DNA of 63,887 bases, filler included, from Basidiobolus ranarum (Eukaryota), in NCBI GenBank assembly GCA_040143965.1. It is 5 parts of 5 records of this genome, joined end to end, with 100 filler letters (N's around TTAATTAATTAA, not from the genome) between each part and the next. Parts side by side here need not be neighbours in the genome. Positions count along the whole stretch, not along the records: positions 38,457 to 51,147 come from JASJQH010007403.1; 4 more parts are not named here. One strand, given 5' to 3'. The notes below the pieces were generated by a model, which worked only from the letters and a program-made list of their open reading frames with translations, was not told where the DNA came from and searched no databases. Below, one piece after another: positions 1 through 63,887 of the stretch. The position numbers were made by a program, and so were the translations under genes. Position 1 is the first letter of the stretch. Each line of letters opens with the position of its first letter.

Positions 1-466
1 CTGGGACGAACTTGAACAAAAAAAATGCATCCCCCCATTTGCCCCTAGTGTAAATATTGATATATAATGGCTCACCTCTTATGCACTTAATAATTACCTT
101 TTACAAAAGCAAAAACAATCCAACTTCGATATAGCATATGATTTGGAGGAGCTATTACTTGAGCAAAACCCACTGGAAGTTCGACCACGTAAGCGCACTC
201 AGAAACTACAGGCATCGTTAGGCAAAGAGATGGAACGAATTGAGAAAGAGTTCAAAAATTTTGATTATCTCCTGTACGAGCGGTACCCAGGCTATATAGA
301 TCCATTGAGAATGTGTGTCGGAGACCCACCAGAATGGGTCAAATGTGTAGACTTTAAGCCAATTCTGGATGAATGTCGTGGTACTAAGAGTTTAGAAGTT
401 GTTGACTCGGACAATGAGTATGATATTGGTATTTATGATATTCGTAGAAGAACAATGGACGTGTGA
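1..466 (+). CDS. 3' end of an AGC-family Ser/Thr kinase (YANK/STK32-like), 5'-truncated
   Basis: Exon 2-49 (WDELEQKKCIPPFAPS), GT-AG intron 50-109, exon 110-466 (QKQSNFDIAYDLEELLLEQNPL...). The PPFxP...NFDxxYDLEELLLExxPL tail is typical of fungal YANK kinases. Confidence 0.75.
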
Positions 467-1505
467 ATGTTGGTTATTGCTTTATCATGATAAAGTAATT
501 GGACTTTATTATTATCTATTTTGTAATTAATCTCTAGAACTTACAATGATAGCATTGTTTTGATTTCTCACGTCGTTATACGTCTGGCCTCAAATTTGTT
601 AGATTTACATTGTTTTTTTAACCTTACTCTTTTTTCATTTTGTAATTTGCCTATAAACTACTATATCTTTGCATAGGTTTTTTTCCTTCTACTATGTATT
701 CTATCTACATTTTATCAGTTGAACGGATTTCAAAATGTTGCTTATCCCACCTGATATATATTCGCAATTTTTATTTACTTTATTTATTTACGCAATTTTT
801 ATTTGCTATTCATTACTTGATAAATGCTCTTACTCTGAATGTCTATTTTCATCCTTTTGGTATACAAGATAATCTGGAATCGTATTGCCATCATACCATT
901 TACCTTCGTATCCTAATGAGAGAACGCGTGACTTGACTCTACTTAATAGGTTACATACTTATGCACCATCATTTTTGGGACTTATGGTCGATGAGGCTCG
1001 TATGTATCTACAGGAAGGATTGTACAAGTGTGGTTACAATTTCTTTCGACCTGTTTGCATCTGAAGAAAGTCGACGCACTTAGCTAGCGTAAAACTACAT
1101 GTATTTCTCTAATTCTGACAAGCATGCTGATTTGTAAATCTTTGGACTAGGTGAGGCTCCAAAAAGTATTTACATTTATGTTCAAGACACTCTACGATAG
1201 AATATCACTGTAATGCATATCGCCCTCCTGGTAGTTCTGATTCGTACTCGTATTCGGAAAATTCAGCATCCACGAAAAGTCCAACAGTAGGTTGTCTTCC
1301 TCGACATACCGTCGGACTATAATTACAATAAAATGAACTATGTACACATAGACTATCGAAGGATACCATAGCGTTCTATAGTTTTGAATTTGACCGGTTT
1401 ATTACATTGATTTAGTCAACGAGAAATAAGAATACATAGAATTGCATCTAATAAAGATTGGAAATGATAGGATAAATTGGGTAGGTGCCAAAATGAGTGC
1501 ACAAA

Positions 1506-4500
1506 TTATACGTAAAACTTCTTATTAATTAAAAATATCAGTAAATTGACATTGACTTTCACATTTCCGTCGAAAAGGCTGATAACGTTGACATTGTTGA
1601 ATTGGTATTGTAGCAATTCATCCAAACGAACTTCAGATTCTTCGACACGAGCACCCATAAGTGAAACCACAACTTGGAAGACACCAGCTTCATCAGATGA
1701 AATGATAATGGTGATTTTATCATATTGCTTAGGTGAGAATTGACGAACTTCCAGGAGAACCCCTTTTTGATGTAAGCGTTCGGCGGTATACTTGTATGAG
1801 CCAAACTTAGGAACTTTGCCAGAGCGCTGGAGATCCTTGATGTGGAAGTATTGCCGTGTGAATGGAAAGACGCGGGGCTTCTTCCCTTTCTTTTGTGTGA
1901 TTTGCGCCATACAAGCATTGATATAATCGAGATACGTTTGCTTCTGCTCCTCTAAATAGTTGGTTTTGTCAGCCAAATTGAGTAAAGTTTGACGAATGCG
2001 TCTTAACTCCTGTCTACGCTGTACACGTCGACGATGCTTGTTTCGGATATCAGTAGCTATACTGTTGAGGACAGCTTGGTATCCATCGCTAGAGTCAACT
2101 TTACCATATTCTTCCAGGACGGTTAAATTCTCCAAAGTAGCCAACTTCAGTTCTCCAAAATCAACGTTCTCCAGATTGAGGCTTCCTTTGGCAATGGTAT
2201 TTTTGGCCTTTTCTTTGGTAATAAGATCGTGGAATTTGATCGCTTCATTACCAGTCACTGGTTTTTCGAGAATCTCCAACAGATTCCTTCCTGATTGAAT
2301 ACGAATGATATAGAGTATGTAGCGCTTGGTCTCGACGAAAAGTTGTTTAACCTCGGATTCATCATCGGCGAGATCAGCAAATCGATTGGACAATGTCAGT
2401 GACAGTTCCTTATCGCGTGTGGTATCTTTTAGCGAAGGTGCCCGTCCCAAGTCGTCCACTATAACTCGTAGTGGGTCATCAGTCTCAGGAGCCAGAATAT
2501 CAATATTGTCTTCAATCAATGCATGCACCGAGAAGACCTCACTTGTATTGATATAAATAACAGGCTTCTGACGGTTTGCCAAATCCAGGAACTCATCGAT
2601 TTGGAAATATGTTTCTGGATCGTCAACTACCGTCACATTGTAAGAGTACTGCGCGAAACTCTCGGAGGTAAATTTGATAAAGCTGTCTAGCGGCTTTAGC
2701 CCGATGTTTTCATTTGAAAAGGGCTTTCCAACCGAAACCTGATTGAGCATCTTCGCAATCTCGGCAAGATTCTTACGTTGCATAGGATTAATGGGCGTCT
2801 CAATAACATCAAAGCTATCAGGAGCAATGATGGCAGGATTGATATAACGATAGTACACCAAGTGACCAACAACTTTAAGTACGTTGTTTTCTTGCTCCTG
2901 GGGAAGTTTTTGCATCAAAGCATCTCTCAGTTCGCGTGCAATGTAACGAATTCCGTAAGGCATTCTATCCAGAGAAGAATGGATTTCATTAACGAAACGA
3001 GTTGTAATTGCAGTCAACTGTTTCAAGTGAGATACCAATGTGTTTCGGGTATCAAGATCATCTAAAGCAGTATCCAAGCTAACATCATATGGTCTTTCAC
3101 TTCGTTGACCTGTTCTTGACTCTTCTTCTCTGATCAATTTTCTATATATCGAAACAGGATCAGTTTCCAGATCCATGGTAGGGTCTTCAATAATCTGTTT
3201 AACAAGGGGCTGAAGAAGCTCCCGAAGATATTTGCGTTCTTTTGCACCACGATTATAATGAACAGCAAGTTTGATGAATACAGGATTCCCACGTAAAAAG
3301 TCCTGGACATTGGCAACGTTAGAAATTTCGACTTCAATAGCCGCTTTGAATAATTTTAGAAGTAGATATTCCTCTCTTTCGTTCTGAGCAAAACCGAACA
3401 AAGTAAGAACAACCGTTTCTACGAACTTCTTGGCATGATCACCCATCATGTTTTGATTCATAACAAACAGCAGGCGAGCAAGATAAACAGGCTGAGTCTG
3501 TAGTAAATAAAAGAGATGTTGATAACACTCCAATCGACGTCTGCTATCCTTGTCGAGACTCTTCAACGATGCAGATGCATGAGCCGAATGGAAATCATCC
3601 CCTACTTTATACTGACGTCTAGAAACTTTGATAACTTCTTCGAGCGAAATACGATTTTTCACTAGAAGTGCAATCTTGATATCCAGTTCATTCAGTAAAG
3701 TCTCTAACTCGTTATTTTCTCGAATGGTCAATACAGCTCTTTGCCTGAGTACTTCTAAGTCTATATACAGGAATGGAAATAATTTAATGTGATTGAATTT
3801 CGAAATGTTTAGAACTATCCTTACCCATCTCTTCTTGAAAATCTTTCTCACTATCATCGACCAGGTGCAGGAAGTTACGCATCGTTGTAACAGGTGGATT
3901 CTCCTCGGAGGCTACATATTTTAGTAAAAACGCTTTCTTAGCAAGACTGCAAAGGTCAATCAAATTAAATTAATGAATTACTTAGTTCATGATAAGCTTT
4001 TTGGGCCATCTTCGCTCGGAATATACTTTGTACTTTAATGACCTTATCGATGTTAGCAGAATAATGCTGCACTTTTTCTGGCTTCAAATATTTCATTATG
4101 TATCCCTTTGTAAGTGCTTGGCCTTTGATGACTTGCTCTTCGTGCTCCTGATAATGCTGTAACTCCTGCTGTGTCATTTGCTCCAACAAGTAACCTTTAG
4201 CAACAGCTTGACCTTGAAGCATCATTTCTTCGTGGTTCGCATAATGCTCCAAAACATCATGTACGTTTTGATGTGAGATCACATTGCGGTCTAGAGTTGG
4301 TATGTTGCCCATTCGTTGAGCAATAAAGTCTGGATCGTTTCTCATTGCCGTGAGATTCTTACGTGTTAGATACCCTCTAACAAATGCTTGAGCTTGAACG
4401 ACTTTATCCTCTTCAATATGATAGTACTCCAAGATGGCTCGTACTTTTTGACGAGCCAACACACCACGGATGATAGCTTGTGCTTTGATCAATTTATCTT

Positions 4501-6272
4501 CATGAGCTTTATAGTGAGAATGCTGATCTTCGATTTGCTTGCGAACCAAATAGCCACGAGCAAGAGCCTGCGCGTATACAATCTCAGCCTTTCTCTCTTC
4601 ATAATAGCATTGCTCTTGCTTTACTTGGTGACGAGTTAAATAACCACGAACAACAGCCTGTGCCTGCACAATTTTATGTTGGTTCTGTTCGTAATAGCAT
4701 TTATCCTGCTTTATATGATGTCGAGTCAAATAGCCACGAACGATGGCTTGAGCCCGGGAAACATCATGTTCATGGACTTGGTAATATTCCTGTCGCTCCT
4801 TGATCTGCTTTCGGGATAAATAACCTCTGGCTAAATTTTGAAGCTAGTCAAAAGGATTAATATTTAATATATTTGTGGATACTAGAATTGACTGGGTAAC
4901 ATACCTTGATAATACTACCCTCGGCATTTTTGATCGCAGTAAGCTTATTATAAAGAAGCTTCCTTGCGATGACTCCACGTGCCTGTGACTGAATCTTTAT
5001 AGCTGACTCGGTATGTTCGTGATAGATAGCACGGTGTTCCTTGTAAGAACGCCGCGCTAGATAACCTCTTGCGATTGCTTGGCACTTCTGAACTGATATC
5101 TCTCGAGTTTTCCAGTAAGTGGCTTTTTCTAATACGATTTGATAGACTTAGTACCAAATTTTGAATGTTAATGTACAATTATCATCAATTCCATACCTTC
5201 TCTAATCGCCTGCTGGGGTTCAAGTTTTTGAAGTTCCTGAGTTAAAGCAATTTCAACATTTTTGAAAGCAGGCATGGAAACACCAGTTCTTTCTAACTCC
5301 TTCTTAGCTGTTTGCAGTTGCTCCTCTATGGTATCAATGTTAATAAGCGAGACGGGATAAATTCCATTTATATACTAAACATATCATACCTGAGAAATTA
5401 AGTTTACCAATTAGATCATTCACACTTGGGCCACGACTTTGATGAAAGAGTAAATGGCTGTATTCAATGATGTAAGTGTGTTGATCTTAAGAACAAAGGA
5501 AAGGAATAATAAGCATACCCCAGCGCATGTATACAATATATTACTTTAGGAAGGTTTTTCTTCTCGTACAAGTCGGTGAGCTCAAAATGAAAATTCTACC
5601 CAGATATGATATGAATATTAAATTTGACAAAAGATTAACATATACAAAGCTTGGTTTACCTCGGGTAAGCCAATTTTCTTAATTGCGGCAAAAAAGAAGT
5701 TGATATTATCGGAATGTCTATACTGTAGTTTAGGATCCTTGGTAATTGAAGAGAATATACGCAAGATGAATATAAGATAATCACTTCAACACATGAAATA
5801 TTATTACATCAAAAATTCGCTTCACGCAGGTTGGCTCGTAGACTTGAGCTAGTTTGGCAATAATGATCCCATTTCTTAGGCCTTCCTCCATCTGATCAAT
5901 AGGTGGTATTTCTCGTTTGATACATGTTTCGATCCACCTAATTGGATTACACATTTAGTCGAATCTTTAAAAGGCCAAGTTCACATAATAACATACTCTT
6001 TTGCTTCACCAATGTGACACAAATACTCGTACACTTGAAGATTACGTCTCTCTACCTCTATCCAAGCGGCATTTCTGCGCGCTCGAAAAGAGTCACTATC
6101 AATGGTTAAATTCTTTAGAAGTCTAACTCTTCCTCTTAGACCTATGAGAAACAAGATGAGGGTCAAAATCAAGTGAAACCAAGCACACAAATACAATTGG
6201 GTAACACCTACCAACAACATCTTCATGGTCCGAAGGAATTAGCGTCCCGGGATTGGTAGTTTGAATAGTCAT
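1506..6272 (-). CDS. IQG1: IQGAP / Ras-GAP-like actin-ring protein (CH domain, IQ repeats, RasGAP, RasGAP_C), multi-exon
   Basis: N-terminal exons YEYLCHIGEAKE|WIETC...LRNGIIIAKLA (CH domain), IQ repeats at about 3990-4850, and a large terminal exon with YQHLFYLLQTQPVYLARL, YYRYINPAIIAPD, RKNLAEIAK and VNVNLLIFLINKKFY*. Probable ATG at 6272; further upstream exons cannot be excluded. Confidence 0.93.
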
Positions 6273-7511
6273 CCTACTTCATAGGACAGGGATATTGACT
6301 CTTAAAAATATCTACAAGTACTTTAGAAAAAGCACCGAAGTTCTATCTAAGTTCTATGTTACAGGAACGGAAAAGACAGCGAAGATAAAACCGTAAAGAA
6401 AATTCGGCAGTAACAAAGAGAGAAGTAGACAATAAATATGCAAGTGAGGTTGAAAATATCGTTATCCACTCTGGCAACTACTAGATAGCTGTGTTAGGGG
6501 TAATAAGATAATGATTGGCTATATAGAAAATATCAAAAACAAACCATTGAATTCAATGAACCTAATTTACTCGTGCTCACCCAAGATCAAAACATCATAA
6601 ATAGCCACTAGATGAAATATCTATTTCTCAGATTTATTTAATGTCTGCGCTCCGAAGATGCTTCTGAAAGTATGAACAAAAAACATGGTAAACATTGTGA
6701 GTCTCCAAGTGGCACTTGGTATACTCAAGAGGTAGATGTAGGAGCTTGGTTACCGACCATTCAGGATTGCCCTTTTGACTTACATGATTCTCAGGTAGGC
6801 TTATGCACAATCATGCAATCAAGTTATATGAATAGGGATCACATCCTATCGAGCTTAATACTAGCACAATAGAGTTCAATTTTGATTGACCAATAGCATA
6901 GCGCAATCAAATGTACTCTAATGATGTGCATTATATCCTAGGCGAATTTCACTCAAATGCACTTACAATTTGATCGCTGTGAGATGATTTGTACTACCAA
7001 GGGTTATTATGATTTAGTTTACTCGTTAATAGGAAATAAGAATTAAACCTTAATTGAGTAATATTGTGGAAGCTACAAAGGCTCAAAAACTGCTGGGGGC
7101 TTGGGTAGTTCGGTATGAACATTTATGGCGTTGGTAGGCTAACTTTAGGGTATACAACTCAGCAGTTACCGATGAGTAGAACCTATAAATTGGTCACCAT
7201 CATAGTCATGTAAATAAGGATTGCATACAACCGGATGACCCATCCCCTATTACTTGTCTCTTGCCTCTACTGTGAGGACTGACCTTAGCCATAGCGACTT
7301 GATGGTAACAACCGGCAATCAAACACCGACTTACAGTAAACATAATTACGAATGGATTGAGTTGGAGTTGGAGAATCAAATTTATCTGGGTATTTACTAA
7401 TATTGACTTGAGTGTTATTAAACAGGAGTGTATGTACTATTAACATCGAGGAGGGGGTGGGCAGAGGGAATAGAGCTGGTGCCTAGAACTCAACAACATA
7501 ACTATGGCACT

Positions 7512-9056
7512 TTAGCTGACAAATACAGGGAGGGCAATGTTTTTCAATGTGGGATGCTCGGTTAAATCCTTGAGAGATTTTCCGGTTATCATCAACTCGG
7601 AAGCATTCAGGTATTTCAATCTGGGACAATTGCCCATCACTGATTGGATAATTAAATCTCCACTCGTAGGCGTATTTCCAATGGGTTCACCCAAGGCAAC
7701 ATACTCTAATTGTGGCGTATTCTCAATAAACTGACACATCTCAGCTGGGGGAAAGGTCATCTTCTGTATATCTAAATGCTTCAAGTTCTTTGCATATCGG
7801 ACAAGGCTATGAACTGCTTCCACATCTAGGACCTCGACGCCAATTTGGCTAATGACTAGTTTACGTAAATTGGACCCAGCTATCTCAATGATTTTGCGTA
7901 CAGCAAGACTGCTCACATTAGGTAGTTTACGAAGATGCAATTCCCTCAGATTCTTGCACGCCTGGAGGATGGCAAAAAACTCCCGATCATTTAGATTGAA
8001 ACAATCGTGGAATTTGAGGGATTTGAGACTGCTGAATTGCCCAATTTTCTCTAACCCACTATTACTAGGAATATAGTCGACTATGTGAAGTTCTCGAAGG
8101 CTATGCTGATGATGAGTCAGAAGCGCATCAATTGTCTTCGTTAATGGTTTGTGCGCACCCTCAATATGTAGAGATTTAAGCGAGCCAGGTTCTTGCATGG
8201 ATATAAGGTCGGCAATGTCATTATCATCTATCTTTTCTACCCAAGGATCGAGGTGCAGGCGGAGTCTTCTAAGGTTGCGAGTGGATTGGAATAGAGTTTT
8301 GAAGTTGATATCTTGTGTGCATGGCGAACCTGTAGGATCGTATTTCCAGCGTAATTCCAATTCTCGAAGGCCTGATAACGATATCTTGCCAAGAAAGATA
8401 TCTTCCAGAGGAATTATACCCTTCCATACAAATTTCCGAATGGTATTGAGGTTTCTATTTCTGAACACGGACCACAACTGTTGTGTGATTTTTTGGTCTA
8501 CTAGTGCTTCCTCCATCGTGTAGTCGTAACACCATAATGGATTCGGATTTGCGTTGACAAAGCGTAAAGATTCCTGCAGTTTGACCAAGTTAACAGCACG
8601 AGCCAAGCTAAGATATGGATATAGTGGTTTATGCTCGTCATAGCTAGAGTCGCTGTATGTGGCTATGGATTTCTTGGACTGATCTGTGTGTTCATTAGAT
8701 ATAGTACTGATTTGTACCATAAGCCGCTGTAGAAATAAATAAACCTTGGTAAGGTAATCTACAGGAGGTATACATATTGCGTCGATTTTTGAAATACGTA
8801 ATCTCTCTTCAGTATTGAATACGTTAGGATCAGCACAGCTCAAGTGAGTGCGAAGTAGCATAGCAATTCGAAGTTTTGATTCTTGATCACAGGTAATGTC
8901 ATGAGGGACTAAACTCCAAGGGTCTCTGTAAAGGTGAGATACTCCTACCAAGGACCAACCACGCGACACCAGACTGGCATTGTATAAGGTAGTATAGTCG
9001 TCGTCTATCCAACGAAATATCCCAGGTAAGCAGTCAATTGGTAACCCTGAATTCAT
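7512..9056 (-). CDS. F-box / RNI-like leucine-rich repeat protein
   Basis: Intronless 514 aa ORF with an N-terminal F-box-like motif (LPIDCLPGIF...LYNASLVSRGW...LYRDP) and C-terminal LRRs (LKSLKFHDC, CKNLRELHL, CPRLKYLNA). Confidence 0.85.
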   Translation of the reverse strand: MNSGLPIDCLPGIFRWIDDDYTTLYNASLVSRGWSLVGVSHLYRDPWSLVPHDITCDQESKLRIAMLLRTHLSCADPNVFNTEERLRISKIDAICIPPVDYLTKVYLFLQRLMVQISTISNEHTDQSKKSIATYSDSSYDEHKPLYPYLSLARAVNLVKLQESLRFVNANPNPLWCYDYTMEEALVDQKITQQLWSVFRNRNLNTIRKFVWKGIIPLEDIFLGKISLSGLRELELRWKYDPTGSPCTQDINFKTLFQSTRNLRRLRLHLDPWVEKIDDNDIADLISMQEPGSLKSLHIEGAHKPLTKTIDALLTHHQHSLRELHIVDYIPSNSGLEKIGQFSSLKSLKFHDCFNLNDREFFAILQACKNLRELHLRKLPNVSSLAVRKIIEIAGSNLRKLVISQIGVEVLDVEAVHSLVRYAKNLKHLDIQKMTFPPAEMCQFIENTPQLEYVALGEPIGNTPTSGDLIIQSVMGNCPRLKYLNASELMITGKSLKDLTEHPTLKNIALPVFVS

Positions 9057-12000
9057 ATTTACTACAGCTTATTATTTAACAACCCCAAAGTATGAACGAA
9101 GACTATTAGCGAAGTATATACGATAGTGAGAACGCAATATAGAGCGGGACAAAGTAGCGTAGACAGCCGGTAATTGAAAGGTTTCGGCAAAGTAACAAAC
9201 GATTGACAATAGATACAAGTAAAGAACTCTATAATGTACAAGTGTCCTAGAAAAAACAAGTTGACTAATGTATCCAAGGAAGGGGTTTGTTCCAATTGAT
9301 AAAATAAGGAAAGTTGATTGGGACTGCAAGTTATATTTATACGAATGTCGAGGAGTGAAGTCGGATAAATGGAAGATGAGATTGAATAATTAGTCAGAAT
9401 GGTAGGTATCAGAAAATCACCGAAAATATGTTAATCAAAGATACTAAATACTCTGGAAAATGACATAATACATGTAACACATGTGTGAACCTACTGATCA
9501 TTGTTCGTATTATTAACGGATCCTGTTTGTGCGACAGGATTACCCCCGCCACAGGAGCGTTGTTCCGATCGATATTTGATTCAATCCTCTGCGGAATGCG
9601 ATAATTTCTCAACTGCGGATCTTTGTATCACTTACGCAGGGATTGGGGATCTTCGCGACTTTGAAATATCTCGTATTATATATCAATCGTCGATAATAAA
9701 GTTCTCCAAGTTATATCACCGGCTCTAGTGGTACTTCAACACATGTGCATCATACTATAAGGGATAAATTGAAGTCCGAGAGTTTTCCTATTTCCCCTGT
9801 TCACATGTTTTCCCTTTACAAGTAGCAGAAGGTTGGAGCACATTTCTCTTTGAGAGTATTAATACGCTTGCAACTCTAGCACTCACCTTTTCTACAACCA
9901 AGGCATGTATTATAGACAAGTCTAGAGCAACTCGAGTCACACCAAGGAACTTTGCCTTGTTGTTGTATGCTAAGGCAGATGGAAAAACTATTATATCGGA
10001 AATTTTCCGCGGATTCCGTCTCTTACTTTATCCAGCTAGTTAGTATAGTTTATCCGCCTCAATTTGTTTGTAAAATATCTCCAAACGCGTCAGATTACAA
10101 GAGCGTATTACAAACCGGTGTTTTATTCCTTCAAGGATATCGAGCATGTCTCCACTGTCTAAATCGAGTGGTTAGATGCTATAATAAGAATGCCAGTATT
10201 TGCTCATCCGGTGCAGTCAAATAGTGTACTTGCTCACAATATTACATATAGTGTTATGTCAAGGTGTTGTATGTGGGCACCTTCTGCAAACTGGATAAGG
10301 CATGCAGCCCAAATATTTCCAATCATCCTGGTTAGTCGACGTGTGTAATTGCCTATTAGACAACATAATAATAATTGGGGCATTGTAATCATTTTTACTT
10401 ACATCAATAATGTACACTGCACGTGCTGGGAAGGAAGTAATCCGATCCTTGCAACACCATAAATGGCCTACAATATGAAGTCATAATATGATGGTTTCAT
10501 ATATCGGTTTTGGATTTTCAAACAATGGTGATTGAGCAACGTTAAAATGGGTCATGAGTTAACCTTTCTTAGAGCAGAATACAGCGAGTGAAACTCTACC
10601 ACAATATGGCTAGTGGAATTTCTCACTAGCGCTTGACAAAAATTGATGGGAAAATGAAGTCGATCAGTATTGACTCAAATGCGATGAATTAAGAGACATA
10701 CTTAGTGAGTTGTTAATCATCGAGAATAGCTTTAACCTCGAAAACAGTGAACAAAGTGGATACCCTCGTCTCATCGAAGAAAGCTTCGTTCGCTTAAAAA
10801 ATCGATCCTCAAGTTTTCATCTTTCTGATCACCAACAGTGACTCATAGCAGTTGCATTTACAGTTTAAAACATCTCTGCAGAGTTACAAGGAGGGTAGAT
10901 CTATCAAGAACTAAAGTCTTGGTGCAGAGTGTGAGTGGACTTGTTCTGGAAATCGCCCATAGTCAAGGGGCCATACTTAGTTGATCCGAGTTGCAGTGAT
11001 CTAGACGGTATAATTTCTCTTGGCCTTACCAAGCTGGGTAAAAATGGTTGGTTAAGATTGAAATACGAGATCAGGTATGATACGTAAGGTTCGGGAAAGG
11101 TCTGCGATGATAGAGGCTTGGTTTTGGAAAGGTTCTACTCGAGATATTTCAATCCAAGATTAAGCCCAGCTATGAGACCAAAAAGGGGCCTGGTTTGACA
11201 ATAGTTTAGTTGGTTTTTCCAAAGGTTTAAGAGGCGGGGTTTACAAATTTAGCTTCGGTTCCAGAAGCGAAAAAATATTTCCAGAAACCTAGGTTGGGTG
11301 TAGTCATGTTGACGTAATTTACAATACTGGAATCTGATCTCATTTTGCACATATATCTAATATTATATTGATTCATAGTACAGCCCACGCATTATTAGTG
11401 GTCATTTCAGCTCATATGCTCTTAGGGAACTCGCACTGTGGTAATACTATTGTGCCATCCATTTACCAGAGCAACCACAGCACTGGAGACTCCAAAGGAT
11501 TCGCAACAAACAACAGCACAAGTGAGGAGGAGCTTAATGTATTATCTTACCTTTATTCCTGCCCAACCTTTCTCTGATAAAGAGCACTTAGTGGTCTGCC
11601 CTGTATGCTTCTTAAGAATAGCAGACTATCCCTTATCGTTATGGTTAAACAAAGAGTAAACTAATTAATTAGTTCAGTAGCAATTTTAATTATTGCTGAA
11701 AATCCGTACGTAGCCAGATTCGGTTTGGGTTTGGTTAAAAGCGGATATTTTAGCTGATTGGAATTAACCTTACATTGACTTGAGTTTTACTTCTATACCT
11801 GTTTAATGTTGAACAGAAATAATGACAGTATTTATAGCTTGCAATCAAGATTACTCTCTCTATTGTTGTATCATAGTTCAGTATATTCATATACCATGCG
11901 TTGCATATTTAAGAACCATTATTAATATCAGGTGTAATGCTTTGGATATATTGCAAGTTTGAGTACTGACCAACACTCAACTATTGATTCTTATCTTCAA

Positions 12001-12622
12001 TCCTTGACATAGTCATCACAAAGGCATTTACTTAAGGTTAATGTTATAAATTATCTACTTCAACAATTTTCTGCAGATAGATATTTGAAAGTGCCTGACT
12101 ATGATATCTTCAATGTTAGAATTGTAATATTTCACCCCCATTGGACTAATGTTGAGAAGAGGCAAGGTTTTCATGCTAGTTCAATGTTCCCAATATCCAC
12201 TTCCTGAAACCTGGATTATATTCCAACAAGTTTACATCTCAACTGCCATTATGGCATACAAAAATATTTTTGTTATGTTGAGATCAAACTATTATACTAT
12301 GTCGATAAATCACAAATGACTAAAGTATATGCTGATGGCGCTTTGGTCATATCATTGTCTGAATACTTCTGAAATTCTCATTCAACTCTAATTCACTTCT
12401 CTATAGTGCTATGTCATAACTTCAGCTTTTTCAACAATTTGTGTACTTCATGTCAGTTGTTGTGGGGTTTTAATGTAAGTATCTTATTACTTGGTTATTT
12501 TGAAGTATTAAAGCTTGGCCACTAGCATTGGAAACCATAGTGAGATACAGATAGTGTTTGTGATAACCAAAAAATATAGATTATTTGCTAATATTGAATT
12601 GGCTCAAATTTCATGCCAAATC

Positions 12623-12731
12623 TGTTGAAATTAGCATTGCCTAAACACCTATATAGTCATATATAGCTTAGTACTTAGTTATCTTATAATTCACTAAGAT
12701 ATTATCAATTATTCTCAATCGGAATTTACTT
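12623..12731 (+). mobile_element. Copia-type LTR copy 1 (5' part, cut by contig end)
   Basis: Starts TGTTGAAATTAGCATTGCCTAAACACCTATATAGTCATATATAGCTTAG, shared with the other copies in the window. Confidence 0.8.
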
Positions 12732-12831
12732 NNNNNNNNNNNNNNNNNNNNNNNNNNNNNNNNNNNNNNNNNNNNTTAATTAATTAANNNNNNNNNNNNN
12801 NNNNNNNNNNNNNNNNNNNNNNNNNNNNNNN
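12732..12831. other. Artificial 100-nt contig linker (N44-TTAATTAATTAA-N44)
   Basis: N run containing a six-frame stop linker. The same linker is at 25547-25646, 38357-38456 and 51148-51247. Confidence 0.97.
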
Positions 12832-13969
12832 GAATGACAAAGATAATGGTAAGCATCATAAAACCCATTAATTGAATCTTGATACGACCCATACGTTCAA
12901 TGAGGAACACAGTGAACCAGTACCCAGGTACGGTTCCCATCAATGAGATGATCATGTTACCGATGGCCTCAGTCCACATGGCGTCATATGCTGACAATCC
13001 CTTGGAGGAGTAACCGATGGCTTGCAAGACGTATGATTGATTAAGAGAGAGACCATAGAACGCAATATCCAAGAAGAACCAAGAGAGGGAAGTACCCAGC
13101 AATACTTTGAGGTTCTTCCACTTGCCGAAGTGTTGGAGGAAAGTATCCTCGTTTTTAGCAGCAGCGGGTGTGACCTGTTCTAATTTATCGTTTTGAGATA
13201 GATCATCCATTTGTGTGCTCTTATCTTGTTCTCCCAACACGGCCTCAAGATCCTTAGCAGCTTGCTCAACATTACCCTTCACCTCCATTGTGTAACGAGG
13301 GGACTCGGGCATATTCAAACGGAACCATACAGTGAAGATGGCAGGGACACATCCGAACCCAAGCATCAATCTCCACACATAGTCAAGGTTAGCCTGATCT
13401 TCCCGAATAAGCGTTTGGAAACAGGCAAGAATCATCACAGTGAATAAGGCAGCAACAAGGATTCCAATACCCTGGGAAGCAAACACAGCAGAGATCATCA
13501 TACCACGACGTTTGGTGGATGCAAATTCGGAGGTAATGACCGCACTGACCGGGTAATCGCCACCGATACCGATACCAAGAATGAATCGCCAAAGCGCAAG
13601 TACTGCAATGACATTCACTCCTTTACCCCAGGACCCGGCAATAGCGCAACAGAATGTAGCAAAGATAATGATGATCAGTTCTGAACCGTACATCTTCTTA
13701 CGCCCGAGTTTGTCGCTAAGATATCCAAAAAGTAGTTGTCCGATCAATGTACCGAAGGCTGTAGCACCCTTCAATGGACCCTCGAATTGTTTAGGGACTT
13801 TATTATTGTTCTCAGCGTAGTAAACGTAACCCATCATAGGAACAGCCAGATTGATGATGAAAATGTCGTATGCATCAGTGAAGAAACCAATACCAGCAAC
13901 AATGATGGCACGTAAATGCCATCCTGTTAGCTTAGTGTCGTTAAGATTCGCAAGTTGATCTCCAGACAT
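12832..13969 (-). CDS. PHO84: High-affinity phosphate:H+ symporter (MFS), 3'-truncated by contig end
   Basis: GIGFFTDAYDIF, LGIGIGGDYPVSAVITSEFA, PESPRY, SWFFLDIAFYG and PGYWFTV are all Pho84/PHT1 signature motifs. Confidence 0.93.
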
Positions 13970-16863
13970 CTGTGCTGTGAAAATGAGTTGGTGATGATTT
14001 TCATTCGAGGAAGTACTATATATATCGACCCAAATATTAACTCAAACTCTAGATGGATTTTCCTTAAGGTTGTGATCCACCAATTGGATGTCTTCAGCTA
14101 CCACACTGTGCTTTCCAGGTACATGATTGGACGAAACCACTTTAAGCTAAAATCTTCAAGTAGCACGAGCGTCAACTCGAAGTCATATCTCTAATCACAT
14201 AGATCATTCAGCGGCCCACCGGCTAATAATTATTAGTCCAGGTTTCGCCCCTTCCCCTGACCCCCACAATGGAAGCGCTCCATGCTATATTAATAGCCTC
14301 ATTTGGGCATTTTACACATGCTCACTTGATTCAACTACAATGCGCTTATCACACCCTTTGCAGGTTATTTTTGGAAAAACTCAGGCATGGCCAAGACCTA
14401 TTAACTTTGTTTGGTAATTTCATAACGGAATTATTTTGCCTAGAAACCGCGTCTGAGAAGCCAGCACCACTGATCTGTGTGTCCAACAGCGAATACATCA
14501 GAACCAATGGTTGGTGGAGTCGTTAGCATGGAGTGAAAGCCCCTTGCCCATTGGTGTGATCATCTGTCATCAGATTTATCTACTAATGTGGACTCGGGAA
14601 ATATTCTCCGAAGAAGCGACAGTAGCCTGAATTCTGCACCTTACTCTCTATCGTATTCTATCCTTCATCGTCTCACCAATCAACAAATAAGCTTAAAAGC
14701 TAATCTGTCATCTCCACCAATCAGTGGCAATCTTCATCCCATTCCCTTCATTCTGAAATATGATTGGCGACACTGGACAGGGCAGAATGTAAGGCCAACG
14801 CCCTGTATGAATCGTTCCAAAATATCTAGGATACTAGCAGGGATAGTATTGAGATAGAGGTTCAAGCCTAGAATGTCCAATTATCACCAGAATACACGGT
14901 TGGCAAGAGAGGTAGTGATGTTGGTAAATTTGGAAATTCAAGAAGGTGTTATTCTTGTTGAATTTGGAAGCTACTTGCAACATCTGAAAAGAAACATTGG
15001 TTAAATTGTTATGAGAGTGAAACTGGAATTTTCGTAAATGAAAACTACCATATCCGTCTTAGTGCCTGATTAGTGGATGATAATTTGCATAGTCAACAGC
15101 TCGGATGAAGTGAATTAAGAGAGGGAATCTGATTCAAGCTAGGTGACCTTTTGTTACGGTGATAGTAGAGATTCAATGGTTGGTATTGACCATTCTAGAA
15201 ATAATGGAGTAGCATCATTGGCTAGCATTCACCAAACCGATACATCGCAGGTTGGAAGGGTTAAGGTTAGGTGATACGTTCGTAGGCGCTGTTACTTCAT
15301 GTAAATTTGAATCTATTTATTTATCAAATAAGCAGGTTTAAAATAACCTGCACCTATTTATTTTCGGTGCGACTATTTGGTTAGTTTCTCAGTTGTTAGT
15401 AGTGGTAAGTGGATGTTAGTGAATCAATTTTAACATATCAGTTTGGAAACATTACTTTGCAACAATAAAATCATTACTTGGAAATGGTCTTTCGATACCT
15501 CAAATCATTCGATTGCTTCTCCTAGAAGTTCACGAGTGTATTCTCTATGCTCTCCATAAAAATATTATCCATGGAGCAACAGGACTCAGATCCAATGAAG
15601 GAGAAGCCGAGAGTTCTGTCTCTTATTCAGTGCTGATATATGTTAAAAATATTACGTTATCAACTTTGTTCTACACTTCCAATAAAGGTCTCCGATATAA
15701 CTAGCGAGGGATTGAACATAGCGTCAGTAAGAGTAACTAAAAGTTCATATCGGAAAATATTGCTAGTTATCTGTACTTATATAGTTGTCAAACTAACAAA
15801 TAAAGTATAGACACTGCAATCACCTTCAGAAGATTTACATCCCGATATCTCCCAATACTGTTGCTGGCGCTATATGATGATAGGATATTTTTATGTCTAT
15901 GGGGGTCTTGTCTTCTTTTTTTGCAAAGTTTCCCTTGTTTTCTAGTATATTCTGGTCCTCATTGTCTTAGAAATATTATATGTCCTAGATATTTCCATGA
16001 TTGAGAAACCATTAAAATATCTTGGATTCTTTGGTATCCGAAAATCAAATGTCCCAAGATATTCAGATCAAGAGAAAACGCCCTTTTTCGAAATCAATAA
16101 TATATAAATATATAGCTCTTTCGGAATATTTTATCAGTATCTTTAAACGCAACAATGGTTAGCATAATACTAAGCAAGGAAATAGATTGGTATAGAATAC
16201 CATTGACAGTATAAATTTGTTAATGACTGTCAAACGTATATCAGAAATTGGATGGATATTGTAACACTCCAATGGCGATGACATAGATTCGAATGATTAT
16301 GCAGGATTCCGATTTTCAGTAAATTCATATATTTCACTTAGTGGCAAGTGGATCAGCACTCTGCAAGTAATACATATTCCATAAGCATCCCACAATATCG
16401 GATACATCAGGTGCACACCACGTTTCCAAATATCTAATGTCTGGAATTCTTGTTTATAGCAAAGAGCCGTTTTCATCAGCGCTAACGATCTACCTGTAGG
16501 TGGAAACAGCCCAGATGGAGCAAGAGTATTTACTTAATTTAGAGCATGATACTGACATAGACTGACATGAATGGCCAAGATTATTCAAGTATTGTTGAAG
16601 CGGTAAGTAATGAATCGAAACATCGAAGCACCTAGAAAATGAGCATGATCATTAGCTCATATGATAGGAAAGTGCTAATGAATACTACGATTACTATGCA
16701 TACTTGTTTCTATACTACACCTATCTGCTTTCAATTGAGATAACTGTGTTTTTTTCAATGTACCTCTGGTGCGAAAAAGTCCATATTAAGACTAGCCTAG
16801 AGCAGTTTTTGAAAACCAGAAACTACTTTCCATCCTATTTCACTTTATAACAGAAATTCAAAC

Positions 16864-17615
16864 ATGCGCTCCATCATTGCTTTGACTATCGGACTTCTGG
16901 TCTCTTCACAAGTTATGGCCACCAGTATTAGCAAACGCGCGGTACCTCCAGGTGTTCAGATCAGTGAGTGTTCCATGGGCAAGGTGGTGGCTGTTACATT
17001 TGATGATGGGCCAGGACAGTTTACTATGAGACTTCTTGACATTCTTAAAGGCACCAAAGTAACTTTCTTCCTGGTCGGGCAAAGTAAGAAAGCATTGAAA
17101 AATTGATCTTTGAAACTCTAATAACTAAGTTTTATTTAGATGTGGATAGAGACCCAGGAATAGTACGCGAAATGTACAATCGAGGACATCATGTCGCATC
17201 TCATACATACACTCATGCCAATCTTAATGAGCTGGATGATCGCGAAATCGAGCGTGAGATGATGGATACCTCAAATGCCATTTACAAAGCTATAGGAAAG
17301 CGTCCCAGGTACATGCGATGCCCCTACGGCGAGTGTAACGATAGGGTTTTGCGTGTATTAAAGAGACTTGGGTACAAAGTTATCTACTGGAATTTAGACA
17401 CTTTCGATTGGCAAACTTTAAATACCCAAAAGACAATCGATACCTACAATGTGTTGAACAATGCCCCCAGTGGCAGTAGTTTCATAGCCTTACAGCATGA
17501 TATTCACTCACCCACTGTCGATGCAGTAGAAAGAGTGCTTCAGAAGATTCAAAATGCCGGTTATAGTGTGAAGACTGTCCCACAATGTTTGAATGATGGT
17601 GATCTTTACGCTTAG
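16864..17615 (+). CDS. Secreted polysaccharide (chitin) deacetylase, CE4/NodB domain
   Basis: Signal peptide followed by KR; motifs TFDDGP, HTYTH, RCPYG, DTFDW and LQHD. Intron 17084-17139 (GTAAG...TTTAG) joins the two ORFs in frame. Confidence 0.92.
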
Positions 17616-18577
17616 AAATAGAGAAGATCTTTGAAGGACCTTACTCGAGATATCTATACTAGTAGATACCATAATACCTCTACTTTACTCCCACAAATCA
17701 ATATTGTATTCCTTTCCACTTTCGTTCATAGGTGTGGATACTAACTGTATTTTAGCAGTCTTTGTCTATATCTTTCCAGAGTATTTAAGTTCATAAATAA
17801 ACAGTAGATGTCAGAGAAACATATTAATAATCAGGCCGTAGTCAAATGTGCTTATATTACAATATTAATCAAATAAATAGGAAGGTTATGAGCAATTGCA
17901 GGTTTATTCGATCATCACCTTTGGAGTGCATCTAATAATGTACATCATAGGCACTCAACAGCAAAAAATAGCTGTTTCGCATAGAGTATACACAAGTGGT
18001 AGCAAGAGATTAGTCAATATATCCACTGGGAGGAATGTATCACATTATTAGTAATGAAGGCGGTCAGCGAAAAAGTCATTTAATGGCAATGCAATGCCAT
18101 TGGAAAATGTATGTGGATAAAAGATGTTCAGGCTGTCAACTAGAGGTGTTTCATGTAAAGATACTAGCTAATTTCAAATTTGACGGATGAACTTCATTCA
18201 GATGAGTCAAATGATGATTAATTGGAAATAATTCAAGGGTCATGGTTAATGTACTTGAATTGTTATGATTGAACCGGATAAACATGCCATATATAAGTTG
18301 TGAATGCATAAATTGTTCATGATCTACCAATAGGAGCATCTCTAAGCTGACTAAATTTCATGGAATTTTTAATTACTAAGCCTCACTAGAGTTGCGAAAT
18401 CACAAATTACACTTGCGTGATGGCTTTGATGGCAGAATCCAGCTACATGCATGGTTTTCAACTCACTTGGAGAAGTTCCTCTAAAATTAATGCTACACAA
18501 GAAATGAATATAAATAGAGCCAGAGCACTAACCTCAATCCAATATATTTCAATTCCAACTTCAACTTCTAAGCAACT

Positions 18578-19471
18578 ATGAGCGGTGTACAAAATGTGAT
18601 AGTGTTCGGTGCTTCTGGCTTTGTCGGCCACGCCATCTTAACAGAGCTACTCAAATCAACTAACTTCAAGACCTCCGCCTTTTCTCGGGTGGGCGGCTAG
18701 AAAATCGATGTCAACGGTGTCAATATTATCGAAGGTGATATAGATAACCATGACTCCTTAACCAAAGCACTACAAGGAATCGATATTGTCATAGCTGCCT
18801 TATCTGGGGCTGGACTGAAGAAGCAGAGCAATATAATCTTGGCTGCAAAAGAGGCTGGCGTACGCCGTTTTGTCCCATCAGATTTTGGATATGACTACGC
18901 ACTTAAAATTGATGGTCACGATAAGCCATTTGTTCACCCAGTGATCGAAACAAAGCATTCAATTAAAAAGGCCATCGAGGATGCTGGCTTAGAGTACACA
19001 GTCATTCACAATGGGTACTTTATTGACTTTGCGCCCCAACCCTGGGCGCCTTTCTTCCAGGGTCAGAATCCAGATAATGTCAAATTTTCTATTCCAGGAG
19101 ATGGTGAAGCCAAGGTAGAGTGGACAACTGTAGTTGACACTGCCAGATTCCTTGTAGCCTCCCTCACTGATCCGATTAGTAAAAATGGAACTCTGAACTT
19201 CCGTGGGGATTTCAAGTCTTTTAATGAAGTAGCCAACCTATTTGAAAAATACAGTGGAAAGAAAGTAGAGCGAGAGTATCTTCCGGTAAACGAGCTTAAA
19301 AAACTGATCTTTAATCCACCTCAACCTGGTCTGGATTTTGTTTTCTTTTTGTATGCTGCTATTGCTGAAGGCCAGTTTCAGTTTCCTGAAATTGCAAACA
19401 ACAAGTTCCCCCAAATTAAGCCAGCAAACTTCGATACTGTGTTCGGTCAGATCTTTGACAAACAAGCATAA
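18578..19471 (+). pseudogene. NmrA/isoflavone-reductase-like SDR with an in-frame TAG at codon 41
   Basis: ATG at 18578 gives MSGVQNVIVFGASGFVG (Rossmann motif). TAG at 18698-18700, after which the same frame continues to AAKEAGVRRFVPSDFG...*. Confidence 0.8.
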
Positions 19472-20111
19472 ACTTTGGAAATAAAGCCCTTATGTTTAAT
19501 ACAGTTCTTACTGCTCTCATCGGTATTATCAAGAATTATCAAACATTGAATGTGATACACTGAATTCTTGGGTGTGCAAAGAAATGGATCGCCAAAATCT
19601 TGAAATAATCAATTTTAATGTTTCATATAGCCTTGTCACACTCATTCTGCATAGCCCAACGTCCTCTCTGGTATTTTGAAGCTTGTGAAGATCATTTAAC
19701 TTCCATAAAGGAAGCAATGAAATTAAATAGCTATTCTTATACTTGGTCATTTATCAAACCGCAAATACTTCAATACTAATGATATATCTATCAGGTAACA
19801 GATATTACTTAGGATTTTAATGCATGATAGACTCTTTTGCAGAGGGTTTACTGATACCTTCATTGATGATTATGATCTTGTTACCCTACCAAATCATCTT
19901 AAGTACAATTAGTCAGGCAGAGATACTTTGTTGGGCAAACTCCAACTTACACATGCATTATTTTCAGAATTGAATCTCAATTAGGACATCTATAGTTTTA
20001 TTTCTTTTAGTGCAATGACTTCAATAGCCTCTTGTAGATCAAGAGTTACTCATAACTGAATCAATGCCAGAGTTTTGGATTCATGAGGAATGTTTTAGAA
20101 TATAGAGCTAT

Positions 20112-20460
20112 TGTTGAAGTATTCTAAGAGTTTGTTGGAAGTGGTATAGAGAACTAGAAGAGTCTGTGGTTTTCACATGTTGACTTGTTGAGTAGAGAGT
20201 TGACATTTATAGTTATGCCAGGAGGTAAATAAAGGAACATTTTGAATGCGTTAAAGAAAGTCCCAACAATATGTGTACAAAGTGTGGATATTCTACAACA
20301 TGGTTGAAACATTAATACTTTGGAAAACATTTTGGTTTGCAAAAATTTCCTAAATATAATTCAATTGGGCATAGTAGGTGATATTTTAGTAGAATATAGT
20401 ATAACTAAATACTAAGCTATATATGACCATACTGGTTTTTAGGCTATGCCAAGCTCAACA
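20112..20460 (-). mobile_element. Solo LTR copy 2 (degenerate)
   Basis: TGTTGAA...TCAACA ends; flanks GCTAT / GCAAT (4/5 TSD match). Confidence 0.8.
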
Positions 20461-20897
20461 GCAATTACTCTCAAGGGAGATATTGCAACTATTTCTTCAT
20501 GCCAGAAATGATTGGACCTGGGCCCTACATACTACAGTAATTACAATTGGAATTGGAATTACTCAATCCAGATGATGCTAGAGAGTGCACAGTAGTGCCA
20601 CATGTATTTTGGAATACTTTTTAGTAGCAATAAAAATGGAAACAATGCAGTTAAGCTTGAATTGTGTATTCTTGTAATACTGGTTATACTAAGATATACT
20701 TAGTCATACTGTAAATAATTAGGTGAATAAAGCCAAGTGGTACAAATATGACAACAAGAAAAAAGTTTAGAGATACTTTTAATGCAAGGAATGTTGGCAA
20801 ATAGTGCTTCATTTATACATATAAGATAACTTGGGTTAGTATGCATGGATGACCAACTACCAGTAATTGAACTTTTAGAAGTAATAAACTTGAGTCT

Positions 20898-21225
20898 TAT
20901 TGAGGCATTTTGGGAGCTTGTTGGAAGGGGTTTTGAGATTAGAGAAATTGGTGACTTTCACCTATTAATTAATTGAGCAGAAAGTTGGCATTTATGGTTC
21001 TGTCAAAACAGAAGCAAAATAGCATGCAGAATGTATCAAGGAAGGTCTAGGGAACATGTGTACAAAGTTAGGGGCTTCTAGCACAGGTTGGAAATATTTA
21101 TACATCAGAGAGTTCCAAGAAAAATCCAATTGAGAATAATTGGTAATATGTTAGTTCCATTTAGGATAGCTAAAAACTAAGCTATGAATGACTATATAGG
21201 TGCTTAGACAATGTCTATGTTAACA
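20898..21225 (-). mobile_element. Solo LTR copy 3 (degenerate)
   Basis: Colinear with the other copies (TTGGAAG, GGAAGGTC..GGAACATGTGT, CTAAGCTAT..ATGACTATATAGGTG). Ends are decayed and no clear TSD remains. Confidence 0.72.
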
Positions 21226-21632
21226 TAATCAAGAGTAGTGAGAGCATCTTTAGGATAACAAGAAATATCAATCAGGCTCCTTATGCATGCTTTTGTAGAC
21301 ATTGAGCTACATCATTGAATAATGTATAAATATCTTTGACTTGAGTACTCTCAATTTATCTTAGATTATTTATTACTTGTTCTCAGTAAATTTAAAATCA
21401 CAATAATCAAAGATTAGTAATTGAAAACCATACTGGCCCTATATCAACTTACAGCAGTTAGTTGCCTCCAGTGAAGTGTCTGATCTGTGGACAATGAGCT
21501 ACAAGTGTAACAAGAGAGGTTGGCTATGAGTTATATACACTTAGTGAAAGGTATGAGTGAGTATTGGCAAAGTTCTTATTGGCTATACTATCTCTATGAT
21601 GCAAATCATTGATGCTAAGTGATTGAAGTTAT

Positions 21633-21979
21633 TGTTAAAGTATTTGGGAGCCTGTTGGAAGCGGTTTGGAGAGTTAGAGAAATTGGTGGTTTTCACTTGT
21701 TGATTTATTGAGTTGAAAGTTGACATTTATAGTTTTGTCAAGATGTCAACAAACTAACATGTAAATGTGTTAAGGAAGGTCCCAGGAATATGTGTGCAAA
21801 GCTTGGTGCTTCAAGCACAAGTTTGAGAAATCTATATATCTGTGAACTTTGAAGTTGGTAAGAATATTCTCAGTAAATTCCAATTGAGAATAATGAATAA
21901 TATCTTAGTGAAATATGAGATAACTAAGTACTAAGCTATAAATGACTATATAGGTGTTTAGGCAATGCTAATTTCAACA
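21633..21979 (-). mobile_element. Solo LTR copy 4 with perfect TSD
   Basis: TGTTAAAG...TTTCAACA, flanked on both sides by GTTAT. Confidence 0.88.
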
Positions 21980-22796
21980 GTTATTTTTACAACTGTACAT
22001 TTTTGTATCTGTCATAGTGCAAATAAATCCTTTGTATGTAGGGTGCTTTCTTCAGCCTTCACAATACCTGCAGTATTATATTGAAGAAAATGCAGTTACC
22101 AAGCTATCTAGGATACATATTTGAGGAATCTAGCTTCAATAATAACTTAACAAATGTGACAATACCTATTTTAATGATGGATTTGTATTTGCTTATAATG
22201 TGCTCCATTTTTTAGAGAGGTAGGTATATATTGATGGCTGCAGAGCGTGGGTACCTTCTACAACTCTGGAGAACTTACCAGCCATGGTGCTTGTAATATT
22301 TGGAAGGAAAGATAAGAGTTGCTTAAAGAAGAGAAACTGAAATTCCAAGCTAACTAAGCTTCAACATGCCAATAGATTTGCAGCTTACCATAATTTCAAA
22401 TAACAAAATATAATAATGGAATCACGTCCATCGTTGGGTAGACTCCAAGTAGCCCAAGCCTATGAATAAGCAAAAATATCAATCCAAATTGGAAGCTTCA
22501 CCAAATGCTCGCTGTTGAATGGCAAACATACTCTTGATATTCTTGTCAGAACTGTTATAAAGGCATCGTAAATTTGGAAAGAATGGATGTCTTAATCGAG
22601 CACCATATTTGTCTACCAAGTGACTTAATAACCCTAACTCAGCTTTACCAAGCGTTAAATAACTTCTATCCATATATTGGTGCATTGAAAGTAGTGTTTT
22701 TTGGAGCAACAGAGAAGCGTCGGCTGCGGAAATCGAAATGTTGTGCCGTTCTAATAAGGAACAATAAGTTGTTAGTTCCCATCATGTGCACATATT

Positions 22797-24194
22797 TTAA
22801 TAAGGATTACCTAGTAAATTTAGTCCAGGAAGTAGAAACCACGGTTGAGTACCCAGCATCTTTCCAATATCAAAATCCCTAAATATTTCAGCTACATTTG
22901 CTCCTAACTGCTCAAGCAGCAAGTATAATAGCTGAACATGCTCTGGAAGTGCCTCGTGAAGTTCTTCAGAGCAACAGATGAAAGGAGTCTCCGAGAGAAT
23001 CAGCTGAAGCATTTCAGTCGCATTAAGATCAAGCTCCGGAACATATTTGAATGCCTCTATGAATCGCTTTTTTATAATATGTCGCTGTAACTTCTTCTTG
23101 TCTTGGAAATTGAATTGTAAATTAAATTTATGGAGTATATAATCTGCAACTTCTATACTTGTAGTACAGGCGGCTATAAAAGTGTCCTTCAACATATCGT
23201 CGAAACCCTCAAATTTCAGTTGACCTTTTACATGATAGACTTCATGAATTAGGAATTGAATCGACTTCATTTGACTCTCGCAAACATAAGGCCCGAGTCC
23301 CGCGAGTTTTGGAAGAAGTTCTGTGGAAGTACGTAGGGTATTTCGAGTAACAGAATCGCCATATTTAAATAACCATTGTAAACCCTCTTCGCTTATCTCA
23401 TATGACAGACGTATTAACTCAGTTTCCTCCAGTTCCAATTGAAAGGGGTGCAGGCAATATAAATATACTTCCTTTATGTGGTATCGTAAACAGTTCAGGA
23501 GCTTTGCTTTTGTATTTTCGGTTGAATCCTCAAGACGCTTTATCACTCTTAATTCTCTATCAGTAAATATATTACAAGAGATCCCTAACTTCTTTGCTCT
23601 GTCACAACGTACCTTATCTTTGCGGTATCTGCTTGCGAGAATGACTAACCGAAGTGCGGTTCTTCTGTATTTCTGAAAAGGGCATACCTCTATCTGTTCC
23701 AGTACACAATCTACAAATATAGGCCCAGAGAGGTTTAGACGTTCAAAGAGTAGCTTCATAAGGTCTTCCGAGTGAATAGAACCAGATTGAACCAACAGAA
23801 TTCCTATCTTCTCAATCACTTTACCTTCCGGGTTTTCCAACATTGTATTGAAATCAAATTCATAGCGGAAGTTTAAATGAGATAGAAAGTGAGCAACCTT
23901 AAATGGTTCTTGAAGTCTATGCATATCTGATAAAGCCCAACAAAGTAGAGAGAGGGCAACGTTGGGAGTGACCAAAGCATGTGGTCGAACAAGACAACTT
24001 GTTTTATTTGGAAAAACTCCGAAAAAATTCTGGTGCTCCCATAGCCAATTTGCGCGAACAGTGTTCCGCTTGGAGAATTGGTAAAAGAATGAGCATACAC
24101 TGATGAGTTCTTGGGGAGAAGTGTGGTAGGAGAAAATGAGTCCCAGTACTTCTTGAGGAAATACTGACATTATGATATAGAATTTACGGTTCAT
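22797..24194 (-). CDS. Uncharacterised protein with an F-box-like N-terminus
   Basis: Intronless 465 aa ORF. FPQEVLGLIFSY...LISVCSFFY resembles an F-box; the remainder looks helical and is not recognised. Alternative start at 24170. Confidence 0.65.
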   Translation of the reverse strand: MNRKFYIIMSVFPQEVLGLIFSYHTSPQELISVCSFFYQFSKRNTVRANWLWEHQNFFGVFPNKTSCLVRPHALVTPNVALSLLCWALSDMHRLQEPFKVAHFLSHLNFRYEFDFNTMLENPEGKVIEKIGILLVQSGSIHSEDLMKLLFERLNLSGPIFVDCVLEQIEVCPFQKYRRTALRLVILASRYRKDKVRCDRAKKLGISCNIFTDRELRVIKRLEDSTENTKAKLLNCLRYHIKEVYLYCLHPFQLELEETELIRLSYEISEEGLQWLFKYGDSVTRNTLRTSTELLPKLAGLGPYVCESQMKSIQFLIHEVYHVKGQLKFEGFDDMLKDTFIAACTTSIEVADYILHKFNLQFNFQDKKKLQRHIIKKRFIEAFKYVPELDLNATEMLQLILSETPFICCSEELHEALPEHVQLLYLLLEQLGANVAEIFRDFDIGKMLGTQPWFLLPGLNLLGNPY

Positions 24195-24455
24195 GAGTTA
24201 GACTTAAATAGCTTATGTTGTAATGTTTAGGGTGCTTACATACCTGTATGATATGGTTGCACACTCTGCGGATTTGGCGTAACCGTGGTATGTCTACGGA
24301 TATGTATTCCTTGGTATGACCATGCTTGATCTCTATTTCCTCAGATCCTATGTCCATCACTATATTGATGGATAATTGTGGTATTTGCAATACATAAAAT
24401 CTATAGATAAACCCACTCAATCTAAGTTATGGAAATTGGCACAGAAGGTGGTTAC

Positions 24456-24785
24456 TGTTAAAGTATTTTGGGAGCCTGTTGGAAGTGGTTTAGAGAACTA
24501 GAGAAATTGGTGGTTTTCACTTACTGATTTATTGAGTCGAAAGTTGACATTTATAGTTTTGGTAAGGTGTAAACAAATAAACGTGTAGAATGTGTTAAGG
24601 AAGGTCTCAGGAACATGTGCGCAAAGTTTGGGCCTTCTAGCACAAGTTATCAAAATCTATATATCTTCAAACTTCTAAGTAAATTCCAATAACGAATAAT
24701 GGGTAAGATCTTAGTTCAATATAGGATAACTAAATACTAAGCTATATATGACTATATAGGTGTTTAGGCAATGCTAATTTCAACA
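24456..24785 (-). mobile_element. Solo LTR copy 5 with perfect TSD
   Basis: TGTTAAAG...TTTCAACA, flanked on both sides by GTTAC. Confidence 0.88.
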
Positions 24786-26664
24786 GTTACCAAGCATGAA
24801 AGCTCTTCTGGTAATTAGCATATCGAATTCCAGCGCCTATTAGGATGAAGGTTCTCAGACATAATCTTTTATTTGGTAACTGGTCCAGCAGTCTATGGCT
24901 CACAGTAAATCCAGTAACTTATACACAATGATACTTGAGTAGTGTGAGCAGATAAAAGGGATTCTAGTATATGGGCCCTGAGGTGTTTAGTCTTTTGCAA
25001 CTGTAAAACCTTGGTATGTATCTTGAGCTTTAAAGGATGGTATCTGCTTCAATTGTTCTAAGCTTAAACAAAGAATTTGACCACGTATCTCTTCCATTGA
25101 CAAGTGGCAGAGTTTTGAACGCGGAGTATACTCACAGAGTAAAGCAGTATATTCCTAGTGAACTTTAAGTTCCAAGTGTACCCATATCAGATTAAGTATT
25201 CATTATTGGGTCTATTGATTACAATAAGCCTGCATGGCCAATTGTGGAAATGGTATAGCTAGTATAGACTGATAGCCAAGTTAATATTCCCGTATTTGTG
25301 CTCGCTCTGTCATTAGTCACTGGCACATTAATTAATTTGGATGTTTTGATTTAGGCTTAATTGAAGATGCTTTAGTGCGCTAAGGGTTGGGGTTAGGGTT
25401 AGATACAGAATGCAGAATGCTGTGGACGTTTACTTCTAGTGGAGGATTCTAATCAGTCATGTCTCATGATTATTACAAAGATTTAGCAATGCTCTGTGTA
25501 CCGCCACGTACTACACCTTGGACGTCGTTGTTGCTCCATAGCCATANNNNNNNNNNNNNNNNNNNNNNNNNNNNNNNNNNNNNNNNNNNNTTAATTAATT
25601 AANNNNNNNNNNNNNNNNNNNNNNNNNNNNNNNNNNNNNNNNNNNNCTTCCAACACAGTAAAGTTAATGATACAACCATTATAGGCTTGAAGTATATAAC
25701 TAGAAATGTGATCTGTTTTACAGATGCTGAACCATTTGGATTGTGTTATGAGCTATAAGGAGTATAGATATTAGCAACCTCTTACTACTTATTACTCGGA
25801 CATATATAAACCTAGTATCCACAATAGCTGATATTAGTTGGCACATATCTGACACGATTAATATTCTTTTGATCCAAGCATTAAGTCAAAATAGTTCACA
25901 ACCATTCTTTGTCATAATGACTGTTGCATTTGTGGTAATTTATTGGGCCAATCATACCATATTCTCCACCATAAGCAAACACATTAACTCTGTAACTTTG
26001 CGTAATTAATTAGCCGCTTCTAGGATGCATTGAAGCGATGAAAAAGATGTACTTACTCTTTGTTAAATTGTAAAGGTGCATGTTTCAAGTCAAGCAAAAT
26101 GGAAAACTATATTCCTGGAACATACAGTAATATTTTGTATTAGTTGAAACAACCTTGAAGGAAATGATTCACTTATGTATCTAATCTTATAGAAGTACTA
26201 GTTTGTCAGATATGGACATTGGAGACTGAGTAGTTTGAGGTATAGTTAAATCTTGGAAGATCTGAGAAAATTCCATAGTATTTTGCCAAATTTCTTTGAA
26301 ACTATATCTGTCTTTAATGCTTTTTTTTCTCCTCACAAGAATACTGAGAACAAAACTGCAAGCAAAGCTTCAAAACAAATAGACTTGTAAGTGTAATATT
26401 GCTAATCCCAAATCATAACCTCAATTACTTAATGGCTACCCAGCTAATAAGAATTGATTTCTAGAGAAACTCAAATTCAAATACATCAACAGAAGCATGA
26501 TTCAAAGTCAATGGATGCATATATATTCTAATTACTAACAAAATGGAATGCATACGTATTGTATGCAGATATTGATACATATCGCTGTTGGCATAAAGAA
26601 TACTTTGCAATAGATGTACAGTGAAGTTATGTGATTTATTATAGTGTATATATCTATATATATA

Positions 26665-27282
26665 TTAAAGAGATCTACCACTATCTTGCCATTGTTCACG
26701 TGTTATTTCGAAATACGTATCATGAGTACCATAATAAGAAGGGCCACCGGTGATAGTAGTCATTCCTGCTTTCTCCATAACCTTCTGACTACCGATGTTA
26801 GCAGGTAAGGCAGCTCCAGAAATGTAAGGAAAGTCAAAATTTTGGAAGCTGTAATCAATGACTTTTCGAATTGCTTCACTGGCATATCCCTTTCCCCAAA
26901 AAGGGACAGCAAAACCGTAACCTATTTCTACTTCTCGAGGACGAGCACAAAAAGTAGCAGGGTCGGCATCGGGGCACATCTTACGATTACGTTCAAGTAA
27001 ACTTTCGGTAACAAGACGTATGAGTACATATCCTATAAGCTCTCCTGTTTCCCGAAGTCGGATAACATACCAGCCAAATCCAAACTCTTCGGAAGTCTTT
27101 CTCCATGAATGAATACGGTCAATTACTGCTTCCATGGTGCCGTCAATTGGCCCATCCATACCCCAAGCCATGAGGGTGAATTGCTTGTCTAGATTTACGC
27201 TCAAATAAAACTCAGCTACAGAAGGAATATCTTCCTCTACAATAGGAACTATACTCAATCGACTTGTCTCAATTGCGGGCAT
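26665..27282 (-). CDS. GNAT acetyltransferase, RimJ/RimL (Acetyltransf_3) family
   Basis: IETSRLSI at the start, EIGYGFAVPFWGKGYASEA (acetyl-CoA motif A) and NIGSQKVMEKAGM; intronless. Confidence 0.9.
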   Translation of the reverse strand: MPAIETSRLSIVPIVEEDIPSVAEFYLSVNLDKQFTLMAWGMDGPIDGTMEAVIDRIHSWRKTSEEFGFGWYVIRLRETGELIGYVLIRLVTESLLERNRKMCPDADPATFCARPREVEIGYGFAVPFWGKGYASEAIRKVIDYSFQNFDFPYISGAALPANIGSQKVMEKAGMTTITGGPSYYGTHDTYFEITREQWQDSGRSL

Positions 27283-27530
27283 TGTGGAAAATTAGGATTT
27301 CTTTAGGAAAGGTGGTCTAGGTTTTAATAACGAAAAGGCTTTTATTTATTGAATTATTCCCACGACTGCGGATATTAGTAACTGAATTGAGTTTAAATTC
27401 TATTCGGGCTATTCACATTCCCAAATAAAGGACAATTTTGAGTGTAACTGTGGTTTCGATCTTTATAGAAATATTTCAACAGAAAAGCGAGATGAAAATA
27501 CTGAGTAAGTTATGTAAATCTATTAGGCAT

Positions 27531-28746
27531 TTAGTCAAAGACAATGACAGCACGGAATCTTGGCTTTCCGCTCATCATATCTTTGTAAGCCTGCCTGGCT
27601 TGATCAATGGCTTTGTATTGGTTCCTGGCTTGATCAATGGCTTTGTATTGGTTAAGGCTGAGAAATTAAGAGCATCTTCAGCATCCTATGGAGCTTCAAA
27701 TTAGCAACTGCTCCGAGTCTCTTACAATCCTATGGAACTTACCGCTTGGGTGCCACTTGGCCATCCACGGATTTGAGCTCTCTTAACAATTAGGCTGGTC
27801 GAATCAATCTTCAAAGGTTCTGGAAGCATTGAGACGATTAATAAAGTACCATCGAATGCCAACCCATCAACCAACTTTGATACGTCGCCACCAGGAGCTG
27901 TGACGATGATTAACTTGGCTCCTCCTAATTTCTGAAGCTCCACAACAGCATCTTGACTGGACTGATCAATATAGACGTGAGCGCCCAATTCATTTGCGAG
28001 ATCTTTCTTGTTTGCTGAACTAGAAAGAGCCACAGTGCGATAACCGAATTTTTTACTATATTGAATAGCTAGATGACCGAGACCACCGATGCCTACAACA
28101 GCACACACATCCCCAGGATGAATATTGTTCATATTTCGAATGGAGTTATAAACTGTAATTCCTGCACAAAGCAAGGGAGCTGCTTCAACTGAACTTAGCT
28201 CCTCTGGGATTCTACAGCAAGCACTTTGTCTAACCACCATATATTGTACATATCCTCCATCCTGTTTGGCCCCAGTTACCCAATATTTATCACAATCAAC
28301 AAATGTACCACGATGACACGCTTCACATTCCCCACAATACCCACCACTCCAACCCACACCAATACGCATACCCACTTTATAAAGTGAACTGACCTAGATA
28401 GTTCCACCATACAAAGTCCAAGTCAATAAGGATACCGAGTATCTCATTCTCAAACTCACTTACCATTTCGCCCATCTGCTGAATTCTACCAACTACTTCG
28501 TGACCAGGAATTCTAGGATAGCCTAACCCAGGCATAAGGCCATGCTGAATAATGCAGTCACAGTCAAAAACAATGGGAGTATTTTCGTAAATAACTCACA
28601 ACAAAGTAACCAGTGATGGAGGCAAACGTACCTATGACAAACGCCGCACGCTTCAACCTTGAGCCAGGTCCAGGTGTGGGAATAGGTTTCTCGACTATTT
28701 CCAAGTGACCACCTAAGTGGTTAAAAACAGCACACTTCATAGACAT
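27531..28746 (-). pseudogene. Zn-dependent alcohol dehydrogenase pseudogene
   Basis: ADH motifs (KVEACGVCHSD, PGHEVVG, CGECEAC, APLLCAGITVY, GIGGLGHLA, RFRAVIVFD*) are present but broken by an exon-1 frameshift near 28665, a TG instead of AG acceptor at 28561-28562, and a 30-nt duplication plus frameshift in the last exon. Confidence 0.85.
27594..27653. repeat. Perfect 30-nt tandem duplication
   Basis: CCTGGCTTGATCAATGGCTTTGTATTGGTT occurs twice in tandem. Confidence 0.97.
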
Positions 28747-29555
28747 ACTGATAGAAAATTACTATTGGAGAATAATACAACGAAGGGTATATATACAAGA
28801 GGAAAGCTTGCTACTACACACAAGTGTTGTGATCCAAATAGAGAAAGGATAAATGGAATTCATAAAATTTCTAGAAATGAATTATTTCCAACCTTTCACT
28901 AAATCTCAAGCATTCTCATTCACGTAATAACCTAGATGGTTTTTTGGTGAGAATTTCTTCTTTCCCTGCTGTAAATCAAACTACAAGATGATCAGCCCAT
29001 TTTGGCTACATTTTCATTTCGAGATGTTTTCCAAATTAAGGATTTCCCCGTATTGCTGGATTATGTAATGAATCCTGATGAACACGTTTCAAGTTGAAGT
29101 AACCAGATTTAGGATAAAGATTTAGGGCTAGTATGGGGTATATTCTGACCCCTAAAATGCTTAACCATAGAATAGTATAAATAGTCACATTCAAACTAGA
29201 ATGATAAGGACGCTGTTTCAGTTTGTTGGTTACTTCAGGAACAGTACATATTTATACGACTTTAATCGGAGTATCTTGGTGGCTGAATTGGTGTTTCTAA
29301 GTGTTTTTAATTATGATGGATTTACACTATAATAGTGACATGACGAAGTAAGCTTTTAAAGTTGTATTCAATACTTACAGGGGATCCTTGTTATGCATCA
29401 CCATCTACACATAGGGTTACTCATACCTCGTATTCCACCAATGGACAGTTACGAATATTTTGTAATTTACTAACTACATCTATAGAATCCGAGATTGTGA
29501 TAAAATTAACGTTATTGTTTATTTGAATTTCTATACAACGCTACATAACATCTAA

Positions 29556-30878
29556 TTACTTCTGACCAAACAAAGCTGCTACTTGCTTTGCTACATTTTG
29601 ACCGGTCTTATAGGCTCCAAGCACAGTAGCCTGTGCATCAAGACTAGTAGCTTCTCCGGCAAAGAAAACACGTTCATTAACAGACTCCCCTATGGCTTTC
29701 ATATCATCAGGAGTTGAACCTATTTTGAAAAAAGAGTATGACCCCAAACTAAAGGGATCCTTATTCCAACGTGTCTGATACATAGCTACAAGAGGTGTAG
29801 GTTTACCGAACATATTTTTGAGTACTTCTAGGGCAGAGGCCTTAATGAAAGCATCACTCTTTTCTTCGAGGTTTGCGGCTATACTTGCAGCGTTGAACCC
29901 GATCAAAATTGGCTCACCAGTGTAATGAGCAATATTCAACCATTCACCCCACAAAAGGTCAGGACGCTTGTAAGTGAATAGCTCAGGTTCTTGTGGCCAA
30001 AATTGCTTTTCAAAACGAAGAACTGTCTTATCTAACAAACCCATACCAAAGCGATCAATTGCGCTCAACTTTCTCTTGGGTAAAGAAGGTTGAAATTTGA
30101 TGTCTCCATGCTTTAATACTCCAAGAGGGACGGTAACAACCACGGCATCACAATCATAAGCCTTAGATATAGTTTGGACTGTAGGGGCATTTGCATATTG
30201 AACTCCAATCACTCGCTCATTTAGATGAATATCCAGTCCTTTAGCGAGTGATTTAGGGAAGAAGCTGTATCCTTTAGGGAACACTACATCTACACCATCA
30301 ATATTTTCAGCGTAGTCATAGTAAAGAGTAGATAATTTATCCAAATCACCACCATATTCATGTTCGATTCTTGTATCCATCATATGTCTTAGGAGTAAAT
30401 TTTGATTGGGGAATTCACGGTAGAGAGATCCCAAGGATTGATCCCGAGTACCATTTTGTTTAATCTCGACGATTTCTTCGAAATGTTGGAATTGACTGTC
30501 TCCACGATCGAATACAGCCTTGGGGATGGCTCCGTTAGCATCATATGCCCAACTGTTTTCATAATCAGTGACTTTCATGGTGATATTTTGCTTATTTGCC
30601 TCAGCGACGACAGGGGAATTATTGATACCATGAACCCAATGGGCGCCCAAGTCAATTGGTCCTTGACCTACTGTTCCGGTCCACACACGTCCACCGATAC
30701 GATCTCTTCCTTCCAGCACTGTAACATTGGCACCATTTTGTTGTAAAGCTTGAGCAGCGGAGAGACCACTAACACCAGCTCCTATGACAATGACTCTCTT
30801 ACCACTAAGGGGTAAACCGTGTGCATTGATAGCATAAACGGTAACGCCTACGAAGGCTATAGTTCCATTAAACTTCAT
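29556..30878 (-). CDS. Flavin-containing amine oxidase (polyamine oxidase/MAO-like), probably secreted
   Basis: Signal-like N-terminus from ATG 30878; VIVIGAGVSGL, EGRDRIGGR, DLGAHWVHG, VTVPLGVLK, GSYS and FFAGEAT motifs; intronless. Confidence 0.92.
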   Translation of the reverse strand: MKFNGTIAFVGVTVYAINAHGLPLSGKRVIVIGAGVSGLSAAQALQQNGANVTVLEGRDRIGGRVWTGTVGQGPIDLGAHWVHGINNSPVVAEANKQNITMKVTDYENSWAYDANGAIPKAVFDRGDSQFQHFEEIVEIKQNGTRDQSLGSLYREFPNQNLLLRHMMDTRIEHEYGGDLDKLSTLYYDYAENIDGVDVVFPKGYSFFPKSLAKGLDIHLNERVIGVQYANAPTVQTISKAYDCDAVVVTVPLGVLKHGDIKFQPSLPKRKLSAIDRFGMGLLDKTVLRFEKQFWPQEPELFTYKRPDLLWGEWLNIAHYTGEPILIGFNAASIAANLEEKSDAFIKASALEVLKNMFGKPTPLVAMYQTRWNKDPFSLGSYSFFKIGSTPDDMKAIGESVNERVFFAGEATSLDAQATVLGAYKTGQNVAKQVAALFGQK

Positions 30879-31847
30879 GATTGAGGAAGGCAATATGAAT
30901 TGAAGAACTTTACGCCTAGTTGTAATTTATAGCCATTCGAAATGGAAAATACCATGTCAATGATCAACGCATCGAGATTCGAACCAATCAAATTACTTGT
31001 ATGACACATTAATAAAAGATCGATGAATGAGTTAGACTTGTAAAGTGGAATATTGGATAGAATTATTGTGATACGATTACACCAATGAAAAATTCGCATC
31101 ATTTAATAGTTGCATATTTTTATCATTTCCCTAATAGATGAACGAATCGGAATGGAGTTACTTGGTATTCAGTTGGCCAATATAAGGGAAATTTTTCCAA
31201 CAAATGATAGAGCATGTTCGTTCAGTGAAAGGATAGCCACCCATTTACCTTGGCAACACAAATGATTCATTGAAAGTGTTTTAGTAGCATCACTTGGTTA
31301 ATAAGTTTTTCTTCCATGTTAAGTATTGTATAACTAGTGACACGTACAAGAATCCGGATGATGAAATACCAGTCATATATATATGCACTGAGTTAGCCAG
31401 AAATTTTTTCCCTCTTTCACATTTCTTAATATGTGTTTGTGGCTCAACTGTTTAACATTACTGATACCATTTTAGTACTAATCCAGTTTCCCTTTAAATA
31501 AACAAACACCAACGTGTAACCCCATTATTGCAACTCATATTGTTCCAAAATAGTGAATGATCATGTTGCTACTTGAATCATGCATGTTCTCAATTTTGAG
31601 TGGAGTAACCAAGTCAAGGTATGAAACTTCAAAAATGAATATAAATACTAACAAAAAATCAAAGTAACTTAAGTAAACCGGCGGAAAATTGAAAAATATA
31701 TATTTAGTGAAATATCTCTTGAATTAAAATCCAACCATATTTTTATGGATGTGAATTTTTCAAAAATTAGCAATGTTGCACTTGAAATTTCAAGATCATG
31801 TAAATCAAATCTAGAGTACCCCATCTTACTCTCATATATGTTCTGAG

Positions 31848-32167
31848 TGTTGAAATTCGTATAGTCTAAACATCTATATAGTCATATATCGCTTACTATT
31901 TAGTTATTCCATATTGAACTAGAAATCACTCATTTTTTGCAGAAGAATTTACTTAGAAGTTTGAAGATGTACAGACTTTTCAAACTTGAGCTAGAAGCCC
32001 CAAACCTTACATAGATGTAGCTGGGACCTTCCTTAACCAATCTAAGTGCTTATTTGTTTATATCGTGACAAAACTACAAATGTCAACTTTCTACTCAATA
32101 AATCAATATGTGACGATTCTTCTATTTCTCCAAACCACTTCCAACAAACTCAAAAAACACTTCAACC
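31848..32167 (+). mobile_element. Solo LTR copy 6 with TSD
   Basis: TGTTGAAATT...CTTCAACC (terminal CA changed to CC), flanked on both sides by CTGAG. Confidence 0.85.
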
Positions 32168-33289
32168 CTGAGCACACCTAAGCCCCATTTTCAGTCCAAA
32201 TTTATCCCAGAAGGGCTCACTTCACTGATATAGATTTGCTAAGTATTAAAATTTGAGATCTTCAAGTTGGCCCCAGGATAACTCATTCTATTACAACAGA
32301 TGTTAACAAAATATTGCTTATCAATTGACTGGCCTTTAACAGCGTAAATACTTAATTTTTAGTAAATAGATTGAAATTTTCAAGTTTATAAATACTGATC
32401 TTCTTAAAATACAAAGTCTATACTGTGTCACATCCTACATTGTGATCAGACTTGATCGATTAACTTAAATTTGATCGGTTAACCTGTTGATACAATGAAG
32501 GAACTCATGGCGCAATTGACTTTGCCATGACAACAAAAAAATAGATATCTCATAGTACCTAAATAGCTTGATCTTTACCTAGTAACCCGAATAAACACTT
32601 TGTCTGCATCTTGGAACATATCTCTTATTCCCTATTCCCTTCTTACCTGGTCTATGGCCTAATCGCGTCCTAAGAAAAGGTCAACTCCTTTTGTTCTAGT
32701 CTAGATTCATGACATACTGTGATAACCAAACTCCATGTTTTTTGTTGACAATTATTTTTATATTGCACAATGCTGGTACTACTTAAGTGCATTTGAATAG
32801 GATATAGAATTTATATCTTAATTACGCTCTCACATTTATATGCGAAAATAAGTGATTACCTGAGAGGTAAGTGATGTTGAATACTTGGTTCAATGTTATG
32901 TGAAGCTTGTTTCAGAAAAACCAAAAAGTTAAGGATTGTGTTAAATTGCGAATGTTTTCGGTTAGATAAATACTAGCATATACATATGGTTCGATCCTTA
33001 GTTTTACAACTCTTCATATATTCAAAGTCAACTTGATTGTAGTTGCTATATATTCCGTTGAAGAAATTGGATGTATATCTGACACGAAATTTTCTTTCAT
33101 CCCTTATGATATACGGTAAATGATCAAAAAAATTCAAGTATCATTGTGCTATTTATTCCTCAAGTCATGAGATTTGAATTAATATATAATACTTTTCTTT
33201 TACATTTCCATATTCTTGACTCAACCAGTGATGGAGTAGAACGAGTAAAATTCACAATGCCAAAGTTAGTAAATAGCCAAGCTAAATGC

Positions 33290-33315
33290 TAGGGTTAGGG
33301 TTAGGGTTAGGGTTA
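33290..33315 (+). repeat. Interstitial telomere-like (TTAGGG)n tract
   Basis: TAGGG TTAGGG TTAGGG TTAGGG TTA. Confidence 0.85.
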
Positions 33316-34091
33316 AGCGAACCATACACGTTGGCCAATTGATACTTATAAGGAAGGATACTATTGACTGGTAAACATAGGTAGGACCAATTTGGAGCGT
33401 ACCTTAGCGTGGAAACATTCGGTGAAGATCCGTGAATACTAAAGCCACCTTTGTAAGTGAAGGTTATTACTTAAATTACTCCAGGTTTGATACTACAAAA
33501 AAAGGAACATTGAGCATTGGAGGAAACTTTACATTAATCCTCTATAGTACAACGCCACAATGTGGTAACTGGAGTTACTGAGGTGAAATGCGACTAGACT
33601 GGTTCGAGAATGATCGATCGTTGTCAAGTTAATATGATGGATTATAGTGAAATTTGCCTCATTTGTAATTCTTTTTCTTCCAATTCTTTCGCCTGGAATA
33701 ATTCATTTCATTCCAGAAAAGAAATCTGTCTATGTCCATCCAATAACAGTAATTTTGGAAATACTCAATCTTACCCAATCAGAGGGATATTTGTACCAAA
33801 TTGTCAGTTTCATCCAATGGGAGAGCACCACCACCCATTTCATTTGGTTTTGTTTGGAATGTAACTAAACAGGTACTATTTCGATCGAAAGGGATTTTCA
33901 GCTGAGTGACGACGAGGCTCAAAAAAGCGTGCCTCGACATGAGATTGGGAAGTCTAAATGAGAGAGAAAAATAAGAGGTGGCGTCAATTTTCATATTCAG
34001 GGATAAGCCAGGCAAAGTATATATACTCAATTCACCATCATTCACATCAATTCATTTTATTTCATTTTCATTTCCAATTTCCCCTTTGATC

Positions 34092-35006
34092 ATGGTTTTT
34101 GCCAACGCTAACTTCCCTACCTCCGCTGATGGTCGTACTTATCATGTAGAATTAAAACGTGGTGAAGCGACTAATCGTATTATCACCGTTGGTGACCCAG
34201 CTCGTGCCAAGAGACTCGCCAAATTTCTCGACTCCGAACCAGCTGTTTTCGAATTAAACTCTCATCGTGGTTTCTATACTGCTACTGGTCGTTATAAGGG
34301 AGTTCCAGTGAGTATCATTGCCATTGGTATGGGTATTCCTATGATGGACTTCTTCGTACGTGAGGTTCGTGCTGTCGTGGATGGACCCATGTGCATCATT
34401 CGACTTGGTTCATGTGGTTCCTTGAATGGTGCCAAGCCTGGAGAGTTCATGGTTCCTACCAGTTCCGTCGCTCTCACTCGTAACTACAATTACTTCGCAC
34501 CCGGTTCCAAAGAGCAAAAGCCCTATGATATCACCATGGAGTTCCCAGCCGATGAAGAGTTATCTAAGCTTTTGACTCAAGAATTGAGTGAGGCATTTGG
34601 CAAGGAACAAGTTCATAATGGAGTGAATATCACTGCTGATTCATTCTACTCTTCTCAAGGTAGAGTGGATGAAAATTTCACCGATGCCAATGAGGATTTA
34701 TTTGATGTGATTCGTAAAGAACTTCCAACCGCTGTTTCCTTGGAAATGGAAACTTTCATGCTTTATCATCTAGCACATTGTACCACCTCTGCTCCATTGG
34801 TAGAGAAGAAGCATCAACAAAGTATTCATTGTGGTGCTTCCATGATGGTATTTGCCGATAGAGTGACTAATCAATTCATCGATCACTCCATTGTCCCAAG
34901 TTTGGAAGAGAAAGCAGGCAGAGCCGTTTTTGAATCATTAATTAAATGGAACCCTGATGAAATGGTCCATGAGGAGCATGGAAGTGTTTGGGAAGTGAAG
35001 AACTAA
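34092..35006 (+). CDS. Purine/uridine nucleoside phosphorylase family protein (PNP_UDP_1)
   Basis: GRTYH, IITVGDPARA, GMGIPMMDFFVRE, IIRLGSCG, TADSFYSSQGR and LEMETF motifs; ATG 34092 follows a pyrimidine-rich leader. Confidence 0.9.
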   Translation: MVFANANFPTSADGRTYHVELKRGEATNRIITVGDPARAKRLAKFLDSEPAVFELNSHRGFYTATGRYKGVPVSIIAIGMGIPMMDFFVREVRAVVDGPMCIIRLGSCGSLNGAKPGEFMVPTSSVALTRNYNYFAPGSKEQKPYDITMEFPADEELSKLLTQELSEAFGKEQVHNGVNITADSFYSSQGRVDENFTDANEDLFDVIRKELPTAVSLEMETFMLYHLAHCTTSAPLVEKKHQQSIHCGASMMVFADRVTNQFIDHSIVPSLEEKAGRAVFESLIKWNPDEMVHEEHGSVWEVKN

Positions 35007-36312
35007 ACCCATTGTAATGTTGAAACCTAAACATATGTATAATAAACCTTCGAGAATAATTGGTTAATTAATATACGATTCATTATTAAAATGGTGGGAT
35101 GATATTTTGGGGTGAAGTAGTTCAGGGTCAAGAAGTTTTAGTATGTATTGTCCAATTTTGACATGCGTCTCAAGACATTCCACTTGGGGAAATAGTATTG
35201 TAAGTCTTATATAAACATAAAAAACCTAGTATAACGCTTTTATGGTTAAAGTTTGAGCCATTACTATATATGTTGAAGTGATTTTTCTCCAAATATGCTT
35301 AAATATGATCCATAAGATATTTCTTGGTTTGCCATTCACCGTTAAGCAGGTATGGTAGATTACTTGATTCCAATAAAGCTTATCACTATATTAAGCTTCA
35401 TTAGGTGCCATGTACGGCATTCCATAGAAATCATTTTAACACCAAGTGAAACATAGCAGTGGCAACTCAATTACTTGAAACAGCATCGGTGAGAATTTAT
35501 TGCCAAACTTTGAGTAGAAAGCTCTAGATGTTTGTAGGTTATATTACAAATACACCTAAATAGAGATTATAACTCCAGGTAGAGCTCCAATTACCTCTGT
35601 TCTCTTCAAGAATACTTTTTATTTGGCTAGTATATACATCAGAAATACATATAAAACTTCTGAATATTAGAAAGTGTTGTGGTGCCTGTGTCTACTCAAG
35701 ATTTTGAGTATCTGTAACATTTAGTAATAGGTTACTCACATCTAGCTCACTATCCCAACAACATATTTTCTCACTATCCCGGCAACATAGGAATATTGAT
35801 TGACATGACAGTGATCTAATATGCTTTACCTATACTTCTCAACTTGTGACTCAGAATATTTGCTCTCATATGAATGCAAGCTAAAATATATGGCTTGAGC
35901 ACCAGAGTTGAAGATGCCTGTATTGCAATCAATATGTGTAACTGTAATCAACAAGGCAAAATCTAAAGAAATTAGGAGTACCTTGACGCCTTTAGTGGTA
36001 GAGTCATGGTGACTTTATTACAGCTCCTCAGTTGATTGAATCCTGCATGATATTATGCTACAATTCTCTACTACCTGGGAATGCGTATTTCAGCTCAACT
36101 TTCAAACGTAACGCAAACTTTGAGCCTTGGCATACACAATAGATGGAGAGTAGTTTTAGTAAATGAAGTTTGTGTTATAACATGAACTACATCATGGTTA
36201 TAAGTTTGATTTACTTCACACCAGCCACTCTGTACATCTATTCGCTCATTAGTTCAATCACAAATGGCCTTCATTATTCGTGAGGTACTTCTTTAGACCC
36301 CAAGCAAGATTT

Positions 36313-36627
36313 TGTTGAAGTATTTTGGGAGTTGTTGGAAGTGATTTAGAGAACTAGAAGAATTAATGGTTTTCACTTAATGATCTATTAAGCGTAAGTT
36401 GACATTTATACTTTTATCAAGAGGTAGACAAACCAACGTGTAGAATATGTTCAGGAAGGTCCCAGGAACATGTGTACAAAGTTTGGGGTCTCTTGGATAA
36501 GTTTGAGAACTTCTAAGTTTCAATATTGAGCGTAACTTCCTTATGAATATATTGAATAATAACATAACGAAATTTAGGTAACTAACTATGTGACTATATA
36601 GATGTTTAAGCTACGTCATTTTCAACA
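36313..36627 (-). mobile_element. Solo LTR copy 7 with perfect TSD
   Basis: TGTTGAAG...TTTCAACA, flanked on both sides by GATTT. Confidence 0.88.
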
Positions 36628-37510
36628 GATTTAACATAAACTCCTCTTGGAACTCACTGTATCTGTATTAGTAGTGAGCCCACATGCAAGTGTACTCTGA
36701 CACTTTGCTCTATGTCACATCATATTTCAAATGGAATAGTTCTCTACTTTTACTATTACAACTGTGACAATAAACTACTTATTTATGCAGATAGATACTC
36801 ATAAAAGGGCATTCAAACGCAAACTCCCATGCCAAATGAAGCTTTTCCAAAATTACCTGATATTACCCAGAGTGCTGTTTTATCTCCAGATTTATTCGAA
36901 ACCACTGGTTCTTAATATTATTGACACTTTCCTCGGTTGGACTCGAGGTATTTCTAATAGTAATTGACCTATACAGACTCGTCATTAATTCAAGAACTTC
37001 AGCTGTTAGGTCTGCCATCTTACTGATAGAGTTTTTCAAAGAATATTTTTTGAGGTGTGCATCGCAAATCAATGAAAAGCCTGACTTTCATTGCAATACT
37101 GAATATAGCGAATGAAACTATAGTTCTCAAGAACAGCAATATTTGGTGGAAGCAAGTATTATAGTTCCAAAGCAACAATTACAGAATATCAGCATTTGTT
37201 TTAAAAATCAGTGGGCACACTTGTGCAGATATTACTTAAAATGCGATATCTCCCTTCTAAGATATGCATGTGATGAGCATTTGGTTACAATCTATACAGA
37301 TAGCTACGTTTTTGGTCGATTGCGCCTGATCTGCGAAACACCAGTGGTTTATTATACTGAGATTTGCCCTAACTTTGGTAGAAATGCGCAAGAACTAGGC
37401 CTTCAAATTCACTCCATATTTAAGGTATTTTAAGCTTTGTAGGTACTGTACTACTTGAGAATTGTATAAATTACTTTTGATAGCTCACCATGTAATGACC
37501 CATACACAGA

Positions 37511-37804
37511 ATGAAGCTACAATATATTATATTCGCGCTGCTTGCTCTTTCCTTTGTAGCCTATGCTGCTGAGCCGATAGATGCTGATTTAGGGGGAGGC
37601 CTAACTGTAGTCATAATCACCGCCTTAGTGAAAGCAGGACTTCGCCTAGCAAAAACCCAGACTTCTTGTCAGGCATGCAAAGGTCTATGTAACCGAATAT
37701 TTTCGGGTTCCGTTAGAGATACTTGTAAGTATGAAGTTTGTGTCAAAATCATTGGTGGTGTTTCGACCACTGATAAGCGACCATCTTGTACTTTGATTGA
37801 ATAA
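37511..37804 (+). CDS. Small secreted cysteine-rich protein (97 aa)
   Basis: Clear signal peptide (MKLQYIIFALLALSFVAYA), 6 Cys, TATAAA about 45 nt upstream and AATAAA about 40 nt downstream. Confidence 0.8.
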   Translation: MKLQYIIFALLALSFVAYAAEPIDADLGGGLTVVIITALVKAGLRLAKTQTSCQACKGLCNRIFSGSVRDTCKYEVCVKIIGGVSTTDKRPSCTLIE

Positions 37805-37958
37805 TATGAATTATCCTATATTGACAATCTTTACTTTAGTAAGCAATAAATCTATGTAGTCAAATACCGCTCTAAGCATTCATTTCCTATTCACTAGATT
37901 ATTAACGTATGGCCTGATTTATGCAATTAACTGCGCAACTAGTAGACAGGGGTATATG

Positions 37959-37976
37959 TATATATATATATATATA
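37959..37976. repeat. (TA)n microsatellite
   Basis: About 9 TA units. Confidence 0.9.
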
Positions 37977-38139
37977 CTGTGATTTGACAAAGAAATTATC
38001 TTAATGACTTAGTAGTTGGGTGAAGATTGAGTGGAATTCTCTCGTTTTGTGTATATTGTACATCATATTACTATTGATCGATCTTGTTTCCCCTTCATTC
38101 AAGTATGTCAGGTACATGTATACATCTTTTTCTTGACTC

Positions 38140-38356
38140 CTTCAAAGATAATCATAAAGGGGCTGCTAATGGAGGGAAATATACCTCAGAACTCTTCTCA
38201 AACTTACGCTCAGTACATGGGATAAAACGGCAGACTACAATGCCATATTCCCCACAGCAGAATGGAGTAGCAGAATGTGCAAACAGATCAATAATGGAAA
38301 AGGCAAGATCAATGCTTCATGATTAAGATTTACCAAAACAGTTCTGGGCTGAATTG
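38140..38356 (+). mobile_element. Ty1/copia integrase (rve) relic
   Basis: NGGKYTS...HGIKRQTTMPYSPQQNGVAECANRSIMEKARSMLHD*DLPKQFWAE. The canonical DNGGEY is decayed to ANGGKY and there is an internal stop. Cut by the contig end. Confidence 0.9.
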
Positions 38357-38456
38357 NNNNNNNNNNNNNNNNNNNNNNNNNNNNNNNNNNNNNNNNNNNN
38401 TTAATTAATTAANNNNNNNNNNNNNNNNNNNNNNNNNNNNNNNNNNNNNNNNNNNN

Positions 38457-38613
38457 GGCTTCTATCACAATTACAAAAAATCTATATATCTAAGAATTTT
38501 TAAGTAGGTAAAAATATTTCAAGCAAATTCTAATTGAGAATAATAGGTAATAGCCTAGCAAATATAAGATAACCAAATACAATATAGATTTTTAGGCAAT
38601 GCTAATTTCAACA
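38457..38613 (-). mobile_element. LTR copy 8 (partial, at contig start)
   Basis: Ends TAGGCAATGCTAATTTCAACA like the other copies. Confidence 0.78.
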
Positions 38614-38914
38614 TATTCAGCTATTTGTTGATCCAATATCACTTTGTATGTTTATCTGATCATACCATTTTGTTGCCATATCTTGGTCTTGAGAAATAGA
38701 GTAAACTGTGCAATGATATTATTAGACTATGCAATTGTGGGGTAATATTGATTCTTTGTCTTGAGCTCTGGTGCTAATTCTTCTCATGGAAGCACCCAGA
38801 AAAGTGTTTGTTAATGTCTAGGATACAAGTAAAATGAGCTATATCTAACTAATTTTGTAGATCTTGGAATCTCAACATCAATTACTTTATGCCATGTAAT
38901 AAATATTTTTCAGC

Positions 38915-39261
38915 TATTGAAGTTAGCATTGCCTAAGCACCTATATAGTCATATATAGCTTAGTATTTAGTTATCCAATATTTCACTAAAATATTGCCCT
39001 TGATTCTCAATTGGATTTTACTTGGAATATTCCTACCTACTTAGAGGTTATAAAATACATAGATTTTTCAAACTTGTGCTAGAAGCCCCAAACTTTGCAC
39101 ACTTGTTCTTTGACCTTCCTTAGCATATCCTAAATGTTAGTATGTTTACATCTTGACAAAGCTATTCCTGTCAACTTTCAACTTAATCAATCAATAAGTG
39201 AAAACCACCAATTTCTCTCATTCTCCAAGCCACTTCCAACAGGCTCCCAAATACTTTAGCA
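38915..39261 (+). mobile_element. Solo LTR copy 9
   Basis: TATTGAAGTTAGCATTGCCTAAGCACCTATATAGTC...GGCTCCCAAATACTTTAGCA; flanks TCAGC/CCAAC may be a decayed TSD. Confidence 0.82.
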
Positions 39262-40131
39262 CCAACTTTGTTGCAATTTTTTGATTTGGCAATATTTTGA
39301 CTGATATACCATATGCATGTAGCTGTACACTGCAAATCAGTTTTGGTGAATATACTAAATCATCTATAAGCTGAAATGGCAAACATGCTACTAGAACTCC
39401 TCTCATTTTAGCATCCCTGTACTTGCTGACAACTCCTGGGACACTTCCCAGTTTCTATTGTTATTACTTTTGATTTGACTTCAGTTACTGAAGCTCAATA
39501 AGGGAAGCCAGCTTTTACACATCAAATATTTCCTCCAACTCTCCTAAACATTTCCCATCTGGCATAAAGGAATAAAATAGTATTTATTTGACTTCATGTA
39601 GTTCCTAAGTTGATACAATTATTTCTATTTCTCAAAATATCTGATTCCCTGAAGACAGTTGCAGCCACCCTCTCAGTGATCTCAAGCCTAGTCAGCTGGA
39701 TCAGTACAGTCAATAAAGCTCAACCTTAAAATACCTCAGTATACTTATAGTGAGTCACTTTGACTCTTATACTCAAATAATTCATCCTGCAACTTTGTTA
39801 TATTAAAAACTCTTGTATCTGAAGATTAAATGTTAAAAAACCAGTCTGATACATCTAATGAGGTGAATTATGTGTAAGTTGTCTGTATTTATTATCAAAC
39901 GCTGTGTCATTGAGTTGCTAGAGGTTATCAGGTGAATCTTGAATTTCCTTTGATGGTTTAAGAGCAAATCAGTTTACTACCTCCAAATATTATGGAGTAT
40001 AAGAAGCGTTCCTAGGAGCATGCATAAATACCTTTTCCATGACCTAACTTGATAATAACTTACCTTCTATAAACTAAAATCGCCGCCTTTCTTCAATTGG
40101 TAATTAATCTCAATCTAGGCACTTCCTTACT

Positions 40132-41378
40132 ATGCTTGTAAATACCATACAAAACATCGAGGCTGATAATCGTAAAGTTTGCGTTTCCGATCCCCCATCA
40201 CTAGAACCAGAATCTAGAAAAAGCTATACTTTACCCCCTCAGGCTTCCATATTCAATCCACTAACCGAAGAAACTTCTTTTAGAAATGCTGAAAATCCTC
40301 AGTCCTCCGAAAGTCCCCAGCGTAAAACACATTTTATCATTGATATATGGGTGTATAATTTATTAACCATAACCAAATATTTCCGAAATATCCATAGATG
40401 AGATTTCGAAACGGATTAAACAGTCAACCCAAGAGCCCATTACTAGAGAGGGGAACAAAAACGGAATTCAAACACTGCTTGAGCGTCTAAATCAAAGTGA
40501 CGGTCATTGCCCTCAAATTCAAAGTCAACTTTGGTCGGTACAACTAGTGAATAATCAAAATTCTAAAGGTCTTAAAACGACCCACAAACCCCGCACTAGG
40601 TCTAGACATTCTCGGAGTAGACCTATTACATATAGATATCATTGCAGAAACAGAAGTAAAAGCAAAAGAGCTTATAAAGTACCAAAAGGATGCAAAACGA
40701 TCCCGGGTCTATGCCGTTCAGTGACAATGATAGGGCATACTCCATTGGCAGACTCTCTCTCAATGCCTGAGTACATTTATGAGGATGAAATATCCCTTAC
40801 AGATGAAGCACTACCGCCACATTTAAAGCTCAGGCGTCGCAAGACAGTTGAAGTCGTAGTACCAATGCCTTCACCCGAGTGGCAGAGGATTTCATCAAAG
40901 TCACCTCAAAACCAGGAAGCATTTATCTCAAATGCATTAGTTAAGACGAGAAATACTACCTTGGAGGTAATTATTCCAATTAGAGCGAAGATTCGTGAAC
41001 GTGAAAGAAAAATACCAAAAGATAAAGGAAAGATTGTAAAGATCATGGAACAAACCCGCAGTCAGTCCGGGAAGATATTATATAGAGTATTTTGGGAGGA
41101 TGGGCATCAAAGTTGGGTAAGTTAATTATTGACAACTTTTATTGTTAGTGTATGAATACTTAAAAACTACCTAGGAGTCTCCCAGAGATATGAACAACAC
41201 ACTGGATCTTGTTGAAACTTTTGAGCATGCTCAGTTCCGCCGTTTTAGACGATCTGGTTATCCAAAATCTATTGGAAGATACTCAAGCAACAGGCAATAC
41301 TTATCAAAACATCCCTTGATTGATACCTCAATCTCAGCGTTTGAAGAGTCCACCTTACAAAACTACAACAAGGGGTAA
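40132..41378 (+). CDS. Protein with a C-terminal chromodomain-like domain, 3 exons
   Basis: Introns 40322-40397 and 41117-41174 join three ORFs in frame. The spliced segment IVKIMEQTRSQSGKILYRVFWEDGHQSW|ESPRDMNNTLDLVETFE fits the chromodomain YxVxW...WE pattern. Confidence 0.7.
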
Positions 41379-43191
41379 TCCAGAGAGACTCTCCACACAA
41401 CAGCCATGTCTGAAAGCACTCTATCCTATTACTAGTAAGGATTTCCTATGTGTGGAGATATGAAGCCCAATGTATTTTTTATTCCATATGTATTTATGCT
41501 TCTTTGCTGTGACTGATATTTCACATATGTCCATGGATGATTTGCTCTCTGCCTTGCTTCAGTATATTAATAGAAATGATAAATTGCCAGTAAGCTTGAA
41601 TATGATTATGCCAAGCTATGTTACACTTTAGTAGATCGTCTCTTGAATATCCTCTGTTGCTCGAACAGCCGACAGGAGATAGAATATACTAAAATCACCC
41701 AAGGACTTGCCAGGCAATTTTCAAGTTATTAGAGCCGTGTGACAACGGATGAATATGGAACACAATGTTACATGCATGGTATAGTTGTGTCATCGGAGAA
41801 ATTACCTAGGGCCGCAAGAAATCCCCCCATAGTGGTTAAAGCCTTCATCATCTAATCAGGCAAAGCACGCAACTAGTTCCAAACAAGTCGTTTTCTTTAT
41901 ATAGTTGGGTTAGGGCTAAGAAAGTTCTGCCTAGACCAAAAATGTGGACTCATTTGGCTGAGCAGGTTTTTGCTCGCCACTAAGCCTGAGACTCCTATTT
42001 TGTCTCCTGTACAATGAAGTCGTAATAACACTGAAACATAGGGAACATTCAGAAGATATATTTGGTTAAAGGCTGGCTAAATTAACAAACGACGATCATA
42101 ATATGATGTGAAAAAGGAAGAAAAACTGGTTGCGAATTCTCACTTTGCGGTCAAACAATGCACTCTGATGTAACCTCAAGAAAACATGTTTCTTCTGGGG
42201 TTGGACACACAATCAGTTGTTTAATCAAACGATATAAATATGCTCATGAGGGAATTGGAAAAGGAAATGATTGTCACCATTAACTTCCCCAGAAATCCCG
42301 AAATAGCCTGGTTTGGCGTACAAAGCGGTCTAGATCTCGGTCTTCAGGTGTCTGTTCAAGGTTTAAGGGGTCTCATATATATAAGGAAATGGTCCTCGTC
42401 AGTGATATTGGATAGATGGACCAGTAAGGATAGTAAGCTCGGTCCTTAGTGGCATTCTTTTGAATTAGGCTCAGATCCAGCATTAATATAGCATCTTCGG
42501 CTGCAAATGCATGGAGAGATAATTGGCTCTGTCCCCCATTTTTTGTTGAGCTGAAACTCATCTATAACCATGTCGACCAAGATTGGAGCAACAACAGAAT
42601 TTAACAAAAGCCAACTTTGATCTCTTGGTGATGTGTACACACGTGCGTACCAATGTGACAGTCGAATCACCTTCGGTGTATTTGGATATACTATGTTAAA
42701 TTAAGCAAGAAAATATATTCCTAGCTTAGTGGTGGTCTTAGTACTCCTCCCGACCAATTTAGTGGCTCCCCCATTTTTTTTACGAACCTCTCAACATAGC
42801 CTCGCCAATTTAAATTAGGCTCTATTATAGTTATATAGGATTCAATAATTTCCCTGGGTGTGTCATTTACCTTGAATGATTCCTCCTTCCATTGATAAGT
42901 ACCCTGCCATTAAATTGTTAGTCGACGTTTGACTCTTAGACCTCAATAGCTTTCCGTGAACACAATTTTCGATTGATACGAAAATCTTTAGCAAATATTG
43001 GTCTTTGGGACTTTTAAATTCTGGATTGCTTCACATTCTAATTTTGATCAAATTCCTCAAGCCCTTGCCCTTTTTAATATTTAATTTCCGTAATACATCT
43101 TTTTAACTCTATCTTATCCTTTATTCTTGCCATTTTACTATTATAATACCTCGTTCAAGTTTACTTACTGACGAGGAAACCTTCAATCAGT

Positions 43192-45378
43192 ATGCCACAG
43201 TCTGGTTTGAATCCTAAAGCACCGGTTAATGTATGCATTGTTGGTGGTGGAAATAGGTGCGTTCCATTTCGTTACTGAGATATCGGACCTTTCCCGGGCC
43301 GTTACCTTTTATATTTTTCAATAACCTCTTTTGCTATTCTAGAGGCTCGACGTACGCTAATTTTGCGTTAAAAAACCCAAACTTAATGCGTATAATGGCC
43401 GTAGCTTCACCCACTGAATTTAGACGATTTAATCTGGCCAAGGTTTGAATTTGTTGGTACCTTTATTTACCTACCAATTGACTCATTATTGTATCAAACG
43501 ATCTTTTCCTCCATAGAGACATAACATAGCACCAGATATGATATTTTCCAACTGGAGAAATGTTAGTATATTTAACTAGATAAACTTACTACAGTAGCTG
43601 AACTATATTTTTTGTGTGTTAACTTCAGCTTGCCAGTCAATCCAGAGTTGCTGATGCTGTTATTATTACGAACCTTGATTCGTTACAATATGAATGTGCC
43701 TTAGGTTGGTGAGAATCGTTTTAACTCAATTCAAAGTATTCGCTTCTTATATATATTTCATATAGCATTTTTGGAAAGGGGATATCACGTTTTGTTGGAG
43801 AATCCAACCAATTTAGATCTTGAGGGTTGCCGACAAGTAGTTGAAACTGCCATCCTTAACAACGTAAAGCATGTCCCTCACTAAATGCCCAACATAATAC
43901 TTAAGCAGAGCCAACAATAATTTTATGATAATTGATGAATTATAGCTACTGTTTTATATCGGACATCCTCGACGATACAATGCTTACAACAAAACGATAA
44001 AGCGCCTGATTGATTCTGGTGCGATTGGAGAGGTTATGAGTATTCAACACCTAGAGCCAGTCGGAATTTATCACCTTCAACCATCTGTAAGCGAAGGAAA
44101 AATTATTCATTGTACCTCCAAGTACTTAACCTACCTCAGTTTTCACGTAGCTCCAAAAAGAAAAATCACACTCTATCATTGTTGGCCAAGGTAAGCAAAA
44201 TTTCCCCTCGGCATATCTTGAAGGTCACCTTAACCGACACTTTACCTTAAACAAATAGAACCTCCACGATATTGACCTGATAACATGGTTTATAGGAACT
44301 CAGTGCCGGGTTAGTACGATATTCTGATGCTTCTCTGGCTATCTCGAAAATTTATATATTTCTCTTTTTACCCTATATATTATCAAACTAGCGAGTCAGC
44401 TCTTTCGGCAACCTTTATCTACCACTAAAATCCAAAAAAGCTGTTCAGCTTCCTGACTCTAGGTAGAACATCACTGTATTAATTTCAACTTGGTAATATT
44501 GGTATTCATCATTGTTAAATAATATCTTAAGTCGTTGTCGCCAGTGCCCTCACGAACAAGAGTGTTGCTATTCTGCTAAACAAATGTTCTCAAATATACC
44601 CGAATTCACATCCAAAATATCCACACCATCCGTAAATGGTAAGTTACTTAGATGCTTTGGTGTTTGTGACCTTTGATTAATTATTCTCGTTCATTTTAGA
44701 GATTGAAAACCTACCAGACACATTCACCAGCACTACCGTTGCAGATGATGGGATCAATAACCAGGTATATATCTTATTATGTTTCTTTGATCTTCGGTTT
44801 ATATTTACAGACTGTGATTCAACCAGATAATTAGTATGGAGTTTGATGGCGGTAAAACATGTAATTTTACTATGGTTTCTTGTACGGAATCTACGTGTGA
44901 ATACAAAACTAGAATCTTTGGAACTTTGGGTGAACTAGAAGCTGATGGACAAGCTATCCGTCTTTTCAACTTTTTAACACGCCGGAGTGAAATTATTCGA
45001 CCAGAGAGAGATGAGGATCATGGAGAAATCTCTGTTAATGGTATTCAATATTTGTTTATTGTTGGTAACAAGCAGAACTAACTCTTACACGACATGTTTA
45101 GATGGAGATAATAGTGGAGCAATTCGTTCGTTTTTAGAATATATTACATATTACGATTCGAATGGACATTTCTCCTGCGATCCCGAGAATGCTTTGGGTA
45201 AGTTCCAATACTCCGATACAAATCGTGTCCTTTTCGCTCTACTTAACGCCATTGGATAGATATTCATTTGTGTGTATTTGCTGCTGAGGAAGCACGTAAA
45301 CATGGAACAGTAATTAATATCGATGATTTTCGCCAACAATTAGTTGAGAATATGGAACAAATGGACACCAGTGATTAA
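43192..45378 (+). CDS. Gfo/Idh/MocA-family oxidoreductase, highly intron-fragmented
   Basis: Hand-spliced exons: VCIVGGGNR|GSTY, ADAVII, GYHVLLENP, IKRLIDSGAIGEVMSIQHLEPVG, LAK|NLHDIDLI, VSSFGNL, CRQCPHEQECCYSAK, MEFDGGKTCNFTMV, TRIFGTLGEL, HLCVFAAEEARKHGTVI. Roughly a dozen short GT-AG introns; some boundaries are approximate. Confidence 0.82.
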
Positions 45379-46443
45379 AAGCGATATTAGCAACGAATGC
45401 AGCCAGCTTACTCGTGAGAGGACTATCTATTTTGAAGCACCTTGACCATCAAAAAGATTCACATTTGGATCAAGATATATTCACAGTTTATTTGATCGTC
45501 ATAATTAGGAATTCCAAAGATCACCTCCCCATGCAACACGGTTTTAAAAATGATTTTATGATAGAATGAGCAATTTTATTCTAACTGCCAGCTACATCCA
45601 CTTCCATGTAACAGCCCTTCTCTCTTATTACGAAATTAAACCATATACATACGTTCTTCTCATACTTTAAGCAGCTTCCGACCTTTTCCCACATGTATAA
45701 CAAGCTAGATCCCCTCCCGAATATTTGTTTAGACACTAGATTTCATTGAAATTTATCATTAAAACAATCCCTCGTCAGACCTCTTGGCTGTTGTGTCTCT
45801 CTGATCATGATTAAAGCATGTAGAAGGTTTCGCTTCTGACAGGTATTACAAACAGAGACTTGATTGATGGTGTTTCTGGACATCACCAATAAGCATCAGG
45901 ATAGGATTCATTGGTATAATTACTACCATGTAAGGCTAGGGACCCATTGCCAGGTAGGGCAATTAGATTATATCGAATCCTTAAATAACCACTGATTCAG
46001 ATACTTGGATAGGAAAAGTCATAAATGATCTAGCAAATGATTGGTGTTATGCCAATGTCACAGTCCACGGAATGTTCAATACATTCCCCACGAACTTTCG
46101 TTACGCTACCAGTAATTGCCTATTTACTTTTTGGACTATTAAGCGTGTTTCGTCGGATTTCGAACTATCCGATCAGGCCGAAAGGCTCAGCTAGCACTAT
46201 GTTACTCAACACATACCGTTTCACAATAAAATGGACAAAGCCAACAGAACATTGACTACACTCATCATGTTAAAGGTGAAAGAATACACGTGACAACACC
46301 ATAGTCAATGTAAAAAAAAGATATGTATGGTATTAATTATTTGTTTATTTTACAGACGCTGATTCATATCCTAGAGTGAAGATTGGTTAGTCATTGATGC
46401 TAGCATTTATGGATTTCCCTTAATGATCAATCTTTAGATGAGT

Positions 46444-46517
46444 TCAGAATATGGCATGGTAACTGCCGGTATAATCACAGTGAATCATTAGACCGTCGTG
46501 AAAATTTGTATCATCAT
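46444..46517 (-). ncRNA. snR73: Box C/D snoRNA, snR73/U35 homologue (guide for LSU Cm2959, yeast numbering)
   Basis: C box ATGATGA; guide TCACGACGGTCTA antisense to LSU UAGACCGUCGUGA; D' ATGA; D box CTGA. The D'+5 rule hits the first C of AGACC. Confidence 0.9.
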
Positions 46518-46693
46518 CTAGTCCAATCCAAGGTTGACCATGCAAGTGTTTCAAACTAAACTCAGACTTACCTTCAGAAAATGAAGATCGTTTGGTTTGA
46601 TAAAGCGAACGGATACTTACCACCTGAGGTGTAATTAACATTGTCAGTTATTGCTTCACATCCATTGATAACACTGGTTGCTCAAGAGAATTA

Positions 46694-46756
46694 TCAGTGA
46701 CGAAAATGGTCCTTCATTAAGATCGGACATATGCTTGTCTTTGTCTAACTCATCAT
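46694..46756 (-). ncRNA. snR74: Box C/D snoRNA, snR74/U27 homologue (guide for SSU Am28)
   Basis: C box ATGATGA; guide AGACAAGCATATG antisense to 18S CAUAUGCUUGUCU; D' CCGA; D CTGA; flanking stem CAAGAGA/TCTCTTG. Confidence 0.92.
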
Positions 46757-46909
46757 TAAACTTCTCTCTTGCTACCCGCTTCATCGATCATTTCATATTT
46801 ACCTTGGAGACGACGAATACTCTATACAATTCCTCTACAAGTGGACTGAAATATCGGTTAGAGAAAGGTGAGAATAAAAAAAGAAGACAATTGCTGTAAC
46901 AAGAATCAA

Positions 46910-46986
46910 TCAGGTTTTGGCATGAATGGTAGAAAAGATGGTGTCAACAGTGAATAACTCATCTGACTCGTCATCAAAGTCATCAT
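46910..46986 (-). ncRNA. snR75: Box C/D snoRNA, snR75 homologue (guide for LSU Gm2288)
   Basis: C box ATGATGA; guide GATGACGAG antisense to LSU CUCGUCAUC, followed by D' CAGA; second element CCATTCATGC antisense to the nearby GCAUGAAUGG; D CTGA; 11-bp flanking stem ACAAGAATCAA/TTGATTCTTGT. Confidence 0.9.
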
Positions 46987-47147
46987 CTTGATTCTTGTAC
47001 AGTATCAACGATAGAGATAGAAAACTCACCAGAGCACAGAGGGCCCGGTTGCCAGGATGTCGTTGGTCACTAATCAGCACATATATGAACCTAAGCAATG
47101 TTGGTGATTAGTTAATGAAAGAGAACAAATAATATGCTCTGGTTTGA

Positions 47148-47226
47148 TCAGAAGAGTACAGTGCAAAACTATCCATCATGAATTTTCGGCCGGTAATTCC
47201 AGCTTATTTTGCTTGTATATCATCAC
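47148..47226 (-). ncRNA. snR77: Box C/D snoRNA, snR77 homologue copy B (guide for SSU Um578)
   Basis: C box GTGATGA; guide AGCTGGAATTACCG antisense to 18S CGGUAAUUCCAGCU; D' CCGA; C' ATGATG; D CTGA; flanking stem TGGTTT/AAACCA. Confidence 0.92.
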
Positions 47227-47380
47227 ATAAAACCAAGATGTAATCGAGAGTAATGCTTACAAAAGATGCGGCTTATGTACAGTGGTAGTAGTCTACATGC
47301 TCAGACTCTTGCTTAGATGCGCTTAAGGCTGGTTGAAGTTAGAATACAGTTTGAGAGAATGATTGTTGAGGATTGTGTGA

Positions 47381-47466
47381 TCGGACACCGGTTTTCTAGG
47401 CCGGGTGAATGCATCTCGTCATGATTCCAGCGTCTAAACTGGTCAGTGCCCAGTGCGTTTCGTCAT
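47381..47466 (-). ncRNA. snR76: Box C/D snoRNA, snR76 homologue (guide for LSU Cm2197)
   Basis: C box ATGACGA; guide GCACTGGGCA antisense to LSU UGCCCAGUGC; D' CTGA; C' ATGACGA; D CCGA; closing stem GTGA/TCAC. Confidence 0.85.
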
Positions 47467-47614
47467 TTCACTACCCATATAAAGGAAGCATTGCTTACCA
47501 AAGAAAGTAGAAGCACCAAGGATAGAGTAATTACAGCGGTGGACCTAGAGAATGAATATACTTAGCGACATGTTGTATACACCAATCACTCATCTTATCT
47601 GGCAAGGTGTGATT

Positions 47615-47692
47615 TCAGGGAGTACAGTGCAAAATTATCCATCATGAATTTTCGGCCGGTAATTCCAGCTTGTTTTGCGTGTGTATCATCAT
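47615..47692 (-). ncRNA. snR77: Box C/D snoRNA, snR77 homologue copy A (guide for SSU Um578)
   Basis: C box ATGATGA; the same 14-nt guide AGCTGGAATTACCG with D' CCGA; D CTGA; flanking stem AAGGTG/CACCTT. Confidence 0.92.
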
Positions 47693-48220
47693 TACAACAC
47701 CACCTTTCCAACGCTAATAATGGGATGATTCACATACCATTAAATGTTCTGTTTTCGGAAATGCTTTGCTGGTCTTGTTCCCTAGTGTTTCGAATTATTC
47801 CACAAGCATCAACCCCGGATGGGTAGAAGTTCGATGCATATTACCGGAGATGGGAATTGATAATGTTAAACTGGGAATAGTAAATCCATTTATATAACAG
47901 CTCGACTCCACTTTTTTTTCATCTAAAGTGATTTCGATTTTTCTTAAGCAGGGGCGATTGTTTGGCTTCAATCATTTAATTGGTTATATGCTCTTATTGT
48001 CGAGCTTGAGTTAAATCTGATCGATATTGGGCAACAATTTGATCTATATTCAGTAGTTATTTAATAGGTTTTCAGCAGCAATTGTGGCACGATTCGATAT
48101 ATATGGAGTTTGAACAAAATAGAATTTCCATTCATTTTCTAATCAATCTCGCTAGTTTGCTATAATAACGAACTTCACTCCGGGAAATCATATCCTATTT
48201 ACACTCCCTTAGTTATCATA

Positions 48221-48589
48221 ATGTCAAACCCCACTGTTCAGGTTGTTGAAGGTATAAGAAAGTTCTCTTTCTTTCATCTGTTACATGAATTCATATAGCT
48301 AACTGACCTTGATGTTCATATAGAAGAAAAAAAGGGTTTCATGGAAGAGATCTGGCTTTCCATTTTTACTCCTGGCGTCAATGGCTCGGTTGTCAAAGCC
48401 ATGAATCTATCGTTCATTGCCTCATTGGTTTCTTTGGCTTTTTTGGCTTATTCTACTGGAGGTGACATTCACGCCATCATCGTATTTGTTATCACTTCAT
48501 GCCTCTTCGTAGCTGTCAACCTCTTAGTCAAAGAACTTGAAAAAGCCAAAATTGCCGAGGCTAGTGAGGAGGTTAAGAAAGAAAATTAA
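48221..48589 (+). CDS. PKR1: V-ATPase assembly factor Pkr1
   Basis: Exon 48221-48251, intron 48252-48323. The IWLSIFTPG motif followed by two TM helices and a charged tail is characteristic of Pkr1. Confidence 0.82.
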
Positions 48590-48935
48590 TCAGTCCAACT
48601 TATCTTCTACGTCATCTGTATGTCCCTAAGTACCAGAATACCTCAATTGTAATACTAATAAAGTGAACTTATTGCGAGATAGTTGCTTCTCAATCGGAGA
48701 TAATATTTTTTTTAATACAAAATGGTTTTTAGTTATATTGACAAACAGGTATATAAATGGAATTACATAGTAAAGTTCTTAAGTGAGAATCGGAAGAAGG
48801 GAATACACGGAGAAATATATAATTTTTGAAGGGAAATGTTTTGAAGGCTGTCTCGTTTGTTCGAGGTTGTGAAGGATTATTGTCACTTTAATGACAGCTA
48901 CTCTAGAATCCTTCATGTTAACGGATACACCAAGG

Positions 48936-50845
48936 CTAATCGTGACACCATCTACTCGGGATGCTCTTTTTTCGTTGTTGTAATTGAGCTTTATACAAGC
49001 TTGTTGGATTGACGTGAGCTCCTAAACTATGCCACCAACCCTGAGGAATGTCCTTTCCGAACACACCTCTGTTTTGCTCTCCTATCACTCCAAAAGCGAA
49101 GTTCCATGCTGTAGGAGGCTTTTGAGCAATAGCTCTACCTACTGTATTCCAAAGGACATAATTGGCACCTGACCACCCATGCCCACTGCCTAAATGTTTA
49201 CGGTTTTGAATGGAAAGCGAGGAGTGAACATTATCAAACAAACCCCCGACTGACCAGCGATGATGAGGTTCTAAAGGATAATAAGAGACATTTTCATTAC
49301 TACAAAGATTCGCTAACTAAATAGTATACCATGAAGTTAATTACCACTGCTGCCATGTTGGTTTTCAGCTGTACAATTATGAAATACATTCGGACCAGTT
49401 ACTTGCGACCCAACTATAAACGCGTGTCTAGCATGCTCAGCATAATTCCCTTTAAACAGGATTAATTCTGCGCCTCGGTCAATGAAAAAGGCATATCTAT
49501 TTCCACCTTCCAGTGGAGCAACCGGTTCTAGGTATTGGCAGTTCTCCACAGTTACCCACTTTGCGTGATTCGAGACAGATATGAAGTTATTGAAATGCCT
49601 AGCGGTAATGTTTCTTGCGAAGCCGTGTATCATTCTTTCGAAGGAGAGGACTGATTCCGAATGTTGTCCATCTGAGAAATACTTCTCTCCCATTTCATCG
49701 AAAGAAACTTTACTAGCATCGTACTCAGATATAAGGTTGATATGTTCAATTCCAACATGGTTCAGACGCCCATAAAATCTATATGGGAAGATTCGACCAC
49801 CTCCCCATCTTTTCTCAATACTATTGGTGATGGGGATGTCAAGGGTGACGATCCCACTAGTTCTGTCTATCGCCTGAACTGTACGAGTAAACAGCAGCTT
49901 GAATGGTCTCCAATTCACCACACTAGAGGCTCTCTGTGGTCTGTACAAACTTAAATTATGCATTCCGATCTCTTGAATCCAATTTTGGTTACCACGTCTC
50001 TCTACAATAATTTCATCGCCAACTCTAAATCTATGTGAGATCATAGGATTAATTCGTAATTGGACCGAGCCAACCGGTACATAGGTTTGCAAGATTTCGG
50101 CGGTAATTCTAGATTTCGGCATTGGACGTCCTTTGCCGGTTACTTGAAATACAGTGAATCGATTTTTGCCAGTAGCCAGTATAGTAGTGTTTCCATGAGG
50201 ATCCCCACGAATTACCACTCCAGACTGGGTTATGCGTAAAGTTTTACTAACTTTGAATAGACCGGATTTTAGTAACAGAGCGCCTCTATACCCTGTATGA
50301 GAGTCCACTGGAAGTTGCTCTAACCGATCTATGGCCAATTGAATACGTTCTGTATCATCTGAAGGATGTACCGCAGGGATTACCGTCACCATAGTGAGTA
50401 TATTTTCTGGGATTTCCTGGTCACCACTTTCATAACCCACACGAGAAAAATCCGGGATTATGTCATTGGTAATGGAGTAGTTACGATAGCATAATCCCTG
50501 AGGATTACTGGAATCATACTCCACCAAGTTATTCATAGAAATTAGAGTTTTACTAGGCATCGGCGCATCGTTTAACGGGTAAATATTTTGTTCGAAGATG
50601 GTAGGGAATATCCTTTCTCTGGATCCAACTTGGGTGGAGTCCCCAGTTAAAATGGATCCTTTAGAGTTACCAGAGAAATCCTGGAAAACGTATGACATTG
50701 GGCTTGTAAGTATCCCTAAAGTTATCCCAAATGTGATTGTGATTCCCAGTAGAATACTGATCAATCTATGACGAAATGTAAAATAATTCCTAGTACAATT
50801 CGAGATATCCTGATGCTTTAGTGTTATTACCGGTTGTCTTTTCAT
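48936..50845 (-). CDS. Membrane-anchored parallel beta-helix (pectate-lyase-like) carbohydrate-active protein
   Basis: N-terminal TM; IPDFSRVGY, DDTERIQLAID, GALLLKSG, SGVVIRG, GPNVF and SS|EPHHRWSVGGLFDNV...GHGWSGAN motifs; intron 49271-49344. Confidence 0.8.
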
Positions 50846-51837
50846 ATTGAACGACCTTTCTTTGGATATCTCTAGTAAGGAGAGGTATGGAATATAGGAA
50901 CCTATTTACAACCAAGTTCAATCGCTTGTAAATCTTGAATGAGCCTCTATGGGAGTGAGAAATCAAGCAGCCACTGTTACCGAAGTCTCGGAGCAGAGAA
51001 TATTCCGTCGTTTTCAATTCTCTCCTCTTTTAAGAGTGCTTTGCGTTCCTGTTCTGCCGATGCCTCTGAGAAGCAATGATTCGTCAAGTTCGATGGTAAA
51101 AATAGCAGCTACGGAGGTAACTAGGATTTGTGTTTATGTCAGGTGTGNNNNNNNNNNNNNNNNNNNNNNNNNNNNNNNNNNNNNNNNNNNNTTAATTAAT
51201 TAANNNNNNNNNNNNNNNNNNNNNNNNNNNNNNNNNNNNNNNNNNNNTTGTTGGAGGAGATGTTAGGGATATCGACTGCAGGATCAGTGATGATGACTGA
51301 GGGGGATCTACCAGATGGGAATAATGGCAAGTAAAGCACAAAGGATCATGGATCTCAGTTTTAGGGTCGAAGTTCCGGATGTGTGAAGTAAGAAACTGCG
51401 ATAAGATCACAATAACACTATCCGATTCGATGTTACTGTTTAGAATTTTGGACACTAGTCTTAAATCTGTTGGTACAAAGCCCTAAGTTCCAATTTCCTA
51501 GACTAATGCCTGATCGTACAACCAGTTTTCAAAATCGATTCTCTACTCTAATACTATTGCTGAGCGGGAGTTGTGTTGGTGCCAATCAGAATGTACTCAT
51601 CCAAATCAGGATTGCCAGCTTGAACGACTACGGTTGCATTTCATTGTCAACTATCGCATATAGGATTTCCGTACAATATAGCATAAACAATGATAAACAA
51701 TACAAGTTAAATCTACCCAATCAAGGTGGTATGATTTATTACAAGACATAAAACTGATATAGATTAGTTGAATATATATCACCAATAAGGTACCAACTAT
51801 TTACAACTGAATTCAATCAGCAATAGGACCTTTACAT

Positions 51838-53428
51838 TCAATCGGCTAACATGATAGATTTGTATTCAGTAAAGAAGTTGATTGCATGTTCTCCGCCTTC
51901 ACGACCTAAACCAGAAATTTTAACACCACCAAACGGCATACCCAAATCACGTACCATCCAGGTATTTACCCATACATTACCAGTTTGAAGCTTCTCTGCA
52001 ACTCTGCGAGCACGCTGGCCATCGCGAGACCAAACTGTGGCACTTAGGCCATACCTAGTACCATTAGCAAGTTTGATAACTTCCTCTTCTTCATCAAATG
52101 GACAGAGGGCTACCACAGGACCAAAGATTTCTTCTTGCATAATTCGAGATTGAGGACTTAAGCCAGTAATAACAGTGGGTTGGATGAAGTACCCTCCCTC
52201 AAAGTCGGAACCTTTAATAGTTGCCGGCTTATCAGTGCCTCCGCACTCGATCTTGCCACCCTCTTCTTCAGCTAGTTTAATATATCCAAGAATCTTTTCG
52301 TATTGGACAAGATTTACGACTGGACCCATGAAAGTTTTTTTGTCGCTAGGATCTCCAACGATTAATTTCTTGGTTTCTTCGATGAAAAGTTGCAGAAATT
52401 CATCATAAATGGAGCGATGGATAAACACCCGCGAGTTGCAAAGGCAGATTTCTCCCTGATTAAGGAAGGAGGATTTAACAGAAACTGGAATGCAACTTTT
52501 TAAATCGACATCTTCAAAAATAATATTGGCATTCTTGCCACCAAGTTCCAAAGCAACTTTCTTGAACCCTTTACTGGCAGCCTGATTAATTTTATTACCA
52601 GTTTTACAGCCTCCGGTGAAAGAGATAGCCGCGATTCCCGGGTGTCCAGTCAAGGCTGAGCCAGTGAGATTCCCAGTACCAAAAACCATGTTACAAACAC
52701 CATCAGGAAGACCGGCCTCTTTCATAATAGCACAAAGCACTATTTGATAAAAGTCAAATGTATTAGTAATATTATCAAAACCTACGTTCTACTCAGTGAC
52801 ACACTTACTATTAGCGGTAACACTTGTAACCTCACTAGGCTTGCAAACAGCTGTGCAACCAGAAGCCAGACATGGTGCAATTTTCCAAACTAACAAATAA
52901 AGTGGAAAATTCCACGGGCTAATAAGAGCACAAACACCAACCGGCATCCTTTGCGTGTAACTTAAGCTGATACCATCCATTCGCTTTGCAGTTTCATTGC
53001 TATGAAGAATCAAAGTAGCGAAGTAGCGAAATACAATAACAGATTCACGAGCATCGGCATTTATAGCAAGAGAAGCAGGCTTTCCTTGATCTTTTGACTC
53101 AGCGATTCCGAATTCTTCGATCTTTGATTCCAATAAGTCGGCAATTTTGAGAAGGATTTTTGAACGCTCTTCACGAGGCTTGCTGGACCAAATCGGAAAT
53201 GCTTTAGAGGCTGAATCGACGGCAATATTGACATCTTCTAAACCAGAGTCGGCCACTTGAGAGTAGACCTAATTCATTTATTAGTACTTGTAATTCATTC
53301 ACGCAGAAAGATATATTGATTACCTTGCCCGTACTGGGATTAAAATTATCAATATAGTTACCAGTGATTGGAGCTACATACTCTCCGTTGATGAAATTGT
53401 TGATTTGGAAGAAGTCGTTATGGGGCAT
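51838..53428 (-). CDS. Aldehyde dehydrogenase (ALDH8A1 / 2-aminomuconate semialdehyde dehydrogenase-like), 3 exons
   Basis: NFINGEY, ISPWNFP, WKIAPCLA, KPSE, SFTGG, LELGGKN, NQGEICLC, EEIFGPV and PFGGVK motifs; two short introns near 53.3 and 52.8 kb. Confidence 0.92.
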
Positions 53429-54241
53429 TGTTTCGATTTGAGAATCAAATGGGTATTTGTTGAGATGAAATCAACCCATCCGTGCATTTTTAAAGACTTT
53501 CCAATTCAACATCATTGGTAGACCTTACATTCAACATACCCCCACTGCCTCCCTCGTAATCAAGCCATTCTATCACAGATTCAGCACTAGAATTACTTCA
53601 CCCTTATGCTGTTGATATGAGAGGGCAGAAACAACACCATCTGAAACAACAATCCTTCAACGTACTGTACAAAACGAAAGTGCACCATGATTTGCTTATA
53701 TATACTTACATACACGATACAATCTTCGATTTATTCCGCTCCAGCCTTATTAATGTTACACGTGATTTTGAATGCATTCCCACGATAGCATCCATGTTGA
53801 CAATAGGTGTTGACAGTAAATTGAGTGAGCTTCTGAGGATTGTTACCATTTTCTATCTCGCGTCAAGGGTGCACATAGATATAACATGAATGCTTGATGA
53901 GTGGATAAAATTGCTGAGTGGATAGAAGAAAGAACTCCGGATTTTAACGCTGTCAGGTTCATTTTTCTGTATTTCAAATACATTAACTGTTATTTGTAAT
54001 CATCTGGATTGGGCATCAAGCAACGATTGCTGGTTGATGATACCATGTGTGTAACATCAAGAATTTTGCTTGTAGCACTTGCTCTGGTTTAAAGGCCATC
54101 TACGCCTTTTTCGAGTGCATATTTAAATGGCCTGGGTGAATGAATGGGTCAGCTTGTCTGCCTTTTCCTCTTGTATAGATCCTCTTTTTTGATTGTGAGG
54201 GGTTTTCCATCAAGTTGCCTTTACCTTTACTGAATGCTATC

Positions 54242-55315
54242 ATGTCACTATTTCTTGATCGATTTTATGTAGCCATTTTAGCATCTGTGGCAACATCATG
54301 CTTTATCAACATTAGGATTTTACTCGCTCGACGAACATTACTTCGCACCAAAGCTGGAGTGGCTCATCTATTTTCGAACCTGTTGGGCATCATTGCAGGA
54401 CTTATTCTGTCCATTAATGAAACCACTGGCCTGAATAATGCCACGCCATATACATGTCAACTTCAACTGGCATTTGGTTGCGCTTTTTTTCATAGCGCGA
54501 AACTGCTGAATCATATCATTTTGTTCTGGAGATGCGAAGTAATAACCCATCAACATTGGGGAGTTCGAATTAGTTTCGCTTGTTTACTGTTATGCAAAGC
54601 AGCCGCAGTAAGCTCACACTGCGCTCTAATGAGACCATTTTATGATGTGTTGGCGCACCTATGTTTAGATACCTTCGAGCCAATTTCCACCACTGCCACT
54701 TTTGGTTTGGATATGGCCACTGATGCAACACTAACAGGGCTGTTTATGATCAAGATTTTTCAACACGTCTCGCAGATACGCAAAATTCAGCGACCACTCC
54801 CGGCAAACCATTCCATTGAAGCCTCGTCACAATCCTATATTTCAGAACAAGATATATCAATGCATCACTTATTTAAAGAATATCTATACCAGGCCGTACC
54901 TACCTTGATATTTTCTTTCACTCTTAACGCAATAATCGTTTCCAATATATTTCAAGACTATACTTTAATTGTTGTATATACCGACTTAATTATTCAACTC
55001 CGACTGGCCAATGATCTGCTAGTACTAAATCGCCTGTCAGTTGGCGCCAACAATATCCATACTATCAATGATCCACAAACAAATGAGCTTAGAGGTGCCT
55101 ACGACGCAGAGACACCTGTATCAAATCCTAATCTCCAGTATAAGGTGCACTTTGATGAAGATATCAACTTGAACAAAAAGGCCCTAGTAGGAAATGTGAA
55201 TCTGAATGAGGACTCTATAGAAAGTTATGAATTGAACAAACAAAGTCAATCTTCTACAGACCGCCAAAACTGCGCCATATCACGAAGAACCGAGCAGACA
55301 TTCCCCTCTGCTTGA
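54242..55315 (+). CDS. Multi-pass membrane protein (7TM/GPCR-like), intronless
   Basis: About 7 hydrophobic segments, Cys at the start of TM3 and in the following extracellular loop, and a polar C-terminal tail. Confidence 0.7.
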   Translation: MSLFLDRFYVAILASVATSCFINIRILLARRTLLRTKAGVAHLFSNLLGIIAGLILSINETTGLNNATPYTCQLQLAFGCAFFHSAKLLNHIILFWRCEVITHQHWGVRISFACLLLCKAAAVSSHCALMRPFYDVLAHLCLDTFEPISTTATFGLDMATDATLTGLFMIKIFQHVSQIRKIQRPLPANHSIEASSQSYISEQDISMHHLFKEYLYQAVPTLIFSFTLNAIIVSNIFQDYTLIVVYTDLIIQLRLANDLLVLNRLSVGANNIHTINDPQTNELRGAYDAETPVSNPNLQYKVHFDEDINLNKKALVGNVNLNEDSIESYELNKQSQSSTDRQNCAISRRTEQTFPSA

Positions 55316-56134
55316 TCGCCACCACCATTTAAACGAGAGACTAAAATAGACGAGGAAACGATAGAGGTCACTGAGGTACAACGAACGATTCACAAAAATT
55401 TCACAACACTAGTGAAAACTCTGCCGAAGGAATCCGATTCTTCTACAGAATAAGCCTTCAATTAAAACTCTTGTTCGGAATGGCGTATACTTTCCATCAG
55501 GTTTCCATGTTGATTGTTGTAAGATGGCTCATGATGTCTTGGAAAACCTATACTGGACGAACCATTTACAATCGTGTAATTTTGTAGATTTAAAAATGTT
55601 ACTATGTTCCATAATTCACTTGAAAATAAACCTCTTTATTTGTTAGTTTCAGTAAGTGACAATACATATCTATTCTACTTGAAATAACTTTATCACTAAC
55701 AGAGTTTGGGTTTTAAAATCTCATTGCTCTATTCACCAAGCTTTATCACTGGCGTATTATACTGTGAAACACTTCATTCTTCATACATAATATATTTCTT
55801 TGACTCAATAAGTGAAATAATATCAGCGAAGTTTAGCAGTAACTTATTCAGACAGATAAGAATGCAAGAACCAATGAATCATATATATACAATGAAAATA
55901 AGCATAGTTAAGATTATTACGAATTAGGACTACAATGCTGTTATCTTGATAGATATGACTTATCAAAAGCAATAGATAATCGTACACAATTTTGGCTACT
56001 TTCAGTCCCCTGTAATATTGAATGCGTACCCTGAGATAATTTTTTTTTCTCTTGTCAAAAAGTATAAAAGAGAATTCAAATTGTTAGTAGGAACCCAATT
56101 TGCCCATTTTCCACTATAAAATTCTACAAGTACA

Positions 56135-56782
56135 ATGAAGGACTACCAAAAGAAGTTTATCGAGTTGGCCATTGAGCTCGAGGTTCTCAAATTCGGTGAA
56201 TTCACATTAAAATCTGGTCGTATTAGTCCATATTTTTTCAATGCAGGTCTCTTCAACACCGGCAGAGCCTTGGCTAAAATTGGGCAATTCTACGCCGCAG
56301 CTTTGGAGGAATCTGGTTTAGCTTATGATGTCTTGTTTGGTCCCGCTTACAAGGGTATCCCATTAGCTTCCACTACTGCAGTTGCTTTAGCTGATAAATT
56401 TGATAAAGATGTCCCATACTCTTTCAACCGCAAAGAGAAGAAGGATCACGGTGAGGGTGGAACTATTGTTGGTTCTAAGTTGGCCGGAAAAGTACTTATT
56501 CTTGATGACGTGATTACTGCCGGTACTGCTATTCGTGAGTCCCTGGAGATCATTCGTCAAAACGGGGCTACCCCAGCTGGTGTTATCATTGCATTGGATC
56601 GTCAAGAACGTGGTACTGGCGAACTATCTGCCGTTCAGGAGGTAGAGAAAAGCGAGAACATTCCAGTGATTAATATTGTTACTTTGGATCAAATTGTAGA
56701 ATATTTAATGGAAAAGGGAGGATTCAGTGAGTCTGTTGAAGCTATGAAAGCTTATCGTGAAAAATATGGCATTAAACATTAA
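56135..56782 (+). CDS. URA5: Orotate phosphoribosyltransferase
   Basis: [37 protein letters not shown] and [12 protein letters not shown] motifs. Confidence 0.98.
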
Positions 56783-57059
56783 ATTCACTATTTAAAATTT
56801 GTAAATTACTCATTATTTCACATGTGGTTCAATATTCTTGTTTTCACTCACTTGTAAATCTCACCTACATTCTTAATAAACCTGTTCATTTGATTTTGTT
56901 CCACGTTCTTTTTATCTTTGATTATTGTGAGTTCCGTACCCCACATTATATAAACCTTGCACGGGCAAAAAAACACGGGATTGCATTGAAAATTAGAAGT
57001 CACAAGTATAAAAGTTTCCCGTCACACCATTCCTGTCAACTAAGATTTATCGTGGACTC

Positions 57060-57581
57060 ATGTTGATCAAATCATTCCTTATTTTGTTCAGTTATCTGTT
57101 GGCTTCAACTTATGGATACGTCAGTAGGCTGCCTGATTCCGAAGAAAACACCGTATTCTTGCATGATTCAGAAGATACATTTTTAGAACAAACCTCCTTT
57201 ACCGATGAATTTTTACCACCTAGAGAGGAGGATCATTGTAGAGAAGAACATTTAGAGATAGGGCCTATATGTCCACTTTTGGCTGAGAGATTCCCACACT
57301 TCAACGGCTGTTGTCAATATCATATCATGTGCTATAGCTCCTGTTCTTCACGGACGAGCAAAGAGGAGTGTGATATTGGATTTAGTCAATGTCTACAGAA
57401 GGAATGTGTTAATAGCCTAGACTCACCAAATTGGCTAGATCAACGCAGGTGCATTGCTGGTTGGGCGTGGAGTGGTAATAGTATGCGTGAATTTGAAGTA
57501 AGCAAAGCAAGTGATTTCACTTGTAGTGCATTTGACAGTTTCAGAAGAAAATGCGATTTTTTCTTCGATGTACCTATATGA
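57060..57581 (+). CDS. Secreted group XII phospholipase A2-like protein
   Basis: Signal peptide; FNGCCQYHIMCYSSC...KEECDIGFSQCLQKEC matches the PLA2G12 pattern CCxxHDxCYxxC...CDxxFxxCLxxxC. Confidence 0.72.
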   Translation: MLIKSFLILFSYLLASTYGYVSRLPDSEENTVFLHDSEDTFLEQTSFTDEFLPPREEDHCREEHLEIGPICPLLAERFPHFNGCCQYHIMCYSSCSSRTSKEECDIGFSQCLQKECVNSLDSPNWLDQRRCIAGWAWSGNSMREFEVSKASDFTCSAFDSFRRKCDFFFDVPI

Positions 57582-57880
57582 TATATTCACCAAGAATTTT
57601 GCATGCATTTATCAATAACAATCATCAAAGTTTTTCTCATATTTTTTTGAACGTTCATTCTTTTGTTGAGATTGTCTTTATTGGAAGTAAAAATGATCCT
57701 AAATATTATTACTATCCTAACCCATTTTGGCTTGCATGCAAGAGCAACCAAAGCAGTCACATAGTGAATGTATAATGATTGGGATAAACGAATATATGTA
57801 TTAAAAGAGTTACTCTAGTGTATGGCAATATAAGTCAAAGCACTAAATGAAAATTGAGAGTCGAGAAAAACTTCCATGAA

Positions 57881-59480
57881 CTAGTTCACGACCTCATATA
57901 TCAATGAAGCCATCTTGTATCTGATGAAAAAAGATATAGCTGAAGCTATGATCTGAATATATAAAACATATATCACCAATTGGCGCTCATGTAAAGGCCC
58001 CAGTTTACACAGGAGAAGATTTAAGAGAGTAAAATTGTTGACTCGAATCGGTGTTCCTTCTTCATTTCGTTCGATACGAATCAATCCAAAAATCTCATAA
58101 ATATGAAGAAAACGCTTTCCTATGGGTGAAATCGTGTTTAGCTCGGTAAAGGTAGCTTCTAATTTCCCTGAATGCCGGTTCAACCTTGATGAGGGATCAA
58201 TAGGTTAGTTTTGTATGTAACCATACAAAATAAATGATTAATCAATTACTTTGGCATCCGATGTCTTGGACAGTCAATAAAATGGAATAGTTGCGGGGCG
58301 GAGTAAATGAAATTGAAGATTTGGGGAATAAAAAACAATAGAATTGTTTTTGTGAAATGTCCCATCACTGAGACTACAGCTAAAGTCATACCAGCAAAAT
58401 AGCAGTACGTGTCACCAACAAAAACTCGAGCAGGGCACCTTTATCGATATTAGCATTCGTTCTTTGTAGTATACGTTCTGTGTGTAACATACCAATTGTG
58501 TATAAATAGGGCTAAGGATACTCCAATAAAAGGAAGCAGAAAGTAAAGGGAAACAAGATGCGCTTCTAATGCTGGAATATCTGTTCCATCCAAGTACAAT
58601 GAATCATTGATAACCACTGAAATGGCAATGATTAAGCTTTGGCCAACTTCTACCCCATTAACACCTGCTAGAATATTAATTGAATTCGTACAGAACACAG
58701 CGAGCATAGCCATATACAGATAATAAAATATCCCTAAAATATTCAAGAAGATTAATATCACAGCTCGTCTTGGCTAAGAAAAATAGTGATGTTGGGCTAC
58801 CAAGATCAATCAAAGGCCCGAATATTCCACGTAAAGGCAAGGGCACCATTACAGTGGTGAGGCCTCCAGATATATAATATACAACAAGTAAAGGGATGGA
58901 AGCGACAGTCGGTAAAATAAGCTTGTACCGCCAGCGAATATCAAGAACGTCGTCACCAAATCCTAACATAACCATACTTTGTATAGTTAGAATTCCAGAT
59001 AGGAAGGAACCCAGCTTAAATAGAAGATTTAATAAAATTCATCGTTCTACAGATATTTGTATAATTACCTTGTGATATGGAAATGTATGGAGCGAGAGTC
59101 TTCCTCTTTCCGACAAGACACCCGGAAACCAGTCGACAAATGGGAATGGAATAAAGATTATGAGTGTAATCAAATAAACCATGGCACAAACAACACCCAT
59201 ACTTTCAGGTCTATTGAATAAGTATTGAGTAAGCGATACAATTACTAATATGTGATGGTTCTTTGGAAAATGGCGCTTACAATAGTGGTTTACCCTTCTT
59301 GCACATGTCTTTTCCTGACAGACCTGCTTTCAGGAAAGTTGGACTTAAGCGAGGAATGAGTTCCCAGGTAATTAGGCCCGCAAGTACTGATAGGCCAAGC
59401 GAGGCATGAAGTGGATCGCTCGAAGTGCACGCGACAAACCCGATTCCGGCTAGAACAAATAAGGTCCGAAGTGTCGGCAT
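57881..59480 (-). CDS. ALG7: UDP-GlcNAc:dolichyl-phosphate GlcNAc-1-phosphate transferase, multi-exon
   Basis: GLSGKDM..., [60 protein letters not shown] and NNFTLLNL motifs. Confidence 0.95.
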
Positions 59481-59747
59481 TTATTTTTAACTTTAGAAAA
59501 ACACGACAGACTCAAGCTTCTGTCTCGTTACAAGGTATATCTGGGCTTCAAAGTATCGCCCACGGTAATACTTTCAATTACTTGTAGTACTATCATTGGC
59601 CATAACTGGTAATCTCGAAGTTGAGATAAATATCTATCAAAGGCCCATTCACGTGACCATCAAGGATGGACTTCATACATGTCACCATTGCTATAGCTAA
59701 TTTACGATCATTGTGCTTAGTTTAATTATATAGTACCAACAACCAAA

Positions 59748-60742
59748 ATGCTGTCCTTAGACGAGGAATTAGATAATAAAACTCATTTTTACTAATAACC
59801 AACACCCTATGTTTCGTTATTTATATTCGCCTTCTCATTTGCCGAGACTAAAGCTAGCATTTAGAGGAAGTAGAGCTCCTATAGTTCAAGCATCTCATAT
59901 TTCTTCTCGGTTGGTGTTCTTTTTTTGCCGCATTGTATATTAGCTTCTAACTTTTACTCTCAGGACAACTTGGAGTGATGAAGAAATCAAATTGTTACTG
60001 AAATTTTATGGAGCAGGTATTAAAACCCCTGAAGATAATAACCGCATCGATGGCCGTATTTGGCGAGATATTTCAGCTTTACTCGAACAAGAAGGGATTC
60101 ATAGATTGGCTTCACAATGTAAAAGTAAATGGAGAAGGTTACGGATCCACTATGAGGTTAGAAGTTAATTCGTTATCTTTCGTAAGCATGCTAAAAATTA
60201 ATGTTCTTATTCCTATCACTCTTCATAATACCTAGAAAGCAAAAGAATCAGGAATAGAGGCAGAGGATCCATATCATGATCAATTAAAGCAAATATTGGA
60301 ATCTTCAACATTCGAAGAACAAACTAATTCACAAACAAATGATGACCCGATATTTTCTAGTGATTCAGAAAATCAAAGCTCTAACTTTGAATCCTCCTCT
60401 TCAGTATCCGAAGACACACATATTCCTACAGAGATATTCAAGCAGTCTACAGGATCATATTTTCACGAAGCAGTTCCAGTCACGGAGCATGATTTGACTA
60501 ATTCGGATGCCGAAAGAAATAATAGATCATTTTTATCTACCGACAATCATGGCAGATATGGAATTCCACATAAGCTAGTCGAATTATTGCGTAGTCAGCT
60601 TGAGTTTCAAAACCTGATGTATCGAAATATTGTCGAAGAATTACAGACAAGTCGTCGCGAAGAGCATCAACTACGGAAAGAGCTTCTTGCAGCCCTTAAA
60701 CAAGTCAATATAACAAAAGCCCCAGCCACCAAATCCAAGTAA
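59748..60742 (+). CDS. Myb/SANT-like (trihelix GT-1 type) DNA-binding protein, 3 exons
   Basis: Exon from 59964: WSDEEIKLLL...IWRDISALLEQEGIHRLASQCKSKWRRLRIHYE, spliced to KAKESG...PYHDQLKQIL and a C-terminal coiled coil. The first exon is tentative. Confidence 0.78.
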
Positions 60743-61128
60743 AATTCCATAGAAATCAATCAGAACAGATATCCTATTCAACTATCAACTCTCATTCCCA
60801 CTCCATTTTCATCTCACTTGACTTCAAATGTGCTTGAAGACAATTCGTCGACACTTTTGAGGTTATATTTATGCTGACGTCTCCCAATAAACCGAACCTG
60901 TTTATTCTCTAAATACGATACTGAGTTCTTCTCTTATATCAACATATTTTTGCTTCACTCATAGAAGGTTTTTTATGGCTCAATATATAATTCCTCGTTT
61001 CTTGAGATATTATACAACACGCTTGAATCCGGAACTCGAGCTCTAGGTAAGAATCAACTGGTAACTATACGGTATTTATTTCAATTTATAACAATAAAGA
61101 CATATACAGCGCATTCTGGCTTTTAAGT

Positions 61129-62607
61129 TTATACATTCCGTTTGAATGCCAAAACGACTCTACCCTGCTGCGAATACATCGATATATTAGAATCGGCGTT
61201 ATCTTCACGAAAAACCCCATTTTTAGCGGTGGTGGTGTTGGTAAAAAAGTCAATATATCGGCTACCGAAAACGTAGGCATGTCCACGTTTGGTAAATAAA
61301 CTGAATGGCCCACGAAAAGTGTCCGTCTGTAACAACAAATAGATCAGCAAATCTTAGAGAGAATTATCAGGTGAAAGGGAAAACTAACCACACGGGCAGT
61401 AACATTTCCAACCGAAGTGCCAAGGGAGATGTCGGGAGTTGAATGGGCTGGGACTCGAAGCCGGCAGTCGATATGGCCTTGATTTGATATGGCACTGTAC
61501 ATTTGATCAATACTAAAAGTACCGGTGATATCACCAATGGAGGTTTGCAAATTGATGTGTGATCCCCGTACATCCTTCAAGATATGATCGCATTACTACT
61601 AGCTCAAACAGTCCTCAACTAAAATGATCAAATACCTTGAATGTGATCGTTCCCTCATCCACTTTTACATTGAGCTTATCAAACTGAGAATGCGTTAAAG
61701 CAGAGCCATTAACCGTTCCCGTTGCCAATAGAATATCAAGATTATTTAAACTTAATTGGCTAGCAGGGAGCACGATTTGGATTGTAGCGGTTGCGTGGAC
61801 ATCGGCACCATTGCTCTGTAATCAATCAGATTAGAAGAAGAAAAAAGCACCACTTAATTCAAATATCTACATTTAGTGCGAGAATGTATCGATCCTCTTC
61901 TGTCGTCTGTTTAAAGTGAAGGTTACGGGAATCATCGGTAAATATGGCGGAAGTGATGTGAATGGATTTGGTATCTTCGCTTCCATTTGTTAAGATTTGA
62001 ATGTTGGTTATCTGATAGTAAATAAATAGAATGAGTTGTGGAGTTCTCGAAGATATGTTAAATTTATCCATACAGCGGCTGTCGTATTAACAATGACGGA
62101 AAGTGTATTGTACGCTTCGGTGTCAACCATAAAATTGCTTTCACCTTCAAATGGAAAATCTGGTGTTTCTCTCCCTTTTGGAAGCTTGTGTGGTAAATGA
62201 GAACTCCACTACAAACATTATAAAATGAATGAGTTTAAGGTTAAGTAGGTAGAGTAGGCGAATATAGATACCTCGTAGCCTTGCCATAATAGAAAGAGAC
62301 TAAACAGGAATCCTACATATAATTTCCAAGAAAAAGCTACTTGCTCTGTACTGAGAGGACTCCACACTAATACATATCAGTAATATGCTTAGCAATAATT
62401 CAATTCGTTTACTCATTGAATGTGGGAGAAATACCTGTTCCATCGGGGTTTCTCAGTACACCTTCTGAGTCGCGGGTTATGGTTCCATAGTCGGAGCGAT
62501 TCTCTGTTGTATTTAACAAAAACAGTTAAATGAGTTCTACTAGTGCGAGTTTCATAAAAATGTTTACCTGTACCTCCATTGATGGGTACATAAGATTGTT
62601 CGGACAT
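61129..62607 (-). CDS. Type II membrane protein with DUF4097/adhesin-like beta repeats, multi-exon
   Basis: N-terminal TM exon, then repeats such as LQTSIGDITG, ISNQGHID, GTSVGNVTAR and YSQQGRVVL; several GT-AG introns. Confidence 0.68.
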
Positions 62608-63584
62608 TACGTTTATTGAATGCTTTTACAAAGGAAGGGATTTAAATCAACCAAAGAAGAGCATGAAGGTGTTGGTGAAGTTACAAATATAAAGCATAGG
62701 TTGTCTTAGATGATTTAAACTATTTCAATATTGACCAAACTCAGCAATCAGCTACACATCAAATATTCCGATATGTGGGGATAGCATTATATCCATTTTT
62801 CTATTCGACAGAATTACTGTAGTCTAGCAACGTTATGCTGACTATTGGAGTGAGAACTTCAAACCAGCACATGAGCTTACTGGGTCTATATATAGAATAG
62901 ACTTCCTACTTTGTGATAGAGTAATATCCATGTTTTACTCAGAATCTCTGAAACTAGTATTTTCAACCATCAAGGAATTATTAGATACATTTTCAACTTC
63001 TCATGTGGAAAATCAAAGCTTAGTGTTTGGCCGGCTATCCACTGAGCAACGCCATGCTCAATGCCCATAGTATCATAACAGAGTTTACTAATCCTAGTGC
63101 CACATAGAGCATTCTGGGCTAAGTTAGTAACCTTTATATCACCTTCATATCACTCTTCATATCACCAGAAATACTGGAGTTAGCTACCTAAATAATCATT
63201 TGATATAGATTTATTGATTATTGAGGTCGAAATCATTGAATAGTTTCAAGCCTCGGAACGTGTAGGAAACGTGTAGAAATGATAATATTTCCAAACAACT
63301 CCAAAACTCTCCAAACATTCTTCCCAACCTCCATAATATTCTAGACACTCTGGTTTCTACTAACTACATCTTTAACATAAGCTTTAAATTCTTCTTTTCA
63401 ATTTAATAAAACAATCGCAAATCACATATTACTTCCAAGCATCCTAGACACTTCAAAGAAACATACTAAATTCTATTTTCCCTGCCTCCTGCAACAAATG
63501 ATGACATGTAACTTAAAATTGCAAAAATATGATTGACAGAAATCTTAAATATTTTGTAATCAATTCTATAAACAATGAAGATAC

Positions 63585-63887
63585 TGTTGAAACATCTATA
63601 GAGTCATATACAGCTTAGTGTTTAGTTTGAATATATTTCGCTAAGATATCACCTGCTATTCTGAATGGGAATTTGCTTGGAAGTTTGAAGTTATACAAAT
63701 TTTGAGAACTTGTCCTAGAGGCCGCAAAATTTGCACACATGCTTCTGAGACCTTCTTTAACACACTCTACAAGTTTTATTGTTTACTCCTTGACAAAATT
63801 ATAAATGTCTCCTTTCCGCTCAATAAATCAATAAATGAAAACCACCAGTTCTTCTAGTACTCCAAATCACTTCCAACAACTCCCCAA
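63585..63887 (+). mobile_element. LTR copy 10 (runs off the window end)
   Basis: TGTTGAAAC...TATAAATGTC...CAATAAATCAATAAA...CACTTCCAACAACTCCCCAA. About 14 nt after TGTTGAAA are deleted relative to the other copies. Confidence 0.82.

Follow-up and report, generated by a model that had tools for sequence, protein, structure and literature searches.

In S. cerevisiae the snR72-78 snoRNAs, as also the snoRNA clusters of plants, are derived from a polycistronic precursor by cleavage between the units through an RNase III-type enzyme. The transition of this cluster from an intronic to a polycistronic form in yeasts is reportedly the subject of work by Mitrovich et al., published in Science in 2010. 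For Neurospora crassa the same cluster was described as intronic, with a non-coding host and one snoRNA per intron (PMC2780460), and the intronic form was likewise published for euascomycetes, Basidiomycota and Rhizopus oryzae (PMC3596301), whereby the intronic clusters of other fungi were supported by RT-PCR or ESTs (PMC2780460, PMC3596301); here and below, statements on these two sources, as on PMC5824354, refer to parts of their text. Most fungi were reported to have lost snR72 from the cluster, and some Basidiomycota snR78 (PMC3596301). As to the age of the cluster, a fungal snoRNAome published in 2018 placed its formation from dispersed genes at the Ascomycota root (PMC5824354).

Within the window, i.e., the whole 63.9 kb stretch of DNA that was analysed, Rfam identified six box C/D snoRNAs in a contig of Basidiobolus ranarum, where they lie within ~1.5 kb of the minus strand (46344-47896) and follow each other in the 5'-3' order snR77, snR76, snR77, snR75, SNORD27 (equal to snR74) and SNORD35 (equal to snR73). 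The units span 47696-46431 (~1.27 kb) on one strand, with the additional snR77 located between snR76 and snR75 (Table 1). The presence of a locus with six snoRNAs and six predicted introns is confirmed and exceeds what chance would give, and what was observed at it comprises the matches to snoRNA families, the box elements, the complementarity of the guides to rRNA, the splice motifs with their spacing, the lack of a long ORF and the organism of origin, while its transcription, splicing, processing and the resulting methylation are steps which we infer. The locus is very probably a non-coding snoRNA host gene and the counterpart of the fungal 'snoRNA cluster I', that is, of the S. cerevisiae snR78-snR72 locus, and the cluster interpretation that an earlier sequence-only reading of this DNA had put forward is supported.

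With the intronic form of cluster I, as far as the cited parts describe it, the locus shares the snoRNA families, their order, the placement of one snoRNA per intron, a host with short ORFs only and canonical splice signals. It differs from it in lacking snR78, snR72 or a fused snR78/72, none of which was found by Rfam in 45300-48500 or in the remaining window; this absence does not exclude cluster I membership, because such losses have been reported (PMC3596301). A further difference is the lineage, as Basidiobolomycota stands outside the species lists given in the cited parts of PMC2780460 and PMC3596301. A protein encoded near the locus identifies the organism as B. ranarum, a member of this phylum and the early-diverging fungus of which the sequence-only reading had spoken. 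snR76, which R. oryzae and the archiascomycetes were described as having lost along with the intron (PMC3596301), is kept in Basidiobolus, and snR77 occurs twice, flanking snR76, whereby a duplicate may also be present in some of the species of PMC3596301 or PMC2780460. The S. cerevisiae locus agrees with that of Basidiobolus in the five guide families, their 5'-3' order and the five rRNA targets; unlike the latter, it holds seven snoRNAs, including snR78 and snR72, together with a single snR77, and it is intronless, giving an unspliced transcript (PMC3596301). Mammalian UHG and GAS5, to which fungal cluster hosts were likened in both reports (PMC2780460, PMC3596301), are also spliced and non-coding, with a single box C/D snoRNA in each intron, but carry another snoRNA set, and orthology of the hosts is not implied by the comparison.

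Table 1. Features of the snoRNA host locus in B. ranarum, with positions counted along the window; exons, introns and signals are predicted
Feature	Position	Strand	Details
Candidate TATA box	47889..47896	-	TATATAAA; ~150 nt upstream of first 5' splice site; putative function, from sequence
Exon 1	47738..47850	-	ends in ATG 47740-47738; outer edge 47850 arbitrary, 5' end unmapped
Intron 1	47545..47737	-	193 nt; GTATGT; CGCTAAG, branch A 47562; TAG
snR77 copy a	47613..47696	-	box C start 47692, box D end 47615; D' CCGA; RF01181, 46.1 bits, E 1.3e-4
Exon 2	47499..47544	-	46 nt; script on sequence
Intron 2	47329..47498	-	170 nt; GTAAGC; TTCTAAC, branch A 47339; CAG
snR76	47377..47471	-	C and C' AUGACGA; D' CUGA; D CCGA; stem GUGA/UCAC; RF01209, 40.3 bits, E 1.3e-6
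Exon 3	47261..47328	-	68 nt; script on sequence
Intron 3	47091..47260	-	170 nt; GTAAGC; AACTAAT, branch A 47108; TAG
snR77 copy b	47146..47230	-	D' CCGA; guide as copy a; RF01181, 48.7 bits, E 4.2e-5
Exon 4	47030..47090	-	61 nt; script on sequence
Intron 4	46846..47029	-	184 nt; GTGAGT; CTCTAAC, branch A 46858; CAG
snR75	46908..46991	-	D' CAGA; terminal stem 10-11 bp; RF01185, 55.7 bits
Exon 5	46803..46845	-	43 nt; script on sequence
Intron 5	46624..46802	-	179 nt; GTAAAT; AACTGAC, branch A 46644; CAG
snR74 / SNORD27 (U27)	46690..46761	-	D' CCGA; RF00086, 47.3 bits, E 1.3e-6
Exon 6	46572..46623	-	52 nt; script on sequence
Intron 6	46371..46571	-	201 nt; GTAAGT; GACTAAC, branch A 46387; TAG
snR73 / SNORD35 (U35)	46431..46519	-	D' AUGA; RF00211, 22.3 bits, E 0.087 in 3 kb
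Last exon, start	46344..46370	-	AATAAA 46349-46344, putative polyadenylation signal; 3' end unmapped

The assignment of the units to their families is based on Rfam searches, in which a scan of 3 kb gave E-values of 5.6e-10, 1.3e-6, 1.3e-6, 4.2e-5, 1.3e-4 and 0.087, while a scan of the whole window on both strands returned five matches at E<=0.1, all of them inside the locus; the families and the order snR77-76-77-75-74-73 named in the sequence-only reading were thereby reproduced. snR75 exceeds the gathering threshold of its model (55.7 against 40 bits), whereas the other five units remain below it (snR77, 48.7 and 46.1 against 50; snR76, 40.3 against 55; SNORD27, 47.3 against 52; SNORD35, 22.3 against 36). 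As the guide elements of the sub-gathering units align to the family consensus, these five are treated as divergent orthologues on the basis of guide, target and position, not of the curated cut-off. The SNORD35 match is a weak one, with an E-value of 0.0058 and the guide aligned when the intron alone is scanned. RF00086 and RF00211, the best Rfam models for units five and six, are those of human SNORD27 (U27) and SNORD35 (U35), to which the Basidiobolus units score below gathering and whose human genes reside in other host genes. RF00086 corresponds to U27, to snR74 and to Am28 (PMC3511168), the U27 site being Am27/28, and U35 is equated with snR73 in the N. crassa table of PMC2780460. A crude scan of the window that required RTGATGA...CTGA together with an exact complement to rRNA over 11 nt or more gave four units, all in the locus, and Rfam gave no further snoRNA at E<=0.1 in 45300-46370 or in the whole window. 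Downstream of the AATAAA, a candidate seventh C/D unit (ATGATGA at 46268 to CTGA at 46187), noticed by eye, was dismissed as a chance occurrence, as it has neither a credible Rfam match nor an rRNA complement.

Each of the six predicted introns was found to hold a single C/D unit, as had been claimed, which measures 63-86 nt from box C to box D. Canonical box C (RUGAUGA) and box D (CUGA) are present in five of the six units; the exception is snR76, whose AUGACGA and CCGA take the places of box C and box D in the alignment with the Rfam snR76 model. The claim that a guide directly precedes box D' held for all six units, but the D' box itself is often a variant (CCGA in both snR77 copies and snR74, CAGA in snR75, AUGA in snR73), to which the variant C and D boxes of snR76 are to be added. 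Complementary flanks, as expected for a terminal stem, are visible in all units, whereby the stem energy was reached by 0 of 300 shuffles for snR75 (-13.3 kcal/mol), by 12 for snR74, 41 for snR77b, 77 for snR73, 105 for snR76 and 113 for snR77a; only the snR75 and snR74 stems clearly surpass the shuffles, which was counted against the reading, as were the variant boxes and the five Rfam scores below gathering.

Guide pairing was assessed with two independent metagenome rDNA contigs of eukaryotes, which stood in for B. ranarum rRNA, and these contigs had been retrieved by primer, not by the guides. All six units possess exact Watson-Crick complements (14, 10, 14, 9, 12-13 and 14 nt in unit order) that end 0-1 nt before D', a length of 14 nt being reached in none of 200 six-fold shuffles. 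The two snR77 copies carry an identical 14-nt guide to the SSU 530-loop region (target U572/U588 in the two contigs), snR76 and snR75 pair with the LSU through D' guides of 10 nt (target C2137/C2244) and 9 nt (target G2228), snR74 pairs over 12-13 nt with the SSU 5' end (target A28 in both contigs), and the 14-nt exact complement of snR73 corresponds to LSU positions 2887-2900 of contig L047, giving C2892 as target when counted by hand. Applying the fifth-nucleotide rule yields U, C, G, A and C, which are the bases of yeast Um578, Cm2197, Gm2288, Am28 and Cm2959. For A28 the number is identical to that of the yeast site; the others we take to be the yeast equivalents from nearby numbering and sequence context, not from an alignment with yeast rRNA. 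The distance between the snR76 and snR75 targets (C2137 and G2228 in L047) is 91 nt, equal to that between yeast 2197 and 2288. The five target sites that had been claimed were in this way recovered on independent rDNA, with bases matching the yeast table, in which Am28, Um578, Cm2197, Gm2288 and Cm2959 are listed (PMC5699541). snR75 possesses a second complement of 10 nt, to the LSU 22 nt downstream of its target, a spacing that was seen in all six contigs containing both strings. For D-side second guides of snR77a, snR77b, snR76, snR75, snR74 and snR73, no pairing of at least 12 nt (G-U allowed, no mismatch) was found in the two rDNA units; complements of 9-10 nt between the snR77 D-side and the LSU around position 450, seen in one contig only, are no longer than the shuffle control yields by chance. 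For the N. crassa snR77 homologue the D guide was predicted to target U5 snRNA (PMC2780460).

The architecture of the host was derived from sequence reading together with a script, which defined the intron boundaries and predicted six minus-strand introns of 170-201 nt and internal exons of 43-68 nt, in line with the ~170-200 nt and the short exons claimed before. All six snoRNAs are preceded by a GT 5' splice site and followed by a CTRAY branch point with YAG, the branch point lying 10-20 nt ahead of the YAG and the branch A 40-57 nt downstream of box D. The three motifs are found at proper distances around six of six snoRNAs as compared to 1.6% of 40,000 random positions, a figure that is generous, as the motifs were chosen after inspection of the locus. 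These signals point to a host that would be spliced as modelled, and it is this uniform arrangement that stands against the idea of real snoRNAs being released from a polycistronic precursor by an RNase III-type enzyme and trimming, with the splice-like motifs being coincidental or relics. The yeast orthologues are processed in this manner, which favours the idea, as does the description of their primary transcripts as unspliced (PMC3596301); Basidiobolus is however not a hemiascomycete, and all non-hemiascomycete lineages in the cited parts of PMC3596301 have the intronic form. Processing without splicing is considered very unlikely. Even less credit is given to a host that codes for a protein or a functional micropeptide and bears the snoRNAs as intron passengers. 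Such a host could make use of the ATG terminating exon 1, which opens a frame of 34 codons through the joined exons 1-3, the longest ORF from that ATG and the one (~34 codons) noted before; yet once the exons are joined, each of the three frames is interrupted by many stops, and the hosts of other fungal clusters were reported to be poorly conserved and devoid of long ORFs (PMC2780460, PMC3596301). The claim that the host is non-coding and bears a single snoRNA in each intron fits both the splice signals, from whose motifs splicing is predicted, and the lack of a long ORF.

Somewhat more weight, although still little, is assigned to the assumption of a true cluster in which some units are inactive, snR76 or one of the snR77 copies being a decaying duplicate or a pseudogene. 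For snR76 this would be in keeping with its score (40.3 bits against a gathering threshold of 55) and with AUGACGA and CCGA in place of regular C and D boxes, but both the guide of snR76 and its CUGA at D' are intact, and the element on its D side fits the Rfam consensus. The snR77 copies are redundant in that both carry the same 14-nt guide. Between box C and box D the two agree at 72 of 79 aligned positions and differ at seven, whereas their intron flanks, with just 21/45 and 38/71 identical positions, are unrelated, and each copy possesses its own, differing terminal stem. Conserved bodies, diverged flanks and separate stems suggest that selection or gene conversion has acted on both copies, which speaks against a decaying one.

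The sequence-only reading had considered that both the instance and its layout may be undescribed. The layout has been published (PMC2780460, PMC3596301), while the instance appears to be unreported, no paper describing it having been found; new are the lineage, the retained snR76 and the second snR77 copy, and the locus is otherwise an ordinary example of a known layout. No new mechanism is put forward by it, as snoRNA families, targets and host-gene architecture are textbook knowledge or published. In an early-diverging fungus whose annotation is poor, it provides a correct annotation for a locus that would be left empty by predictors of protein genes, and it adds a deep-branching data point for a conflict in the literature: the locus disagrees with the Ascomycota-root origin (PMC5824354) and sides with PMC3596301, in which the cluster was found in Basidiomycota and Rhizopus. 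The linkage of snR77-76-75-74-73 within one spliced non-coding host may well predate the split of Basidiobolomycota and Dikarya and go back to their common ancestor, and the retained snR76 suggests that this snoRNA was part of the old cluster. If the ancestral reading were true, this order of non-coding genes would rank with the oldest that fungi have conserved, would contradict cluster formation at the Ascomycota root (PMC5824354) and would extend the Rhizopus observation of 2013 (PMC3596301) by placing snR76 in the ancestral cluster, whereas the internal snR77 duplicate would represent a lineage-specific copy of intron and snoRNA within the host gene.

In the mechanism regarded as likely, RNA polymerase II would transcribe ~1.5 kb of the minus strand from a TATA-bearing promoter. 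The spliceosome would then excise the six introns, which are 170-201 nt long and each contain a single box C/D snoRNA, whereby the core snoRNP proteins are suggested to join the C/D kink-turn while splicing proceeds. Next, the lariat would be debranched and trimmed by exonucleases to the protected core of 63-86 nt plus a short terminal stem, and the spliced exon RNA, with its longest ORF from the exon 1 ATG comprising 34 codons, would remain as a by-product. Finally, the guide upstream of box D' would direct 2'-O-methylation by the mature snoRNPs, in 18S rRNA at the equivalents of Um578 (both snR77 copies) and Am28 (snR74) and in 25S rRNA at those of Cm2197 (snR76), Gm2288 (snR75) and Cm2959 (snR73). 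With respect to the splicing step, exon 6 was seen to contain a second GTAAGT (46620-46615), which is a candidate alternative 5' splice site.

The six intronic box C/D snoRNAs proposed by the sequence-only reading were confirmed by Rfam matches, guide-rRNA complements and splice motifs, and their interpretation as the fungal snR77-73 cluster in a non-coding host gene is supported by snoRNA order, targets, splice motifs and stops in all reading frames. At gathering thresholds Rfam returned a single match in the whole window, snR75 (55.7 bits versus 40), and the six units of the table derive from an E-value-reported scan of 45500-48500, whose top matches lie throughout on the minus strand with one per predicted intron; as five of these units score under the curated cut-offs, strict Rfam membership holds for snR75 only. 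Over the full 63.9 kb and both strands, all five matches with E<=0.1 fell inside the locus. The conserved parts in the Rfam alignments are the guide segments, and for SNORD35 a scan of its intron alone gave E 0.0058 and placed UCACGAcGGUCU against the guide of the model. Yeast snR74 belongs to the same family as SNORD27/U27 (PMC3511168), and in the N. crassa table of PMC2780460 U35 stands as the homologue of snR73. Box C reads AUGAUGA or GUGAUGA and box D CUGA in five units each, with AUGACGA and CCGA, respectively, in snR76; D' is CCGA in snR74 and both snR77 copies (snR77a and snR77b), CUGA in snR76, CAGA in snR75 and AUGA in snR73. The flanks of all six units are complementary and could form a terminal stem, which was clearly better than in shuffles only for snR75 (0/300) and snR74 (12/300), the remaining four giving 41, 77, 105 and 113 of 300.

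Features of the predicted host gene and its snoRNA units, with exact rRNA complements of the guides
Feature	Position	Strand	Details	Guide complement
TATATAAA	47896-47889	-	sequence reading	
Predicted intron 1	47737-47545	-	193 nt, 5' end GTATGT, branch CGCTAAG	
snR77 (snR77a)	47613-47696	-	46.1 bits, E 1.3e-4	14 nt, SSU CGGTAATTCCAGCT
Predicted intron 2	47498-47329	-	170 nt, 5' end GTAAGC, branch TTCTAAC	
snR76	47377-47471	-	40.3 bits, E 1.3e-6	10 nt, LSU TGCCCAGTGC
Predicted intron 3	47260-47091	-	170 nt, 5' end GTAAGC, branch AACTAAT	
snR77 (snR77b)	47146-47230	-	48.7 bits, E 4.2e-5	14 nt, as snR77a
Predicted intron 4	47029-46846	-	184 nt, 5' end GTGAGT, branch CTCTAAC	
snR75	46908-46991	-	55.7 bits, E 5.6e-10	9 nt, LSU CTCGTCATC (L047)
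Predicted intron 5	46802-46624	-	179 nt, 5' end GTAAAT, branch AACTGAC	
SNORD27 (snR74)	46690-46761	-	47.3 bits, E 1.3e-6	12-13 nt, SSU positions 25/26-37
Predicted intron 6	46571-46371	-	201 nt, 5' end GTAAGT, branch GACTAAC	
SNORD35 (snR73)	46431-46519	-	22.3 bits, E 0.087	14 nt, LSU TTAGACCGTCGTGA
AATAAA	46349-46344	-	sequence reading	

A small multi-intron gene can be read on the minus strand from about 47896 to 46344, whereby the introns were cut by a script at splice motifs first picked by eye. All six predicted introns end in TAG or CAG and carry a CTRAY-type branch motif 10-20 nt 5' of the 3' splice site, and the internal exons measure 46, 68, 61, 43 and 52 nt. All frames of the joined exons are interrupted by stops, and the 34-codon frame previously claimed for the ATG ending exon 1 was matched exactly by the script. 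All six snoRNAs (6/6) have a 5' splice motif at a distance of 15-60 nt on their upstream side together with a downstream branch plus YAG, a combination found at 1.55% of 40,000 random 85-nt window positions; this contrast is overstated, as the motif definitions came from the locus itself. From the end of box D to the branch A, the distances in introns 1 to 6 are 53, 42, 40, 52, 50 and 57 nt. Spacing of this order reportedly favours splicing-coupled box C/D snoRNP assembly (Hirose and Steitz). Processing is affected by such distances according to PMC2780460, which also describes alternative splicing of such host genes in N. crassa. A second consensus GTAAGT lies at 46615-46620 (minus strand), 3 nt past the 3' splice site of intron 5, and its use would skip the 52-nt exon 6. 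Just 3' of the host AATAAA, an ATGATGA...CTGA pair about 80 nt apart (46187-46268, minus strand) was taken as a chance occurrence, since it has neither a credible Rfam match nor a complement in the tested rDNA.

Rfam found no rRNA in the window, and pairing was assessed with eukaryotic rDNA of metagenome contigs instead of that of B. ranarum itself; these were fetched with the ITS4 primer as search pattern, hence their choice is independent of the guides. Complete SSU, 5.8S and LSU genes were bounded by Rfam in contigs L047, L036 and L029. The SSU gene of L029 contains a group I intron (8173-8528, minus strand), and L031, from a 174 kb contig, matches the primer exactly with no rRNA found by Rfam. 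Exact Watson-Crick complements of each snoRNA were searched in the rRNAs of L047 and L036, and in every unit the complement ends 0-1 nt from D'. When all six snoRNAs were shuffled 200 times, the longest complement came to 14 nt in no round, 13 nt in 6, 12 nt in 20 and most commonly 10 nt (92 rounds). Length by itself thus reaches significance for snR77 and snR73 only; for the other units the position beside D' carries the guide argument. Four RTGATGA...CTGA units whose complement to the rRNA extends over 11 nt or more emerged from a crude scan of both strands of the window, every one in the locus.

Counting five nucleotides upstream of D', the predicted targets are SSU U572/U588 (snR77), LSU C2137/C2244 (snR76), LSU G2228 in L047 (snR75), SSU A28 in both contigs (snR74) and LSU C2892 in L047, counted by hand (snR73). 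The yeast sites are Am28 (snR74) and Um578 (snR77) in 18S and Cm2197 (snR76), Gm2288 (snR75) and Cm2959 (snR73) in 25S rRNA (PMC5699541); the base agrees in 5/5, A28 is numbered identically, and in L047 as in yeast 91 nt separate the snR76 target from that of snR75. Equivalence of the sites other than A28 would follow from near-equal numbering rather than from rRNA alignment. The snR75 unit carries a further 10-nt exact LSU complement, CCATTCATGC (46919-46928, minus strand), which agrees with the Rfam consensus and pairs with a site 22 nt further downstream than the D' target segment, a spacing kept in 6/6 rDNA contigs with both strings. With 7 nt between its end and box D, it lies too far away for a methylation guide; it is probably an accessory pairing aiding the D' guide. 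The D-side element GGCCTAGAAAACC of snR76 (47389-47401, minus strand) is conserved, agreeing with the consensus of Rfam snR76 and A. fumigatus Afu_513; no pairing of at least 12 nt, G-U allowed, was found for it in the two rDNA units tested.

By analogy to published fungal clusters, we infer that Pol II would transcribe the locus into a non-coding host RNA from which six introns are spliced, that each of these, once debranched and trimmed by exonucleases to the core that the snoRNP protects, would yield one snoRNA, and that the D' guides would target five conserved rRNA sites for fibrillarin-type 2'-O-methylation. PMC3596301 analyses this 'cluster I' (snR78-77-76-75-74-73-72) across fungi, reporting all its snoRNAs as intronic in euascomycetes, Basidiomycota and the zygomycete Rhizopus oryzae, 83 introns confirmed by EST or RT-PCR, and spliced host RNAs without long ORFs resembling the mammalian U22 host gene. 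An intronic cluster with non-coding host was likewise shown in N. crassa by RT-PCR, including alternative splicing (PMC2780460). With the architecture thus already published, the suggestion of a possibly undescribed layout does not hold, and the intronic form as older state is implicit in both papers. New are the lineage, the presence of snR76, reported lost in R. oryzae (PMC3596301), and the two snR77 copies, one on either side of snR76. Their bodies are identical at 72/79 positions and their intron flanks at just 21/45 and 38/71, hence either the duplication is not recent or selection or gene conversion keeps the bodies alike. Rfam E-value scans found neither snR78 nor snR72 in the host gene or the rest of the window, which agrees with their frequent loss from the cluster (PMC3596301). 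Searches of the literature on snoRNAs in Basidiobolus and early-diverging phyla found no report of the cluster.

The snR77-76-75-74-73 cluster was dated to the root of Ascomycota, with dispersed genes at the root of Dikarya, in PMC5824354. This dating is at odds with the Basidiobolus locus, as it is with the Rhizopus and Basidiomycota data of 2013. Independent assembly could account for a single locus but appears unlikely, as the order of the snoRNAs is identical. The value of the locus lies in its correct annotation and in a deep-branching data point on cluster age.

The description as an early-diverging fungus proved correct: a 502-codon ORF (49337-50845), which shares the minus strand with the host gene and lies upstream of it, has 100% identity to B. 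ranarum K7432_008971, a protein of 611 aa in its annotation, the species being placed in Basidiobolomycota (NCBI). This ORF has no Pfam match; its paralogues in B. ranarum and B. meristosporus are 64-70% identical, and some of them bear the name pectin or pectate lyase superfamily. As matches outside Basidiobolus are nearly all bacterial or metagenomic (plus one Linnemannia), its sequence relationships suggest that the family may have been acquired horizontally. On the other side of the host gene, several plus-strand stop-to-stop ORF pieces of 59-93 aa (about 43.7-45.3 kb) resemble the exons of a gene rich in introns that converges on it.
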